Shown here: in pieces, positions 1 through 64,000 of the stretch
How positions within the stretch are numbered: position 1 is the stretch's first letter
How the letters are laid out: each line of letters starts with the position of its first letter
DNA from: Candidatus Oxydemutatoraceae bacterium
GTDB lineage: Bacteria; Pseudomonadota; Gammaproteobacteria; Poriferisulfidales; Oxydemutatoraceae
Direction: 5' to 3'
DNA: 64,000 nt
Assembly: GCA_965219575.1 (NCBI GenBank)
Contig: OZ244779.1
Coordinates: 1,324,769 to 1,388,768 of the forward strand
The notes under the pieces: model-generated
Told to the model about the DNA's origin: nothing
What the model saw: the letters and a program-made list of their open reading frames with translations, nothing else
The model's database searches: none
Translations under genes and position numbers: made by a program

Positions 1-3000
1 TTCAAGCAGCGCGTATTACCAATGGAATAGTAGCGATTGGCATTTCGGTAATGCAGATCAATATCCGATACTTAAATATACCACCGGCACCGAGAGTATG
101 CTTGTCGGTTTGCAGTCTTATGGTTTGGCAAGTTTGACAATCGCAGAGATTGTAACGCTATCTCCGAACTTCGATGCGACCCAATTGCATTATCGTGTCG
201 GTGTAGAATTGGATACCGATATAAGTCGCTTACATTTGACACCGAATGCATTGAACGAGGGTGCAACTATTCGTATCGTCAGCGACAATGGTTTCGACGA
301 GACGGTCGAGAGCGGTAGCGACAGTTCGGCGATTGTATTACGCTCTACCGATACGACGGTGATTAGCATCGAAGTCTCGGGGGCGCGACGCGTCCGATAT
401 CGGTTTGAAGTCGATTATTTCTCTTCGGGTCTAGATGATATCGATACCGACAAAGACGGATTGATAGAGATTCTGACACTCGAAGATTTGGATGCGATAC
501 GCAACGTTTTGGACGGTAGATATCTTAGATATCAAAACGCCGACGGTGTATTGATAGAAAGTGCCGGAGGTTGTCCGATCAGCGGCTGCAAAGGCTATGA
601 GTTATTGCGAGACTTAGATTTTAATAACCCGGCACATTACCGAGCGGGTCGTGTCAACACGGCATGGACCGGCGGGGCAGGTTGGCAGCCGATAGGCACA
701 TCGCTACATCCGTTCACGGCAACATTCAAAGGCAACGGCTATACGATTTCTAATTTGAGGGTGAATAGACCGGATAGAGACGGCGGTTTATTCGGTGTGA
801 TAGACGGTAGCGAAAGCGATGTCGTAATAGAGGATCTAGGTTTGTCGGATGTAGATATAGTCGGCGGTGCGTATGTCGGTGGTCTGGTCGGCACTAACCG
901 AGCGGGCGACATTCGCAAGAGTTATGTCACCGGTTATGTGGTGGCAAGAGGTGACGGCACATCGGCAATCGTCGGCGGTCTGGTCGGTAGGAATGTTGCC
1001 GGCTCGATTACCGAGTCGTATGCCGAGACACAAGTGAGAGGCAGTCTATCGGTCGGATTGTCGGTGGCATTGGCAGGTGGTTTGGTTGCCCTGAACGACG
1101 GTCGTGGTCGTATCGAGAATAGTTATGCGGTGGGGTCGGTAATCGGGTCGGGTTATGTCGGTGGTTTGGTTGCTCTCAATCGAAACTCTAGCGAAATCGT
1201 CGACAGCTATGCGGTGAATAAGGCTATAGCCATCGGAGCGATGTCTAAGGTAGGCGGTTTGGTTGCCGTCAACGGTTCGGAGGTTGACGATAGTTATTGG
1301 GATATAGAGGTCGGTGGTATCGCAGCGAGTGCCGCCGGCACTTCTGCGACTACGGCAATACTCCGATCGTCCACACCGACTTCACCGATCAATAGTATTT
1401 ATAAAGACTGGGATACCGATGTTTGGGAGTTCGCAGATGCGAATCGCTATCCCGAACTGAAAGCCATTGCCGATGTGCCGTTACTTGCTCCCGAAGGAAA
1501 GAGTTTGTTGCAAAGTTTGACCTTATCGAACAATGTTTGGTTATTTCCGTCTTTTCATCCGCTCATTTTCGACTACGATCTGATAGCCGAGGCCGATCGA
1601 ATGACCGAAGTACGAATCGATACCACCTCGACTCGAGTAGGTACGACAATCGATATTGCTTGTCGCAACGGCTTGATATGTTCGCCGGGTATTCCGACAT
1701 CGTTTGTATTGGACGGTAGCGATACAGGGAAAATTACGATAACCACGCATAACCTCGATGCCGGCGAATTGTCGTATAACTTCTCGATACGTTATCACGA
1801 GCTAAAGATTGAACGAGTGACGGCAACGACAACGACAAGCGTGCCGTTATCGTTGTCAATAGCCGAAGGCGAGCGTGTTCGTTTGATAGCTTCTTATGAT
1901 TTCGGTTTGAGTGCGGATTCTTATCGCTACCAATGGCGACAATCGTCGGGTGATATTCTGAAGTTTAACGATAAGCAATCGCCGGTTGATACGCAAAATG
2001 CAATGTTGGATTTTACGATACCCGACGATGTCGTGTCTAAGCAAGACGATAGCCGTATCGTTCAGTTGATAGCGGAAGTTAATGTGAACGATGATATCTA
2101 TCTAAGCAAGGCAGTAGCGTTGATAATTTCCAAACGGAATAACGACACTGCCGATCGTATTCGCTTGCTCAAAAATAGGGATAAACCGTACACTTATACC
2201 GTTCGAATTGAAAGAGAAGACGGTGGCGAGTTTGTAGACCGCGACGGGGGTTTTTCCGAAACCTATATACATTGGCAACGTCGTCGTAACAGTGCAGAGG
2301 ATTGGGTCGATGTCGGGAGCGGGTCTCCGTATACCATTCCCGACGAAGGAGATTATCAATATCGCGCACTCGCTATATATGAAGACAATCAAGGTTATCG
2401 CAAACAATTTGAATCCAGAGTCATAAATTATTTAGATATAGACGATGACGGCGACGGTCTGATAGAGATTCGTTATTTGGAAGAGTTGAATGCGATACGT
2501 TATCAGCCGAACGGTAGCGGGTATAAAGCGAAAGCGAAAGCGAAGAAGATTACTGCGGGCTGCCCTTTGGTCAACGGTAAAGAGAAATGCCGAGGCTATG
2601 AACTGGTCGCAGATTTGGATTTTAACAAGAACGAAAGCTATCGTACATCGAATCGGGCTATCCGCACCGCACTCAAGAATAGTTGGATGGTGAGCGATTT
2701 CACCGATGCAAGCGATTCGGGTTGGCAGCCTATAGGTGGGTTTAATGCCGTATTTAACGGCAACGGTTATACGATATCCAATATGCAAATAAACCGTAGC
2801 GTCGGCAATACAAACAACATAGGTCTATTTTCCCAAATAGGCGCAGTCGGAAGAGTTAAGAACTTGGGGCTTATAGATCCGGTAATCAAAGGTCTGGTCG
2901 GAGTCAAAAATGTAGGCGGCATTGCCGGCAGAATAGAACGCGGCGGTGTCGTCATGAATAGCTATGTGGCCGGCGATGTCGGCGCGGGAAACACCGATAA

Positions 3001-6000
3001 AATAATAACCGGCGATGTCGGGTTCGGCAAAGGTAGAGGTTTCCTAGGCGGGCTGGTAGGCTGGAACAAAGGTTTTATACTCAATAGTTATGCAAAGATC
3101 AACCTGATTTCCGAAGATTCCGGAACACCGGCAAACAAGCGGGTCGGAGTAGGCGGTTTGGTCGGTCGGAACATAGACGGCGGCAAGGTGTATAACAGCT
3201 ATGCGACCGGTGAGGTGAGAGGCCCTTGCATCGTCGGTGGTTTGGTAGGCAATCAGTTTTCCACCAATTCGGATCGGTTAGCGACAAGGAGCGAGATCAA
3301 AAACAGCTATGCGACCGGCAAAGTAGAGACCGGGTTCGGGACATGTAGTAATTCAGACGACAGAATTGCCGGTGGTTTAGTCGGTTTTAATAATAATTCA
3401 AGGATTGAAAATAGTTATGCCTTAGGTGAAATTTCCGGTGACGGTACACGCGCCGGCTTGGTTGCCGGAAGGTTTCCCGTCGGTGGCACCTCTATTGCAA
3501 ACCCGGTCAATAGTTATTGGAATTTTAGTACAAATTGTACCGATGGTTTAATATTCGACTCGGATAATAATAGGATACCCGTCGTGTTTTGTTATAAGAG
3601 CTCCGTTCCCACTCCGGTACCTCCCAATGCAAGGTTGAGTTTCGGGCTTCAATCGGCTACGATGCCGGATTTTGATTATGCGGCGTGTATAGAAGATAGT
3701 GGTGTTACTCGCCAATGTAGGACTTATGTAAATTGGAGTACTGTCAATTGGGATTTCGGCACTGTACAACAATATCCGGCACTCAAATACGGAGTCGGAT
3801 TGGATACCGATAACCCGGGTTGCGACACCGATCCCGAGACGGCATTGCCGAGTTGTAATGCTTTATTGTCCGGTCAGATTGCCGATGCACTTTTATTGAA
3901 TAGTCTTAGCTTATCCGCCGATTCAAAATCTGTGCAGCTGATCCCGAGCTTTATGCCGAGTAGATTGAACTACGAAGCGATAATTATTGCCGAGACATTA
4001 CCGGTTGTTATAAAAATCGCCACGAAGATCGGCGGCGGTAGTGAAATAACATTTCGTGAAGACGGTGACACACCCTTGCTCAAACAATCGGACAGTACCG
4101 CACAAGTTAGTGCGAATAGATCATTTAACCTCGGGATTGAGACTACACGCGAAAGTTATAGAAAAGCGAGCTATCAAATCCGGATATACTTAAGGCATCT
4201 GCCTCGGCCGAATGTACTCACGGTGGTCAACGGTAGCAGGCCCACCGAATTGATCACCGGAGATATTTTTGTTTTAGACGAAGGAGATATCGTTCGCTTC
4301 GATGCTTCGGAGAGTTTCGGACAGAACAATTCGCAGTTGGATTATCGGTGGAGTCAGGTATCGGGGAAGCCGTTGCTGTCGGAGATACAAACTACATCTA
4401 CTATAAAGTTTACGGTGCCCACCGATTTTGCCGCCGGAGACGAGAATGATAGCACGGTGGTCCTAAAACTGGAACTGAACGAAAGCAACGATCTATCAAC
4501 TACCGTAAGTAGAGAGGTACCGTTGCTGGTGAGAAAAATCAATAATGGAGATTCCGAGAGTGGTGTGAAATGGGTAAGTAGCGACACGCTTTCCGCAGAG
4601 GATTTGTCGGACGATATAGACGGAGGGCATGCGACCGATGTCGACTATCTGTGGTCGTTGGAACAAAACGGTAGATTTGTCGCAATACCCGGTGCGAATC
4701 TAAAAAGCTATACACCTCGCGTAGATGCTCGCAATGCGCAATACAGACTCTCCATAAGTTATACCGATGCACAAGGTTACCAAACGAATATCCACTACGA
4801 TGCACCGCGATTTACAACGATTGCAGACTTTGTGGATAAAGACAGCGACGGTTTGATAGAGATTGAGACACTCGAGACTCTCGATGCGATTCGTTATCAA
4901 CCGGACGGCAGCGGTTATCGTGCAAACACTACGGCGAGTAAGATTACTACAGGTTGTCCCGATAGCCGATGTAAAGGCTATGAATTAGTCAAGGATTTAA
5001 ATTTTCTGGACGACGCCGGCTATAGTTCAACGGTTAATAAAGTGGCTTGGACGACCGGCGCAGGTTGGCAACCGATAGGTATTGTTGCCAACAATCGCTG
5101 TAGTGATTCGGGTAGCGACTGTTTTGCCGGTATTTTGGAAGGCAACGGATATAGCATTTCCAATTTATCGATCAATAGAAAGCGTAGCGATAATGTGGGT
5201 TTATTTTCCGGAAATATCGGTAGCATTCGCAATCTCGGTTTATCGGAAATAGAAGTGAGAGGCAATTCGAGGGTCGGTGGCCTCGTCGGTCAAAATGAGG
5301 GTGAACTAATGAATGTTTATATAGTCGAAGGCAGGGTTGAAGGGCAAAATAATGTCATCGGTCTGTTAACCGGCATCAGCGCGTCGGGTTCGTCGATTAT
5401 CAATAGTTATGTCAGTGGCACTGTCGTAGGTTCTCGTTTTGTCGGTGGCATCTGTGGCATAAACTACGGTGGCATTGTCGGTAGCTATGCGGTTGCCGAT
5501 GTTTCGGCACAGCGGGATGCGGGCGGTCTGGTCGGCGAGAATCAAGGCACTATCAGCAACAGCTATACATCAGGCTCGGTTAGTATCAATGAGAAAGAAC
5601 GAGCTGTCGGAGGTCTAGTCGGTGTATTATGGTCGGGCGGTCGTATTGATAACAGTTACTCGACTGCCGAGGTAAAAACAGACTTTGTTGCAACAGCCAA
5701 TAGCGATGCGCAGTATGTAGGTGGTTTAATCGGCAACCGAGAATCACCCAGCCTACAAGTCAATAATAGTTATTGGGATACCGATGCGAGTGGGCGGACG
5801 AACTCTCCGGGAGGCGGTATCGCCAAGACCAAGGCTGAATTGCAAATGCCGACTGTAGCGGGAGCAAGGGTCAATGCTGTTTATTACAACTGGGATGCCG
5901 ACAGATGGGATTTCGGCACTTCCGAGGCGTATCCGGCACTCAAATACTACGATAATACGTGTGCCACTGCCACACCGTCGCCGGATTGCGGTAGATTATT

Positions 6001-7036
6001 GCTCCATCAACGTATCGGCTTGAGAGATATAAAGCTGGAGCAGAATGTGGAGGGAGAACGGCTGTATCTTTCTCCCGATTTTGATTCTACGGTTACAGCT
6101 TATACGGTATCGGTGCATGCCGATGCGAGCGAATTGAGAATTATCCCGCTAGCGGCTAATCCCGATGCGGATATCGTAGCCGACGGCAAGGTCTTATCGG
6201 CAAACCACAGCGGCTATACCATTGCGATAGATACTTCCGAGCCTACATCGACGGTTATGCGAGTTGCGGCGAGCAATTCGATGGGAACGGAGGATCCCAT
6301 TGCATATAGATTGACGGTAAACAATCGTTTGCCCGAGATAGATATTAACGCGCCCGCTTCGATAAGCGAAGGCGAAACCCTTAGATTAAATGCCTCTATA
6401 GCAGATGCCGACGGAGACGAGTTGCGTTACCGTCTGAGTGCAATGACCGACTTATTGCCGGGTTTAGAGGAGACCACCGGCACTGCGGTAGGTCGTGCCG
6501 ATTTGGTGTATGCGCTTAGTATACCGAGTGATCTGCTCGGTGCCAGGCAAAGCACCGATGATATGGAAATCGTGTTGACGGTTGAGGATAGGCATAGCGT
6601 TATCGGTGAAACGGTGTCGATAACGATAATCAAAGAAAATAACGGTGCTATATCGGTTCCTTTGCCTACGCTGAATGGTTTCACATACACCGTCGGAGAT
6701 ATAGATTTGTCGTCGGATGTGGACGGAGTAAATCCTGCTCCCGAGATAGCCTACCGATGGCAAGAAGAATTGCTGGGTAGCTGGTCGGATATTGATGGTA
6801 CTACCGATCAAAGTTATACCGTGAGAGGTATTATAGGTGACCGTTACCGCGTATTGGTCGATTATACCGATAAGCAAGGCTATAGACATCGGCGCGTTGC
6901 ATCTCCGGCGGTGTCGGCACCGCAGCAATTTATTTATGATGTCGTGAGATCTAGAGGTGCCGTGAGAACTTCGTCAAGTCTGCCACCAAGTATTTTTATA
7001 CACCTCAGAATATTTCCCGAGGGTTTGTTAAAGTAA
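1..7036 (+). CDS. Giant repetitive surface protein (GLUG-type repeats, cadherin-like beta-sandwich domains, DxDxDG motifs); 5' end lies outside the window
   Basis: Frame is open from position 2 (SSSAYYQWNSSDWHFGNADQYPILKY), the same motif as three internal copies (e.g. YYNWDADRWDFGTSEAYPALKY). Three modules DxDxDGLIEI..LE.L.AIR..GCP..C.GYEL are followed by VGGLVG.N repeats. Confidence 0.8.
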   Translation, partial: SSSAYYQWNSSDWHFGNADQYPILKYTTGTESMLVGLQSYGLASLTIAEIVTLSPNFDATQLHYRVGVELDTDISRLHLTPNALNEGATIRIVSDNGFDETVESGSDSSAIVLRSTDTTVISIEVSGARRVRYRFEVDYFSSGLDDIDTDKDGLIEILTLEDLDAIRNVLDGRYLRYQNADGVLIESAGGCPISGCKGYELLRDLDFNNPAHYRAGRVNTAWTGGAGWQPIGTSLHPFTATFKGNGYTISNLRVNRPDRDGGLFGVIDGSESDVVIEDLGLSDVDIVGGAYVGGLVGTNRAGDIRKSYVTGYVVARGDGTSAIVGGLVGRNVAGSITESYAETQVRGSLSVGLSVALAGGLVALNDGRGRIENSYAVGSVIGSGYVGGLVALNRNSSEIVDSYAVNKAIAIGAMSKVGGLVAVNGSEVDDSYWDIEVGGIAASAAGTSATTAILRSSTPTSPINSIYKDWDTDVWEFADANRYPELKAIADVPLLAPEGKSLLQSLTLSNNVWLFPSFHPLIFDYDLIAEADRMTEVRIDTTSTRVGTTIDIACRNGLICSPGIPTSFVLDGSDTGKITITTHNLDAGELSYNFSIRYHELKIERVTATTTTSVPLSLSIAEGERVRLIASYDFGLSADSYRYQWRQSSGDILKFNDKQSPVDTQNAMLDFTIPDDVVSKQDDSRIVQLIAEVNVNDDIYLSKAVALIISKRNNDTADRIRLLKNRDKPYTYTVRIEREDGGEFVDRDGGFSETYIHWQRRRNSAEDWVDVGSGSPYTIPDEGDYQYRALAIYEDNQGYRKQFESRVINYLDIDDDGDGLIEIRYLEELNAIRYQPNGSGYKAKAKAKKITAGCPLVNGKEKCRGYELVADLDFNKNESYRTSNRAIRTALKNSWMVSDFTDASDSGWQPIGGFNAVFNGNGYTISNMQINRSVGNTNNIGLFSQIGAVGRVKNLGLIDPVIKGLVGVKNVGGIAGRIERGGVVMNSYVAGDVGAGNTDKIITGDVGFGKGRGFLGGLVGWNKGFILNSYAKINLISEDSGTPANKRVGVGGLVGRNIDGGKVYNSYATGEVRGPCIVGGLVGNQFSTNSDRLATRSEIKNSYATGKVETGFGTCSNSDDRIAGGLVGFNNNSRIENSYALGEISGDGTRAGLVAGRFPVGGTSIANPVNSYWNFSTNCTDGLIFDSDNNRIPVVFCYKSSVPTPVPPNARLSFGLQSATMPDFDYAACIEDSGVTRQCRTYVNWSTVNWDFGTVQQYPALKYGVGLDTDNPGCDTDPETALPSCNALLSGQIADALLLNSLSLSADSKSVQLIPSFMPSRLNYEAIIIAETLPVVIKIATKIGGGSEITFREDGDTPLLKQSDSTAQVSANRSFNLGIETTRESYRKASYQIRIYLRHLPRPNVLTVVNGSRPTELITGDIFVLDEGDIVRFDASESFGQNNSQLDYRWSQVSGKPLLSEIQTTSTIKFTVPTDFAAGDENDSTVVLKLELNESNDLSTTVSREVPLLVRKINNGDSESGVKWVSSDTLSAEDLSDDIDGGHATDVDYLWSLEQNGRFVAIPGANLKSYTPRVDARNAQYRLSISYTDAQGYQTNIHYDAPRFTTIADFVDKDSDGLIEIETLETLDAIRYQPDGSGYRANTTASKITTGCPDSRCKGYELVKDLNFLDDAGYSSTVNKVAWTTGAGWQPIGIVANNRCSDSGSDCFAGILEGNGYSISNLSINRKRSDNVGLFSGNIGSIRNLGLSEIEVRGNSRVGGLVGQNEGELMNVYIVEGRVEGQNNVIGLLTGISASGSSIINSYVSGTVVGSRFVGGICGINYGGIVGSYAVADVSAQRDAGGLVGENQGTISNSYTSGSVSINEKERAVGGLVGVLWSGGRIDNSYSTAEVKTDFVATANSDAQYVGGLIGNRESPSLQVNNSYWDTDASGRTNSPGGGIAKTKAELQMPTVAGARVNAVYYNWDADRWDFGTSEAYPALKYYDNTCATATPSPDCGRLLLHQRIGLRDIKLEQNVEGERLYLSPDFDSTVTAYTVSVHADASELRIIPLAANPDADIVADGKVLSANHSGYTIAIDTSEPTSTVMRVAASNSMGTEDPIAYRLTVNNRLPEIDINAPASISEGETLRLNASIADADGDELRYRLSAMTDLLPGLEETTGTAVGRADLVYALSIPSDLLGARQSTDDMEIVLTVEDRHSVIGETVSITIIKENNGAISVPLPTLNGFTYTVGDIDLSSDVDGVNPAPEIAYRWQEELLGSWSDIDGTTDQSYTVRGIIGDRYRVLVDYTDKQGYRHRRVASPAVSAPQQFIYDVVRSRGAVRTSSSLPPSIFIHLRIFPEGLLK

Positions 7037-7241
7037 TCCGTTCCTTTCTATAGGAGAGGAAGACCAATCCTATATTTATTAGCTTATATCGTAATCTTAC
7101 AAACATCCCGTTATACCGTTCGTCGGATATTAGCTACCGTTCAACCCGGAACCGGTTGCATGCCTATTTCTATAGGATAAGGTTGTAATGCTTGTTGTTT
7201 AGCAAGTATTTACATATAATTATTGATAGGAGTTTTTCATT

Positions 7242-7874
7242 ATGTATAGACCAATTTTATTTAAAACTTTTGCCAAAATTCCTAATACCACCGATGAAGA
7301 GGTCGGTATGGTGATAGATAGTATTACCTACATAAACGAACTTTCTTTTAGAGATGCTGTTAGGGATATGGCAACCAAAGCCGATATTAAAGATATGGTA
7401 GTCAAAGCCGATATTAAAGATATGGTGGTCAAAGCCGATATTAAAGATATGGTAGTCAAAGCCGATATTAAAGATATGGTAGTCAAAGCCGATATTAAAG
7501 ATATGGTAGTCAAAGCCGATATTAAAGATATGGTGGTCAAGGATGATATTAAAGATATGGTGGTCAAGGATGATATTAAAGATATGGTGGTCAAGGATGA
7601 TATTAAAGATATGGTGGTCAAGGATGATATTAAAGATATGGTGGTCAAGGATGATATTAAAGATATGGCAACCAAGGACGATATTAAAGACCTAGAGTCC
7701 AGAATGGCAACCAAGGCCGACATCAAATATCTAGAATCTATAATGGCAACTAAGGAGGACATTAGAAAATCGGAGAATAAAATGCTTTTTAGAATAGTAG
7801 GATTGCTTGCGGCAACAGTGCTTGTGAATCTTTCTCTAACCGGCATGATGTTACGATTTTTTTTGTCTAGCTAA
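7242..7874 (+). CDS. Coiled-coil tandem-repeat protein with C-terminal membrane anchor (Bdr/DUF1640-like architecture)
   Basis: AGGAG RBS; 12 nonamers M(V/A)(V/T)K(A/D)DIKD; hydrophobic tail IVGLLAATVLVNLSLTGMMLRFF. Confidence 0.65.
   Translation: MYRPILFKTFAKIPNTTDEEVGMVIDSITYINELSFRDAVRDMATKADIKDMVVKADIKDMVVKADIKDMVVKADIKDMVVKADIKDMVVKADIKDMVVKDDIKDMVVKDDIKDMVVKDDIKDMVVKDDIKDMVVKDDIKDMATKDDIKDLESRMATKADIKYLESIMATKEDIRKSENKMLFRIVGLLAATVLVNLSLTGMMLRFFLSS
7368..7691 (+). repeat. 27-bp coding tandem repeat, 12 units
   Basis: Unit ATGGT(A/G)GTCAA(AGCC/GGAT)GATATTAAAGAT read directly. Confidence 0.95.
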
Positions 7875-7897
7875 AATTACATGTGGATTGAATAAAA

Positions 7898-8728
7898 GTG
7901 AGTTTTATTAATTCTTTACCTCCTACCGTTTGGACTTTCATAGTAATTTCTTTATTAGGGGTTATAGCGACCTTTATATATAAGATATTGATTATTGATT
8001 GGAAAATGAGAGACCTTGAACCCATCAGAAAAAATGCAGATGAAATTTCTAAAATGCCGGAGGAAATAAGGAATGTCGGAAATAGGGTAGCCACCCTTGA
8101 GAAGACGACGGAGATCGTTGTATATAAGGTAGACACCCTCGAGAAGACGACAGCCAATCTTGAGAAGACGACAGCTACCCTCGAGAAAACAACAGAGCGC
8201 GTCGTAAATAAGGTAGCTACCCTCGAGAAAACGACAGAGCGCGTCGTAAATAAGGTAGCTACCCTCGAGAAAACGACAGAGCATGTCGTAAACAAGGTAG
8301 CCGTTCTTGAGAATACAACGGAAAGTATTTCTAGACAAATGGCAGGAGTTGGTGGTCGGCAATATACGGAAGCCAATAGTCCGATGTCGCTAAACGATAG
8401 AGGCAGAGAACTATCTAAAGAGATGGGGGCAGCAGAGATTGCGAGTAAATATAGAGCAAAACTCGTTGATAAAGCCAGAGATGAAGATGGAGGTCCGTAT
8501 CAAATACAAGAAAGTTGCTTTGATTGTGCAGCAAAGGAAATTCTCAAGGACTTAGAAGAAAAAGACAAAAAGACTTTTAGGCACTTAACCGATATAGCTT
8601 ATAAAGAAGGTGTACAAATAGAAATACTTATGCGAATTGTAGGATTGGTTCTAAGAGACCAAGTATTACAGGCTATTGATCACGAAGATAGATTTGATAT
8701 TGAAAAAGAAGTAACAAAAAACAGCTGA
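7898..8728 (+). CDS. Hypothetical protein with N-terminal TM helix and 14-aa coiled-coil repeats
   Basis: TM segment VWTFIVISLLGVIATFIY; repeats KVATLEKTTERVVN. Confidence 0.7.
   Translation: MSFINSLPPTVWTFIVISLLGVIATFIYKILIIDWKMRDLEPIRKNADEISKMPEEIRNVGNRVATLEKTTEIVVYKVDTLEKTTANLEKTTATLEKTTERVVNKVATLEKTTERVVNKVATLEKTTEHVVNKVAVLENTTESISRQMAGVGGRQYTEANSPMSLNDRGRELSKEMGAAEIASKYRAKLVDKARDEDGGPYQIQESCFDCAAKEILKDLEEKDKKTFRHLTDIAYKEGVQIEILMRIVGLVLRDQVLQAIDHEDRFDIEKEVTKNS
8082..8322 (+). repeat. 21/42-bp coding tandem repeat
   Basis: AAGGTAGCTACCCTCGAGAAAACGACAGAGCGCGTCGTAAAT and variants. Confidence 0.85.
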
Positions 8729-8753
8729 CAGTCCCCGTATGAAAATAAAAGTA

Positions 8754-8966
8754 GGGCTGTTGAAAAAGTATCGTCGGCGTGCAACCGTAACCGCTTGCGC
8801 CGTGAATTTATAATAATCACCAAGCCGTAGGGGCAGTATAAAGCCGCCGATTGAGCCGGTAGGTCAATCGGCAATTTAATTTTAGTCCGCCCCTACAGGT
8901 GGTTTGCAAATATTCACGGCGCACAGCGATTGGGTTTGAGCGATACCCTCACTTTTTCAACAGCCC
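8754..8966. mobile_element. MITE-like modular repeat with terminal inverted repeats and internal GTAG-type REP
   Basis: GGGCTGTTGAAAAAGT...ACTTTTTCAACAGCCC; internal GTAGGGGC..GCCCCTAC and GCCGATTGA..TCAATCGGC palindromes. Confidence 0.8.
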
Positions 8967-8967
8967 C

Positions 8968-9011
8968 AAGTCATCAATTTGTAATATATTTTTCATATTG
9001 ATGTCACAAAA
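8968..9011 (+). promoter_or_regulatory. Pho box array (4 half-sites)
   Basis: GTCAT/GTAAT/TTCAT/GTCAC at 8970, 8981, 8992, 9003 (11-bp period), upstream of a phosphate porin. Confidence 0.75.
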
Positions 9012-9066
9012 ATTACGATAATAACAAAACAATATATAACTTTTTGTTTTTACTAAAGGAGATACC

Positions 9067-10542
9067 ATGAAAAAACTATATCGGATAGTGATTTTTTCGC
9101 TTACTTTGATCTGCTTGCCGTTATCCGTTTCGGCACAAACGATGGAAGAAAAAATCAGAAGCCTAGAAGCAACCGTAGAACAGCTGCAAGAAACTTTGAT
9201 TCAGATGCGTGCCGAAATGGCAAAAGCCAAAGAAGCCGATGCATCCGAAAAAGGTGGCGTTGTTCGTAGCGACGGTGAAAACATCACCTTGTCTACCACT
9301 GGCGGTGGTTTGAAGCTCAAGTCGGACAACGGGAACTCGTTTCAATTCGGCGGTCGCTTGATGTTGGACTACGACAATTACGACTTTGACGGAGATCCTA
9401 TAGGAGAGGGCAGAGACGAAGACGACGGATCCGATACCGAATGGCGTCGTACTCGTATTACTGCCAAAGGCACCGTCAAAAACGATTGGGCTTATGGATT
9501 GACGATCAATATCAGCGACGACGACGAGAGTGCCGACATCAATACCGCCTATATGCGCTATGACGGCTTCAAGCCGCTGAGCATCACGGTCGGTAAATTC
9601 AAGGAGCCTTTCAGTTTGGAAAGACTGGCAAGTTCCAAATGGATCAATACGATTGAACGTGGGATGATAATCGATGTCGTCAACGAAGGGCACGGGCAAC
9701 CCCAAACAGCCGGCGTAATGCTTTCCGGCTATCATGCGGAGATGGGAAACCTGAATTGGGCATTCGGTGTGTTTGACGACGATCAAAAAGATGTCGACGG
9801 CGATTCGAATTATGCATACACCGGTCGTATCGCTGCCGCACCGCAGCTGAACGAGAATAGCTTTTTTCACTTAGGCTTTGCTTATTCCGAGCGCGAAAGA
9901 GACGAGGAACCCTATAGAGTGAGAACACGTTTCGGTGTACATACGAATAACGATCTGCGTACTACTTTGGTCGATCTCCCGAGTGGCGATGACACTTCCC
10001 AATGGGGACTGGAAGCTGCTTTTGTGACCGGGCCATTTTCTCTACAAGCCGAATATGTCGATTTAGAAGTAGACGGTAGTACCCGTTTGAGAACAGACGA
10101 AGATGATGACGGTGATGTCATAGAGAGTATCTTCGACAGTTTCAGTGATTTAGAAGCCGACGGCTATTATATACAAGGTGCCTGGACGCTCACCGGCGAA
10201 CAACGCAGCTATAAAACCAAAGGTGCTTACTTTGATAAAATCAAGCCCAAAGGTCCTATGGGTGCATTGGAATTGGTCGCACGCTACGAAGAAATTGACG
10301 TAGAGTACAACGGTGCTACAAGTAGTATTCAAAGGATGGCAGGTAATGGTGAAATTGATCTATTGGCTATCGGTGCCGGCAGGGCAGATAATGATGCCGA
10401 AAAAATGCTAATCGGGATCAACTGGTACCCAAACAACAATGTCAAGTTCATGCTGAACTATATCGATGCCGAAGCAAACTTGTCCGGCAGAGATGATGTA
10501 GACGGTGATGCCATCTCACTTCGCGCCCAATACGCATTCTGA
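9067..10542 (+). CDS. Phosphate-selective porin, OprO/OprP family
   Basis: Signal peptide and coiled coil; GGRLMLDY, RRTRI, GKFKEPFSLE, GINWYPN motifs; C-terminal Phe. Confidence 0.85.
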   Translation: MKKLYRIVIFSLTLICLPLSVSAQTMEEKIRSLEATVEQLQETLIQMRAEMAKAKEADASEKGGVVRSDGENITLSTTGGGLKLKSDNGNSFQFGGRLMLDYDNYDFDGDPIGEGRDEDDGSDTEWRRTRITAKGTVKNDWAYGLTINISDDDESADINTAYMRYDGFKPLSITVGKFKEPFSLERLASSKWINTIERGMIIDVVNEGHGQPQTAGVMLSGYHAEMGNLNWAFGVFDDDQKDVDGDSNYAYTGRIAAAPQLNENSFFHLGFAYSERERDEEPYRVRTRFGVHTNNDLRTTLVDLPSGDDTSQWGLEAAFVTGPFSLQAEYVDLEVDGSTRLRTDEDDDGDVIESIFDSFSDLEADGYYIQGAWTLTGEQRSYKTKGAYFDKIKPKGPMGALELVARYEEIDVEYNGATSSIQRMAGNGEIDLLAIGAGRADNDAEKMLIGINWYPNNNVKFMLNYIDAEANLSGRDDVDGDAISLRAQYAF

Positions 10543-11028
10543 CATAGCACAACTCTCGGATATGGATCACTAACATCGGATGCCTCAAAGCACAAAGCCA
10601 AATCTATATCCGAGTTTCTTAACCGAAGATATCTTTCGATCAAAATATCCACTTTGCGGAGCCGATGTTTTTTTATACTTCCGGATAGATGCAAGGCAAG
10701 GTATTTGTCTCTGAATATGAAAATGGTATAGCGCATCACGTTTACTCCCCCCTCTATAAAAGCAAACAAACGCGCTATACCATTATTCAAACTAGCATGC
10801 TTCAATTATAATGTCAAGCGTAATGTTTTATATCGTAACATTTAAGAAAATAAAGGAGATTTATTGTATCTATATCCGGTAAATCAAGCTACTTTAATGA
10901 GGTTTTGATGAAAAATATCTGCTCCGTTCCTCCCTATATTTTTGCCCCGTATGTTATACTCGTGCTAAAAATTTACCCTGAGTATTGTTGCTTGTTCCGA
11001 TGCAAGGAGCGGTGATGTTTTTTGAAAT

Positions 11029-11105
11029 AGGCGCGTAGCTCAGTTGGTTAGAGTGCCACCTTGACATGGTGGAGGTCGTTGGTTCAAATCCAATCGCGCC
11101 TACCA
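11029..11105 (+). tRNA. tRNA-Val(GAC)
   Basis: Acceptor stem AGGCGCG/CGCGCCT-ACCA; anticodon arm CCACC-TTGACAT-GGTGG; GGTTCAAATCC. Confidence 0.97.
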
Positions 11106-11135
11106 TACACATTAAAATGCAAAGACATATTAAAA

Positions 11136-13043
11136 ATGCCGACCATAAGTTTAATAGACGGTTCGAAGAAAGAATTCAATAGCCCGGTTAGCGTATCACA
11201 GATTGCCGAAGCGATAGGTCCGGGGTTATTGAAAGCAACGATTGCCGGACAAGTCGGAGACAAGCTCGTAGATGCGTGTGTGAAGGTTGACGATGATGCC
11301 GAGGTTAAAATTATCACTTCCACGGATCCGACGGGTGTTGAAATCATCCGACATTCGTGTGCGCATCTGCTCGGGCATGCGGTCAAGCAACTCTATCCCG
11401 ATGCACAAATGGCAATAGGTCCGGTCATAGACAAAGGCTTTTATTACGATATTGCATACAAGCGTTCGTTCACCGAAGAAGATCTCGCTTCGATAGAACA
11501 ACGTATGAAAGAATTGGCTAAAAAAAATTATCCGGTGATTAGAGAAGTTGTCTCCAGAGAACGAGCGATAGAGGTATTCAAACAACGCGGCGAAAGCTAC
11601 AAAGTTCAAATTGCCGAAGAGATACCGGACGATGAGATTATCGCGCTCTATCATCACGAGGAGTATATAGACATGTGCCGTGGTCCGCATGTGCCCGATA
11701 CCCGCTATTTGCAAGCATTCAAACTAACGCATTTGGCAGGTGCCTATTGGCGAGGCGACCATAAAAACGAAATGTTACAACGCATCTACGGTACCGCATG
11801 GGCGGATAAAAAACAGCTCAAAGCGTATTTGCTAAAACTTGAAGAGGCGGGTAAACGCGACCATCGTCGCTTGGGCAAACAAATGGATTTATTCCATTTC
11901 CAAGAGGAAGCACCGGGGATGGTGTTTTGGCACGAAAAAGGATGGCTACTCTATCGTTCGGTGGAAGACTATATGCGGCAGACGATTAAGGAACATCGCT
12001 ATTACGAGGTCAATACCCCACAGTTAATAGATCGCAGTCTATGGGAGCAGTCGGGGCATTGGCAGAAGTTCGGTGATATGATTTTCAGTACCGAGTCCGA
12101 AAAACGAGACTATGCGGTCAAGCCTATGAATTGTCCGGCGCATATACAAATCTATAACCAGACACTGCATAGCTACCGCGATTTACCTTATCGTATCGCC
12201 GAGTTCGGGGTGGTGCACCGCAACGAACCCTCGGGTACCTTACACGGTTTGATGCGCGCCCGGCGTTTTACCCAAGACGATGCGCATATCTTTTGTCGCG
12301 AAGAACAGTTAAACGAAGAAGTCGGAACATTGATAGAAAAAACATTCGAGGTCTATCGCGACTTCGGCTTCGACGATATCCTCATTGCCTTTTCAACTCG
12401 TCCGCAGCAGCGAGTCGGAGACGATGTATTGTGGGACAAAGCCGAGACCGCATTGCGAGAAGTTCTGGAAATGCGTGGATTGAAATTTGAAGTTCAACAA
12501 GGCGAGGGTGCTTTCTACGGTCCTAAGATAGAGTTTACTTTGACCGATAGCTTGGATAGAAAGTGGCAATGTGGCACCATACAACTAGACTTCTCGATGC
12601 CGATGCAGCTCGGTGCGAATTATGTTTCCGAGAGCGGGGAAAAGCGGGTGCCGGTGATGATACATCGGGCAATTTTAGGTTCGCTCGAGCGTTTTATAGG
12701 GATATTGCTGGAAAATTATGCCGGCAAACTGCCGTTATGGCTTGCGCCGGTACAGATTATGGTCATGAATGTTACCGACGCGCAAGCCGAATATGCACGA
12801 ATAATAACCGAACAATTTCGTAGCGACGGATTTCGTGTCGATATGGACTTGAGAAATGAGAAGATAGGGTATAAAATTCGCAGTGGGACTTTGCAAAAGA
12901 TACCTTATATGATAATCGTGGGCGACAAGGAAGTTGCAATGCAAAATGTTTCGGTGCGTACTCTCGACGGTACCGACTTAGGTCGGATGCCTGTTGCGCA
13001 GTTGCTCGGCGAATTGAAAACTAAGGTACAATGCAGAGAGTAA
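11136..13043 (+). CDS. thrS: Threonine--tRNA ligase
   Basis: [10 protein letters not shown] start, [26 protein letters not shown]; the ORF-track start at 11061 overlaps the tRNA. Confidence 0.98.
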
Positions 13044-13065
13044 TTTATGAACATAGGAATTTAAT

Positions 13066-13581
13066 TTGATAAAAAAGCATAACAGAACCAACGGCGAGAT
13101 CGATTGCACCGAAGTACGTTTGATTGCGCCCGACGGGACCAACATAGGAGTTGTAGGTATAGAGAAAGCGCGTAGCTATGCCGCAGAACAAAATTTAGAT
13201 TTAGTCGAATTAGTGCCGAATGCGAAGCCGCCTGTATGCAGGTTGCTTAACTACGGAAAGTTTAAGTTCGAGCAACGGAAAAAGGAGCAACGTTCGCGTA
13301 AGAACCAAAAGCGTATACAGGTCAAGGAAGTTAAATTCAGACCGAGTACCGAGGCGATGGACTATCAAACCAAGTTGCGTAGCCTGAAGAAATTTTTGCA
13401 AGACGGAGATAAAACAAAAGTTGTATTGAGATTCAAGGGACGAGAGTTTATACACCGCGAGCTCGGAATGGAAATGCTGTATCGCATAGAGAACGATCTA
13501 AAAGAATACGGTGTCGTCGAGCAACAACCTAAAACTGAAGGTCGCCAAGTAGTAATGATATATGCCCCTAAAAGAAATTGA
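13066..13581 (+). CDS. infC: Translation initiation factor IF-3
   Basis: EVRLI, LDLVE, PPVCRLLNYGKF, KEVKFRP; non-ATG start. Confidence 0.97.
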   Translation: MIKKHNRTNGEIDCTEVRLIAPDGTNIGVVGIEKARSYAAEQNLDLVELVPNAKPPVCRLLNYGKFKFEQRKKEQRSRKNQKRIQVKEVKFRPSTEAMDYQTKLRSLKKFLQDGDKTKVVLRFKGREFIHRELGMEMLYRIENDLKEYGVVEQQPKTEGRQVVMIYAPKRN

Positions 13582-13595
13582 AAGATAGATAGACG

Positions 13596-13793
13596 ATGCC
13601 TAAGTTGAAAACAAATAGAGGTGCCGCCAAGCGGTTTAGTAAAACCGCATCGGGTAAGTTTCGGAAGAAGCAATCCCATGCGCGACACATTCTGACCAAA
13701 AAAGATAGCAAGCGCAAACGTAATTTACGCGCGCCCGATTTAATACACGGCAACGACGAAGCGGTGATTAGAAAACTGCTACCGTATGCTTAA
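13596..13793 (+). CDS. rpmI: 50S ribosomal protein L35
   Basis: [14 protein letters not shown]; synteny. Confidence 0.98.
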
Positions 13794-13805
13794 CACGGAA
13801 TAGAG

Positions 13806-14165
13806 ATGGCGAGAGTTAAACGAGGTGTGGTTTCACACGCTAGGCATAAGAAAGTTCTAAAACAAGCACGCGGATATTACGGTGCGCGGAGCAGAACATT
13901 TCGCGTTGCCAAACAAGCGGTAATACGCGCCGGTCAATACGCCTACCGCGACCGTCGCCAACGCAAACGTCAATTTCGTGCTTTATGGATTATCAGGATC
14001 AACGCCGCAGCGCGATCTTTCGGTTTGTCTTACAGTCGATTGATCAACGGTCTGACCTGTTCGGGCGTGGAAATAGACCGTAAACTGTTAGCCGACCTTG
14101 CGGTCAACGATATAGAGGCTTTCGGGAAAATCGTCGACAAAGCTAAAACCGCACTCGCCTCCTAG
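13806..14165 (+). CDS. rplT: 50S ribosomal protein L20
   Basis: [26 protein letters not shown]. Confidence 0.98.
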
Positions 14166-14166
14166 T

Positions 14167-15189
14167 GTGTCTCCCCCGATGTCGGATGAACTGCCGGATT
14201 TGGTTCAGCTCAAATCCCGAGCGCATACCGAGATTGAAAAAGCGCAAGACCTGAAAAGCCTAGAGCAATTACGGGTTGCTTATCTGGGCAAGAAAGGCGA
14301 ACTGACATTACAACTTAAGAAGATTAATACATTGCCGGCAAAACGGCGACCGGTGATAGGGCAACTCGCCAACGAGGTAAAGCAAGACATTATCGAAGCC
14401 GTCAAAGCTCGCGAGCAATCACTCAAAGCGCAAGCCATAGAACGGCAGACCTCGGAAGAGAGCATAGATGTAGGTTTGGCAGGTAGGCGTACCGCTGCGG
14501 CTAACCCACATCCGGTGACTCGTACGCTGCGTCGTATAGAGATGCTTTTTTCAAATCTAGGTTTTGATATAGCCGAGGGTCCCGAAATAGAAGACGATTT
14601 TCACAACTTCGAAGCATTGAATATTCCTGCATCGCATCCGGCGCGTGCGATGCACGATACTTTTTATCTCAACAACGGCGATTTATTGCGTACCCATACT
14701 TCACCGGTACAAATTAGAGTGATGCAAAAGCGCAAACCGCCGATACGAATCATTGCCCCGGGACGTGTCTATAGACGCGATTTTGATATTACCCATAGTC
14801 CGATGTTTCATCAAGTCGAAGGCTTGGTGGTAGGGCGTGATATTTGTTTTACCGACTTAAAGGCGATGGTTGCCAATTTCTTGCGCACATTTTTTGAAGA
14901 CAAAGACTTGGCGATACGCTTCAGGCCCTCTTATTTTCCTTTTACCGAACCGTCGGCCGAGGTTGATATCGAATGGCAAGAAGGCAAAAAACATGATTGG
15001 CTCGAAGTGATGGGATGCGGCATGGTGCATCCGGCGGTATTCAAAGCGGTGGCTTACGATACCGCACTGTATAAGGGATACGCTTTCGGTTTGGGCATAG
15101 AACGATTGGCTATGCTACGCTACCGCATAGCCGATTTGCGGTTGCTGTTTGAGAACGACATTCGCTTCTTAAAGCAATTTTACCTCTGA
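14167..15189 (+). CDS. pheS: Phenylalanine--tRNA ligase alpha subunit
   Basis: HPARAMHDTF, LRTHTSPVQ, FRPSYFPFTEPS. Confidence 0.98.
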   Translation: MSPPMSDELPDLVQLKSRAHTEIEKAQDLKSLEQLRVAYLGKKGELTLQLKKINTLPAKRRPVIGQLANEVKQDIIEAVKAREQSLKAQAIERQTSEESIDVGLAGRRTAAANPHPVTRTLRRIEMLFSNLGFDIAEGPEIEDDFHNFEALNIPASHPARAMHDTFYLNNGDLLRTHTSPVQIRVMQKRKPPIRIIAPGRVYRRDFDITHSPMFHQVEGLVVGRDICFTDLKAMVANFLRTFFEDKDLAIRFRPSYFPFTEPSAEVDIEWQEGKKHDWLEVMGCGMVHPAVFKAVAYDTALYKGYAFGLGIERLAMLRYRIADLRLLFENDIRFLKQFYL

Positions 15190-15194
15190 AGGAT

Positions 15195-17570
15195 ATGCGT
15201 TGTAATCTCGAATGGCTAAAGCAGTGGTTGCCTATAGAGGCGGACGCCGAAGTATTGGGTAACCGCCTCACGATGGCCGGCTTGGAACTCGATGCAATAG
15301 AAACCGTTTGTCATCATTTGTCGGGTGTCGTTGTCGCACGCGTTGTTGCCGTAAATAACCATCCCGATGCCGACAAACTCAAATTATGTAAAGTGGATAT
15401 GGGCGAGCAACGAGTGCGTGATGTCGTTTGCGGGGCAAGTAATGTTCGCACCGATATGTTGACGGCTTACGCACCGTCGGGTGCACGCATCGGAGAGTCT
15501 CGGATTGCGATTAAGAACATACGAGGATGCGACTCGGACGGAATGCTTTGCTCGGCTTACGAATTGGGTATGTCGGAAGAGCAGGAGGGTCTGCTGGAAC
15601 TCGATGATGTTGCCGAAGTAGGTCGATCGTTGGTCGATTATATGAAATTGGACGATTTGGTTTACGACATAGACCTAACTCCCAATCGTGCCGATTGTTT
15701 GAGTATTTCGGGAATCGCCCGCGAACTTTCGACCTTACTGGATTTGCCGCTCAAAGATATGCAATGGGAGCCGCCGGCCGAATCACCCTGCGATACACCC
15801 GAGGTCAAACTGCTACAACCCGACGCCTGCCCGCATTATTTAGCCAGAGAAATACGAGCCATAGATATACGAAAGACTACGCCTTTGTGGATCAAAGAAC
15901 GGCTTAGACGATGCGGTATCCGTGCGATTTATCCGGTCGTGGATATACTCAACTATGTAATGCTCGAATTAGGACAGCCTATGCACGCATTCGACAAGCG
16001 TCGCTTAAAAGGCGCACTGCATATACGATGGTCGGAGGCGAACGAAGAACTGAAAGTATTGGGTGGACAAACGATTGAGCTCGATCGGCAAACCTTGGTT
16101 ATTGCCGACGAACAACGGGCGGTTGCAATCGCCGGCATCGTAGGCGGAGAACACAGTGCGGTGCAAAGCGACTCTACCGAAATCGTTTTAGAAAGCGCAT
16201 TCTTCAAGCCCGAAGCAATTTTAGGGCAAGCGAGACACTACGGCTTGCAGACCGAGTCATCGCATCGTTTTGAGCGCGGCGTAGACTTTGAATTGCAATC
16301 TAAAGCCATCGAATATGCGAGTTATTTGATCGCAACACTACTCGATGCAGAGGTCGGAACTACGGTTGAAATCGTATCGCATGAGCATATACCGACTAGA
16401 ACACCGATTGTATTGAATAAAAAGTCCGTTGCTGCGTATTTGGGTGTGGAAATAAAGCCCGACTTTATCGAAAAAACCTTAAAGAATTTAGGCTGTAAGT
16501 TAGACACGAACAAGGATGGCTGGCAATGCACGCCGCCGTCTTATAGATTTGACTTGGCGATAGAGGCGGATCTGATAGAGGAGATTGCCAGAATCTACGG
16601 TTATGAACGAATTCCCGAAACACCGGGTAGTCATACCGATCGTTTCAATACGGATAGGAACGAGCAACATATTAGACAGTGCGGCGATTACTTAAACGCA
16701 CGAGGTTATTTTGAAGTCATCACATATAGCTTTATCGCTCCCGAACAACTGCGTACATTCACACCCGATGTCGATATCGAAGCATTGCAGCTGGAGAATC
16801 CGGTCTCCGAGCAGATGTCGGTGATGCGTACTTCTTTGTGGCCGGGTCTGCTACAAGTATTAAAGTATAACCTGAATAGACAGCAAGATAAGGTTTGTAT
16901 TTTTGAACAGGGAGCTAAATTTTTCACTAACGCTAATAAAGTTGAGCAGAGTAATGTACTAGCCGGCTTAGCCTGTGGCACGATAATGCCCGATCAATGG
17001 AGTGATAAGCCTAGGTGCTATGATTTTTACGATGTCAAAGGCGACCTGGAGAACTTGTTGCAAACCTTCGAAGGTCGACTGAAATTTAAAGCCGGCGAGT
17101 ACCCGGGATTACATCGCGGACAATGTGCGGATATCTACATCGAGGATAGGCACATCGGTTGTGTGGGCGCACTCTCGCCGTTGCTGACCGGGCAATATAA
17201 ATTGCATGCGCCGGCATTTTTATTTGAACTTCGCATCGACGAAATAAGCGATGTAAAACTCCCGCATTACCGAGCGATACCCGCTTACCCGTCGGTGCGC
17301 CGAGATTTGGCGTTCGTCGTAGCAAAAGGCATCGATTCAACCGCAATTCTGGAATACATAGATACTTTGGATATTGGCTATTTGACGGATCGTTTTGTAT
17401 TCGATGCTTACGAAGACCAACAGTTGGGAGAGGATGTTAAGAATATCGGTATCGGCTTCATCTTTCAAGATTTCCGGCAGACGCTACAAAAAGAAACCGT
17501 CGACAATCTAACTCAAACCCTGATCGACGGGATCTGCAAACGGTTTTCCGCCGAGCGTAGATTGGCTTAA
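15195..17570 (+). CDS. pheT: Phenylalanine--tRNA ligase beta subunit
   Basis: HPDADKL, TPNRADCLS, RFERGVD, YPSVRRDLAF. Confidence 0.98.
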   Translation: MRCNLEWLKQWLPIEADAEVLGNRLTMAGLELDAIETVCHHLSGVVVARVVAVNNHPDADKLKLCKVDMGEQRVRDVVCGASNVRTDMLTAYAPSGARIGESRIAIKNIRGCDSDGMLCSAYELGMSEEQEGLLELDDVAEVGRSLVDYMKLDDLVYDIDLTPNRADCLSISGIARELSTLLDLPLKDMQWEPPAESPCDTPEVKLLQPDACPHYLAREIRAIDIRKTTPLWIKERLRRCGIRAIYPVVDILNYVMLELGQPMHAFDKRRLKGALHIRWSEANEELKVLGGQTIELDRQTLVIADEQRAVAIAGIVGGEHSAVQSDSTEIVLESAFFKPEAILGQARHYGLQTESSHRFERGVDFELQSKAIEYASYLIATLLDAEVGTTVEIVSHEHIPTRTPIVLNKKSVAAYLGVEIKPDFIEKTLKNLGCKLDTNKDGWQCTPPSYRFDLAIEADLIEEIARIYGYERIPETPGSHTDRFNTDRNEQHIRQCGDYLNARGYFEVITYSFIAPEQLRTFTPDVDIEALQLENPVSEQMSVMRTSLWPGLLQVLKYNLNRQQDKVCIFEQGAKFFTNANKVEQSNVLAGLACGTIMPDQWSDKPRCYDFYDVKGDLENLLQTFEGRLKFKAGEYPGLHRGQCADIYIEDRHIGCVGALSPLLTGQYKLHAPAFLFELRIDEISDVKLPHYRAIPAYPSVRRDLAFVVAKGIDSTAILEYIDTLDIGYLTDRFVFDAYEDQQLGEDVKNIGIGFIFQDFRQTLQKETVDNLTQTLIDGICKRFSAERRLA

Positions 17571-17580
17571 AACGGATTTT

Positions 17581-18222
17581 CTAGGTACGGCTGCGTTGCC
17601 ATATCTGTTCCAAAGGTTTTCTCTCGGATGGTGGTTTTTCCGTGTCCGGAGGGTCTTCGGATAATTGACCCGCCGAATCCATGTCTATATAACCGAGTGC
17701 AAAACCGCAGATTACTTCAAACCGCGTCGTGTCTAAATCGAAAGCCTCATAGATTTCCTCTCGTTTGATACCGCCCATTCCGTGTGTATAAAGTCCGAGT
17801 AGTCTTGCCTGCAGAGTCATTGCGAGCCACGCCGCACCGCAATCGAAGTTCGCCAACCGATTCGGTTTACCGTTATGTTCAAAATGTTTGCGTGCGACGA
17901 TGAAACCCAGTAGAGAGGCTCGGTGTGCCCACGCTTGATTGAATTCGGTCAGTAGGTTATGAAAAAAATCAAAATCCTCGTTGCCGTCGGACGTAATGAA
18001 TAACCACGGTTGATCGTTATAACACGAAGGCGACCAGCGCGCCGCATCGAAAATAGTTTTAAGTGTATTTTCGGGTATGGGTTTTTTGTTAAAAGAACGC
18101 GGCGACCAGCGTTGATAAAATAAAGCATCTACGCCATCGGCAGGGTTGCGCCGGCTAAAGTCTATGTCCGTAGAAGAGGCAAAAGAGTTTTGTATAAATT
18201 TATCGTTCATAGTATTATTCAA
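17581..18222 (-). CDS. Nitroreductase family protein
   Basis: RWSPRSF, AARWSPSCYNDQPW, HGMGG. Confidence 0.9.
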   Translation of the reverse strand: MNNTMNDKFIQNSFASSTDIDFSRRNPADGVDALFYQRWSPRSFNKKPIPENTLKTIFDAARWSPSCYNDQPWLFITSDGNEDFDFFHNLLTEFNQAWAHRASLLGFIVARKHFEHNGKPNRLANFDCGAAWLAMTLQARLLGLYTHGMGGIKREEIYEAFDLDTTRFEVICGFALGYIDMDSAGQLSEDPPDTEKPPSERKPLEQIWQRSRT

Positions 18223-18294
18223 AGTATATAGTTGATAAAATGCTCTCGGTAAGTACTATTGCTGTGAGCGGTAATTATAACAGAGATAGAGGTA

Positions 18295-18591
18295 ATGACG
18301 GTAACTAAAGCTGATATAGCACAAAATTTGGTTGATAGGCTCGGGTTTAATAGACTCGAGTCGGAAGAGTTCGTTAAACTTTTTTTTGAGGAAATTGTTA
18401 GCACTTTGGAAGAAGGCAAAGACCTTAGGATATCGAGCTTCGGAAATTTTTTGTTGCGAAATAAGAAACAACGAATGGGGCGTAATCCTAAGACCGGGAA
18501 ACCGGCGGTGATTTCCGCACGTCGTGTCGTTGTATTCAGGCCGGGGCTAAAATTAAAGAACAGAATAGCTTCCAATGACGGAAGAGATTAA
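18295..18591 (+). CDS. ihfA: Integration host factor subunit alpha
   Basis: MTVTKADIA, FGNF, GRNPKTG, ARRVVVFRPG. Confidence 0.95.
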   Translation: MTVTKADIAQNLVDRLGFNRLESEEFVKLFFEEIVSTLEEGKDLRISSFGNFLLRNKKQRMGRNPKTGKPAVISARRVVVFRPGLKLKNRIASNDGRD

Positions 18592-18922
18592 GACTCGTTA
18601 TCCACTGATACCCGATAAACACTATTTTACGATTGGCGATGTCAGCGAATGGTGCGGTGTAGAACAGCATGTGTTGCGTTATTGGGAACAGACATTTAGA
18701 CAATTAAAACCCATTAGACGCGGGGGTCGACGTTTTTATACTAAGAACGACTTATACATAGTCAGAAAGATTTATACGCTACTCAAACACGAAGGTTATA
18801 CGATAGACGGGGCCAAACGAAAAATAAACAGCGACGACCGGATTCCGGAAAAACACTATAATAGTCGTTTGCTCGACGAGGTTATTAAGGAACTGCAAGT
18901 CATATTAAAAAGTATGGAATGA
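18575..18922 (+). CDS. MerR-family regulator (conserved ihfA neighbour)
   Basis: [27 protein letters not shown]. Confidence 0.9.
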
Positions 18923-18926
18923 ATAT

Positions 18927-19003
<77 letters not shown>

Positions 19004-19029
19004 TATAGTTTTGACGAATTATCCGGGCG

Positions 19030-19521
19030 ATGAAAGAATCGGTTGTGGAGTCGTTGTATCTAAAAACACCGTTAGGTGGACTGGTTCTGGAAATACGAGA
19101 GCAAGGTCTAGGTGCCGTATGTTTTTCCGACTCCTCGCATCGTACGAATGTTTATCCTCGAACCCGACTAGGACATCTGGCGTATAATCAGATGATGCGC
19201 TATTTCGACAGACCGCACAACCGATTTACGATTCCGCTCGTATTATCCGAGCAGACTTCTTTTAGAAGACGAGTATGGGAAGCCTTATCTAATATCAAAA
19301 TAGGCAGTACGGCAACCTACAAGCAAATTGCTCAAAAGCTGAACACACATCCGCGCGCAATCGGCGGTGCGTGCGCCGCTAATCCGATACCGATCATTAT
19401 CCCGTGCCATAGAGTGATTGCTCAATCCGGTGCGCTCTGCGGTTATACGGGAACCGACGGCAAGCAAGATTTGGGCATCAAGGCGTGGTTGTTAAACCAC
19501 GAGAATCCGAAGCATCCATAG
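19030..19521 (+). CDS. ogt: Methylated-DNA--protein-cysteine S-methyltransferase
   Basis: RAIGGACAANP..IPCHRV active-site motif. Confidence 0.92.
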   Translation: MKESVVESLYLKTPLGGLVLEIREQGLGAVCFSDSSHRTNVYPRTRLGHLAYNQMMRYFDRPHNRFTIPLVLSEQTSFRRRVWEALSNIKIGSTATYKQIAQKLNTHPRAIGGACAANPIPIIIPCHRVIAQSGALCGYTGTDGKQDLGIKAWLLNHENPKHP

Positions 19522-19760
19522 GGGACTGTTGAAAAAGTATTTCATAGAGTGGTAGGGGCGGACATCAAAATTGCCGATTGACCTACTGGTTCAATCGGCG
19601 GCTCTATTCTGCCCGTAACGCGTTGTGCCTGCACAATTTATACATTCATTCATCCAATTTATGGAAACCAAAACCAAATGGCGCAAGCGGTTGCAGTTAT
19701 TCCGAACGGTACTTTAGGGCAGACATCAGAATTACCGATTGACCTAGCGGTTCAATCTGC
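19521..19760. repeat. Partial copy of the modular MITE/REP repeat
   Basis: One TIR (CTGTTGAAAAAGT), REP with nested GCCGATTGA palindrome, GGCGCAAGCGGTT module. Confidence 0.85.
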
Positions 19761-20999
19761 GGTTATTTCCCATAATTTTCTTACCGGCAGCGCATAAAGA
19801 GATTTGCCGTGGCTTAGGACACTATCACCGTTATAGAATAGGATGCCGCCTGCGAAATTCTTTCCTACCGCCTCTTTGAGTTTGCGCAAGCCGTTAAAAT
19901 CCGATTTTCTAATCGTTCCGGAGGCTTTAACTTCTACGCCTGCCAGTTTTATTCCGCGTTGTATAACGATGTCCACTTCCTCACCGTCTCTGTTTCTGAA
20001 GTGATAAAAGCTGTGATTTCTATCGCTTGCGCTGGCCTGTCTTTTTAATTCTTGTAAAACGAATGTTTCGAGGATATGACTGAATAACATACGATCTTCC
20101 AAGAGTGCCGATTTATCTAAGTCAAGCAAAGCACAGACGACCCCCGTATCGCATAGATGCATTTTAGGTGTTTTTACCAATCGCTTCGCTCGATTGCTAT
20201 GCCACGCCGGTATCCTTTCCATCAAAAACATTTTTTCGAGCACCATCAGGTAGCTATCGATTGTCAGCCTATCCAATTGAAAGGATGATGCTAGATTATT
20301 TACATTCAATAGGCAGGCTGTACGTCCCGCTGCTATTTCGAGTAACCTCGGTAATGTTTCTATCGAGCGAATTCCGGAAATAGTCCGTGCATCGCTATTT
20401 ACGATACTTTCTATATAGTTTCTATACCAGTTGTGTCTTCTTGTTTTAGATCGTTTGAGTACCGTCGGATAACCGCCTGTTACGATACGGTCTATATACG
20501 AATTTTTATTCGGTAAATCTTGGCTGATAGAAAAATCGGGAGCAAATAGAAGGTCGGGAAACTTGGGTTTCGTTTGTTGAAGTTCGTTTTGTGAAAACGG
20601 GTGCAGCCGAAGTATATCCATACGACCGGCGAGTGACTCTTTTATCTGTTTTGTTTGCAGTAGATTGACCGAACCCGTCAAGATAAATCTTCCTGCCGTA
20701 CGGTCTCTATCAACCGATAATTTTATCGACGGAAAAATTTCCGGTGCGCGTTGTGCTTCATCCAATATAACGCGTTCCGGTAGAGAATTGACAAAGTTAA
20801 GAGGGTCTTCAACGGCTTGAATTCTGATATTTTCGTCATCGAAAGTTAGGTATTTATAATCTGTCGATTTCTCTATTGCTTGAGCAAGCGTAGTTTTACC
20901 GCATTGACGTGATCCTTGTATTAGAACAAGAGGGGAATCTTTCAGTGCCTTTTTCAAGCGCGGTTCAATATGACGCGGATAAATGACTTTCTGTATCAT
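19752..20999 (-). CDS. AAA+ ATPase with DUF4143 / C-terminal PD-(D/E)XK-like domain
   Basis: GSRQCGKTT, VILDEAQR, FILTGS, ESLAGR, GGYP, KTPK..DTG, EVDIV..VEVK. Confidence 0.9.
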   Translation of the reverse strand: MIQKVIYPRHIEPRLKKALKDSPLVLIQGSRQCGKTTLAQAIEKSTDYKYLTFDDENIRIQAVEDPLNFVNSLPERVILDEAQRAPEIFPSIKLSVDRDRTAGRFILTGSVNLLQTKQIKESLAGRMDILRLHPFSQNELQQTKPKFPDLLFAPDFSISQDLPNKNSYIDRIVTGGYPTVLKRSKTRRHNWYRNYIESIVNSDARTISGIRSIETLPRLLEIAAGRTACLLNVNNLASSFQLDRLTIDSYLMVLEKMFLMERIPAWHSNRAKRLVKTPKMHLCDTGVVCALLDLDKSALLEDRMLFSHILETFVLQELKRQASASDRNHSFYHFRNRDGEEVDIVIQRGIKLAGVEVKASGTIRKSDFNGLRKLKEAVGKNFAGGILFYNGDSVLSHGKSLYALPVRKLWEITAD

Positions 21000-21018
21000 G
21001 ATTTTATTAGATCAAGGT

Positions 21019-21150
21019 TCGGCGTGCGTTATTTTATCTATCGGCTAATTGTGAATTAATACCTCGGCTGATTGTGAATCAAGACCTCGGCTGATTGTTA
21101 TTTTACCTATCGGCTGATTGTGAATCAAGACCTCGGCTGATTATGAAAAC
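21019..21150. repeat. 23-bp tandem array (5 units plus 1 degenerate)
   Basis: TCGGCT(G/A)ATT at 21041, 21064, 21087, 21110, 21133; degenerate unit at 21019. Confidence 0.9.
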
Positions 21151-21322
21151 AGAATGCTTAACCGAAGTTTATAATAGGGTTAATTCATATATTGTGTCGG
21201 CATGGGTTCGGACCAAACTTTTTAGGTTTCCTTAAAATAAGCGGTAATAAATATGTTTGTTATACTATGTATAAGAATTTTACCCATCAACTAGAATTAT
21301 TTAGAAAGATTTATACGATAGC

Positions 21323-22318
21323 ATGAATAGGTTATTGAAAAATACAGAAAATCGTTTTACATGCAATAAGTTGAAACCGACAAAACAGATAAATACACTG
21401 GAGGAAGACATGATGGAGAGCCTATCCAATAATGCTTTTAGCCTGCCTCCTAAATATCTATATAACGATAAGGGTTCCGAATTATTCGAGCAAATTTGCA
21501 ATTCCAAAGATTATTATCTGACTCGGGCGGAAAATAAGCTCTTGCAGGAGAAAGCCGATTATTTAATTGCCGAAGTTAAACCCGAACATATTGTCGAATT
21601 TGGTTGCGGCAAATTAGCCAAGAGCCGATTTTTATTGGATGCCTGTGAGCGACAAGGTATTCATTGTACCTTTTGGCCTGTCGATATATGCTATAGAGCA
21701 ATCAAGGATTTGAGCAGTAAGTTGCTCGCTGCGTATCCGTGGTTGCGTATCAATGCTTATTTAGGTGATTATCATGCAGGCTTTACGAATATACGCCTGC
21801 CCGAAGGTTGTCGCCTAGCCTTATTCATGGGTAGCACCATAGGTAATTTCAGTTCCGAGCAAGCGACCGATTTTTTAAGAGAAATCGGTGATTTATTGGG
21901 TGATGACGGTGTTTTGTTGTTGGGTGCGGATCGTATTAAGGACCGCGACATATTGACTGCCGCTTACGATGATTCCGACGGTGTGACCAAGCGTTTTAAT
22001 TTCAATTTACTCGATAGGCTCAATCAAGAACTGGATGCGGATTTCGTGTGTGATAATTTTAAGTATAGTGCCGTTTTCAATGAGTCTTATAGCCGTGTAG
22101 AAATGCGTTTGGTATCCGAGAAAGATCAAGTAATCTATTTTGCCAAGCTCGGACGTTCTATGAAGCTACGCAAAGGTGAAGCGATGTTAACCGAGATTAG
22201 CCGAAAATTCGACGATAAAAAATTAGACAATCTAATGCAAGAAGGCGGGTTTAAGATAGCGCATCATATGCTGGCGAACAACGATGTTTTTTCCCTACTA
22301 TTAGCTAAGAAATACTGA
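21323..22318 (+). CDS. egtD: L-histidine N-alpha-methyltransferase-like SAM methyltransferase
   Basis: LPPKYLY..GSELFEQI, YYLTRAE, GSTIGNF, AAYDDSDGVT, TEISRKF. Confidence 0.85.
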   Translation: MNRLLKNTENRFTCNKLKPTKQINTLEEDMMESLSNNAFSLPPKYLYNDKGSELFEQICNSKDYYLTRAENKLLQEKADYLIAEVKPEHIVEFGCGKLAKSRFLLDACERQGIHCTFWPVDICYRAIKDLSSKLLAAYPWLRINAYLGDYHAGFTNIRLPEGCRLALFMGSTIGNFSSEQATDFLREIGDLLGDDGVLLLGADRIKDRDILTAAYDDSDGVTKRFNFNLLDRLNQELDADFVCDNFKYSAVFNESYSRVEMRLVSEKDQVIYFAKLGRSMKLRKGEAMLTEISRKFDDKKLDNLMQEGGFKIAHHMLANNDVFSLLLAKKY

Positions 22319-22325
22319 AGCGGAT

Positions 22326-23030
22326 ATGAACCTGACACAAATCTTAATAGTTGACGACGACCCCGCTATTTGTGAAATGACTTGCCTGATGCTTAACAAC
22401 GAAGGTTATCGAGCCGAACAGGCGTTGACCGCAGAACTCGCAATTAAGAAAATATACCGCACGATGCCCGATCTGATTTTGGTCGATTGGATGATGCCGA
22501 AAACCGACGGTATCGATTTCACGCGTTATCTGCGCGGGCTTTCGGAAACCTCCCGGATTCCGATTATTATGCTAACCGCCAAGAGTGAAGAGAACGATAA
22601 AGTTAAGGCATTGGAACTCGGATGCGACGATTATATAACCAAACCATTTTCCAAACGAGAACTGCTTGCCAGGATCAAAGCACTGTTGCGGCGCACCAAG
22701 CCCGACAAGGAACTCAAGAAGATCACTTTAGGTGTTTATGCAATCGACCCGATGAAGCACTGGTTCACAATCAATAACAAAGAGGTCTTTTTGAGTGCAA
22801 CCGAATTTAAGCTATTGTATTTTATGATGATCCATCACGACCAGGTTTTATCGCGTTCTAAGATATTGGCTCGTGTTTGGGATAGAGATAAATATATAGA
22901 AGAACGAACCGTCGATGTACATATCAAGAGATTACGAAATATTCTTAAGGCGCATCGAGCGGCGGAAGCGATAGAGACGGTTAGAGGAGTGGGTTATCGT
23001 TTCGTACTTAAGGAAAAAATATCGGCGTGA
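22326..23030 (+). CDS. phoB: Phosphate regulon response regulator
   Basis: DWMMP, DDYITKPFS, ERTVDVHIKRLR; next to pst genes. Confidence 0.88.
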   Translation: MNLTQILIVDDDPAICEMTCLMLNNEGYRAEQALTAELAIKKIYRTMPDLILVDWMMPKTDGIDFTRYLRGLSETSRIPIIMLTAKSEENDKVKALELGCDDYITKPFSKRELLARIKALLRRTKPDKELKKITLGVYAIDPMKHWFTINNKEVFLSATEFKLLYFMMIHHDQVLSRSKILARVWDRDKYIEERTVDVHIKRLRNILKAHRAAEAIETVRGVGYRFVLKEKISA

Positions 23031-24301
23031 AGCGATTTATACAAAATAATGTATCGGCACTGATACCTTATGTATTGCTCGCCGTGATCTGCGGCATTAT
23101 TTTCGGACATTTTTTGGTCTTTCTCCTACTCGCAATACTGGCATTTATTTTCACACAGTTACTGCAACTGTACTATTTGCAGAAATGGTGTTCCGATCAA
23201 TCGATAACCGTACCGTCTGCGGGATTAAATCGCATATGGAAAAATGTCTACACTTCGCTCGAGACTCGTCTAAGCGATAGAAATGCAGTACCCGAGTTAA
23301 GTGTTAATGAACTGCAAAACATCGAGCAGAGTGATTACGGTCTCGTATTACTCGAAGACAATCGTATTAAATGGATAAATAAACAAGCGGGTGCATTATT
23401 ACAACTTAACGCAAGCCGAGATATCGCAACCGATATAAGTCACTCACTGCGTTATCCGAGTTTTATAGATGCACTCGATAAAAAGTGTTATGGGCAGGAA
23501 ATCATATTGCAAGATAAACAGCCGCCCATCGCCGTCTGTTTGTTGCCCTACGGTAGCCGTTATCTTTGTATGTTGGTGCGTGATATTTCTCATTTTATAG
23601 AAATCAAAAACACCAATCGTCAATTAGTCGCTAATGTGGCTCACGAATTACGCTCTCCGTTGACTGTGATCAACGGTTATTTGGAAATATTAAAAGAAAA
23701 TAGCAAAGAGGCCGAAGACAAGTCTCTTAAAAAGATATTGGATAATATACAAAAGCAAGTTGAACGAATGAAAGTATTGGCCGACGATACGCTGAACATA
23801 GTCTATTTGGAAAATACCGAATTAAAGGAGCGAGATCAGAGTAGTGTCGACGTAGCCGAGATGCTGGAGTCCGTATTAGAGGCTATAAAGATAGGCACCG
23901 ACCCAATCCGTTTTGATACTCGGATAGAGGCTTTTAAGTTGCACGGCTGCGCTTCGGAACTCTACAGCGTATTCTATAATCTTATCGACAATGCAAAAAG
24001 CCATTCGCAATCCGACGACATAAATATCGTATGGCAGCGAGACGACCGAGGCGCTTATTTCGAAGTGGCCGACACGGGCATCGGTATAGCGACACATCAT
24101 TTGCCGAAACTAAGCAAGCATTTCTATAAGGTAGACCCGGCGCGTTCGGGAAGCAAAGGCAATACCGGTTTGGGTTTATCGATAGTCAAGCATGTATTGG
24201 ATAGACATCAAGCAACTTTGGAAATAGAAAGCGAAGTAGGTAAGGGAAGCACTTTCAGGTGTCGATTTCCCGCCTCGAGGGTAGTAGAGGCAGATTCTTA
24301 A
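23027..24301 (+). CDS. phoR: Phosphate regulon sensor kinase
   Basis: ANVAHELRSPLTVINGYLE, NLIDNA, GLGLSIVKH. Confidence 0.88.
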   Translation: MKRFIQNNVSALIPYVLLAVICGIIFGHFLVFLLLAILAFIFTQLLQLYYLQKWCSDQSITVPSAGLNRIWKNVYTSLETRLSDRNAVPELSVNELQNIEQSDYGLVLLEDNRIKWINKQAGALLQLNASRDIATDISHSLRYPSFIDALDKKCYGQEIILQDKQPPIAVCLLPYGSRYLCMLVRDISHFIEIKNTNRQLVANVAHELRSPLTVINGYLEILKENSKEAEDKSLKKILDNIQKQVERMKVLADDTLNIVYLENTELKERDQSSVDVAEMLESVLEAIKIGTDPIRFDTRIEAFKLHGCASELYSVFYNLIDNAKSHSQSDDINIVWQRDDRGAYFEVADTGIGIATHHLPKLSKHFYKVDPARSGSKGNTGLGLSIVKHVLDRHQATLEIESEVGKGSTFRCRFPASRVVEADS

Positions 24302-24302
24302 A

Positions 24303-24478
24303 GTATAGTGCCGGTACATTCCCCTCCTTCGAGGGGTGGCCTATGCATTTTGCAATGGATGTGTTTAGCAGTCATGTTGAGGTTCCGAGCAAAGTCACGC
24401 CGATTGAGCCGGTAGGTTAATCGGCAATTTAATTTTAGTCCGCCCCTACAACTTTATGAAATACTTTTTCAACAGCCC
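24303..24478. repeat. Partial modular repeat copy
   Basis: CCCCTCC..GAGGGG hairpin, GCCGATTGA palindrome, GTCCGCCCCTAC, TIR ACTTTTTCAACAGCCC; 24310-24425 is the reverse complement of 61670-61780. Confidence 0.85.
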
Positions 24479-24517
24479 GGCGTATCCGCACTATCCGGAG
24501 CAAGTGGTGGTTGATAG

Positions 24518-25291
24518 TTAGCCGAAACGCCCGGTAATATATTGTTCGGTTAGAGTCTCTTTAGGGTTTGTGAATATCTCTTCGGTATCCGCCAATTCAA
24601 TTAAAGCACCCAAGTGAAAATAAGCGGTTGTTTGCGATACGCGGGCTGCTTGTTGCATTGAATGTGTGACGATGGCGATCGTATAATTTTGTTTTAATTC
24701 ATCTATTAATTCTTCTATTTTAGCGGTTGCGATAGGGTCTAGAGCGGAACACGGCTCATCCATCAGCACGACTTCGGGGTTGATAGAGATCGCTCGTGCG
24801 ATGCACAGGCGTTGTTGTTGTCCGCCCGAGAGGCTGGTTCCGGTTTCGTCTAAACGCTCTTTGACTTCGTTCCATAGACCGGCTTTTTCCAAGCTCGCAC
24901 GCACGATTTCGTCGAGTGCGTGGCGGTCGGTGGCTAGGCCGTGAATACGCGGACCATAAGCGATATTGTCGTAAATGGATTTAGGGAATGGATTGGGTTT
25001 TTGAAAAACCATACCGACTCTGGCCCGTAATTCCACCACATCGATGCCGTCTTTGATATTAATATCGTTGAGCAATATCTCTCCGGTAACCCGACAATCG
25101 TCTATGGTGTCGTTCATTCTGTTGAGACAACGCAGAAATGTGGATTTGCCGCAGCCCGACGGTCCGATCATTGCGATTACTTCGTTACGTTTTATATCCA
25201 GACTGACATCGGTGATCGCTTGCTTTTTGCCGTAATATACATTTAAGTTTTTAACTCTGATACAGATACTGTTTTGTGTTTTTTTTATCAT
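24518..25291 (-). CDS. pstB: Phosphate ABC transporter ATPase
   Basis: [38 protein letters not shown]. Confidence 0.97.
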
Positions 25292-25301
25292 CGGGACGTA
25301 T

Positions 25302-26573
25302 TCAGTATTTTACTTCGAATGCCTTTCTAGCCAATACCGCAAGTAGATTCATCGCTACCAGAAACACCAATAGCACCACGATTGCACCTGCGGTGCGGTC
25401 TACAAAAGCACGTTCGGGACTGTCCGCCCATAAGTATATCTGCACCGGTAAAGCGGTAGCGGGATCGGTCATGTCTTGAGGGATGTCGACGATGAATGCC
25501 ATCATTCCTATAATCAGTAACGGTGCAGTTTCTCCTAAAGCCTGCGCCATGCCGATAATGCTACCGGTTAAAATACTAGGCATTGCCAGAGGCAACACAT
25601 GGTGTGTCGTCGCCTGCACATCCGACGCACCTAAAGCGAGTGCGCCTTCGCGTATGGAAGACGGTACCGATTTTAGTGCTGCGCGTGCGGCAATAATAAT
25701 CGTCGGCAAAGTCATCAAGCTGAGAACCAAGCCGCCGACCAAAGGGGTTGACCTCGGTAGGTTGAAAAAGTTTAGGAAAATTACCAAACCCAGCAAACCG
25801 AAGATGATAGAGGGGACTGCAGCCAAGTTATTGATATTGATTTCTATAAAGTCGGTGTAGCGATTTTTAGGAGCAAATTCCTCCAAGTAAATTGCCGTAG
25901 CGATACCGAGCGGGAAAGAGATTAGAAACGCGATTAGCAAAGCATAGGAAGAACCGACGATTGCACCCAATATGCCGGCGCGTTCGGGGTCTCGTGAATC
26001 ACCGTTGCTAAAGAAGTTGGTATTGAATTTCAATTTAATGCGATCTTGCGAGACGAGCTGTTCCGCCCACAGAACTTGTTTTTCGTTGAGCCTAAATGTT
26101 TTTCTGCTCGCCGGCGAGTCTCCGCTTTTCATGTAGCCGTCCAGTTCGTCGTCGGCGAGTATATCCAGAGATACCGTCTGTTCCGATGTTTTCGGTAGGT
26201 CCTGAATTATCTCTACGACCTCGTATTTGGCACCGTTGCTGATTAGTTTGCCTAATGCGAGTTTGTCGCTTCTGGACCGGACATCGGGGAACAACCCGTA
26301 TAGTGCGGTCTTGATGGCATTTTGAACCGACAAGCTCGATAACGTTTGTTGTTCACGCACATTGGCAGGGAAGTCAATGTCGAGTTGTATATAAGTTTGT
26401 TGAAAGGCGTTTCTTGCTTGGTAGATTAACCCACCTATGATGAGTACCAACAGCAGTATACCGATCAGTGTGGTCGTCATAGCCGCAAACTTGAACAGTT
26501 TCTCGGTGTAATAACGCCGTCCTAAACTATGTTTTATTTGTTCTACATACGATACTTCGGTACTTTTATTCAT
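25302..26573 (-). CDS. pstA: Phosphate ABC transporter permease
   Basis: [19 protein letters not shown]. Confidence 0.95.
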
Positions 26574-27810
26574 ATTGTTCCCGGTATGTTTTTAAGATCT
26601 TTAATGCAACGACATTGAGCATCAATGTTGCCAAAAACAAAGTCAATCCCAAGGCGAAAGCAGCCAAGGTTTTAGCACTGTCAAATTCGTGATCGCCGAT
26701 GAGTAAGGAGACAATCTGCACGGTCACGGTGGTAGTACTATCGAGCGGATTACCGGTCAGTTTAGCCGACATACCCGCGGCCATCACGACGATCATCGTC
26801 TCGCCGATTGCTCTGGAGACAGCCAATAATATACCTCCCATAATCCCCGGTATCGCTGCCGGTAACACGACTTTGGTTATCGTTTCCGAATGGGTGGCAC
26901 CGAGCGCATACGAACTGTCGCGCAAGGCTTTGGGTACGGCGTGCAGAGCGTCGTCGGTGAACGAGCATATAAACGGTATCAGCATGACCCCCATTGCCAA
27001 ACCGGCAGCCAAGGCACTTTCCGACGAGGCTTGTAAGCCGAATGACTCGGCGGTATTTTTGATGAAAGGGGAAAGCCACAAAACTGCGATAAAGCCGTAG
27101 ACTACGGTCGGGATGCCGGCTAAAATCTCGAGCAGGGGTTTGATGGAATTTCTGATATGCGCACCTGCATATTCGGCAAGAAAGATAGCCGACATCAAGC
27201 CTATAGGTAGTGCGAGTGTCATCGCAACTACGGTTATCAGTAAAGTACCGGCAAATAACGGTATTGCACCGAAAGCACCCGAGGCACCGACTTGGTCTTC
27301 GCGTATCGCAGTTTGCGGACTCCAGTGCAAACCGAAAAATTCACTAATAGGCACTAGATTGAAAAACTTAATAGACTCGAATAGCACCGATAATACGATA
27401 CCTATAGTAGTCAATATGGCAAGGGTGGAAGCAGAAATCAGTAGCCAAGTCAACATTTTTTCTATAGCTTTGCGCGTATTGTGTCGGTTGTTGATGCACT
27501 GCCATCCCCATGTGGCACCGACGAGTAGAACACCGATACACAGCGTCATCAGTACCGGAAACGGACCTGTTTCTATGGCATCTTTGACGGTAGCAGGAAG
27601 ATAGTCACCCCATAGAAACCAACCGACTAAGATAATCATCGGGGGCACGCTACTCCATAGTGCGGTATGCCACGCATAATAGACGGGAGCGGATTTAACA
27701 ACGCGGCTACCGTAACTTTGCAGTTGTATCGCTCTAGCGCGCCGTCCTGCAAAAAAATAGATCAAAGTAGATAGCGATAGTAAAAGGATAGCTAATTCTA
27801 TATTACTCAT
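26566..27810 (-). CDS. pstC: Phosphate ABC transporter permease
   Basis: EILAGIPTVVYG, SRAIGETMIV. Confidence 0.95.
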   Translation of the reverse strand: MSNIELAILLLSLSTLIYFFAGRRARAIQLQSYGSRVVKSAPVYYAWHTALWSSVPPMIILVGWFLWGDYLPATVKDAIETGPFPVLMTLCIGVLLVGATWGWQCINNRHNTRKAIEKMLTWLLISASTLAILTTIGIVLSVLFESIKFFNLVPISEFFGLHWSPQTAIREDQVGASGAFGAIPLFAGTLLITVVAMTLALPIGLMSAIFLAEYAGAHIRNSIKPLLEILAGIPTVVYGFIAVLWLSPFIKNTAESFGLQASSESALAAGLAMGVMLIPFICSFTDDALHAVPKALRDSSYALGATHSETITKVVLPAAIPGIMGGILLAVSRAIGETMIVVMAAGMSAKLTGNPLDSTTTVTVQIVSLLIGDHEFDSAKTLAAFALGLTLFLATLMLNVVALKILKTYREQYE

Positions 27811-27900
27811 AACGATAAGGCGGGCGATTATTAGGTAGCGGAAACCATTACCACGATCCGTCGTCTATTATACAAAAAACCGGTAGACTCATTCCGTTCA

Positions 27901-27941
27901 TTTAACAATTATGTGTCGGATATTTGACAAATGTGTGAAAA
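27901..27941 (-). promoter_or_regulatory. Probable Pho box array upstream of pstC
   Basis: Minus strand TTTTCACACAT-TTGTCAAATAT-CCGACACATAA-TTGTTAAA, 11-bp period. Confidence 0.55.
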
Positions 27942-28030
27942 TAGTAATTTTTTACCGAAAGTAATCTTTTAGTCGTGCTTATTAGCATATACTAGTGTAG
28001 CTTCAAATAATACGGAGAGCTAATCTAATT

Positions 28031-28732
28031 ATGAACGATAATTTACCCCACCACAGTGTTGCCCAATACGGTAAGGAGATAAACGATCTTAAGAGTTTGG
28101 TTTTGCGCATGGCGGGGGCGGTTGAACAGCGCGTCGTTGCCGTCGTCGAAGCTATGACCGAAAATAATTCCGAGCGTGCACAATGGGTTATAGACTCGGA
28201 CAACGAGATCAATAACCTGGAACGCGAAGTCGATGAAATGTGCGTAGGCATCATGGCGCGCCGGCAACCCGTTGCGACCGACTTACGCTTAGTCATTACC
28301 GTGCTAAAACTGACCACCGATCTCGAGCGTATCGGAGACGAAACCCAACGTATCGCAAAAGTGATTAGAAATTTAAATTTTGCGACGACGCCCGATCAGA
28401 TGAAGCACACATTTAAGGAATTAAGTGCAAGAGTGACAAAGATGCTACACGATGTTATAGACAGTTTTGCACGCAACGATGTGGAACTCTCGAACCGCAT
28501 TTTCAAACAAGACAAGGATGCAGACCAACACTACAAGACTCTACTGGAAGACCAACTTCCCGATGTTATAAATAACAATACACACCACATTCCTTATATA
28601 CTGGACCTGATTTGGTGCGCGCGTAGCCTGGAGCGTATCGGTGATCATTCAAAAAATGTAGCGGAACACGTCATCTATATGGTTGAAGCCACGGATGTGC
28701 GGCACCGTAAAGTATTGTCTCCAAGTGCATGA
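28031..28732 (+). CDS. phoU: Phosphate signalling protein
   Basis: QPVATDLR, DLERIGD, SLERIGDHSKNVAE. Confidence 0.96.
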   Translation: MNDNLPHHSVAQYGKEINDLKSLVLRMAGAVEQRVVAVVEAMTENNSERAQWVIDSDNEINNLEREVDEMCVGIMARRQPVATDLRLVITVLKLTTDLERIGDETQRIAKVIRNLNFATTPDQMKHTFKELSARVTKMLHDVIDSFARNDVELSNRIFKQDKDADQHYKTLLEDQLPDVINNNTHHIPYILDLIWCARSLERIGDHSKNVAEHVIYMVEATDVRHRKVLSPSA

Positions 28733-28803
28733 TCTTCTTGTAGGGAGAGGGTATCACATCTTGCAGTATATGCGTTCCCCGACACGATAAGGTTCTGCAC
28801 AGG

Positions 28804-29730
28804 TTACGCCGATTGACCTACCGGCTCAATCGGCGGTTCTGTCATTAATAATTCCAGTAATGCTTTTTGAGCATGCAAGCGGTTGCCGGCTTCTTCCCAG
28901 ACGACACTCTGTATTCCGTCTATGACTTTGGCATCGACTTCTTCGCCGCGATGCGCAGGTAAGCAGTGCATGAATAACGCATCGGATTTTGCATGAGTCA
29001 TCAATTCGGCACTAACCCGATAATTGTTGAAGTCTTGTAAGCGTTTTTGCCTCTCGGTTTCTTGTCCCATACTTGCCCAGACATCGGTTACCACTAAATC
29101 GGCATCTTCGACGGCCACATGAGGATCGTCGACCCATCGTATCGGTGGTTCAATTTTCGGCAACCGTGCATCGTCTATGCGATAGCCTTCGGGGCTTGCA
29201 ATCGTCAATTGAAACTCCAGCAACGATGCAGCGTTAATGTAGGAATAACAAACATTATTTCCGTCTCCTACCCAGGCGACCGATCGTCCTTTGATATCAC
29301 CGCGCTTTTCAAAATAAGTCAGCATATCGGCGAGCAATTGACACGGATGGCAGAGATCGGTCAAGCCGTTGATTATCGGCACGGTTGCGTGTTCGGCAAA
29401 ACGTTCCAGGTTTCGGTGTGCCGATGTCCGTATCATAATCGCATCGACCATTCGAGATAGGACTTTGGCACTATCTTCTATGGTTTCACCGCGACCTAAT
29501 TGACTGTCCCTGCTACTCAGGAATATCGCGTGCCCGCCGAGTTGTACCATTGCGGTTTCAAAAGAAACACGCGTACGGGTAGAGGATTTCTCAAACACCA
29601 TCGCAAGTGTTTTATTTGCCAGAGATTTGGCATACAGTTCTTTTTTGAGAACCATGGCTCGGTGGATTAAAGTTTTGAATTCATCGGCACTCAAGTCTCT
29701 GAGCGTTAAAAAATGTCTAGGTTTTTTCAT
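28804..29730 (-). CDS. argF: Ornithine carbamoyltransferase
   Basis: STRTR, HPCQ, HCLP. Confidence 0.96.
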   Translation of the reverse strand: MKKPRHFLTLRDLSADEFKTLIHRAMVLKKELYAKSLANKTLAMVFEKSSTRTRVSFETAMVQLGGHAIFLSSRDSQLGRGETIEDSAKVLSRMVDAIMIRTSAHRNLERFAEHATVPIINGLTDLCHPCQLLADMLTYFEKRGDIKGRSVAWVGDGNNVCYSYINAASLLEFQLTIASPEGYRIDDARLPKIEPPIRWVDDPHVAVEDADLVVTDVWASMGQETERQKRLQDFNNYRVSAELMTHAKSDALFMHCLPAHRGEEVDAKVIDGIQSVVWEEAGNRLHAQKALLELLMTEPPIEPVGQSA

Positions 29731-30884
29731 GGTTTCTCCGCATCTTTAATCGTCGACGATAAACGTTCGATCGCCTCGTCCGCTTCCGCAGTCGTTAGTA
29801 TCAAAGGAGGCAGCAAACGTATCACATTTTTTGCGGTCAAGTTGATCAGCAAGCCATGAGCAAGTGCGATACGTACTATCTCGTTACAAGGTTGTGCAAG
29901 TTCTATGCCGATCATCAAACCCATGCCGCGAATCTCGTGAATTTTATCCGAAACAAGTTCATTTTTGAGCGAGTCCAGTAAATAAGCACCGATTTTTGCC
30001 GCTTTCTCGCACAAATTATTTTTTTCTATCGTGTCTAAAACTGCGAGTGCTGCGCGGCACGCAAGTGGATTACCTCCGAAAGTAGAACCGTGTAAGCCGG
30101 GCTTGAATAATTGTGCAACTTTTCTTCGGGCTAAGCAAGCACCGATCGGAACACCGTTGCCGAGTGCTTTTGCGGTGGTGAGTATATCGGGTTTGATTGC
30201 GCTGTGCTGATAACAGTACCAGTGTCCGGTTCTGCCTACGCCGCTTTGCACTTCGTCGAGTATCAACAGTAAATTATGTCTATCGCAAAGTTCACGCACC
30301 GACTTTAAGTAATCGCTAGGGGCAATACGGATGCCGCCTTCCCCTTGTATCGGTTCGAGCATCACTGCGCAAAGCTCGGGTTCGGTTTCAATCAAATTTT
30401 GCAAGCTATCGATGTCGGCATACGGGATTTGTATGAAGCCCGGGAGTAGCGGTGCATAACACATATCGTTAGGTTGCGTTGCACTCCATGCAGCTATCGT
30501 GCGTCCGTGGAATGCTTTTTCCATTACCGCGATCATCGGGTTTTTTCGATGATGTTCGTGTGCATGGAGGCGTACCAATTTGATAGCGGCCTCGTTTGCC
30601 TCACTACCGGAATTACAAAAGAATACCGAGTCCAAGCCGCTTAGAGAAATGAGTTTGGAGGCTAGTTTCTCTTGTAGGTCTACTCGGTAGAGATTCGAGG
30701 TATGGAGTAGGCGCTTGGCTTGATCGCGAATGGCTTCACCGACGGCGGGATGTGCGTGTCCCAAACTACATACTGCAATCCCCGAGACCATATCCAGATA
30801 ACGCCGTCCGTCATAATCCGATAACCAGCATCCTCTGCCTTCGTTAAACATTATTTCTAATCGGTTGTAATTCGGCATCAACAT
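29727..30884 (-). CDS. argD: Acetylornithine aminotransferase
   Basis: NSGSEANE, FHGRT, EPIQGEGG, DEVQ, AKALGNG. Confidence 0.93.
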   Translation of the reverse strand: MLMPNYNRLEIMFNEGRGCWLSDYDGRRYLDMVSGIAVCSLGHAHPAVGEAIRDQAKRLLHTSNLYRVDLQEKLASKLISLSGLDSVFFCNSGSEANEAAIKLVRLHAHEHHRKNPMIAVMEKAFHGRTIAAWSATQPNDMCYAPLLPGFIQIPYADIDSLQNLIETEPELCAVMLEPIQGEGGIRIAPSDYLKSVRELCDRHNLLLILDEVQSGVGRTGHWYCYQHSAIKPDILTTAKALGNGVPIGACLARRKVAQLFKPGLHGSTFGGNPLACRAALAVLDTIEKNNLCEKAAKIGAYLLDSLKNELVSDKIHEIRGMGLMIGIELAQPCNEIVRIALAHGLLINLTAKNVIRLLPPLILTTAEADEAIERLSSTIKDAEKP

Positions 30885-30906
30885 CGTGTTATGCAGTCCA
30901 ATTAGA

Positions 30907-32640
30907 TTATAAGCACCCCATGGCTTTAATTTTATCGTATATTTGGTTGGTCAAATCTTCGGGGGTAGCGACGCTGGTATCCAGAACCATCTCCGGATTT
31001 TCAGGTGTTTCGTAAGGGTCGTTTATGCCGGTGAAAGATTGAGTTAGGTTATGACGTGCCCGCAAATAAAAGCCTTTGATATCTCTATGTTCACACACCG
31101 ACAGCGGCGTGCTTAAGTAAATCTCTATATAGAGGCCGTAACGAGAGATTAGTTTTCGGTTTTCCATGCGGTCGGCTTCGTACGGTGCGATCGGTGCGCA
31201 AATTGCAATGCCACCGTTTTTGGTGATCTCGCTGGCAACATAGCCTATACGCCGTACGTTGATCGAGCGATGTTCTTTAGAAAAACCGAGTTCGCTCGAC
31301 AAGTTCGTGCGCACTATATCGCCGTCCAACAAAGTGACTCGGCGTTTACCGTGCTCTACCAACTTAACCATCAGCATCTTAGCCAAGGTGGTTTTGCCGG
31401 AACCCGACAAACCGGTAAAGAATATCGTGAAACCTCTGTCTTTCAAGGGAGGATAAATTTCCTTCAGATATTTTGCGATGGTAGGCATGGTAAACCAATC
31501 GGGTAACTTTTCTCCTTTAATCAGCATTTCCCGCATTTGCGTGCCGGAGATGGACCACAATTCTTCGCCTTGTTTTTTGTCTTGTAGGAAAACATATTTC
31601 TTGCGCGTAGGGCTATACGCCATTTCCTCGAATAATATCGGCTGAATACCGATTTCGCCACTGTGTTCTTTGATTAAATCGTGGGCCCCTAAAGGTGGGT
31701 AGAAATTTTTCCCCGCCGAATCTTTGCCCGGTCCGGCGTGGTCGCGTCCTACTATGAAATGTGTGCAACCGTAATTTTTACGGATTAATGCATGCCATAA
31801 CGCTTCTCTAGGTCCTGCCATACGCATCGCCAACGGCAACAGCGATAGCATCGCGGCATTTTGGGGGTATTGGCGCAATGCCGCGCGGTAGCATTTCATG
31901 CGCGTGTAATAATCTACATCACCCGGTTTACTAATACCCGCAATCGGGTGGATTAATAAATGTGCATCTTCTCTTTTTAATGCTTCTTTGGTCAATTCTA
32001 TATGTACACGATGCAAGGGGTTTCGCGTCTGAAAAGCAATAATTTTTTCCCATTTTTTTCTTTTGAATATCGCTCGTAATGTTTTGGGTGTATGACGATA
32101 TTTCACATAGTCTATATGTCGGGGTAATTCGATCGCCTGCAACGGGCCGCCGATATACACGGGGTTGGTTGACCGGAAGAGGTAAGAGACCGCCGGGTGT
32201 TTTTGATCTTGAGTGCCGAAGGTTTTTTCTGCTTCTGCCTGCAAGTCCGGTTTCCAAATTTCTTGCACTTCTATAACTGCAACGGCAAAGTGTTCCGGGT
32301 CACGCAGGGCAATTTGATCTCCGGTATTCAATGATTCGGCAAAGGACTCGGGAATGTCGAGTGTGATAGGCATCGGCCAAAGCCGTCCGTCTGCAAGGCG
32401 CATATCGTTGACCACGCTTTCGTAATCGGCCTTGCCCAAAAAGCCGTGCAAAGGGTCGAATGCACCGTTGAGCAATAGTTCAATATCGCAAGTTTGCCGC
32501 GCGTTTAATTGCCAATACGGTAAGTGAAAGGCTTTTTCTATCGCTTGGTCTAGTTTTTTAGGAGTTAATATCGCAGAAGATTTCATCCCGTTATATTTTT
32601 GTCGGATTTTTAATAAAGTATTTATATGAGGGCATATCAT
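30907..32640 (-). CDS. sat: Bifunctional sulfate adenylyltransferase / adenylylsulfate kinase (start may be 32586)
   Basis: FQTRNPLH, GRDHAG; C-terminal TGLSGSGKTT, LDGDIVR. Confidence 0.93.
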   Translation of the reverse strand: MICPHINTLLKIRQKYNGMKSSAILTPKKLDQAIEKAFHLPYWQLNARQTCDIELLLNGAFDPLHGFLGKADYESVVNDMRLADGRLWPMPITLDIPESFAESLNTGDQIALRDPEHFAVAVIEVQEIWKPDLQAEAEKTFGTQDQKHPAVSYLFRSTNPVYIGGPLQAIELPRHIDYVKYRHTPKTLRAIFKRKKWEKIIAFQTRNPLHRVHIELTKEALKREDAHLLIHPIAGISKPGDVDYYTRMKCYRAALRQYPQNAAMLSLLPLAMRMAGPREALWHALIRKNYGCTHFIVGRDHAGPGKDSAGKNFYPPLGAHDLIKEHSGEIGIQPILFEEMAYSPTRKKYVFLQDKKQGEELWSISGTQMREMLIKGEKLPDWFTMPTIAKYLKEIYPPLKDRGFTIFFTGLSGSGKTTLAKMLMVKLVEHGKRRVTLLDGDIVRTNLSSELGFSKEHRSINVRRIGYVASEITKNGGIAICAPIAPYEADRMENRKLISRYGLYIEIYLSTPLSVCEHRDIKGFYLRARHNLTQSFTGINDPYETPENPEMVLDTSVATPEDLTNQIYDKIKAMGCL

Positions 32641-32741
32641 ATTCTAATATCGTGCGATGAGCAAGCAGTTTATTCAAACTTTGTGCTATCACATCGTACG
32701 AGGTTTTGCATAAAACGACTTTACCTTATATAATACTGTCT

Positions 32742-33125
32742 ATGCGAGACTCATCGAGACCTTTATCCCCTCATTTGCAAGTTTATAGCCTTCCTGTAAC
32801 TGCGATATTATCCATAATGCACCGCATGACAGGTGTGGTTTTGTCTTTGGGTTTAGTGTTATTGGTCGTCGTTTTGGCAACTGCGGCATGGCATCGTGAG
32901 ACCTACGAAGTTTTGAGAACCTTGTTATCGCATTGGCTGGGGCAAGTGTTCTTAATTTCATGGATTGCAGCATTGTATCTGCATTTGTGCAACGGCATAC
33001 GACATCTTTTTTGGGACGCAGGCCTGGGTTTCGACTTAAAGAGAACGAATCAAACGGCTTATTTAACGGTTGCAGGCACTGCGATTTTAACTACAGCGAC
33101 TTGGTTGTTGGCATATCTATTGTAG
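32742..33125 (+). CDS. sdhC: Succinate dehydrogenase cytochrome b556 subunit
   Basis: RPLSPHLQVY, SIMHRMTG, NGIRHLFWD. Confidence 0.95.
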   Translation: MRDSSRPLSPHLQVYSLPVTAILSIMHRMTGVVLSLGLVLLVVVLATAAWHRETYEVLRTLLSHWLGQVFLISWIAALYLHLCNGIRHLFWDAGLGFDLKRTNQTAYLTVAGTAILTTATWLLAYLL

Positions 33126-33135
33126 GAATAATTTA

Positions 33136-33510
33136 ATGAATTTAAGAACACCTTTATCTCGCGCGAAAGGGCTCGGCTCGGCTAAAGAGGGCATAGGGCA
33201 TTGGTGGATGCAGCGCGTGAGCTCGTTATTTTTAATACCGCTCATACTATGGGGTGCATTTACGATAGCGACTCTCGCCAACTATGATCATTATCACTTT
33301 ACGCAATGGCTCGCCGAACCGCTCAATGCGATTTTAATGATAGCTTTGCTCGTCGTCGTTTGTTATCACACTGCATTGGGCTTGCAAGTCATCATAGAAG
33401 ATTATGTGCATTTCACTGCGGTTAAAATAATAAGCATCGTAGCGGTTTATCTGCTTTCGTTTATTTTGGCTTTGGTCGGAGTATTCGCAATCCTTAAAAT
33501 TACTTTTTGA
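33136..33510 (+). CDS. sdhD: Succinate dehydrogenase membrane anchor
   Basis: [22 protein letters not shown]. Confidence 0.95.
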
Positions 33511-33511
33511 T

Positions 33512-35308
33512 ATGTCGTCTAAAGCATACCGGATAGAAGAACATACACACGAGGTTATCGTTATCGGTGCCGGGGGCTCGGGTCTACGAGCAACTTTCGG
33601 TATTGCCGAACAAGGCTTTAAGACGGCGTGCTTAACCAAAGTATTCCCGACGCGTAGCCACACGGTTGCCGCACAAGGTGGTATCAGCGCGGCACTTGCC
33701 AACATGGGAGAAGACGATTGGCGTTGGCACATGTACGATACGATCAAAGGTTCCGATTGGCTGGGAGATCAGGATGCCATCGAATATATGTGCAAAGAGG
33801 CTGCCGATTCAATTATAGAGCTCGAACACTACGGCGTGCCGTTCTCTAGAACCTCCGACGGGCGTATTTATCAGCGTCCTTTCGGTGGTATGACCACCCA
33901 TTTCGGTGAAGGTGTCGCCCAGCGTACTTGTGCGGCAGCCGACCGTACCGGCCATGCCATTTTGCATACCTTATATCAGCAATCGCTCAAACACGACGCC
34001 GAGTTTTTTATAGAGTATTTTGCCATTGATTTATTGATGAGCGAAGACGGGGCGTGTTGTGGTGTGATCGCTTGGAACTTGGCAACCGGGAAATTACATA
34101 TATTTCATGCGCATATCGTCATACTGGCAACCGGTGGCTACGGGCGAGTCTATTTTTCATGTACATCTGCGCATACTTGTACCGGCGACGGTGGTGCGAT
34201 GGTATTGCGCTGTGGCTTACCGTTGCAAGACATGGAATTTGTCCAATTTCATCCGACCGGCATATACGGTGCGGGCTGTTTGATTACCGAGGGTGTGCGC
34301 GGAGAGGGTGGCTATTTGACTAATGCCTCGGGCGAGCGTTTTATGGAACGCTATGCGCCGAATGCCAAGGACTTGGCCTCTCGCGATGTAGTGAGTCGCG
34401 CAATGTCTATGGAGGTAAAAGAAGGGCGCGGCGTAGGGCCCGATAAAGACCATATACATTTGCACTTGGAACATTTGGGTCCCGAGGTGATACAAGAGCG
34501 TCTGCCGGGCATTGCCGAATCGGCGCGTATTTTCGCCGGTGTCGATGTCACACGCGAACCGATACCGGTTCTGCCTACGGTGCATTACAACATGGGTGGT
34601 ATTCCTACCAACTATATGGGTGAGGTACTAAAACTGGAAAATGGTAGTCCGGATTATGTGGTGCCGGGTTTGATGGCGATAGGTGAGGCTGCGTGCGTAT
34701 CGGTACACGGTGCCAATCGCTTGGGATCTAATTCTCTGCTCGATCTGATAGTATTCGGACGCGCGGCAGCGAAGCGAGTTACCGAATTGTTGTCTGCTTA
34801 TCGCAGTCATTCGATAAGGCGAGCTCCGCAACAAGCCGTCGACCGCGTCTTAAACCGCTTCGACCGTCTGCGCAATGCGAATGGCGAATATTCGACCGCC
34901 GAACTCCGCTTGGATATGCAAAAGACGATGCAGCAATACGCAGCAGTATTTAGAATCGGGGAGAGTTTGCAAGAAGGCAACGATAAAATGAAAGCACTTT
35001 ATAGTCGGCTCGATGCACTGCGTGTAAGCGACCGTTCTATGATTTGGAACACCGATTTGGTAGAAACCCTCGAATTGACCAATCTATTACCGCAAGCCCT
35101 CTGCACGATTACCTCTGCGTTGAATCGAGAAGAGAGCCGAGGCGCACATGCGCGTGATGATTTCCCCAAACGTAACGACGAGAAATGGTGGAAGCATACG
35201 CTGATCTATTGCGACGAGAAAGATACCCATATAGACTACAGGCCGGTTCATACTCAGCCGATGACCGACGAAGTAGAAGCCGTACCGTTGCAAGAACGCG
35301 TATACTAA
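33512..35308 (+). CDS. sdhA: Succinate dehydrogenase flavoprotein
   Basis: [27 protein letters not shown]. Confidence 0.98.
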
Positions 35309-35361
35309 ATGTACCGAGCGCATCGATACATATCGACAAATTAAAGACCTAAGGGAGAACT

Positions 35362-36138
35362 ATGGCAGAGTTTAGATTACCGACAAATTCTATAGTCAAA
35401 AAAGGTGTTCATTATCCGGCATCGGATAAAAGCAAAAACACGCAACGTTTTATCGTTTATCGCTACGACCCCGATTGCGACGAGAACCCCCGTACCGACA
35501 CCTACGATGTAGATACGGAAAAATGTCCCATGGTGCTCGATGTACTGATCAAGATCAAAAACGAAATGGATCCTACATTGACCTTCAGACGGTCGTGTCG
35601 CGAAGGTATTTGTGGTTCGTGTTCGATGAACATAGCGGGACGCAACACCTTGGCGTGCATCAAACCTTTAAGTGAACTTGAAGGCGATGTCAAAATATAT
35701 CCTTTGCCGCACATGTCGGTGATTAAAGACTTGGTGCCCGACCTGGATAATTTTTATGCACAATACGCTTCTATCAAACCGTGGATCAGAACCCAAACAC
35801 CGGCACCCGATAAAGAACGGCTACAGTCCGTCGAAGATCGAGAAAAAATCAAAGGCCTGGAGGAGTGCATTTTGTGTGCTTGCTGTTCTACGAGTTGTCC
35901 CAGCTACTGGTGGAATTCCGATCGTTATTTAGGGCCTGCCACATTACTGCAAGCGTACCGATGGATTGTCGATAGTCGCGACGAAGCAACCGGTGAACGC
36001 TTGGATGAATTGGAAGATCCCTTTAAGCTGTTCCGTTGTCATACGATCATGAACTGTGCGGATACCTGCCCCAAAGGATTGAACCCTGCTAAAGCAATTG
36101 CCGGGATCAAAAAATTATTGCTCGCTCGCCGCTATTGA
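35362..36138 (+). CDS. sdhB: Succinate dehydrogenase iron-sulfur subunit
   Basis: [24 protein letters not shown]. Confidence 0.98.
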
Positions 36139-36272
36139 TAGCTAAGCCGTGCAGAGATTTCATTGTATCGGCATGTCGTGTTCGGGTTCGTCGTAAAGTA
36201 CCGTCGGTACCCTTTTTTAATACCGTTCAAGACTTTTACTCTTGCATAACTTGCGTTTGAGTTATTATTGCT

Positions 36273-36518
36273 ATGAACACCGACAGAAAGCAACTCTATT
36301 GGATGTGTCGTCGTGGCACCAAAGAATTGGATGAATTAACACTACGCTACTTAAACGAATACTATGATCAAGCAAGTCCGGAACATCGTTGCGCATTTAA
36401 GTCCATGCTACAGTTGCCCGACCCCGAGCTGTACCAAATCCTCGTCGGTACACAACCTTGCGATAATCGCACGATAAATGAAATCGCAAAATGCATACGC
36501 CGAGAATCTGTGGATTGA
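36273..36518 (+). CDS. sdhE: Succinate dehydrogenase assembly factor
   Basis: WMCRRGTKELD motif. Confidence 0.9.
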   Translation: MNTDRKQLYWMCRRGTKELDELTLRYLNEYYDQASPEHRCAFKSMLQLPDPELYQILVGTQPCDNRTINEIAKCIRRESVD

Positions 36519-36939
36519 ACTACGCCCCTCTCGTATCGCACGAATACTCGAACTCGTATTCTATCTCTTAATATCGGTATCCATAACAATTTGGTCGCTT
36601 CCTCTAATTTGGAAATCGCTTGCATGCCTATTCGTTTTAACTTTCTATTTATCGGATCATTTGAAGAACCGTATCAGCACCGTACTTCGGCAAAGATATA
36701 GCCCAATCGAGGCAGTCATACTATCTTCCGATAAAGGTGTCGTTGCAACCCGATGTGGTTCACAAGTTTGTAAAGTCCGATATTTCAATATAGAACATAT
36801 ACTATGCTACTATATTCAACTGCATTTATGTTATGAGGACGGAAATTACAAACGGCTTTACATTTTTCCCGATTCGACGGACGAAAAAGCCTTTCATAAA
36901 TTCCGTTGCATAGGAGTACGTAATAAGGCTACAAAATGA
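36478..36939 (+). CDS. YgfX-like membrane protein
   Basis: Overlaps sdhE; IELRPSR, two TM helices, PDSTDEKAFHKFR. Confidence 0.55.
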   Translation: MKSQNAYAENLWIELRPSRIARILELVFYLLISVSITIWSLPLIWKSLACLFVLTFYLSDHLKNRISTVLRQRYSPIEAVILSSDKGVVATRCGSQVCKVRYFNIEHILCYYIQLHLCYEDGNYKRLYIFPDSTDEKAFHKFRCIGVRNKATK

Positions 36940-37382
36940 CCGATACGATATATACCGGAGATACACATTCTAAACCCGATTTTGCCGGGTTGATGAACTT
37001 GTACGAGAATAACTACCGATTGTTAAGTACACTGCTGGAATACTTGGACGATAATAAAAATTCCATACGAAACAAAAACGGTTATACCTTAAAAATACAC
37101 AAAAGACACCGAAGTCGCTATACGCAAAACATAGACCTGCATTATAGTTTCCATACCCGAAGACGAGGACGAAAAATCACCGTGGCGATTGCCAGCTTCA
37201 AAGTCCAGCTCTATTCGGATACCCGTCAAGCAGCGGTGGTTTGCAGTCAAATACGGCTAAAAAAAACTTTTCCTATACGCCGTCTTCTCGTGTCGCTACA
37301 AACGAAATGGTACTATAATCGGTGTCTCAGAGCGGTATTAAGAAGTTTCTTTACTCGCCGCATCCCAACACAATACTGTTAA
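36936..37382 (+). CDS. DUF1249-like protein
   Basis: LMNLYENNYRLL, SRYT, LYSDTRQA, KWYYN. Confidence 0.65.
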   Translation: MTDTIYTGDTHSKPDFAGLMNLYENNYRLLSTLLEYLDDNKNSIRNKNGYTLKIHKRHRSRYTQNIDLHYSFHTRRRGRKITVAIASFKVQLYSDTRQAAVVCSQIRLKKTFPIRRLLVSLQTKWYYNRCLRAVLRSFFTRRIPTQYC

Positions 37383-37533
37383 GCGAATACCCTATATACG
37401 CGTTGTATAAAACCGCTCGTCGGATATTTGCGACTGTTCGTCGAAATCAGAAATATCATGCTATGGAGTCGGGGTAATCTATAGGTTGGTTTGCCTTCGG
37501 GCACTAATTTACATATAATTCAAAGGAGTAAAA

Positions 37534-37923
37534 ATGAATACAACGATTAAACAAAGTACCGAAACTTTTAACACGATGCACAAATTGGAACGAGCAGGAA
37601 TGTCGAGAGCGCAAGCAGAAATAACATCGCGTGCGATCGACAGACAGGTCTCGATGTCGATGCAAGAGGTGTTGGATAAAATAGACGCTCGTTTTGACGC
37701 CCACGAAGCATTCTACGAGGCGCGTTTCCAATCTATAGAAAACCGCATCGATGCCGTTGAGAACCGTATCGATGCTGTTGAGAACCGTATCGATGCCGTC
37801 GAAAAGCACATCGACATAATAGAGAAGAGATTATCGTGGCTTTATGTAGAAAGCATCGTATCTATCTGTGTTATCGGTGCCGGCTTTACCGGGGTTATTA
37901 TTGCGTTGTTGCGTATGGGCTAA
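37534..37923 (+). CDS. DUF1640/CCDC90-like coiled-coil protein with C-terminal TM helix
   Basis: KLERAGMSRAQAE; 21-bp repeats encoding ENRIDAV; hydrophobic tail. Confidence 0.65.
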   Translation: MNTTIKQSTETFNTMHKLERAGMSRAQAEITSRAIDRQVSMSMQEVLDKIDARFDAHEAFYEARFQSIENRIDAVENRIDAVENRIDAVEKHIDIIEKRLSWLYVESIVSICVIGAGFTGVIIALLRMG

Positions 37924-37930
37924 ATCGTTA

Positions 37931-37985
37931 TCTACGGGCGGACATACAAGTCCGCCCCTACAAGGAGGGGATGCTCCGCCCCTAC
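37931..37985. repeat. REP-like palindrome
   Basis: GGGCGGAC-ATACAA-GTCCGCCCCTAC between convergent genes. Confidence 0.8.
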
Positions 37986-38005
37986 ACTCAATCGGCGATT
38001 CTATG

Positions 38006-39346
38006 TTAACCTGCTTCGGATTTTATATGTTCTATGATAGCGTCGCCGAAGCCCGAGGTGGTGACCAACTTGGCTCCCGGCATAAGTCTTTGCAATTCTT
38101 CGCTTATGTTTCCCAGCTTCGGTCTCCTTGCGGTAATGCCGCCGCGCACCCTTGCAAGGTCGTAGGTTACGGTCTTGTTGGATATAGCGGATGCGATGCC
38201 GTTGATTACTAAATCGGCAGCTTCGCACCATCCGATATGTCTTAGCATCATCTCTGCAGAAAGGATAATTGAACCGGGATTGACGCGATTCTTACCGGCG
38301 TATTTAGGCGCGCTGCCGTGAGTTGCTTCGAACACCGCAACTCGATCCGACATATTAGCCCCCGGCGCAATACCGATACCGCCCACCTGTGCGGCCAAGG
38401 CATCGGAGATATAATCACCGTTTAAGTTGAGTGTCGCAATCACATCGTATTCGTCCGGTTTGAGGAGTATTTGTTGTAGAAAATTGTCGGCAATAATATC
38501 CTTGATTAGAATAGTCTCCCCCGCATATCGAGGGTTTGCTATCGTGCACCAAGGTCCGCCGTTTAATTCCTCGGCACCGAATTCGGAGACGGCCAGTTCG
38601 TATCCCCAGTTGCGAAACGCGCCTTCGGTATACTTCATGATATTACCTTTATGTACCAACGACACCGACTGGCGACGGTTCTCTATTGCGTAGCGTATCG
38701 CTTTTCTAATCAAGCGCTGCGATCCTTCTCGGGATACCGGCTTGATGCCTAAGCCGCAATGGTCGGGGAAGCGTATCTCGGTCACATCCATTTGATGTTT
38801 GAGAAAATCTAAAACTTTTTTAACATTGGATGTGTCGGCTTGCCATTCTATACCGGCATAGATATCCTCGGTGTTTTCTCGGAACACAACCATATCGGTA
38901 GTTTCGGAGTCTTTGAGTGGGGTAGGGGTGCCGGGGAAATAGCGTATCGGTCTGACGCATGCAAACAAATCGAGTTGCTGGCGGATTGCAACATTCAAAG
39001 AGCGTATGCCACCACCGACCGGTGTCGTTAAAGGTCCCTTGATAGCAACTTTATATTCGTTGATTGCATCGTAAGTTTCGCTCGGTAACCATTGATTCTG
39101 TCCGTAAAGATCGACCGCTTTTTCGCCGGCATAAATTTCCATCCACTCGATACGCCGTCTACCGTTGTAGGCGTACTCGACGGCGGTATCTATGACTTTG
39201 CGCATCACCGGTGTCACATCGATGCCGATACCGTCTCCTTCTATAAAAGGAATAATCGGACAATCCGGCACCGAGATGCCGCCGTCCGTTGTTATCTTTA
39301 TTATTTCTCCTTGCTGCGGAGTTTTGATGTAACTACGTTGTGCCAT
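38006..39346 (-). CDS. icd: NADP-dependent isocitrate dehydrogenase
   Basis: [38 protein letters not shown]. Confidence 0.96.
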
Positions 39347-39379
39347 TTGTTTTTAAGAAATCGGTGTGCGTCTATACGC

Positions 39380-40657
39380 TTAAAATTGCTCCTCTTCGGT
39401 CGAGCCGGTCAGTGCGGTGACCGATGAAGCACCACCTTGGATCACGGTCGTTACATCGTCGAAGTATGCGGTGCCTACTTCGGCTTGGTGGCTCGAAAAG
39501 GTGTAGCCTCTATCGAGTGCCGAAAATTCCTTTTCCTGCACCATATCTACATAAGCGGTCATACCGTTTTTAACATAGCTGTCGGCCAAATCGAACATGT
39601 GGTACCACATATTGTGTATGCCGGCTAGCGTAATAAACTGATATTTATATCCCATCGCACCCAATTCGCGCTGGAACTTGGCAATCGTTGCCTCATCTAG
39701 ATTCTTGCGCCAATTGAAAGAAGGTGAACAGTTGTATGCGAGCATTTGCTCGGGGAATTGTCGATGAATTGCATCGGCGAACTTCTGCGCTTCGACTAAA
39801 TCGGGTACTGCGGTCTCGCACCACAATAAATCTGCATACGGAGCATACGCAAGCCCTCTGGCTATCGCTTGATCGAGTCCCGCCTTAGTACGGTAAAAGC
39901 CTTCCACGGTACGCTCACCGGTGATGAAAGGTTTATCGTAGGGATCCACATCGGAAGTGAGTAGGTTTGCGGCGTTGGCATCGGTGCGTGCGAGTAATAC
40001 GGTGGAAACACCACAGACATCCGCCGCCAGTCTGGCTGCGATTAGTTTCTGTATTGCTTCGCTCGTCGGCACCAGTACCTTGCCACCCATGTGTCCGCAT
40101 TTTTTTGCCGAGGCGAGTTGGTCTTCGTAATGCACACCGGCAGCCCCTGCTTCGATCATCGCCTTCATTAATTCGAAGGCGTTGAGTACACCGCCGAAGC
40201 CGGCCTCGGCATCGGCGACGATAGGTGCGAAAAAGTCTATCTCGGACTCACCTTTTTTCCATTGTATTTGATCGGCGCGTTGAAAAGCATTATTGATTCT
40301 AGCCACCACCGCAGGTACCGAGTTGGCCGGGTAGAGTGATTGATCGGGATACATCGCACATGCTAAATTAGCGTCGGCTGCGACTTGCCAGCCGGAAAGA
40401 TAAATTGCTTTGACACCGGCTTTAACTTGTTGCACCGCCTGTCCGCCGGTCAACGCACCCAAGCAGTTGATATACGGTTCTTCGTTCAATAAATGCCATA
40501 GTTTTTCCGACCCCAAGCGCGCATAAGTATAAGCCCTGCGTATCGAACCGCTCAGGCGAACCACATCTTCCGCACTGTAGGTGCGTTTGACATTTTTCCA
40601 ACGCGGGTTATGGTCCCAGTCTTGTTGTATCTCGGTTATCATTTTTTCTCTATTCAC
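39380..40657 (-). CDS. aceA: Isocitrate lyase
   Basis: KKCGHMGGK signature; GTG start after GGAGG. Confidence 0.97.
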
Positions 40658-40955
40658 TTTTTCCTCCGTTAAACAAATGGATTTAGCAATAAGCACTCAT
40701 TTCAAAAGCGAGTACACTCATAAGGTTTATTGATTTATCCGACAAATTGGATTATTCATTATTTTGTGTAGTTTATAGGTTTTGGTATAGCTATATGACG
40801 CAAAGGCGACATGCTTTAAAAGCTAATATGTAATTCAATCGGCAATCCGCAAGTTATCAACTCCTGCATATAATAACAGCATAAGACTTTAGCTTCAATA
40901 GCTGCGAACGATTACCTCGTCAAACTTCGCATGCCACCCCTCCATAGAGGAGGAA

Positions 40956-43900
40956 TTATTGTAGCGGACCCTCTAAAAATAATTTTATACGCAGTCGAAT
41001 ACCTATAATCACGGCGAGCGTATATCTTTCCATTGCACCGTTATGCATCACATCGATGTAGACGTTATTGGTCCCACGGAATAACGGCATTATGGTAACC
41101 GCCTCACCGCTTGCGACGGGACGATCGATTGCGATGTCGTCATCCGGTGTATAGCGTACACTGATGGTGCGACCGGCTAAAGCCGTAGGTGTCATCGCAA
41201 CGGTGGTCATGGTATTTGCCACATTGACTTCGTAATCTAAGTCGCCGAGGCTAAAGTCGGGATTTAGTTTTAGCGTTTGAGAGTCTGCTTCTACCGTAAG
41301 CCCGGTTAAAGTTGCCGTACTTAGGCGTCTTATGACCAAGTTGTAATCCCTCGGAGCCATGCCGTCTGCCGTTGTTACCGACACAGTGATCGCATTGTCG
41401 CCTATGCGTAATGGCACCATACTATTTCGATTATTGTTGAAAGTAATCGTATGTGCAGTACTATTTGCCGTAGCCGTTATCTCAATCGGGTTTATAGTGT
41501 TTTCCACGATGGCTCGGTAACTTATCGTTGTATCCGGGCATTCGATGAAGTTCGGGCTGAGTGATCCCGATGATAGAAAAAGGGCGGTCAAGCAGGGTTC
41601 TAATCGCGTTACAATTAATGTATATCTCGCTGTTGCTCGATTATCTTGAGTTGTTACTGCAATAGTTAGGGTATTGCTCCCCACATTCAGAGGAACTACA
41701 TTTCCGCTTATGGAGTTTCCGTTGGCGGTAATAGTGATCCTATGTCCGGCACTATTGGCTGTGGGAGTTAATCTAATGCTCTCTATATCGCTGTTCACGG
41801 TTGTGGTATAGCGACTAATCTCTCTATTAAAGTCGGGGCTGAGCGTTCCGGGGAATAAAGACAATCCGATCAAAGCAGGGCTACGACGAGTAACTTGCAA
41901 TGTGTAGCTTGATGTCAATACGCCATCCGCCGATGTCACTCTTATAACGATGGTATTGTCTCCTACATTTAGCGGCACCGTGCTATTTATGAATTGACCG
42001 GGATTTAAGCCTCTGGATAGTGTGTTGCCGTTTATCGTGACCGATTGATTTATATGGGAGGTTTCAATCGTTATCCCGAGTAGACCGACATCGCTGTCGA
42101 CGGTTGCCGAATAATCCCTGACTACACCGGTGAAGGTTGAGTTGAGCGTACCTGCCGATAACGAAATATCTCTTAGGATAGCGGTAGATATTGGGGCTTT
42201 TTTTGCTTTTATCGTATAAGCTATAACGCAGGGAATATTCTGGAGGTTCGTCACTCTTATGTTTTCGACTCCTGCCCCTATCGCTTCCTCGTCGGAGATC
42301 AAGATAAAATCTAGAGTATTCGTGGCTTCTATTGTCACTGTGATGCCTTCATCGGATATAGATTCTCTCTCGATGGATTCGAAGCTATAACGATTCGGTA
42401 TCTGTCTGCCGATTTCGGTATATGTTTCCGAATCCACTCTATCTATGAAGTTTAACCCGCCCGATGTCGTGACTATATCGTACTCTCTGCCTATCGGATC
42501 GAAATCGTCGAGGCTTAGGTCGGGGAGTAGAGGACACTGAGAGTTTATATTTTCTATCGTCGTACTCTCCCAAGTTCCCACGGGATCGAAGTTTCTTTGT
42601 GCAAGCCGTATGATATCGACGATGTAAGTGTTTATTCTATTACCGTCTGCCGTCCGTACACCTACGGTAATCGTATCGGTATTAAAACCTAGGGGAATAG
42701 TTGCAGTTCCGGTTATGCGATTGCCGTTGACGGTGATTGTGTTGTTGCTATCCTCGGCACTCAATCTCAGTGTAATTTGTCGAGTATTACCGGGGACGGC
42801 TGCAAAATATCTAGAGACTGCGCCGTCAAAACTCGGATGCAGTGTTCCCGTAGATAAAGCAAGATTAGATAGACGCGGTGGTGGTTCATTACTATAAAGC
42901 GGACGTGCCGAGTCGTCGCAGCCGGAGGTATTTTGAGGGTAATATCTATTGCCTTGGTTTAGTGCACAACTGACACGACCGTCCTCGTAGATTTTATCAA
43001 ACCGAGATGCAAAACCGATGCATTGGTTGTCTGAGCCGTGTGTTAGCACGGCACGAACTTGATATCTGGGTCCCCATAAAGCACTACCCGATGCGCCGCT
43101 CGCTATCCCCCCGGTTATAGCCTCCATCCTGTAATGCGTACAATCTGCTATATTTCGACAAATTCTAAAAAGTGCTTCATTGTCTTCATAATTTATCGAT
43201 GCTACATTTTCTAGTCCGGTAACTTGATACCGCGCGTAGTTTTGTACCGTACTTTGTGCATGATGCAAAGTTTCCACAGTGGAATCAAGTGCAAGCCGAC
43301 TGGAACTCCAGCCTAACAATGCAGGAGAATTTGTTTGAAGCGACCCGCCGTCGAGTCGCCGTAAGGTATTTTTATTAACCCAAAGCAATGTCCAATCGGC
43401 TGCTTCACTTGCAGCGATGAACCTGACATCGGTTGCTACGAGTCGATCGCTGCTGGGCGAACAAGGAGAGCGACTGTTGTAGATTTCTGCATTAACAGCG
43501 CGACCTCTTTGAGTATTTGGGGAAAAGCCGGGATAAATACAATGAAATGCCGTTAAAAAATATATTTCTCTATCGCTTTGGGCATTATTCAGAAAGCTAC
43601 CGGTGCACGAGCCTGCTTGTCCCTGCGAATCGGTATAAATCATAAGGCCTATTGCGCTATGCACATCACTACCACTTCCGCAATTGAATGGGTTATTGAA
43701 TGGATTGTTGAATACAGGACATACATTTTGTTGTAGCTGTTGCGCGTGTTGCCCTCGTTGCATCTGCTGCTCGGAGTGACGTCCGAGGTTCGGAAGGTCT
43801 CCGTTCATATCTCTGAAGTAGTGATTTATGGATTTGATTTCAAACGGGAAAGTATCGGGGTTGAGGTTGCTATCTTGGGAAATCCATACTTCGATGACGA

Positions 43901-44399
43901 TGGTATCTCCGGGCACTCTCGTCGACCAGAAGTTTCTGGGATCTCTGGAAACATCACCTAGATACTCGTTTATATGACTCGTCACCGCTTTCTGCCCGGA
44001 GTATATCTTTATTTTTAGTTCGGGAATCAAGACCGCTTTATAAAAAAAAACCTGCATCCCGAGTGCGTCCGGAGATTTGATATGTAGCTGCCAGATATTA
44101 AAAGTTTTTTTCGTACCGACCCGTTTCCAGTTGGAGGCTACCACCGAGACATCGCGCTTAATCGTCAAATAGGTGCGATTCTTATCTTGAATCAAGTCGG
44201 CAATTTCTTGTTTTTCTTGAGCATTCAGTCGGGGTAAAACCAGTGTCGCACTGGAAGGGTAAAGCCACATCATCTCTCTTGCGCTTTCTATTACGGTCGG
44301 TTGGAAGTATGTTCCGGGCGACATAGGGACATCGGCTTCTATTGTTGCAGCAACGGACAAGCATATTGTTGCGCCTATCATCTCTAACTGTCTTCTCAT
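40956..44399 (-). CDS. Secreted trypsin-like (lysyl-endopeptidase-like) serine protease with cadherin-like beta-sandwich repeats
   Basis: Signal peptide; triad LTAFHC / ADWTLL / GASGSAL; about five L..L.LS.G.L.P.F...Y...V domains. Confidence 0.8.
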   Translation of the reverse strand: MRRQLEMIGATICLSVAATIEADVPMSPGTYFQPTVIESAREMMWLYPSSATLVLPRLNAQEKQEIADLIQDKNRTYLTIKRDVSVVASNWKRVGTKKTFNIWQLHIKSPDALGMQVFFYKAVLIPELKIKIYSGQKAVTSHINEYLGDVSRDPRNFWSTRVPGDTIVIEVWISQDSNLNPDTFPFEIKSINHYFRDMNGDLPNLGRHSEQQMQRGQHAQQLQQNVCPVFNNPFNNPFNCGSGSDVHSAIGLMIYTDSQGQAGSCTGSFLNNAQSDREIYFLTAFHCIYPGFSPNTQRGRAVNAEIYNSRSPCSPSSDRLVATDVRFIAASEAADWTLLWVNKNTLRRLDGGSLQTNSPALLGWSSSRLALDSTVETLHHAQSTVQNYARYQVTGLENVASINYEDNEALFRICRNIADCTHYRMEAITGGIASGASGSALWGPRYQVRAVLTHGSDNQCIGFASRFDKIYEDGRVSCALNQGNRYYPQNTSGCDDSARPLYSNEPPPRLSNLALSTGTLHPSFDGAVSRYFAAVPGNTRQITLRLSAEDSNNTITVNGNRITGTATIPLGFNTDTITVGVRTADGNRINTYIVDIIRLAQRNFDPVGTWESTTIENINSQCPLLPDLSLDDFDPIGREYDIVTTSGGLNFIDRVDSETYTEIGRQIPNRYSFESIERESISDEGITVTIEATNTLDFILISDEEAIGAGVENIRVTNLQNIPCVIAYTIKAKKAPISTAILRDISLSAGTLNSTFTGVVRDYSATVDSDVGLLGITIETSHINQSVTINGNTLSRGLNPGQFINSTVPLNVGDNTIVIRVTSADGVLTSSYTLQVTRRSPALIGLSLFPGTLSPDFNREISRYTTTVNSDIESIRLTPTANSAGHRITITANGNSISGNVVPLNVGSNTLTIAVTTQDNRATARYTLIVTRLEPCLTALFLSSGSLSPNFIECPDTTISYRAIVENTINPIEITATANSTAHTITFNNNRNSMVPLRIGDNAITVSVTTADGMAPRDYNLVIRRLSTATLTGLTVEADSQTLKLNPDFSLGDLDYEVNVANTMTTVAMTPTALAGRTISVRYTPDDDIAIDRPVASGEAVTIMPLFRGTNNVYIDVMHNGAMERYTLAVIIGIRLRIKLFLEGPLQ

Positions 44400-44480
44400 C
44401 TGATCGATTTTTTAATCTTCCTTTGAATGTACAGGTTTAATTGTACAACCTTAATCATTGAATAAAAATATGTAAGCCTC

Positions 44481-44514
44481 ACATCGCTTGTGCTACTGCA
44501 ACAAGCGATGGCAG
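44481..44514. repeat. Hairpin repeat copy 1 (interrupted at its end by the IS3 element)
   Basis: ACATCGCTTGTGCTACTGCAACAAGCGATGGCAG, identical to 45809-45842. Confidence 0.9.
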
Positions 44515-44602
44515 TGACGTTCTCCCAAAATTTAGTACTAATGCTTAAAGTTAGTTTTTCCGATAAACTAGAGAAGTTAAAAACATTACAGGAGAACTTA
44601 AC

Positions 44603-44869
44603 ATGAAGAGAAAACGTTTTAGTGAAGAACAAATCATTAAGGCATTAAAGTCAAATCAAGCCGGCATGAAAGTAATCGATATCTGTCGTGATCTAGGCAT
44701 CGCCGAACAGACATTTTATCGCTGGCGCAGCAAGTATAATGGCATGGAAGTGGCAGAAGCTAAACGCCTGCGAGAGCTTGAAGCCGATAATAGCAAGCTC
44801 AAGAAGCTATTGGCTGAATCGGTGATGCAGTGTGAAACACTTAAGGAGGTATTATCAAAAAAGTGGTAA
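44603..44869 (+). CDS. IS3 transposase OrfA
   Basis: RFSEEQII, TFYRWRSKY; AAAAAAG -1 slippery site at 44857-44863. Confidence 0.93.
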   Translation: MKRKRFSEEQIIKALKSNQAGMKVIDICRDLGIAEQTFYRWRSKYNGMEVAEAKRLRELEADNSKLKKLLAESVMQCETLKEVLSKKW

Positions 44870-45687
44870 AGCCGGCGCAACGCAAGCAGATTGTCAAAGA
44901 TCTAGTGAGCGCGGGTCGGCATAGTGAACGCACTGCGTGTGCCCTTGCCAGTATTAGTCGCACTGCATATCGCTATCAGGGCAACCAAGCCGATAAAGAT
45001 CGTCAACTGGAAGTTGCGTTATTGGAGAAGGCAAAGCAATATCCACATTATGGCTATAAGATGTTGCATGCGCTTTTGAAGAGCGAAGGCCGGGTCGTCA
45101 ATGTGAAGCGTACCTATAGGCTTTATAAGAAGCTCAGGCTCGAATTGAGAACCAAGAAGCGCAAGAAGCTGTGTCATCCGCGTGGCGTGCCGAAAACACC
45201 GGCAACGGTGAATGAGTGCTGGTCAATGGACTTTGTGCATGACCAGTTTAGCGACGGCAGATGCTTTCGGGTATTGAACATAGTAGATAACTTCAGCCGT
45301 GAATGTGTCGGACAGATTGTTGATGTTTCGATCACCGGTCAACGCGTAGCAAACTATCTATCCGAATTGATAGAATGGCTCGGTGTGAAGCCGGCACGCA
45401 TCGTCTGCGACAATGGCACCGAGTTTAGATGCAAGGCGATGTTCCACTGGAGCCGAGATCAGCAGGTGGAATTGGACTTTATCCAACCCGGCAAACCGAC
45501 CCAGAATGCCTTTGTAGAAAGTTTCAACGGCAAGTTCCGAGACGGTTGTCTGAACCAGTTCTGGTTTCGTTCAATAAAAGAGGCGAGAGAGATTATAGAA
45601 GCCTGGCGAATAGATTATAATGAAGTGCGTCCGCACAGCGCATTGGGTTATCAACCCCCAAGTGTATTTGCGGAGGCTATAGCATGA
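44863..45687 (+). CDS. IS3 transposase OrfB (DDE)
   Basis: WSMDF, DNGTEF, QNAFVESFNGKFRD, RPHSALG. Confidence 0.93.
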   Translation: MVKPAQRKQIVKDLVSAGRHSERTACALASISRTAYRYQGNQADKDRQLEVALLEKAKQYPHYGYKMLHALLKSEGRVVNVKRTYRLYKKLRLELRTKKRKKLCHPRGVPKTPATVNECWSMDFVHDQFSDGRCFRVLNIVDNFSRECVGQIVDVSITGQRVANYLSELIEWLGVKPARIVCDNGTEFRCKAMFHWSRDQQVELDFIQPGKPTQNAFVESFNGKFRDGCLNQFWFRSIKEAREIIEAWRIDYNEVRPHSALGYQPPSVFAEAIA

Positions 45688-45808
45688 AAACTAACTTTGT
45701 ATATGGTAATAAAAATGGGGTAACGTCAGCAGTATCTTTTTGTACTCGCTGAGGATAAACTTTAGTTTATCCGATCTACATACCCAAGTTAAGGTTCTGC
45801 AAGATGTT

Positions 45809-45844
45809 ACATCGCTTGTGCTACTGCAACAAGCGATGGCAGTA
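45809..45844. repeat. Hairpin repeat copy 2
   Basis: 10-bp stem CATCGCTTGT/ACAAGCGATG. Confidence 0.9.
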
Positions 45845-45860
45845 CTTGCTTAAATTATAA

Positions 45861-45885
45861 AAATAATTATAATAATTCTTATTTA
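45861..45885 (+). promoter_or_regulatory. Possible Fur box
   Basis: AATAATTATAATAATTCTTATTT upstream of an Fe(III)-binding protein gene; AT-rich, so weak evidence. Confidence 0.45.
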
Positions 45886-45934
45886 GCATAGCGGAATTTA
45901 CCATAGAAATAGCAACTAGATAGGAGTTTTATGG

Positions 45935-46933
45935 ATGAAAGTTTTATTGTTTTTTTTGATATTTTTTAATGTTGCATATGCCGAAGTCAATGTGTATTCG
46001 GCTAGAGAAGAGACTTTGATTAAACCCATATTGGATGTATTCAACGAGCAGACCGACATCAAGGTGAATCTGGTGACTGCAAAAGCCGATGCGTTGATCG
46101 AGCGGCTTCAACGCGAAGGACAAGATAGCCTTGCCGATGTGTTGCTTACTACCGATGTGGCGCGTCTGCACAGAGCGAAACAAGCCGATCTATTGCAAGC
46201 GATAGAATCGGAGACACTGACCGAGATAGTTTCTCCCATATATAGAGATTCGGATAATCAATGGTTCGGGTTATCGGTGCGGGCGAGGATTATCACCACG
46301 GTTGAAGGAAAACTATCGCCGGATGAAAGGCCGATGCGTTACGAATCTTTGGCCGACGAACGATGGCGTGGAAATATTTGCATACGCTCTTCCACCAATG
46401 TCTACAATCAATCCTTAGTGGCATCTATGATACACGCAAACGGTAGCGAGGCAACTTATGATTGGGCGCAGGCGTTGGTTGCCAACTTCGCCAGACCTCC
46501 GGTCGGCGGTGATCGAGATCAGGTATTGGCAGCGGCGGGGGGACTGTGCGACATTGCGGTAATCAACACCTACTATTTAGCCTATATGCTGGCTAACCCC
46601 GACCCGGTTCAGAAAAATGCTGCCGAGCAGATGCAGGTGATATGGCCTAACCAAGAAGATCGCGGCACGCATGTGAATATCAGCGGTGCCGGTGTTACCC
46701 GCTCTGCTAAAAATAAAGACGATGCGATACGGTTGCTTGAGTTTTTAGTCGGCGAGGAGGCGCAGTATTGGTACAGTAATACGAACTACGAATACCCCAT
46801 ACGCAATGATGTAAAGATCGGTGACATTTTGAATTCGTGGGGAGAATTTAAAGCCGACACCATTGGGCTCGACAAATTCGGCGAATTGAATTCCGAAGCG
46901 GTCAAGTTGATGGATAAAGCCGGTTGGCAATAG
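45935..46933 (+). CDS. Fe(III) ABC transporter substrate-binding protein (FutA/FbpA family)
   Basis: VNVYSAR, RSSTNVYNQSL, GGDRDQ, NTYY, HVNISG. Confidence 0.92.
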   Translation: MKVLLFFLIFFNVAYAEVNVYSAREETLIKPILDVFNEQTDIKVNLVTAKADALIERLQREGQDSLADVLLTTDVARLHRAKQADLLQAIESETLTEIVSPIYRDSDNQWFGLSVRARIITTVEGKLSPDERPMRYESLADERWRGNICIRSSTNVYNQSLVASMIHANGSEATYDWAQALVANFARPPVGGDRDQVLAAAGGLCDIAVINTYYLAYMLANPDPVQKNAAEQMQVIWPNQEDRGTHVNISGAGVTRSAKNKDDAIRLLEFLVGEEAQYWYSNTNYEYPIRNDVKIGDILNSWGEFKADTIGLDKFGELNSEAVKLMDKAGWQ

Positions 46934-46955
46934 AATATCCATAAAGTATTCAATT

Positions 46956-47124
46956 GGGGCTGTTGAAGAAGTATTTCATGCACCGTAGGGGCGGACTAAC
47001 ATGTCCGCCCGTAACGCGTTTCGCCGGCACGATTTATACATTCATTCATCCAGTTTATGGAAACCAAAACCATACGGCGCAAGCGGTTGCAATTTTGCAA
47101 AAACAGTACTTTTTCAGCAGCACC
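46956..47124. mobile_element. MITE-like modular repeat containing an empty IS110 target REP
   Basis: TIRs GGGGCTGTTGAAGAAGT / ACTTTTTCAGCAGCACC; GTAGGGGCGGACTAACATGTCCGCCC. Confidence 0.8.
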
Positions 47125-47132
47125 AATTAAAT

Positions 47133-48728
47133 ATGTTTTTAATAAGCCAGAGGTTCCTTACCTTACTGGTAGTATTGCCTGCCACCGCACTGATTGCTTC
47201 ATTTGTGGTGCCGGATATAGAGGTATGGCAACATTTAATAGATACTAATCTGCTCGATTACATTGCGAACTCGTTACTGCTCTGTATCGGTGTTGCGATA
47301 GTCTGTTTTGCCATCGGCACCGCAGGTGCTTGCTTATGCGTGATGTGTCGCTTTCCCGGGCAGCGTTTTTTATCGTGGGCGATGATATTGCCGTTGGCTT
47401 TTCCGCCTTATATCGTGGCATACACTTATACCGGTATACTCGACTACGGTGGCTGGTTTAATACTTGGTGGCACTTGGGTTTGGGTTTTCCCGCACCGCC
47501 TATACGCTCTTTGACCGGGGCTATTTTGGTAATCGGTTTCGTATTGTATCCCTATGTTTATTTGCTTGTTTATACGATACTCGTCTCGCAATCCAGAAAT
47601 CTGATCGACGCGGCGCGCCTATGCGGCTTAAACGCAAAACAAATTTTTTTGCGCTTGATATTGCCGATGATACGCCCGGCGGCAATCGCCGGCATTGCAA
47701 TCGTAATAATGGAGTCTTTGGCGAATTATGCAACGGTGCAGTATTTCGGCGTGCAAACATTGAGCGTCGGCATATTCAAGGTATGGTTGGGATTGGGTAG
47801 TCTCACCGGTGCTGCACAGTTGTCGTTAATTATACTGGTGTTTACCGCATTGGTAGTCTCCATAGAAAAAAGTGCAAGAAAGCGTATTTCTTACTATAAT
47901 CAAGGATGCCATCTGCCGTTGCGTGCAATCTATCCTCTGCGCGGCACCCAAATCGTCGTTGCCTGGCTGATTTGCGGATTGCCCATTGCGTTGGGTTTTC
48001 TGATTCCGTTGCTACAACTTATCGTATGGGCTTATCGCTACGGTACCGAAAGATTTGACATCGGTTATTTGCATCTAATCTTCAATTCGGTGACTTTAGG
48101 CTTAAGCGCAGCTTTGATCGTAGTGTTCATTGCGACGATTATGGCGTACGGTCAGCGTCTACATTCATCGTCCAAGTGGCAGTGGCTCGATAAGCTGGCA
48201 ACATCGGGTTATGCGATACCCGGCATAGTAATTGGTATCGGAGTGTTGATTGTAAATAGCACGATAGAAGGTTTGGTTAATAAGACTTTACTTTCTTTTG
48301 ATTTTGCCTCCTGGGGTTTATTTTTGAGCGGCACGATAGTTGCATTATTGTTTGCTTATACCGTACGTTTTATGACTTTAGGTTATAACACCATTGCAAG
48401 TAGCCTGACAAAAATATCACCTAATATAGACTATGCGGCGAGTTCGTGCGGGGCGAATAAACTGAAAGCACTGCGTTTGATTCATGTTCCTTTGATACGC
48501 TCGGGATTATTGAGCGCAGCGTTGCTGATATTTGCGGACGTGGTTAAGGAATTGCCGGCAACATTGGTACTGAGGCCTTTTGAGTTCAATACTCTCGCTA
48601 TACGTACCTACGAATTGGCTTCAACCGAGCGTATCAACGATATTGCGATTCCTTCTCTTAGTATCGTCGCTATCAGCTTGCTTTCGATTATATTGGTGGC
48701 ACAACGTATTGCGCCGTATAAAAAATGA
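47133..48728 (+). CDS. Fe(III) ABC transporter permease
   Basis: LPLAFPPYIVAY, YPYVYL, KELPATLVLRPF; ORF-track N-extension comes from the repeat. Confidence 0.9.
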   Translation: MFLISQRFLTLLVVLPATALIASFVVPDIEVWQHLIDTNLLDYIANSLLLCIGVAIVCFAIGTAGACLCVMCRFPGQRFLSWAMILPLAFPPYIVAYTYTGILDYGGWFNTWWHLGLGFPAPPIRSLTGAILVIGFVLYPYVYLLVYTILVSQSRNLIDAARLCGLNAKQIFLRLILPMIRPAAIAGIAIVIMESLANYATVQYFGVQTLSVGIFKVWLGLGSLTGAAQLSLIILVFTALVVSIEKSARKRISYYNQGCHLPLRAIYPLRGTQIVVAWLICGLPIALGFLIPLLQLIVWAYRYGTERFDIGYLHLIFNSVTLGLSAALIVVFIATIMAYGQRLHSSSKWQWLDKLATSGYAIPGIVIGIGVLIVNSTIEGLVNKTLLSFDFASWGLFLSGTIVALLFAYTVRFMTLGYNTIASSLTKISPNIDYAASSCGANKLKALRLIHVPLIRSGLLSAALLIFADVVKELPATLVLRPFEFNTLAIRTYELASTERINDIAIPSLSIVAISLLSIILVAQRIAPYKK

Positions 48729-48738
48729 GGTTACGGAG

Positions 48739-49806
48739 ATGTTGGAACTACAAAACCTAAGCGTTGCAATCGACGAGCAGACGATCGTTAAGAACGCTTC
48801 TTTGAATATTGAAACCGGAAAAATAGGATGTTTGCTCGGACCTAGCGGTAGCGGTAAGAGCACTTTACTCAGATGTATCGCAGGCTTTCATCGTGCGTTA
48901 ACGGGTTGTGTTTATTTAGAAAATAATTTGATAGAAAGCCCGAGGCAGCGAGTTGCCGTGGAAGCTCGGCGTATCGGTGTTATGTTCCAAGACTATGCGT
49001 TGTTTCCACATCTCACGGTTGAAGAGAATATCGGCTTCGGTATTCATTCTATGGGACGGCGCGAATATCAAGTGCGCCTCAAGCGTATGCTCAACCTAAC
49101 CGAGCTCGGTGTTTATTCGGACTGCTACCCCAACGAATTATCGGGCGGACAACAACAACGCGTCGCATTGGCACGAGCACTCGCACCATTACCCAAACTA
49201 CTATTGTTGGACGAACCTTTTTCCAATATAGACAGTCAACTCAAGCTACAAATGGTACAGGAAATGAGGGAACTATTGATCGACATGAATATCACCACAC
49301 TGATGGTAAGCCACGACCAAAGTGAATCGCTGGCGATGTCGGATAATTTAGGCTTGATGCTCGAGGGGCGGATATTGCAGTGGAGCAAGACTTACGATTT
49401 TTATCATCGTCCCATATCTCGCCAAGTTGCAACCTTTATAGGAATGGGGACTATGCTGCGCGGCACGCTCACCGAAAATAAAACCATCAAAACCGCACTC
49501 GGTGAATTACTCCCTACACCGGACACCTTGCTTCCGCAAGGCAGAGAGGTCGATGTGCTGATTCGTCCCGACGATATAATCCACGACGACGACAGCGACT
49601 TCCAAGCGACGATCAAAAAAAAGGAATTCAGAGGCGCACAGTTTCTTTATTTACTGCATTTGAGCAACGGCGATCATGTTCAATGCTTCGCTCCCAGCCA
49701 TCACGATCATAGCATCGGCGAACAAATCGGCATCCGTGTAGATATGGAGCATGTGGTGTGCTTTCCCGTCAACGAACCGCCGATTGAGCCTGTACGGGCG
49801 GGATAG
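48739..49806 (+). CDS. Fe(III) ABC transporter ATPase
   Basis: [33 protein letters not shown]. Confidence 0.92.
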   Translation: MLELQNLSVAIDEQTIVKNASLNIETGKIGCLLGPSGSGKSTLLRCIAGFHRALTGCVYLENNLIESPRQRVAVEARRIGVMFQDYALFPHLTVEENIGFGIHSMGRREYQVRLKRMLNLTELGVYSDCYPNELSGGQQQRVALARALAPLPKLLLLDEPFSNIDSQLKLQMVQEMRELLIDMNITTLMVSHDQSESLAMSDNLGLMLEGRILQWSKTYDFYHRPISRQVATFIGMGTMLRGTLTENKTIKTALGELLPTPDTLLPQGREVDVLIRPDDIIHDDDSDFQATIKKKEFRGAQFLYLLHLSNGDHVQCFAPSHHDHSIGEQIGIRVDMEHVVCFPVNEPPIEPVRAG

Positions 49807-49840
49807 AGCCGCCGATTGAGCCGGTAGCTCAGTCTAAGTA

Positions 49841-49931
49841 GAGCCTGTTAACTATTTTGTGTAACTTCGTTTTCCTCAATATCAAATCTGCCTTTGTATT
49901 CAATAGCTAATCGGTTCATCGCCGGTGATCA
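49841..49931 (-). mobile_element. IS256-like right-end remnant
   Basis: Minus strand encodes PAMNRLAIEYKGRFDIEENEVTQNS* with end TTACACAAAATAGTTAACAGGCTC. Confidence 0.55.
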
Positions 49932-50041
49932 CTTTGCATTGCAGGTGATAGGTCATTACTGCGATGCTCTAAAAGGTTTTGATGCTTGCAGTGCCTTTTC
50001 CCTTTGGTTTTAATGTCTATTTTCATTGTGGTATACTTTCG

Positions 50042-50141
50042 GTGTGTGGCAAGCACCCGAAGGGTGAAATTAGGTTAGGCTTTAAGTTCATTCGGCTACT
50101 ACAAACACCTAACTGTTTGCGAGACTCCGCTTGCCACGCAC
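50042..50141 (+). ncRNA. Candidate ~100-nt structured RNA (multi-stem junction)
   Basis: 13-bp closing stem GTGTGTGGCAAGC/GCTTGCCACGCAC; inner ACCC-GAA-GGGT and GTTAGG/CCTAAC; TGnTATACT at 50029-50037. Confidence 0.55.
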
Positions 50142-50142
50142 T

Positions 50143-50683
50143 CTAGTTATTTTCATAAAGCAAAGTTCCGGTTCGTTGATTATCTACATAATTTTCTTGC
50201 ACTGGTATAGCATTCCAAAACAAACTGCCGTTTATATTCTCCCGAGCGATTATCAGCATATTCTTTCTCCCTCTAAATAATTTAATAAACCGACGACGGA
50301 AACTACCGTCATCATATCTAGCCAACCAAATTTCATTCGGGTCAGTCAATGTAGGGAGAATAAAATTAGCATACCTTTCTCGAGTAGCTAGCCGTTTCCC
50401 GGATATATACCTTAATCCTCTCTTGCTAACGACAACCGGTTCTAGTGGTGTGCGAATGTTGCGAAAGTCGTTTTTTTTACCAAACACAGCTTTCATGATT
50501 TGAGCGTAAGCGAGGTCACTTGAATCTGCTTTAGGTGAGCTTAGGAGGCTCTGCAAACGCAGAGTCCGGAAGTTCTTTTACGCCGGGTAATCCGTAGTCT
50601 CCATATTCTTTTTGATCGGATTCTATGATGGCGACACCTTTACCGCAACCGCCGACTTGATCGGACAATGCGCCGACACATAC
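50143..50683 (-). pseudogene. PBECR2-like nuclease-fold domain (MuF/phage-type C-terminal domain), frameshifted and 5'-truncated
   Basis: RERYANFILPTLTDPNEIW..RRRFIKLF; upstream frame ..EPPKL joins PKADS by a frameshift near 50535; cut by the MITE at 50684. Confidence 0.6.
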
Positions 50684-50841
50684 GGGCTGTTGAAAAAGTA
50701 CTGTTTTTGCAAAATTGTAACCGCTTGCGCCCCTCAATTACGCAAAACACCTGTAGGGGCGGACTAGCATGATGCCTTATTAAAAATCAAGTCATTTTAT
50801 TCATTTTTTATCTCCGTTTTATATTTTTCCTGAGTATCGAT

Positions 50842-51828
50842 TTAGGACGCAGATGCGCAACAATAATTCGGGTCAAACGGCTTCCTGTATCTGAGTATCC
50901 CGTAAATAATACGTGCCAGCTTATGGGCGCAAGCAACAATAATCTGCTTTTTAGTTAACTCCGGACGCCGCCGACTTAATTGGTCGGCAAAGGCACGGAT
51001 GATTGGGTTATGAACCCGTGCCGAGAGTGCCGCCATAAACAGCAGGGTGCGCAGTTCGGCATCGCCCATTTTAGAGATATGCGCCTTCGCCTCGTAGTTG
51101 CCGGACTGCCGGTGCCTTGGGTTGAGACCGACATAGACTGCGAATTGCTCTGCGTTATCAAATGTCTTATCATTGAAAACAGCACACAGGGCAATCGCTG
51201 TCTGAGTGCCGATGCCGGTAATGGAACACAGCAACTGCTTAAGCTCTGCGAGTTGCTCGTCTTGAGCGATAATTTGCTCCATTTCGGCATCCTGCTTAGC
51301 AATCTGTTTGTCAAAGTATCTCAGGTTCTCAGCTGCTCGTTTTTTTTGCCTTGCATCGCATAAGGTTTTCATACAATTACTTAACCCGGTATGATCTTTG
51401 ACTAATTGCCTGCGCACTTTTCGTGCATCTCTCAAGGCGAGTGCAGTCGGCGACGGCATTTGCCAATCTTTACCGTCAACAGCGAATGCGAACAGTGCGA
51501 TGAGCCGCGCATCATCGCGATCGGTTTTATTGTGCATACCAAGCGATTGGCGGAAGCCGGCAACCTGCGCCGGTCTGACAATCCTAATCGGATGTTGAGC
51601 CAGATAGCCGGCTTTGCACACGGCGAACTCAAAACCGCCGGTGGCTTCAACACAGATGCGACAGTGCGGTGCGCGGTGTTTGCTAGCCCAAGCTAACAGC
51701 TGCTTAATACCCTTGGCATCATTGCTGAATTGTGCCTCGGCAAAACTATTATCGGTGAATAATAGAGCGGCCTCTAAAGTGTCTTTAGAGACATCCACGC
51801 CGATTATGGCAGGGTGTTTGTTTTCCAT
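50842..51828 (-). CDS. IS110 recombinase (DEDD RuvC-like plus Tnp domain)
   Basis: GVDVSK, VEATG, KTDRDDA, RQSG; start MENK after GGAGG. Confidence 0.95.
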   Translation of the reverse strand: MENKHPAIIGVDVSKDTLEAALLFTDNSFAEAQFSNDAKGIKQLLAWASKHRAPHCRICVEATGGFEFAVCKAGYLAQHPIRIVRPAQVAGFRQSLGMHNKTDRDDARLIALFAFAVDGKDWQMPSPTALALRDARKVRRQLVKDHTGLSNCMKTLCDARQKKRAAENLRYFDKQIAKQDAEMEQIIAQDEQLAELKQLLCSITGIGTQTAIALCAVFNDKTFDNAEQFAVYVGLNPRHRQSGNYEAKAHISKMGDAELRTLLFMAALSARVHNPIIRAFADQLSRRRPELTKKQIIVACAHKLARIIYGILRYRKPFDPNYCCASAS

Positions 51829-51883
51829 AATAATATCCTCCATTATGGTTGTTCAGTGAATAAAATACTCGGTAGCCAGTTCA

Positions 51884-52082
51884 GGAAAGTATGACTACGC
51901 CGCCCACACAGGTAAATACGAGATCTAAAGTCTCAAGCTGCCTTCCGAGCTCTATAGTCATAGCGCCGGAGGAGTGCTTTTCATGCTAACAGGCTTTAAT
52001 GCCTCGTCCGTCCTGCGGCGTGTCTCCTCCGACTTCCTAGGTACTGCAACTACCTAAGCATTTATCTTATATAAATAAGCTA
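51884..52082 (-). ncRNA. Predicted bridge RNA, copy 1
   Basis: Two stem-internal-loop-hairpin units whose loops match the target REP and the donor junction (see findings); exact ends inferred. Confidence 0.85.
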
Positions 52083-52369
52083 GGGTTTAATATACCTGTC
52101 CGCCCGAAACGTATCATGTTTGCACGATTAACGCGTTCACCCATTAATACTATGGAAACCATTATTTGTTGGCGCAAGCGGTTACGGCCGTGCAGAACGG
52201 TATTTTAGGGCAGACATCAAAATTGCCGATTGACCTACCGGCTCAATCGGCGGCTTTATACTGCCCCTACGAATCGGTGGTTATTATAAATTCATGGCGC
52301 AAGCGGTTACGGTTGCACGCTGACGATACTTTTTCAACAGCCCCAAATAACCATCATACACCACCGAAA

Positions 52370-53554
52370 TTAAGCCAATACCCGCATGTATTCTTCGGGA
52401 CTGATAATACCCAGCTGTAACAATTCCATACCCGCTTGCCGTAGGGTTGTGGTGCAGTGTTTTTTTAATTGTATATCGGCAGTCGCCGGCGAATCGGTGT
52501 AATTCGATATGAGGTGACCGAGTTCGTCGTCTACTACCAGCATTTCGTATACGGCTTGTCTACCGGAGAAACCGGTATAACGACAGTGTTCGCATCCGCG
52601 ACCGTGATATAACTGCGCCGGCCCTTTGCCGTTGACTTTGGACTGCCAAGCTGTCGGTATCGTGCGGCAGGGTGCTTTGCAATGCAGACATATTTTTCTA
52701 AGTAGACGCTGACAGACGATAAGATTGACGGCAGCACCTATCAAATAAGCGGGTAATCCGATATTAATAAGTCGTGCGATAGTGCCGGTGATATTTCGAG
52801 TGTGCAAGGTGCTCATGACGAGATGCCCGGTTAGTGCGGCTTTGATCGCGATATCGGCAGTTTCGAAGTCGCGCATTTCACCGACCAAAATAACCTCCGG
52901 ATCTTGGCGTAAAAAAGCTCGCAGTATATCGGCAAAATTCAGACCGATTGCTTCTTTGACTTCGACCTGATTGATACCGTCGATTTTGTATTCAACCGGG
53001 TCTTCGGCAGTAAGAATGTTGATACCGGACCGATTGATTGCGTGTATGCCGGCATATAAGGTTGTCGTTTTGCCGCTGCCGGTAGGTCCGGTGACCAGTA
53101 GCATACCTTGATTACTTTTTAGTGCTTGTTGCATCAAACTTAGGTGTTGTTCGTCCATACCGAGCGCATCCAAGCGCGGCGTAAAGCCGCCGCTGTCGAG
53201 CAACCGCAATACGACACACTCGCCGGATATGGACGGCACGATAGAAACACGAATATCAACGGAAGTATTATCGTCGTTAAAGGAAAAGCGACCGTCTTGA
53301 GGCAACCTACGTTCGGCAATATCCAGTCCGGCGAGCAGTTTGATTCTCGATACGATACCGGCGTACTGCACTTGCATAAAATCGTCGGTTGTCACTTCTT
53401 GTAGCACGCCGTCCAGCCTATAGCGCAATCGGCTACCGGCGTCGTATCGCGCTATGTGTATATCGCTGGCGTTATAGCTTAGAGCTTGGCGGAGCATCGC
53501 TTCGACGAAGTAGATGACCTCGGTATATCCGTCTAGTGTCAGATGCTTATTCAT
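52370..53554 (-). CDS. GspE/PilB-family assembly ATPase (short N-terminus)
   Basis: ASDIH, RLPQDGR, GPTGSGKTT, LRQDPEVILVGEMRD, CxxC..CxxC. Confidence 0.92.
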   Translation of the reverse strand: MNKHLTLDGYTEVIYFVEAMLRQALSYNASDIHIARYDAGSRLRYRLDGVLQEVTTDDFMQVQYAGIVSRIKLLAGLDIAERRLPQDGRFSFNDDNTSVDIRVSIVPSISGECVVLRLLDSGGFTPRLDALGMDEQHLSLMQQALKSNQGMLLVTGPTGSGKTTTLYAGIHAINRSGINILTAEDPVEYKIDGINQVEVKEAIGLNFADILRAFLRQDPEVILVGEMRDFETADIAIKAALTGHLVMSTLHTRNITGTIARLINIGLPAYLIGAAVNLIVCQRLLRKICLHCKAPCRTIPTAWQSKVNGKGPAQLYHGRGCEHCRYTGFSGRQAVYEMLVVDDELGHLISNYTDSPATADIQLKKHCTTTLRQAGMELLQLGIISPEEYMRVLA

Positions 53555-54996
53555 ACGATTTGCGGTGCGATGAAGACCATCAATTCCTTGACATCGCCTT
53601 CGCGTCTTCTATATCGGAACCAATCACCGATAAACGGCAGGTGGGTGATAAAAGGCATGCCTTCGAATGCTCGCACTTGTTGTTTGAGATAGATGCCGCC
53701 GATGACGACCACATCGCCGCTACGTACCAACAAACGACTCGTTAGCTCGCGACGGGTGATCGGCGGGTTTTGTAGCCGAGTATCTACGGTATCTTTGTTG
53801 ATTGCCAAATCCAGCATTAGATGTTGTTCGTTGACGATACTCGGGGTGACCGCGAGTTTGAGTCCCGCTTGTTTGAATTCGGTCTGTGTGCCGCTGTCGG
53901 AAACCGTTTGATAGGGCACTTCGCTGCCTTCGAATATCATTGCCGATTGATTATCCAATGTGAATATCTTGGGGTTCGATATGAGGCGACTCTTGCCGGC
54001 TTTTTCCAGGGCACTCAGTTCTACGCGTATACGCGCGCTACCGAAAGTCAAACCCAACCCGCCGCTAGCTCCGGCAACCGGCACATTAAGATAAGGTCCG
54101 TTAATGTTGTCGGTGCTGAAAATACCGTCTCTGTGTCTGCCCAAACGCGCGCCCAATGCGCGAGTGAAATCCTCGCCGGCTTCTACGATAAACGCCTCTA
54201 TCATCACTTGCCGTTGCGGCACATCTATCGTGCCTATCAGCGAGGCAGCCAGTTCTATGGCTTGTCGGTCACCCTGCACAATCAAAGAATGACTGCTTTT
54301 ATCGCCGACCACCGAGCTTTTGATTGCCGGTGCATTGCCGGTGTTGCTCTGTTTTTGTTGCTCACCCAATAGAGATTTTAATAGCGTTGCCATTTTCTCC
54401 GCATCGGTATAACGCAGTTTGAATAGTTCAACATTATGTGCTTTTGCAGATTGCCCGTTCATTCGTGTGCTTGTATTTTTTTGCTTGCCGGTGTTTTTAT
54501 AAATCTGAATTAGTTTTTTAGCTGCGTGTTCGTCGACACTCAGTCCCTGCAATTCGGCAATGCTATGTAGCGCATCACGCCAATCGATCCGATTGAGACT
54601 GTAATTGACGGTGCCGTTTATATCGGGTGCGATCAAAATATTATGACCGCTTAGATCGGACAACATAGACGCAAAGACGCGCAGCGGTACGTCGACCAAC
54701 CTCAGACTCAGCATCATGGGTTCTGTTGCGGCAGGTTCATGTGACGATAAAGGTTCGGATAATAACGGGATACGCCGTTGTCGATAGGGTATTACGGGAG
54801 TTCGTATCGGTGGCGACGGTGGAGCAGTGGTTTGATGCCGATCGATAAAGGCTTGTTGATCTATCAAAGGTTTATCCGAAGGTGTTACCGGCTTTTCGAA
54901 GTAAGCGCAAGCCGATAGTAGCGTGGTAGCGATTACCGAGAAACAAAATATACAAGCGATTTTCATTACATCGTTCATTGCAGTAGCGGTAGCCAA
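53551..54996 (-). CDS. Secretin, PilQ-like (lipoprotein)
   Basis: Lipobox LLSAC; IDVPQRQVMIEAFIVE, LSALE..ISNPKIFTLDN, ELMVFIAPQI. Confidence 0.88.
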   Translation of the reverse strand: MATATAMNDVMKIACIFCFSVIATTLLSACAYFEKPVTPSDKPLIDQQAFIDRHQTTAPPSPPIRTPVIPYRQRRIPLLSEPLSSHEPAATEPMMLSLRLVDVPLRVFASMLSDLSGHNILIAPDINGTVNYSLNRIDWRDALHSIAELQGLSVDEHAAKKLIQIYKNTGKQKNTSTRMNGQSAKAHNVELFKLRYTDAEKMATLLKSLLGEQQKQSNTGNAPAIKSSVVGDKSSHSLIVQGDRQAIELAASLIGTIDVPQRQVMIEAFIVEAGEDFTRALGARLGRHRDGIFSTDNINGPYLNVPVAGASGGLGLTFGSARIRVELSALEKAGKSRLISNPKIFTLDNQSAMIFEGSEVPYQTVSDSGTQTEFKQAGLKLAVTPSIVNEQHLMLDLAINKDTVDTRLQNPPITRRELTSRLLVRSGDVVVIGGIYLKQQVRAFEGMPFITHLPFIGDWFRYRRREGDVKELMVFIAPQIV

Positions 54997-55331
54997 GACA
55001 AAGTGTTCTGTATCTCTATCTGAATACCTTTGGTTGTGATTTGTCGAATGATCGCTTGCTCTTGTCCTAACTGCGCGCGCACTTGCAACCTATGCCAAGT
55101 ATTGCGTGGCGAATAAACAACTGCTACCGCGTTGTCCGCCGCCACGATAACGCCGTGCACAACATACTGTGCTACCGGATAAGCCGTGAGTGGATCGATT
55201 TGCCGTTGTTGCGGTTTTTCCGGCTGCGAGAGTTTTTCGCGAGTCTGAAAATGATTGTCGCTTATAATATCTTTCGTGTCTTCCGCACTTGCAAACGGAG
55301 CGGTCAGACAGAGTAGGCATAGCAACCACAT
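54975..55331 (-). CDS. PilP-like protein
   Basis: Signal peptide MWLLCLLCLTAPFASA; DPLTAYPV..G..A.V; position between pilO-like and secretin genes. Confidence 0.6.
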   Translation of the reverse strand: MWLLCLLCLTAPFASAEDTKDIISDNHFQTREKLSQPEKPQQRQIDPLTAYPVAQYVVHGVIVAADNAVAVVYSPRNTWHRLQVRAQLGQEQAIIRQITTKGIQIEIQNTLSWLPLLQ

Positions 55332-55339
55332 AACCACCG

Positions 55340-55366
55340 GTAGGGGCGGACTAACATGTCCGCCCT
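55340..55366. repeat. REP palindrome (empty IS110-type target)
   Basis: GTAGGGGCGGACTAACATGTCCGCCC. Confidence 0.85.
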
Positions 55367-55463
55367 TAAACAACCATCTCTGCACAAACAACGTGTTTAT
55401 CCATCGATTCATGGTGACTGACGATGGAATTATCTTATATCGTAATCTTACAAACATAATTCC

Positions 55464-56126
55464 TCATAAAGTAACTTCTTTGGGTTGATATACGCTGAGA
55501 TCAACGACGATATCGAGTTGTAGTTCCTCTTTCGTCGATAGATATTCACGCTCCATTTGCGTCAAAGGGCTGAGCTCCCAGAGTGCTTTTTTGAATCTAA
55601 GATAATCGCTGAATTGCCCTCGCAGATGCCACGAATAGTGAGTTGCCGTGAACTGTTCGGTGAATTGAGAGGATATTCGGTGGTCGTTTATGGTGTTCGT
55701 TGTCACGACTATCAGCCGATGATCGTGCGCCATGCGATGTAGATCTATCGCGTTGTGTTGTAGCGTTGCATTATGCAGGGAAACCAACAAAGGATCGGTC
55801 TCCAGTTCGGTGAATGTTGCATGCGCGCCTCGGTACATCTGATCTAGTTGTGCAACTTGCCGCTCCAATAAAGGGATGGATGCAAGCTGTGCCCTACTCG
55901 TCGCATAGTTCACGGTTGTCGGATATACAAAGACCACAAAACAAATACAAGGAACAATCAGCGAGAGTACGAGAGAAGCATAAACGATAAATCGATACAA
56001 ATCGTTCGGGTTGTACAAGCGATCGTCGGAACGATTGAAATATCTATAGACGCGATATGCGAGTGTACTAAGCCTATCGCTGTTGCCGATGTTATCGTTT
56101 ATAGCATTTTCGGTCTGCGCGGTCAT
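55464..56126 (-). CDS. PilO-like membrane protein
   Basis: TM helix, coiled coil, LRGQFSDYLRF; gene order. Confidence 0.55.
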   Translation of the reverse strand: MTAQTENAINDNIGNSDRLSTLAYRVYRYFNRSDDRLYNPNDLYRFIVYASLVLSLIVPCICFVVFVYPTTVNYATSRAQLASIPLLERQVAQLDQMYRGAHATFTELETDPLLVSLHNATLQHNAIDLHRMAHDHRLIVVTTNTINDHRISSQFTEQFTATHYSWHLRGQFSDYLRFKKALWELSPLTQMEREYLSTKEELQLDIVVDLSVYQPKEVTL

Positions 56127-57604
56127 TCGTCTATTCCGTTATTGAGCTTGCAGCTAAGCGTGAATTGCATTGCGCCGGAATGTTCTTGTATCGTTTGACT
56201 GCTGTCTATAGCGACCTCGTGAATCATATCCAGTTGCTCCAGTTGTTCTACAAAAACGATGAGTTGTCCATAATCCCCTGCTACGGCGGTTATCAAACAG
56301 CTACTTTGCCATCGGCAATCTATACTCTCTATCTTGACCGACGAAGGGATGACGGCACCCAAATGCGCCCATAGAGCCATTGCCGAATGGTGTTGCGTTG
56401 ATAAAAATTGCATCTGTGCCTGCATCTGTCGTCGCCGTTCGGTGCGTTGCCTTAGAGCATCGAGTTTGTTTTTATATTCGTCTTGCTGTGTCGATAATTG
56501 TGTTTGATAGAGGCGTTGAGCATGCTGTGTGGCATCCAAGGCGACTATATGCTGATAATAAAAGAATAGTATTGCCGAGATAATCGTTGAAAATATCCAG
56601 CAAACGGTACTCTTGTAATACTCATTGCGGTGATTGTGGATGAAGTTGGCTTGGGTTTTGAAAGTTGCTGCATCCGATGCCAGCCAATACGCCAGCGCAA
56701 TCGGTGCCGACATCGTGGCGCAATTGTCTTTTGTTTGTGACGACGGCTTTATGTTCTTAGCGATATCCAAAGGCTTTAATACAATATCGTTCAATGACGA
56801 TTCTAGTCGTGTAGCCGTTTGCCGATTCAGATTGCCGATTAGATATAGGGTATGGTTGTCGCCTTGTTCGCTACGCAAGCGTTCGTGCAAAGACTCCGAT
56901 AAATGTTGCAAAGCGATCGCTGTTTGTTTTTCGTTGCAAGCTACATTAGTATCGGACGATGCGCATAGATTTTTATGGTCGTGATCGGAGACTATCGTCC
57001 GATGCGAGAATACATTGACTCCCAGGTGTGCTAGATACGCCTCGTATTCGTTGACAACCAATAGACGACGGGCGGGTTGCTTGTGTTGTACGCCGTAATA
57101 TACCAACGAGGAAAGCGTCAATACATTAAGCGATAGCCGGGTGCGCGCAAATACCGCCTTATAGAAAGCAAGTGCGGTATTGGGTACCGCCATCAGGTAG
57201 ATCGATAAACGGTATCGCTGTTTATCGTGTATCGTCGTCAATTGGGTATAACTATAATCGTCGTTTCCGACTCCCAAGTGTTTGTGCCAGAAATGTCTGC
57301 TCGATAACATGCGCGACAATGCTCTCCGTCCTATCAAAGGCAACGCAACACATTTTGATTTAGCACGCGCAGCCGGTAATGTCGCAATAGCAAAGCCCAA
57401 CTGTATGTTGTTTTGTACACATAAATCGTTCAGTGCATCGCCACATTCTTTAGGATGTTCGTACAAATCGTCGAAATCGCGATAAGGCAATCGCACCGCA
57501 CCGGTTGCCGTTAAATGCAATACACCGTTGCGGCGAGATAGGCTCGCAACACGCAATACCGACGGAGATATTTCTACCCCGATACTGTTTCTATGGATAT
57601 TCAT
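56123..57604 (-). CDS. PilM-PilN-like fusion protein
   Basis: N-terminal IGVEISPSVLRV (PilM-like), then TM helix, coiled coil and LGAVIPSSVKIESI (PilN-like). Confidence 0.6.
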   Translation of the reverse strand: MNIHRNSIGVEISPSVLRVASLSRRNGVLHLTATGAVRLPYRDFDDLYEHPKECGDALNDLCVQNNIQLGFAIATLPAARAKSKCVALPLIGRRALSRMLSSRHFWHKHLGVGNDDYSYTQLTTIHDKQRYRLSIYLMAVPNTALAFYKAVFARTRLSLNVLTLSSLVYYGVQHKQPARRLLVVNEYEAYLAHLGVNVFSHRTIVSDHDHKNLCASSDTNVACNEKQTAIALQHLSESLHERLRSEQGDNHTLYLIGNLNRQTATRLESSLNDIVLKPLDIAKNIKPSSQTKDNCATMSAPIALAYWLASDAATFKTQANFIHNHRNEYYKSTVCWIFSTIISAILFFYYQHIVALDATQHAQRLYQTQLSTQQDEYKNKLDALRQRTERRRQMQAQMQFLSTQHHSAMALWAHLGAVIPSSVKIESIDCRWQSSCLITAVAGDYGQLIVFVEQLEQLDMIHEVAIDSSQTIQEHSGAMQFTLSCKLNNGIDE

Positions 57605-57735
57605 AAATCACCTGTATCCAGCATAAAACATCGAATAGGGGCGATGGAGTGCAAACGGATTAAATGCACCAAATAACCGACGAAGTGTATACGAGGTAGG
57701 TAAAATAAGGCTTTCAGCCGAAGTGTTTCGACCGA

Positions 57736-57822
57736 TGGTACCGAGGGTGGGACTCGAACCCACACGGGTTTAACCCCACTGGATTTTGAGTCCAGCGCGT
57801 CTACCTGTTTCGCCACCTCGGC
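57736..57822 (-). tRNA. tRNA-Leu(CAA)
   Basis: GCCGAGG/CCTCGGT-ACCA; anticodon arm CTGGA-CTCAAAA-TCCAG; long variable arm. Confidence 0.96.
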
Positions 57823-57975
57823 AGTAAGGCTACATTATAGACTAATCTATCTTATCCATACGATAGTCCCATACCACTCCTTTGGAGGGGTAGCAGACGA
57901 AGCCTAAAAGACTTTGCATTCATCGATGTATGCAAACCACTTCATATATAATGGTATCTTCTATAGTTTTGTATC

Positions 57976-58968
57976 ATGCCTGTTTCTTCCATCGAAAAAA
58001 TCAACATCAGCACGCCGGCGAGATTACATCTGGGGTTTATAGACTTGCATGGCGGTGTCGGACGCAAATTCGGGAGTGTCGGCATTGCATTGGATACGCC
58101 GAGATTGGAACTTGAGATTGTGCCTGCCGAGTCACTCAATATATACGGTGCGGACACTGTGCGCATCACTCAATTAGTGAAGACTTTTGATGCGCATTAC
58201 AAGGTTGAGAGCCGTTGTAGTATTCATCTAAAGCAGACTATTCCTGTGCATCAAGGACTCGGTTCGGGAACCCAGACGGCGTTGGCGGTAGGGCAAGGCT
58301 TGGCGAGCCTGCATGGTTTGACATTGGCGCATACCGAAATCGCATCCTGTTTGGCGCGCGGTCGGCGTTCGGGTATAGGAATTTATGCTTTTGATCGCGG
58401 GGGTGTTTTGGTTGATGCCGGCGTTAAGGACGACAAGTTACCGACTTTGCTTTTTCATCGTCCTTTTCCGAGCGCATGGCGCATTTTATTGATTATGACT
58501 CGAGGGCAAGATGGTTTGCACGGTGCGGGTGAGCATAACGCATTTGCGCGCTTGCCACAATTTTCTAAATTGTGTGCCGCTGCTTTGAGCCGCACGGTGC
58601 TTATGCAATTAATGCCGGCGGTGGTGGAGCAGGACTTTGCTAGCTTCGCCCAAGCGGTGTACAAATTGCAAGCAACGATGAAGGATTATTTCTCGTCGGT
58701 GGAGGAACAAAAAATATCGCGCTTTAATTCTATGAAACTATTGGAATATTTGGACAAACAGGGTATAAAAGGCATTGGTCAAACCTCGTGGGGGCCGACC
58801 GCTTTTGCGATAACGGAAAATCAGGCACAGGCGGAAGCCTTAAAAGCCGAATTAAAAGATTATATGCGATCTCACGCTACCGAAACCGAGGCTTTCGAAG
58901 ATATGGAGAAAATAGATTTTCTTATCGTCAAAGGAGACAATAAAGGTGCAGTGATCGTTTTAGATTAA
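57976..58968 (+). CDS. mptG: Beta-ribofuranosylaminobenzene 5'-phosphate synthase family (methanopterin biosynthesis)
   Basis: PARLHLGF, HQGLGSGTQ, RGRRSGIG, GQTSWGPT. Confidence 0.88.
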   Translation: MPVSSIEKINISTPARLHLGFIDLHGGVGRKFGSVGIALDTPRLELEIVPAESLNIYGADTVRITQLVKTFDAHYKVESRCSIHLKQTIPVHQGLGSGTQTALAVGQGLASLHGLTLAHTEIASCLARGRRSGIGIYAFDRGGVLVDAGVKDDKLPTLLFHRPFPSAWRILLIMTRGQDGLHGAGEHNAFARLPQFSKLCAAALSRTVLMQLMPAVVEQDFASFAQAVYKLQATMKDYFSSVEEQKISRFNSMKLLEYLDKQGIKGIGQTSWGPTAFAITENQAQAEALKAELKDYMRSHATETEAFEDMEKIDFLIVKGDNKGAVIVLD

Positions 58969-58983
58969 CAACAAACTATAGGA

Positions 58984-59898
58984 ATGACAATGGAAAAACC
59001 TTATATATTACATATGCTGACTTCGGCTCCGAATCTAAGCCCTTTTGATGTCAACATGGCGATGGATGCGGGGTGGGATGCAGTAATTCCATACACTAAT
59101 TTAGATCTCTCGGATGTGCAGGCACTCGTGCAAGATGCAATTTTTTCGAGGGGTCCATCGGGTGTCAAACGTACCGGTTTATTCATAGGCGGGCGGGATA
59201 TGACGCTCGCATTACAGATGCTGGAGTCGGCACACAAGGCAATGGTGCCGCCCTTTGAAGTCTCGGCGATGGCCGACCCCAGTGGTGCATTTACCACCGC
59301 TGCCGGCATGATTGCTGCGGTCGGCGGTAAACTCAAGCGCATACACCGAAGCGACTGGCAAGGGTGTCGTGCAATGGTGCTGGGTGGTACCGGTCCGGTC
59401 GGCATGGTTGCTGCGATACTGGCAACCGAATTAGGTGCGCAAGTAACGCTGATGAGCCGTCAACGTTCCAAAGCCGAAGGTATCGTCGAGAATTGCCGCA
59501 AGCTGTGCAAAAGCAACGCCGAGCAACTGCATCCGGCGGGCAACGACGAGAAAGCAAGTTTATTGGATCAAACAGAGGTAATACTGGCAACTGCAGCCGC
59601 CGGCATCCAAATGATGGACGCAGACGAAATAGCGTCGGCAAGCGCGCTTAAGGTTGCTGCCGATGTGAATGCGGTACCGCCATCCGGTATTCATAGCCTC
59701 GATGTTATGCACGACGGCAATCCTTTGCAAGGTTCCAAATCGGGTGCGGTGGGAATCGGTGCGTTGGCAATCGGAAACATCAAGTATCAAGCCCAGCACC
59801 GCTTACTGAAGCAAATGTACGAAACGGATAAGCCGGTCTATCTACACTACGAACACGCGTGCGAATCGGCTCAAGATTATATGGATGAACGAGCGTAG
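58984..59898 (+). CDS. mtdB: Methylene-H4MPT dehydrogenase
   Basis: SPFDVNMAMDAG, QDAIFSRGP, DPSGAFTTAA, DVNAVPPSG. Confidence 0.9.
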   Translation: MTMEKPYILHMLTSAPNLSPFDVNMAMDAGWDAVIPYTNLDLSDVQALVQDAIFSRGPSGVKRTGLFIGGRDMTLALQMLESAHKAMVPPFEVSAMADPSGAFTTAAGMIAAVGGKLKRIHRSDWQGCRAMVLGGTGPVGMVAAILATELGAQVTLMSRQRSKAEGIVENCRKLCKSNAEQLHPAGNDEKASLLDQTEVILATAAAGIQMMDADEIASASALKVAADVNAVPPSGIHSLDVMHDGNPLQGSKSGAVGIGALAIGNIKYQAQHRLLKQMYETDKPVYLHYEHACESAQDYMDERA

Positions 59899-60143
59899 CA
59901 CTGCCGGTTAAGCCGAAAGAGGGGGTAGGGGGCTGTTGAAAATGTATTTCATACATCGTTGGCGTACCATTCCCCTCCAGAGGAGGGGAATGTACCGGCA
60001 CTATGCTCTTGCAGATATGACGGGGCTGTTGAAAAAATATCCACGAACCGTAGGGGCGGACTAGCATGATGCCTTATTAAAAATCAAGTCGTTTTATTCG
60101 TTTTTTATCTCCTTTTGTGAGTATTGATTTAGGACACAGATGC

Positions 60144-61118
60144 TCAACAATAATTCGTGTCAAACGGTTGCTTGTGCGTGGTGACCCCGTAAATAATACG
60201 CGTGAGCTTATGAGCGCAAGCAACAATAATCTGCTTTTTAGTTAACTCCGGACGCCGGCGACTTAATTGGTCGGCAAATGTACGGATGGTCGGGTTATGA
60301 ACCCGTGCCGAGAGTGCTGCCATAAATAGGAGGTTGCGCAAGTCGGCATTGCCCTGTTTAGAGATGGGCGTAGGCGAGTTGCAGTTGCCGGATTGCTTGT
60401 GCTTGGGCGTGATGCCGATATAGGCGGCGAGTTGCTTTGGATGGCGAAACGTATTATCATCCAGTACTGCACACAGGGCAGCCGCAGTTTGAGTTCCGAT
60501 TCCAGGAATGGAACACAGCAACTGGTGAAGCTGTGTGAGGTGCTCGTCTTGAGCGATGATTTTGTCCATTGAGGCATTAATCTTATCGATCTGCTTCTCA
60601 TGGTTCTTCAGGCTAGTGGCTGCCACCTTTTTTTGCTTCGCATCGCGCAGAGTTTTAGCGCAATTGCTTAACATCGTACGACACTTGACTAATTCCCTGC
60701 GCCATTTCAGTGCGTCGCGCAAGGCTTGTACAGCCGGTGAGGGTTTTTGCCAATCGTCTTCAGGCGGGATAGCAAATACGAAGCGTGCGATGGTACGCGC
60801 ATCAACGCGATCGGTTTTACTGCGTATGCCGAGCGAGTCGCGGAATCTAGAGATCAGCACCGGTGCTGCCACGGTGATTGGATGCCCGGCATCATAGCCG
60901 GCCATGCACAGGTCTAGTTCAAGACCGCCGGTCGCCTCAACGCAGATGCGACACTGCTGTGCGCGGTGTTTGCTCGCCCAAGCTAACAACTGCTTGATGC
61001 CTTGGGCATCACTACTAAATTGTTGCTCGGCAAAACTATTATCGGTGAATAATAGAGCCGCCTCTAAAGTGTCTTTAGAGACATCAACGCCAATCGTGAC
61101 GGGTTGTTTGTTTTCCAT
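60144..61118 (-). CDS. IS110 recombinase
   Basis: GVDVSK, VEATG, KTDRVDA, KQSG. Confidence 0.95.
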   Translation of the reverse strand: MENKQPVTIGVDVSKDTLEAALLFTDNSFAEQQFSSDAQGIKQLLAWASKHRAQQCRICVEATGGLELDLCMAGYDAGHPITVAAPVLISRFRDSLGIRSKTDRVDARTIARFVFAIPPEDDWQKPSPAVQALRDALKWRRELVKCRTMLSNCAKTLRDAKQKKVAATSLKNHEKQIDKINASMDKIIAQDEHLTQLHQLLCSIPGIGTQTAAALCAVLDDNTFRHPKQLAAYIGITPKHKQSGNCNSPTPISKQGNADLRNLLFMAALSARVHNPTIRTFADQLSRRRPELTKKQIIVACAHKLTRIIYGVTTHKQPFDTNYC

Positions 61119-61178
61119 AATAAATTACTCCATAAGGGTTGGTTAATGAATGAAATACTAGGTATCAAACACAGTTTA

Positions 61179-61377
61179 GGAAAGTATGACTACGCCGCCC
61201 ACACAGGTAAATACGAGATCTAAAGTCTCAAGCTGCCTTCCGAGCTCTATAGTCATAGCGCCGGAGGAGTGCTTTTCATGCTAACAGGCTTTAATGCCTC
61301 GTCCGTCCTGCGGCGTGTCTCCTCCGACTTCCTAGGTACTGCAACTACCTAAGCATTTATCTTATATAAATAAGCTA
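61179..61377 (-). ncRNA. Predicted bridge RNA, copy 2
   Basis: Identical by eye to 51884-52082. Confidence 0.85.
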
Positions 61378-61922
61378 GGGTTTAATATACCTGTCCGCCC
61401 GTAGCGCGTTGGTCGGCACGATTTATACATTCATCCATCCGATTTATGGAAACCAAAACCATCCGGCGCAAGCGGTTCCAGCCGTGCAGAACGGTACTTT
61501 AGGGCAGACATCAGAGTTGCCGATTGACCTACCGGTTCAATCGGCGGCTTTATACTGCCCCTACAGGTGGTTTGCAAATGTTCATGGCGCAAAGCGGTTG
61601 CAATTGTGAGAAACAGCACTTTTTCAACAGCCTGATGATGCGACTACCCCGTCAGGCTGAATAGAACCGCCGATTGAACCGGTAGGTCAATCGGCGTGAC
61701 TTTGTTCAGAACCTCAACATGCCTGCTAAACGCGTGCATTGCAAAATGCATAGGCCACCCCTCCGAAGGAGGGGAATGGTACGCTCTTACATTTCGTGGT
61801 TTACATCGCCAGCGATATGATTTCGTTGATTTATGCTATGATAATGTTTTTCAATTTTAGGATTACGCAGAGGCATCGGCTTACTGCAATAACCCGTTAT
61901 ATCTAAGCAATAGGAGAATATT

Positions 61923-63272
61923 ATGTCTAAGATAATTAGTAAATTGTTTCCCGCACTATTTTTGGTAGTGGGATTAGTGTCCGTCTCTCAAGCGGACGAA
62001 ACCTGTATGTCGCCGTATATGGCAAAGATAGTCGGGCAGGAAGACTATGTCTATGTCTGGACTTTAGGTGTTGAAGGTTTAGGAGACGAACAAGACAAGC
62101 TTGTTACCATAGATGTCAACCCCTCATCCGATACTTATGGAAAAGTCGTTCATACTTTATCGGTGGGTGGGCGCAACGAAGCACACCATTCCGGTCTAAG
62201 TGACGACCGCCGTTATTTGTGGGCCGGTGGACTGGACAGCAACAAGGTTTTCATATTCGATGTGCATAGTAACCCACGCCAACCGCGTTTGCATAAAGTA
62301 ATCAGTGATTTTGTTTCTAAAACAGACGGTTTGGTCGGGCCGCATACTTTCTATGCACTACCGGGACGGATGATGATTACCGCTTTATCCAATAATAAAG
62401 ATCACGGCGGACGTACCGGCCTGGCAGAATACACCAACGAGGGCGAGTATATTACAACGCACTGGAAGCCTACCGATGGTGATTTGCGCGGTGCGAAGAA
62501 GACCGGACAATTTGCCGACGGCTACGGCTATGATCTACGCGTGTTGCCTCGCCGCAACATGATGTTGACTTCGTCTTTTACCGGCTGGTCCAACTACATG
62601 ATGGACTTCGGCAAAATGCTCAAAGATCCGGAAGCGATGAAACGTTTCGGCAACACGATGGTGTTGTGGGACATGCACAGCCGTAAACCTAGAAAGGTAT
62701 TCGATGTCCCCGGAGCACCGTTGGAAATACGTTGTGCTTGGCAGCCGAACCATAATTATTGCTTCACGACCACCGCATTGACTTCCAAAATTTGGTTGGT
62801 CTACGAAGACATAGAGAGCGGTGAATGGAATGCTCAAGCGGTTGCCGACATCGGCAATCCGGCAGACGTGCCTTTGCCGGTAGACATTTCTATCACTTCG
62901 GACGACAGCGGTCTTTGGGTGCAGACTTTCATGGACGGCAAGACTCGTTATTTTGATATTACCGATCCGTTCAATCCTAAGCAAGTCTATGAGCATGTTA
63001 TCGGCTCGCAAGTTAATATGATTTCACAAAGTTGGGACGGCAAGCGGGCTTATTTCACATCGTCTCTATTGGGAATGTGGGATAAGACCGGAGAGGACGA
63101 CGAGCAATTCTTCAAAGCCTTCGTTTGGGACGGAGACGAGTTGGATCAGCAGTTCATGATTGATTTCTATGCAGAAAAGCTGGGTAGAGCGCATCAAATG
63201 CGCTTCGGTGCTTATTCCTTATACGGTGCCGCACCTTCGGATAGCGAAACCAAGCTAACATACGATCAATAA
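61923..63272 (+). CDS. mtoX: Methanethiol oxidase (SBP56 family), periplasmic
   Basis: Signal peptide then DETCMSPY; EAHH, GPHT, SSFTGW, TSSLL..WD. Confidence 0.88.
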   Translation: MSKIISKLFPALFLVVGLVSVSQADETCMSPYMAKIVGQEDYVYVWTLGVEGLGDEQDKLVTIDVNPSSDTYGKVVHTLSVGGRNEAHHSGLSDDRRYLWAGGLDSNKVFIFDVHSNPRQPRLHKVISDFVSKTDGLVGPHTFYALPGRMMITALSNNKDHGGRTGLAEYTNEGEYITTHWKPTDGDLRGAKKTGQFADGYGYDLRVLPRRNMMLTSSFTGWSNYMMDFGKMLKDPEAMKRFGNTMVLWDMHSRKPRKVFDVPGAPLEIRCAWQPNHNYCFTTTALTSKIWLVYEDIESGEWNAQAVADIGNPADVPLPVDISITSDDSGLWVQTFMDGKTRYFDITDPFNPKQVYEHVIGSQVNMISQSWDGKRAYFTSSLLGMWDKTGEDDEQFFKAFVWDGDELDQQFMIDFYAEKLGRAHQMRFGAYSLYGAAPSDSETKLTYDQ

Positions 63273-63309
63273 GAAAATCATGTCATAGACGATCCTATTC
63301 GTGTTACCG

Positions 63310-63346
63310 AAGGTTCCGCCGCATATAATTGTGGCGGAACCTTTTT
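63310..63346 (+). terminator. Intrinsic terminator
   Basis: AAGGTTCCGCCGCA-TATAAT-TGTGGCGGAACCTT followed by TTT. Confidence 0.75.
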
Positions 63347-63365
63347 ATGATACCTTGCATTTGAT

Positions 63366-64000
63366 ATGGGAGATCTAAAACAACATTCTGCGCGTATTCA
63401 TTATCGGCGTGGGCGAGGCGCATTGAGCCGGCATTGCTCTCGTTTTTCCGAAACACATAGCGAGGCGGTAGCGGACGACTGGCGCACCGAGGCGGAAGCC
63501 GAAAGCAAACCACAGACTGTGTTGCATGCTACCCCTATACGCAGCCTGATCAACTATAACACTTCCCCCGATATTAGTTCCGACCGCACGATCAATCCGT
63601 ATCGCGGTTGTGAACACGGATGTATCTATTGTTTTGCGCGCCCCACCCATAGTTATATGGATTTATCCGCAGGCTTGGATTTTGAGACACAGATATTCTA
63701 TAAACCCGATGCGGTTGCCGTGCTAAAGAGCGAGTTATCCAAAAAAAGTTATAGATGCCGTCCCGTCGTATTGGGGGCCAATACCGACGCATATCAGCCG
63801 GCCGAGCGCAAGCTCAAATTAACCCGAGGCATACTGGAGGTATTACACCGAAGCCGCCATCCGGTTTCGTTAATCACCAAATCTACGTTGATACGGCGCG
63901 ACCTAGATTTATTATCGGAAATGGCAAACTTAGGGTTGGTTAATGCATGGGTGTCGGTTACGACTTTGGATCGCACCTTGTCGCGACGCATGGAACCGCG
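63366..64000 (+). CDS. PA0069-family radical SAM protein, 3' end outside the window (not in the ORF track)
   Basis: Translated by hand: GRGA, SPDI, INPYRGCEHGCIYCFARP, NTDAYQPAE, ITKS. Confidence 0.9.
   Translation, partial: MGDLKQHSARIHYRRGRGALSRHCSRFSETHSEAVADDWRTEAEAESKPQTVLHATPIRSLINYNTSPDISSDRTINPYRGCEHGCIYCFARPTHSYMDLSAGLDFETQIFYKPDAVAVLKSELSKKSYRCRPVVLGANTDAYQPAERKLKLTRGILEVLHRSRHPVSLITKSTLIRRDLDLLSEMANLGLVNAWVSVTTLDRTLSRRMEP

Follow-up and report, generated by a model that had tools for sequence, protein, structure and literature searches.

Excerpts of the published accounts of IS621 from E. coli (PDB 8wt6; PMC11208160, PMC11208158) describe a two-domain recombinase with a set of catalytic residues, an RNA gene in the left end of the element, upstream of the recombinase, and two guide loops in that RNA, each of which reads the left and right halves of a DNA site around a 2-nt core. 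A handshake lies beside each right guide, its first base pairing with the non-cognate DNA in both loops, and a promoter is divided over the joined ends of the element. The elements described here resemble IS621 in all of these features, the divided promoter being predicted from sequence. They differ in having the core CA, where IS621 has CT, and a target in the loop of a REP-like hairpin, and the proteins, known here from sequence alone, are related to that of IS621 only at E about 1e-45. The ISCro4 transposase (PDB 9t56) is the best solved relative of one of our two proteins (B, below), yet it too is distant in sequence.

Two further comparisons are relevant to the choice of target and to the pairing of RNA with protein. 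In Pseudomonas putida, the IS110-family elements ISPpu10 and ISPpu9 are described, in the available text of two sources, as having all copies at one position of one repeated intergenic palindrome or stem-loop (bioRxiv 10.64898/2026.03.19.712850; PMC12288879). This likeness to our elements is one of description only, and both the host and the repeat are different. ISKpn4 and ISPa25, members of the IS1111 group, have transposases that are 46% identical, closely matching guide RNAs and the same site (PMC11187229, in part), a discordance between RNA and protein like that of the hybrid element reported below. They differ from it in belonging to the IS1111 group, where the RNA is downstream, and the accessible portion of that paper gives no account of the discordance as a recent recombination with a mapped breakpoint.

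Two lineages of an IS621-like element

The window, the whole stretch of 64,000 nucleotides analysed here, contains two loci, A1w and B1w, that are IS621-like bridge-RNA insertion sequences of the IS110 family; a single element has split into the co-resident lineages A and B. The genome, one contig of 2.37 Mb in which 7 copies are resolved, carries four A-type copies (A1w and A2-A4; mutual identity 97.5-99.9%) and three B-type copies (B1w, B2 and B3), and the coding sequences of the two lineages are 77% identical as DNA and 68% identical as protein. Element ends were set by comparing the 7 occupied sites with uninterrupted copies of the repeat, giving a size of about 1327 bp and the core CA at both loci. 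CA is the 2-nt core common to the target and the joined ends, and the comparison of occupied with empty sites revealed neither terminal inverted repeats nor a target duplication. The noncoding ends measure 270 nt on the left, upstream of the gene, and 72 nt on the right. Membership of the IS1111 group was considered and rejected, given the long noncoding region upstream of the gene and the absence of sub-terminal inverted repeats among the repeat pairs.

The target is the loop of a REP-like hairpin, GGGCGGA-CA-TGCTA-GTCCGCCC, which is found uninterrupted at at least 209 places in the genome. Insertion is between the hairpin arms in 7/7 copies here and in 12/12 full copies of three congeners.

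50770..52098, minus strand: A1w, complete A-type element, about 1327 bp plus the shared CA core (occupied versus uninterrupted sites)
60067..61393, minus strand: B1w, hybrid element with an A-type left end and a B-type spacer, gene and right end (A/B-distinguishing sites; segment trees)
61394..61400, minus strand: REP hairpin split by B1w, left half, the left target (occupied/empty site comparison, guide matching)
60050..60066, minus strand: REP hairpin split by B1w, right half, with the rest of the loop and the 3' arm (occupied/empty sites, guides)
50842..51828, minus strand: A1w recombinase gene, 328 aa (PF01548 and PF02371; NF033542; IS621 chain 8wt6)
60144..61118, minus strand: B1w recombinase gene, 324 aa, intact (PF01548 and PF02371; NF033542; ISCro4 chain 9t56)

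Both proteins match PF01548 and PF02371 (N-terminal DEDD RuvC-like and C-terminal Tnp domains; E 1e-20 to 1e-24) as well as NF033542, the NCBIfam model 'IS110 family RNA-guided transposase' (222 bits for A1w and 216 bits for B1w; cut-off 140). Matches to the IS621 and ISCro4 chains span E 1e-43 to 2e-45. The A1w protein aligns with IS621 chain 8wt6 at E 1.9e-45, with the catalytic D, E, D, D and S in register, and the B1w protein aligns with ISCro4 chain 9t56 over residues 8-321 at E 1.6e-45. The motifs GvD, CvEATG, KTDrxDAR and qSG coincide with the same residues of IS621 in the A protein and of ISCro4 in the B protein; the roles of the DEDD/Ser catalytic residues are taken from an excerpt of PMC11208158. 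The most likely start of the A reading frame is 51828 (MENK...) rather than 51843, and in the B lineage the upstream ATG meets a stop immediately. The B1w protein shares 312-314 of its 324 residues with B2 and B3, at a pN/pS of about 0.2-0.27.

The original prediction placed the closest similarity between the proteins in the N-terminal ~60 aa and a second block ending in CAHKL, and this was borne out: A3 and B1w share 51/60 of the first 60 residues and 37/40 of codons 261-300, against 221/323 residues for A1w and B1w overall. Its reading of these blocks as a mosaic produced by A-B exchange has been set aside, as the same uneven conservation was found in all 8 lineage pairs compared, with the N-terminal and C-terminal blocks the best conserved even in pairs that are only 66% identical overall. 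The pattern looks like uneven constraint rather than exchange.

The shared left end and its bridge RNA

The left ends of A1w and B1w are identical over an exact run of 216 nt (52098..51883 and 61393..61178) that starts with the element's own first nucleotide, the C of its CA core, and the identity extends a further 8 nt outward into the REP flank. Most of this had been anticipated: 51884-52098 and 61179-61393, noticed by eye as the same, agree at 215/215 positions; the opposite ends, said to share 22 bp, are identical for 24 nt inward from the core (the 22 bp plus the 2-nt core) and for a further 17 nt of flank; and the spacers from the RNA to the start codon do differ, with 42/59 positions identical. 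All 216 positions are the same across A1-A4 and B1w. The native B copies have a different version, B2 and B3 differing from A at 16-17 of 218 positions (92% alike), and B1w is identical to these two at 201-202/218.

51883..52098, minus strand: A1w left end, with bridge-RNA gene, both guide loops and right-donor sequence (identity, two-loop fold, guide matches)
61178..61393, minus strand: B1w left end, A-type, with bridge-RNA gene (216/216 versus all four A copies)
61178..61201, minus strand: crossover interval, bounded by 61202, the last A-specific site, and 61177, the first B-specific one (distinguishing sites)

The two lineages are distinguished by 240 sites, 237 of which could be scored in B1w, the other 3 being neither A nor B. 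B1w is A-type at the first 15 scored sites and B-type thereafter, apart from 9 A-like sites; 6 of these are probably ancestral, since the sister species' B copies also carry them, and 3 are lone sites. A recombination test, as had been proposed for these copies, returned one switch (15/15 match to A, P about 6e-18; maximum chi-square 142; 0/5000 permutations), and in segment trees the left end of B1w is identical to A while the rest of the element falls inside the B clade with 100/100 support. The crossover interval of 24 nt is one of the two longest identity runs between A-type and native B left ends. An A-type left end in B1w, where B2 and B3 have the 92% version, supports the earlier proposal of recombination between IS110 lineages or exchange of guide modules. 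The first 216 nt, the A-type part, comprise the left terminus and the complete RNA gene, with all four guides and the handshake positions.

The predicted RNA is roughly 200 nt long and lies upstream of the recombinase, one loop reading the target and the other the element's joined ends. Its consensus fold has two internal loops, each with an invariant closing stem and a hairpin cap, and variation among 9 distinct left ends clusters at guide positions. Covariation in the stems is almost nil (1 pair) because the stems are invariant. A search of 49500-62500 with Rfam 15 at E up to 1 matched only a tRNA, the bridge RNA having no Rfam family.

61300..61308, minus strand: left target guide, element positions 86-94 (GGACGGACG versus left flank GGGCGGACA)
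61275..61285, minus strand: right target guide, positions 109-117, and two handshake positions (reverse complement CATGCTA equals core plus right flank)
61231..61239, minus strand: left donor guide, positions 155-163 (AAGGCAGCU versus right-end AAGGCATCA)
61202..61211, minus strand: right donor guide, positions 183-190, and two handshake positions (complementary to the left end's first 6 nt)
60082..60087, minus strand: TTGATT in the right end, -35 of a predicted promoter completed only on the circle junction (junction built from coordinates)
61384..61389, minus strand: TATATT in the left end, -10 of the predicted junction promoter (same junction)

The left target guide shifts together with its flank in lineages D and E, and B2 and B3 carry CATGCAA in both the right target guide and the flank. 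Across 19 full copies, the right target guide and flank match exactly in 14, by G-T/U-G wobble only in 3, and with one true mismatch in 2. On the donor side, position 4 of the right-donor sequence (G or A) agrees with its guide in 21/21 copies from 5 lineages, and the left-donor sequence AAGGCATCA is invariant in 19/19 full copies. These copies are kin (5 lineages), so the independent guide changes among them are few. When right and left ends are joined, in a sequence built from coordinates, they form TTGATT-17 nt-TATATT, which matches the consensus promoter at 9/12 positions, and the integrated junction of B1w has no promoter site at or above threshold. The RNA is presumably expressed.

Origin of the hybrid

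Considered as a whole, B1w is very probably an A/B hybrid of an IS621-like element made by homologous recombination. A single switch within 24 nt of identity is the signature of homologous (RecA-type) recombination, not of transposition chemistry, and we infer that an A element and a B element recombined within this shared run to give B1w.

58984..59898, plus strand: ORF of 304 aa that flanks the hybrid on its B-type side and bounds the missing interval at one edge (synteny; no NCBIfam name)
61923..63272, plus strand: methanethiol oxidase gene on the A-type side, the other edge (NF052453, 766 bits, cut-off 650; synteny)

These two genes are separated by 2 kb here and by 21, 39 and 44 kb in the congeners G003, G001 and G004. 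The interval is homologous among the three congeners, and only REP-sized matches to it were found in this genome. The position of B1w at the site of this lost 21-44 kb interval suggests a deletion by A x B crossover: two directly oriented copies may have flanked the interval, and an unequal crossover between them would have deleted it and left the hybrid. For this preferred route we see an even balance of probability. An insertion sequence at a deletion is less telling because gene order breaks are common nearby; in each of the three congeners the flanks of A1w map 240 kb or more from each other, and another break lies near 57915. The target hairpin was not seen in the corresponding intergenic regions of G003, and searches for a parental arrangement, a reciprocal product or another copy of the hybrid found none. 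The crossover deletion would add to the cases in which insertion sequences have reshaped a small genome, two giant genes probably having been removed here.

A simple crossover predicts a right flank derived from the insertion of the B parent, and the flank of B1w, CATGCTA, fits the A-type guide instead. This points to a hybrid that transposed to the site or to conversion of an A element already there, but only slightly, since CATGCTA occurs at 34/209 empty sites and 2/19 copies tolerate a mismatch.

The strongest competitor to the unequal crossover, though we lean against it, is non-crossover gene conversion of an A or B element already at the site, with the interval lost in an unrelated event. 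The left end of A1w, the nearest A copy (9.3 kb distant and oriented alike), is identical, the right flank fits an insertion made with A-type RNA, as would follow had an A element come first, and the region has frequent gene-order breaks without hybrids. Conversion must also account for the single switch within the element, which would require the second edge of the tract to coincide with the terminus or lie outside it, in the REP flank, and for a hybrid that sits exactly at a lineage-specific deletion when gene order is conserved around 4 of the 6 other copies (A3, A4, B3 and probably B2), which are simple insertions.

It is also possible, if unlikely, that the hybrid arose elsewhere and then transposed here with its own A-type RNA and B-type enzyme, a history compatible with the other routes. 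The right flank corresponds to the A-type guide, the reading frame of B1w is intact with its catalytic columns conserved, and the scaffold stems of the A-type and native B RNAs are identical; the hybrid may be active. Excerpts of two papers report that diverged transposases of the IS1111 group have very similar guide RNAs (PMC11187229) and that IS621 functions with RNA supplied in trans (PMC11208160). Transposition is not needed, however, to explain the position at a deletion junction, and the single hybrid copy gives no sign of spread or movement since its formation.

An assembly or polishing artefact, in which reads from the four A copies overwrote a true B-type left end, is highly improbable. 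The junction does rest on one assembly, because public contigs from four runs end within the repeat and 61177-61202 is bridged by none of those listed, but that assembly is a single 2.37 Mb contig resolving 7 copies in which B2 and B3 retain their own left ends. The switch is a single clean point in an identity run, a flank base at a distance of 1.3 kb fits the A-type guide, and a separate assembly of the sister species contains a hybrid of the same design. Site-specific, RNA-guided exchange by the element's own recombinase seems scarcely tenable: the crossover interval contains GGGCGG, resembling the left target, but the junction lies about 200 nt inside the element, away from the terminus, with no CA core and matching guides there, and the interval is merely one of the two longest shared runs. 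That there was no exchange, the identity reflecting strong selection on the RNA or convergence, can be dismissed almost outright, for although left ends are far better conserved than genes in all lineages (85-97% versus 66-78% identity), the 16-17 differences of B2 and B3 from A already contradict it, the sister species' B copies match B2/B3 at 12 of the 15 A-specific sites, and convergence at 15/15 sites, loop and linker positions included, is not credible.

Exchange of guide-RNA ends

B1w is a natural example of the exchange of a guide-RNA end by ordinary recombination and not a new kind of system; the known workings of the family are unchanged by it. The hybrid is self-consistent, as the swap carried the right-donor sequence along with its guide and no lineage has a different left-donor sequence. 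Swaps would be tolerated because the right-donor sequence and guide are linked in the first 190 nt and the left-donor sequence does not vary. It is plausible, as the earlier proposal suggested, that one RNA could serve both the A and B enzymes in trans, since A-type and native B RNAs have the same scaffold stems and differ in guides, loops and linkers.

A broader and more doubtful reading is that the left end is an exchangeable cassette among IS110 recombinases of ~68% identity, such that swaps recur (two sister genomes have independent hybrids), hybrids stay mobile and each swap re-aims the element. If this were true, the B enzyme would work with an A-type RNA, and retargeting would be driven by recombination, beyond point mutation of guides alone. 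Among the at least 209 empty sites, the hairpin loop reads CATGCAA at 40, CATGCTA at 34 and CATGTTA at 55, and the swap in B1w would have exchanged the 40 CATGCAA loops for the 34 CATGCTA loops as its targets, with the 55 CATGTTA loops added by wobble. For the engineering of bridge recombinases, the bench question is how much divergence between recombinase and RNA scaffold is tolerated; in B1w an RNA is joined in cis to an enzyme that is 68% identical to its usual partner, and B2 and B3 are native-RNA controls.

The hybrid in the sister genome G003, copy L017, is an independent one of the same design as B1w. It is B-type at 34 of the first 35 distinguishing sites and C-type at the remaining 233, and it is also located at a gene-order breakpoint.

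The two elements, their bridge RNA and their target

The two IS621-like elements of the window, A1w and B1w, are members of the known IS110-family bridge-RNA group and include an instructive natural hybrid.

50770-52098, minus strand: A1w, with the shared 216-nt run upstream of the gene
60067-61393, minus strand: B1w, with the shared 216-nt run upstream of the gene

Both proteins carry PF01548 and PF02371 (Pfam) and pass the curated threshold of NCBIfam NF033542 ("IS110 family RNA-guided transposase"). They align with the IS621 and ISCro4 transposases of known structure at E 1e-43 to 2e-45 and conserve the D, E, D, D and Ser columns, whose catalytic role is named in the structure paper (PMC11208158). 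The genome is one 2.37 Mb contig with seven copies, every one on the minus strand: four A-type (A1-A4, 97.5-99.9% alike) and three B-type (B1w, B2 and B3, 95.9-98.6% alike). The two types are 79.5-81.2% alike over the whole element and 77% over the gene, and their proteins agree at 221 of 323 residues. B1w has an intact reading frame, which shows purifying selection when compared with B2 and B3. A 137-aa ORF beside A1w (50143-50556, minus strand) had no NCBIfam match.

The original prediction that the proteins are mosaics produced by exchange between A and B was not supported. The N-terminal 60 residues and codons 261-300 are best conserved in all eight lineage pairs compared, including pairs 66% identical overall, and we read the block pattern as uneven constraint. 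Synonymous divergence at codons 261-300, which offer few sites, is 0.07-0.29, versus 0.38 overall.

The fold of the left end has two internal loops; a stem closes each loop and a small hairpin caps it, the same layout as in the IS621 bridge RNA (PMC11208160). Nine different left ends, drawn from this genome and from three congeners (G001, G003 and G004), have invariant stems, and their variation lies in the loops, to which the published IS621 rule was applied, assigning four guides. Among copies that are kin from five lineages, so that the counts represent few independent changes, the right target guide agrees exactly with the core and right flank in 14 of 19 full copies, differs by wobble only in three and has one true mismatch in two; in 21/21 copies the right donor guide pairs with left-end base 4 (G or A), and 19/19 have the identical left donor sequence in their right end. 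In lineages D and E a changed left flank goes with a changed left target guide, and the first of the handshake bases next to each right guide pairs with the other DNA, fitting the handshake rule. No Rfam family was found for the left-end RNA (49500-62500, E up to 1), the sole match being a tRNA with a long variable arm (57739-57822, minus strand; RF00005, 59.9 bits) that adjoins a gene-order break near 57915. A candidate sigma-70-like promoter, TTGATT-17-TATATT, is present only once the right and left ends are joined; no such promoter was found at the same threshold at the integrated B1w junction, and at that of A1w the flank supplies ATGATA, apparently by chance.

Comparison of the seven occupied sites with uninterrupted repeat copies places the insertion point inside a hairpin loop, GGGCGGA-CA-TGCTA-GTCCGCCC, the two-base core CA being common to the target and the joined ends. 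Genome-wide, 209 uninterrupted hairpins agree exactly with this one in left half, core and 3' arm, and these were classed according to the bases that follow the core on its right.

Loop variants among the 209 uninterrupted hairpins
CATGTTA: 55
CATGCAA: 40
CATGCCA: 34
CATGCTA: 34
CATATAA: 22
CATACAA: 16
other variants: 8

A composite REP-like repeat family occupies intergenic DNA around both elements and genome-wide, with more than 200 hairpin units that have one common left arm, core and right arm, and with recurring extra modules such as CCGCCGATTGAGCCGGTAGGTCAATCGGC.

REP-like repeat stretches in the window
49765-49834
50683-50769
52099-52345
59899-60066
61394-61824

Composition of B1w

Identity by eye between 51884-52098 and 61179-61393 was confirmed at 215/215 positions; the actual run is 216 nt (52098..51883 and 61393..61178), and it extends 8 nt into the flank. 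The left end of B1w matches that of A1-A4 at 216/216 positions, whereas B2 and B3 differ at 16-17 of 218. The four A copies are divided from B2 and B3 by 240 sites, and at three of these B1w is of neither type. Over the 237 that could be scored, B1w is A-type at sites 1-15 and B-type thereafter except at nine scattered sites. The maximum chi-square, 142, falls at a split after site 15 and was reached in 0 of 5000 permutations; the chance of all first 15 sites being A-type is about 6e-18.

Six of the nine scattered A-like sites, including 61055, 61052 and 61026, match B copies of the sister species and are probably old B states since lost by B2 and B3; the other three are lone sites. Patchy repair at 61055, 61052 and 61026 was dropped as an explanation because this agreement makes B2 and B3 the derived copies. 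With the scattered sites discounted, a single switch is left, between 61202 and 61177; it lies within a run of 24 identical nt, which belongs to the two longest that A-type and native B left ends have in common. In trees, positions 1-216 of B1w do not differ from the A copies, and the remainder falls in the B clade at 100/100. Recombination between the lineages, as predicted, is thus supported for the RNA end by the 15-site block, the single switch and the discordant segment trees. A second mosaic was weighed for A2, whose right end, like that of B, is without 10 nt; lineage E is likewise without them, so the 10 nt are more likely an insertion in A1, A3 and A4.

Differences between A-type and native B RNA
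left terminus
one base of the right target guide, with one handshake base
two bases of the right donor guide, with one handshake base
loops and linkers
a G-U pair changed to A-U in a cap stem

None of these differences breaks a stem. The swap carries the right-donor sequence and its guide jointly and does not affect the invariant left-donor sequence, so the hybrid, a single copy in this genome, should recognise its own ends, and the predicted change in its preferred target is a single base, CATGCAA becoming CATGCTA. It is plausible that the B enzyme works with an A-type RNA, since IS621 accepts RNA supplied in trans (PMC11208160) and in the IS1111 group closely matching guide RNAs occur with transposases 46% identical (PMC11187229). 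The literature searches listed no report of a mapped natural swap in which one lineage took over the bridge-RNA module of another, and one may exist, for example in supplementary element tables.

Origin of the hybrid junction

The junction lies 200 nt inside the element, in a shared run, which points to homologous recombination; the chemistry of the element itself operates at its ends. The genes flanking B1w, a 304-aa ORF and a methanethiol oxidase gene, are separated by 2 kb here, by 21 kb in G003, by 39 kb in G001 and by 44 kb in G004. The interval between them is homologous among these congeners and has only repeat-sized matches in this genome; because gene identity places G003 nearest to this genome among the three, loss in this genome is the simpler reading. 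In G003 the interval has two giant reading frames, of 3196 aa and at least 3343 aa, and G001 and G004 have several tandem paralogous modules of the first. Of the ORFs in the G003 interval, those of 3196 aa and 287 aa matched no Pfam family.

Giant frames of the G003 interval, by extracted locus
L029:9405-18995
L030:3-10031

A hybrid at a deletion junction is the expected residue of an unequal crossover between two copies that lie in direct orientation and differ in type; given homologous recombination, we judge this route about as likely as not. Against it, the right flank of B1w suits the A-type guide and not the guide of B2 and B3, neither a parental nor a reciprocal form was found, gene-order breaks are frequent nearby, and no target hairpin was seen in the two G003 intergenic regions bordering the interval. 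Non-crossover gene conversion, on the same premise of homologous recombination, is a credible but less probable route. A3, A4 and B3 are plain insertions with gene order conserved, and B2 lies within a cluster of other repeats in collinear context. A1w coincides with a break in gene order that is peculiar to this genome (flanks 47129-49766 and 52370-57848): in G003, G001 and G004 its flanks map 240 kb or more from each other; an exchange between A copies there would leave no hybrid trace.

An assembly artefact behind the hybrid, judged separately from the two routes, is very improbable. Part of 60950-61700 is present in five of eight public runs listed, from two studies, but among contigs from four of the eight (X1, which may be the source sample, X2, X3 and X5) no listed piece crosses 61177-61202, the contigs ending inside the repeat, and those of X2 and X3 give no cover at 61028-61391.

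A second hybrid and other elements in the congeners

One G003 copy, L017 (G003:C1:1998246-1999580), is B-type at 34 of the first 35 distinguishing sites, to about position 399, and C-type at the other 233; it has a B-type left end and about 120 nt of the gene, followed by a C-type remainder. Its site pattern makes it a hybrid built like B1w but independent of it, in an independent assembly. Its flanks lie 630 kb apart in opposite orientation in this genome, marking a rearrangement breakpoint.

Two B-type copies of G003 (L015, G003:C1:297990-300463, and L016, 763826-766299) contain about 1.1 kb of other DNA at the same position (~962-967), and the interrupted form itself seems to have been copied. 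Repeated elements of ~1.1-1.2 kb and 0.75 kb adjoin A2 and B2 (L033:4747-5828, L036:8377-10561); they have several congener matches at 86-98% and are probably other insertion sequences. Lineage E genes are 97-99% identical across two species, with the left end identical in four of five copies (G4_L023/L024, G1_L026-L028), which hints at recent transfer between those two genomes.

Follow-up and report, generated by a model that had tools for sequence, protein, structure and literature searches.

The window analysed here, a stretch of 64,000 nucleotides, very probably encodes on its minus strand a bridge RNA of the IS621 type, which belongs to an active insertion sequence (IS) of the IS110 group and guides the circular form of that element into the hairpin of the genome's REP palindromes at a CA dinucleotide. 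The strongest evidence comes from natural variation: the predicted guides covary with the DNA that they face, the right target guide (RTG) with four variants of the REP loop, the right donor guide (RDG) with a G/A difference in the left end of the element, and the left target guide (LTG) with the REP arm of the species, and every informative guide change goes in the direction predicted by the bridge RNA model. Because the variants are related and few, the independent covariation events behind this pattern are themselves few in number. Further evidence comes from the boundaries of the element and its insertion sites, the match of four guides to target and donor DNA, the fold and conservation of the RNA scaffold, and the homology of the recombinase encoded downstream.

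The element, its REP target and its CA core

The two junctions of the element, GGGCGGA-CA/GGTATAT (52105-52089) and AAGGCAT-CA/TGCTAGT (50778-50763), overlap by exactly CA, and this 2-bp overlap defines both the core and an element length of 1327 bp (Table 1). The noncoding left end measures 253 nt if the first ATG of the recombinase gene is counted as the start and 268 nt if the second is, and the right end measures 72 nt. The second ATG is likely the true start, with a GGAGGA sequence 7 nt upstream of it and with relatives using the same position. By its sequence the gene product is a member of the IS110 family: it matches both Pfam domains (PF01548 with 75.5 bits and PF02371 with 79.8 bits), exceeds the cut-off of 140 for the NCBIfam equivalog NF033542 ('IS110 family RNA-guided transposase') with 222.2 bits, and retains the catalytic residues. 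Its residues 13-326 align with residues 9-321 of IS621 (chain 8wt6_A) at an E-value of 1.9e-45, with an identity that, read off the alignment, amounts to roughly one third, and the comparison with ISCro4 gives an E-value of 1.1e-42. In that alignment the DEDD residues and the catalytic serine described for IS621 in the available parts of PMC11208158 correspond to D17, E66, D108, D111 and S247-G248, and the catalytic D, E, D, D and S-G are invariant in all four aligned relatives.

Table 1. Coordinates of the element, its target, the predicted bridge RNA and further features in the window (all on the minus strand)
Feature	Position	Strand	Remarks
Whole IS110-family element	50770..52096	-	1327 bp counting the right-hand core copy
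Element left end	from 52096	-	GGTATAT
Element right end	last base 50770	-	AAGGCAT-CA
CA core, left copy	52097..52098	-	with the right copy, sole sequence common to both junctions
CA core, right copy	50770-50771	-
Left target (LT)	52099..52105	-	GGGCGGA; LT plus core C = 5' arm of the REP palindrome, GGGCGGAC
Right target (RT)	50769-50763 (part of 50757..50769)	-	TGCTAGT; continues into the 3' REP arm GTCCGCCC (50764-50757)
Left donor (LD) plus core	50770..50778	-	AAGGCAT + CA; right-end terminus
-10-like hexamer	52089..52094	-	TATATT; 2 bp inside the left end
-35-like hexamer	50785..50790	-	TTGATT; 15 bp from the right-end terminus
Predicted bridge RNA, ~194 nt	51889..52082	-	start inferred from the -10 box; end set at the last donor-stem pair
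171-nt scaffold modelled as R1	52059-51889	-
5' stem-loop	52038..52056	-	UAGGUA-7 nt-UACCUA
Target-binding loop domain	51965..52033	-	10-bp closing stem
Target-loop closing stem	52033-52024 / 51974-51965	-	GTCGGAGGAG / CTCCTCCGGC
Left target guide (LTG)	52013-52005	-	GGACGGACG
Target-loop inner hairpin	52004-51991	-	AGGC-ATTAAA-GCCT
Right target guide (RTG)	51990-51982	-	GTTAGCATG; TAGCATG = 51988-51982
Target-loop handshake bases	51981-51980	-	AA
Donor-binding loop domain	51890..51962	-	8-bp closing stem
Donor-loop closing stem	51962-51955 / 51897-51890	-	TATGACTA / TAGTCATA
Left donor guide (LDG)	51944-51936	-	AAGGCAGCT; AAGGCAGC of the earlier note starts at 51944
Donor-loop inner hairpin	51934-51920	-	GAGA-CTTTAGA-TCTC
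Right donor guide (RDG)	51917-51909	-	ATTTACCTG
Donor-loop handshake bases	51908-51907	-	TG
Recombinase ORF, 333 aa	50842..51843	-	likely true start at the second ATG, 51828 (MENK...)
Second copy, B1, 1325 bp	60067..61391	-	same REP site

Searched at the DNA level, the host genome (2.37 Mb in a single contig) contains seven full-length copies of 1317-1327 bp, four of an A type that share 97-100% identity and three of a B type at 80-81%, and the open reading frame is intact in all seven, which together with the close similarity of the A copies points to recent activity. Every one of these copies has the left flank GGGCGGA-CA before an element start of G(G/A)TATAT, and an element end of AAGGCAT-CA before the right flank TG(C/T)(T/A)AGTCCG(C/T)CC. 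When the copies of a second genome of the genus, G436, are included, the site reads (A/G)GGC(G/A)GA-CA on the left and CA-T on the right in all 13 analysable copies of the two genomes; two further G436 copies (L130 and L132) are left out of the guide table, as another element interrupts them before the right end. Rejoining the flanks reconstitutes GGGCGGAC-ATGCTA-GTCCGCCC, a palindrome with a 6-nt loop of which uninterrupted versions are present in the genome, and the core occupies the position where the 5' arm of this REP meets its loop. A strict pattern counts 208 REPs in the genome, 102 on one strand and 106 on the other, with the loop variants ATGTTA (55), ATGCAA (40), ATGCTA (34), ATGCCA (34), ATATAA (22) and ATACAA (16).

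An earlier note, made from the letters of the window, had proposed that the guides are aimed at the genome's REP palindrome and that both elements sit at the same CA core. Both proposals are borne out by the copies: each of the seven lies in a REP, 34 empty sites carry the exact loop variant ATGCTA, and the two junctions share nothing beyond the CA. Targeting of REPs explains why the IS copies of the host genomes sit solely in REP hairpins. The second copy within the window, B1, is a chimera: its first 208 nt, which hold the bridge RNA, match the A type exactly, the remainder is of the B type, and the copy shows that homologous recombination does occur between copies. Two of four contig runs also contain a joint that skips 1327 bases and has 2 ambiguous letters, which we did not take as an empty allele of this locus: with flanks of no more than 18 and 26 letters and a REP present about 200-fold, such joints are probably other, empty REP copies.

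The predicted bridge RNA and its guides

In the minimum-free-energy fold of 52082-51889, a small 5' hairpin is followed by a stem-loop of 6 bp and then by two domains with closing stems of 10 bp and of 8-9 bp, respectively; these two, the target and donor domains, each contain an inner hairpin and a large internal loop. Its energy of -63.4 kcal/mol corresponds to a z-score of -2.6, with 4 of 200 shuffled sequences folding as well, and another, similar minimum-free-energy fold of the left end has a z-score of -2.8, with 2 of 200 shuffles as good. The stem, hairpin and guide strings that had been read from the sequence beforehand are all found on the minus strand at the positions given for them, the two stem-closed loops drawn at that time reappear in the computed structure, and the IS621-type architecture then invoked holds as well, with the RNA in the left end, the LTG in the sense of the top strand, the RTG as a reverse complement, and the donor loop organised likewise. 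RNAalifold offered a long-range pairing between the 5' stem-loop region and sequence 3' of the donor loop, which we rejected: in L129 one pair of this alternative is lost, whereas pairing in the local hairpin is maintained (U-A, U.G, C-G). Across the variants described below, one pair of this 5' stem-loop passes from U-A through U.G to C-G, and another changes from A-U to G-C in the variant v5.

To define the guides we applied the scheme of IS621 (available parts of PMC11208160), with top-strand sense for the LTG, the reverse complement for the RTG and a donor loop built alike; the four guides are then GGACGGACG, GUUAGCAUG, AAGGCAGCU and AUUUACCUG, and the sites that they match are the target GGGCGGA-CA-TGCTAGT and the donor AAGGCAT-CA-GGTATAT. 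The LTG matches at 7 of 9 positions with one additional G.T wobble, the RTG at 7 of 7 exactly, the left donor guide (LDG) at 7 of 8 and the RDG at 8 of 9, the very counts that had been reported at the outset. When the register is left free within the proper loop strand, the guides match at 7, 7, 7 and 8 of 9 positions for a total of 29/36, a value reached by none of 200,000 random genomic 16-mer pairs that were scored as the real guides were, with the best register allowed per loop strand (mean 17.2, sd 1.9, maximum 28). With wobbles counted, the RTG pairs at 9/9 and the LTG at 8/9 positions. The second core base lacks a Watson-Crick partner in both left guides, facing a G.T wobble in the LTG and a U opposite T in the LDG. 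Two further mismatches recur: an A opposite C at LT position 3 in all variants of the host genome, and a mismatch at LD position 7 in five of the six variants, a position at which IS621 tolerates mismatch too (available parts of PMC11208160).

In a circular junction of right and left end (RE-LE), the -35-like and -10-like hexamers would be spaced by 17 bp, and TTGA(T/C)T is found at the same distance from the right end in all variants. IS621 forms a promoter across the RE-LE junction of its circle (available parts of PMC11208160), and the sequence here is compatible with such a junction promoter without proving one. In the integrated copy the flank supplies a -35-like hexamer instead, and the resulting ATGATA-17-TATATT, with 9/12 in all, receives the same score as the junction version in a simple scan.

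Guide variants, handshake bases and the scaffold

Four genomes of the genus contain six variants of the RNA, in which the stems are kept and the guides altered along with the targets. In the host genome, v1 (copies A1-A4 and B1) carries the RTG UAGCAUG and is inserted at CATGCTA in four of five cases, with the fifth copy at CATGTTA, paired via a G.T wobble, and v2 (B2 and B3) carries UUGCAUG, with both copies at CATGCAA. The v3 guide of G436, GGUAUG, is found at CATATC, CATGCC or CATGCA, with one wobble each and at most one further mismatch, and v4 again combines UUGCAUG with CATGCAA, in two of three copies. For the genomes G434 and G435 we tabulated 14 of the 20 copies found, namely those with loci: here v5 has UAGCAUG at the rarer CATGCTA, and v6 has UAACAUG at CATGTTA in 11 of 13 copies, where the 150 listed REP sites of these two genomes divide into loops of ATGTTA (138), ATGCTA (9), ATGATA (2) and ATATTA (1).

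The LTG, too, changes with the arm of the hairpin. The REP arm in G434 and G435 is GGGAGGGC instead of GGGCGGAC, with the pattern occurring 135 and 163 times in the two genomes and 0 times in G436. Genomes with the GGGCGGAC arm have GGACGGAC as their LTG; in v5 the LTG is CGAGGGCU, facing the REP arm GAGAGGGCA, and in v6 the match of AGAGAGGAU to AGGGAGGGC is weaker, at 6 Watson-Crick pairs and 1 wobble out of 11. On the donor side, an RDG with ACCUG accompanies left ends that start with CAGGT, and one with AUCUG accompanies left ends that start with CAGAT. The variants show REP families and IS guides diversifying together between sister species. As a side observation, the v3 guide variant is present in the contig run X3.

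A further aspect of the IS621 mechanism concerns the so-called handshake: according to the available parts of PMC11208158, the core-binding part of the RTG, like that of the RDG, is followed on its 3' side by two bases that do not match the DNA bound by that guide. Once the strands have been exchanged, these bases pair with the other DNA, at its positions 7 and 6. In the present system positions 6-7 read GA in the target and AT in the donor, and differ as the rule requires. The handshake base of the target loop is an A in all six variants, able to pair with donor T7 and not with its own target position 7, which is an A where the arm is GGGCGGAC and a G where it is GGGAGGGC. In the donor loop the corresponding base is a U in five of the six variants, where its partner is target A7 (in v6 G7, as a wobble) rather than donor T7, and in v5 it is a G that pairs with neither target position 7 nor donor T7. 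At position 6, full pairing is confined to the target loop of v6.

Conservation of the scaffold is evident within the genus, where variation affects 3 of 64 stem columns and 16 of the 104 remaining ones (Fisher p 0.044), all three stem changes preserve pairing, and 99.7-100% of cells are paired within the clade (99.7% on 10 distinct sequences). Covariation of the stems within the genus is not significant on these 10 distinct sequences: a single pair has changed on both sides, a result equalled by 48 of 500 shuffles. The comparison with covariance models put forward as a check in the earlier note gave a divided answer: Rfam 15, which may lack a bridge RNA family, has no match in 50600-52300 at E-values up to 10, and a self-built model, R1 (171 positions, 32 pairs), does match upstream of eight distant IS110 transposases. 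The search space for R1 comprised 88 loci with IS110 transposases 28-36% identical to that of the element, 198,229 bases in all, and at E-values up to 10 it yielded 8 matches, the best at 8.1e-5, leaving 80 of the 88 loci without one. All eight lie on the strand of the transposase and end about 0-100 nt before the start of the protein match.

An alignment of 13 sequences, six from the clade and seven distant ones, has 97.1% of its cells paired against 72.4% (sd 1.5) after shuffling, and 27 of its 32 pairs have changed on both sides against 14.1 (sd 2.4); neither value is reached by any of 500 shuffles, and slid controls are paired at 48% or less. This alignment was fitted to the R1 structure and thereby favours that structure, so that it constitutes good but not independent support. 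As to the distribution of the element itself, an order-wide genome search recovers it in three of the four other genomes of the same genus and in none of 48 genomes from 10 other genera of the order. At the protein level, a scan of genome contigs finds one other genome only, with 4 loci, a class-wide search finds 8 other genomes among 400 at 31-36% identity, and a metagenome scan with an alignment of 4 proteins finds 80 loci at 28-36% identity, which did not lend themselves to comparing guides and entered the analysis solely as search space for R1. The clade to which the protein belongs comprises 17 clusters at 48-69% identity, followed by a gap down to 37%.

Mechanism, rival readings and relation to known systems

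In light of these results, and by analogy with IS621, we propose that in the excised circle the right-end -35 hexamer would adjoin the left-end -10 hexamer, so that an RNA of about 190 nt could be transcribed. This RNA would form a 5' stem-loop followed by two internal loops, each closed by a stem, and would be bound by the DEDD/serine recombinase, and its second, donor loop would read the joined ends of the element itself in the same manner as the first loop reads the target. Strand exchange would then take place at the common CA, where the 5' arm of the REP hairpin joins the loop, and after exchange of the top strands the handshake bases 3' of the right guides, an A in the target loop and a U in the donor loop, would pair with position 7 of the other DNA. 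A recombinase of this kind would be programmable through its RNA, and the element would still be capable of moving.

The same left end could in principle be read without any guide RNA: the guide segments would be protein-binding subterminal repeats or chance similarities, and the structure a translational leader for the transposase. It is true that the RDG and the LDG repeat the termini of the element, one in inverted and the other in direct orientation, which would be expected of subterminal repeats, and that the structured region lies directly upstream of the open reading frame. The segments of the target loop, however, match host DNA and not the element, and they change with the REP variant of the host and the REP arm of the species; moreover, the layout, the strand rules and the handshake positions are those that experiments have shown for IS621, and the two recombinases are homologous from end to end. 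We consider this explanation extremely unlikely. It is also conceivable that the RNA is a bridge RNA by descent whose function has been lost, with copies left by past spread or by homologous recombination from REP to REP and guide matches that are vestigial. Such a loss would agree with the conserved mismatches in the LTG and LDG, with the chimeric copy and its testimony of homologous recombination, and with the orientation of the copies, all seven of which lie on one strand although the REPs are split 102/106. Against it, the seven open reading frames are intact and keep their catalytic residues, four copies of 97-100% identity sit in different flanks, the guides follow different REP variants in four genomes, and LD position 7 is tolerant of mismatch in IS621 as well (available parts of PMC11208160), which makes a loss of function very unlikely and leaves the functional bridge RNA as the reading that we adopt.

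IS621 of E. coli, with a bridge RNA of 177 nt, offers the closest parallel, and the following comparison draws on the available parts of PMC11208160 and PMC11208158. The two systems share a recombinase with DEDD and serine residues that aligns over its full length, an RNA in the left end with the order 5' stem-loop, target loop and donor loop, LTG and LDG in the sense of the top strand with RTG and RDG as reverse complements, a core of 2 bp, an RDG of 9 nt that contains an internal mismatch, tolerance of mismatch at LD position 7, handshake bases 3' of the right guides and the use of REPs as targets. The element described here differs from the published description of IS621 in its core, which is CA and not CT, in an RTG of 7-9 nt as against 4 nt, and in a second core base that neither the LTG nor the LDG pairs in Watson-Crick fashion. 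Beyond what these papers describe, a further difference concerns the place of the crossover, which here falls where the 5' arm of the REP hairpin meets its loop; the IS621 target lies at the 3' end of the E. coli REP.

Two additional systems share parts of this picture, as far as the available parts of the respective preprints describe them. ISCro4/IS622 (bioRxiv 10.1101/2025.05.14.653916) has a homologous recombinase, a 14-nt recognition sequence and handshake bases at positions 6-7, where target and donor differ as do the GA and AT of the present element; its core is CT, and it stands close to IS621, unlike the distant clade studied here. ISPpu10 of Pseudomonas putida (bioRxiv 10.64898/2026.03.19.712850) is likewise an IS110-group element whose bridge RNA targets many REP copies and whose target contains a conserved stem-loop, but its CT core lies outside the hairpin, which is formed by a 5' extension that pairs with the left target. 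In our element, unlike in ISPpu10, the left target is the 5' arm itself, and the right target spans the loop and continues into the 3' arm.

Elements of the IS1111 group, which belong to the same IS110 family, reportedly choose their targets through an RNA as well, the seekRNA that Siddiquee et al. are said to have described in 2024. IS1111-group elements encode this RNA in a long right end and carry longer subterminal inverted repeats, of 7-17 bp (available parts of PMC11208160); the element analysed here differs, as its right end is only 72 bp long and its RNA lies in the left end. For the IS110 group the same source describes a bridge RNA in the left noncoding end, which is longer than the right one. 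The present element shows just this arrangement, along with the two-loop fold, the pairing of the guides, their covariation and, with the exception of the donor base of v5, the handshake at position 7, and it belongs to the IS110 group on these grounds.

With regard to novelty, Durrant et al. arrived at a predicted bridge RNA for 85.7% of IS110-group elements, and since their methods (available parts of PMC11208160) select 'CT core guides' out of a larger collection, cores other than CT probably exist; the clade or its CA cores may already be listed among their orthologues. We found no publication on bridge RNAs in the genus Porisulfidus, and IS110 is absent from the titles and abstracts of the papers that our searches retrieved on that genus. 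The earlier suggestion that this instance may be new can thus be kept for the instance, as a new bridge RNA of the IS110 group, and not for the mechanism, which is known from IS621. The CA core and the hairpin-loop geometry of the target amount to modest variations on the IS621 type. No new mechanism is opened here, and neither the natural series of guides nor the chimeric copy will surprise a specialist. What the locus provides is a well-documented bridge recombinase orthologue that is distant from IS621 and has a CA core and a long right target guide, together with natural guide variants that form a ready-made specificity panel for the rules of programmability outside the CT-core systems studied so far.

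Taking the observations jointly, it is possible, though we advance the idea as a tentative one, that this genus, related to sulfur-oxidising symbionts, harbours a natural reprogrammed series of one invariant scaffold with six guide sets, retargeted to the REP arms of each species and to variants of the REP loop, with a CA core and a crossover inside the hairpin, in which RNA modules are swapped between element lineages and may act in trans. If this were true, the exchange of modules and the use of solo target loops would constitute a natural route to retargeting. Movement of guide modules between lineages is suggested by B1, which carries an A-type RNA on a B-type recombinase gene. Action in trans is suggested by an orphan RNA gene elsewhere in the host genome (G000:C1:2280574-2280715), which consists of the target loop only, has its own TATAAT box and stands without a transposase.

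Chimeric element and guide variants

The second IS110-family copy in the window, B1, joins the A and B element types of the host genome in a single element. Comparison of the copies shows that its first 208 nt, comprising the entire bridge RNA, are identical to the A type (208/208), whereas beyond approximately nt 210 it follows the B type, with 60/60, 323/330 and similar matches to the B2 copy. Its insertion site in turn carries the ATGCTA loop variant of the REP palindrome, the one matched by the A-type guide. The two element lineages have thus swapped a guide module.

Guide polymorphism is present in other samples too: in contigs of one public run, X3, the right target guide (window 51982-51990) differs at positions 51985, 51987 and 51989, three changes that convert the v1 guide of the A-type copies and B1 into the v3 guide of the sister genome G436.

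Coordinates of element copies, uninterrupted REPs and the orphan locus
Feature	Coordinates	Strand	Remarks
IS copy	window 50770-52096	minus	
Second IS copy, B1	window 60067-61391	minus	chimera of A and B types
Uninterrupted REP, same family	window 37937-37956	+	loop ATACAA
Uninterrupted REP, same family	window 46990-47009	-	loop ATGTTA
Uninterrupted REP, same family	window 55345-55364	-	loop ATGTTA
Orphan locus, similar to the bridge RNA in its target-loop half only	G000:C1:2280574-2280715	+	outside window; match to scaffold covariance model R1

Orphan target-loop-like locus and atypical copies

The orphan locus was matched by R1, the covariance model of the bridge RNA scaffold built in this analysis, at 42.3 bits (E 8.5e-9). 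It keeps the 5' stem-loop and the same 10-bp closing stem as the target loop of the bridge RNA, with a compensatory change in the inner hairpin (GGGC/GCCC), but differs from it in its loop sequences and in an enlarged 3' loop strand. At this locus the donor loop is absent, as is a transposase ORF downstream, and a TATAAT motif lies immediately upstream; the locus is possibly a relic, or else a solo guide RNA.

At loci L152 and L154 of the sister genomes G434 and G435, respectively, a partial left-end fragment lies upstream of a full copy. The fragment begins at the start of the left end, extends as far as a CA within either the target-loop stem or the 5' stem-loop, and is joined at that internal CA to the complete element. 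These joints look as though recombination had taken place at a pseudo-site whose core is CA, and the arrangement resembles the tandemly repeated non-coding units reported in bioRxiv 10.64898/2026.08.14.744561. Two v3 copies in G436 (L130 and L132) share an identical insertion of other DNA approximately 1 kb into the element, and their right end is therefore not at the expected position.

Insertion sites and their surroundings

All seven copies in the host genome lie on the minus strand, a small sample set beside REP targets that divide 102/106 by orientation genome-wide, and the same seven are located either side of the GC-skew extremes (~2.33 and 1.50 Mb). The three uninterrupted REPs in the window are potential empty target sites. 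The REP at the element itself is part of a larger, high-copy composite repeat (window 52100-52355 and 50700-50760), motifs of which, e.g., AACCGCTTGCGCC, GGTTTCCATAAAT... and TACTTTTTCAACAGCCC, are found again next to other copies; across window 52100-52355 the depth summed over contigs climbs by a factor of 10 to 100 in each of the four runs compared.
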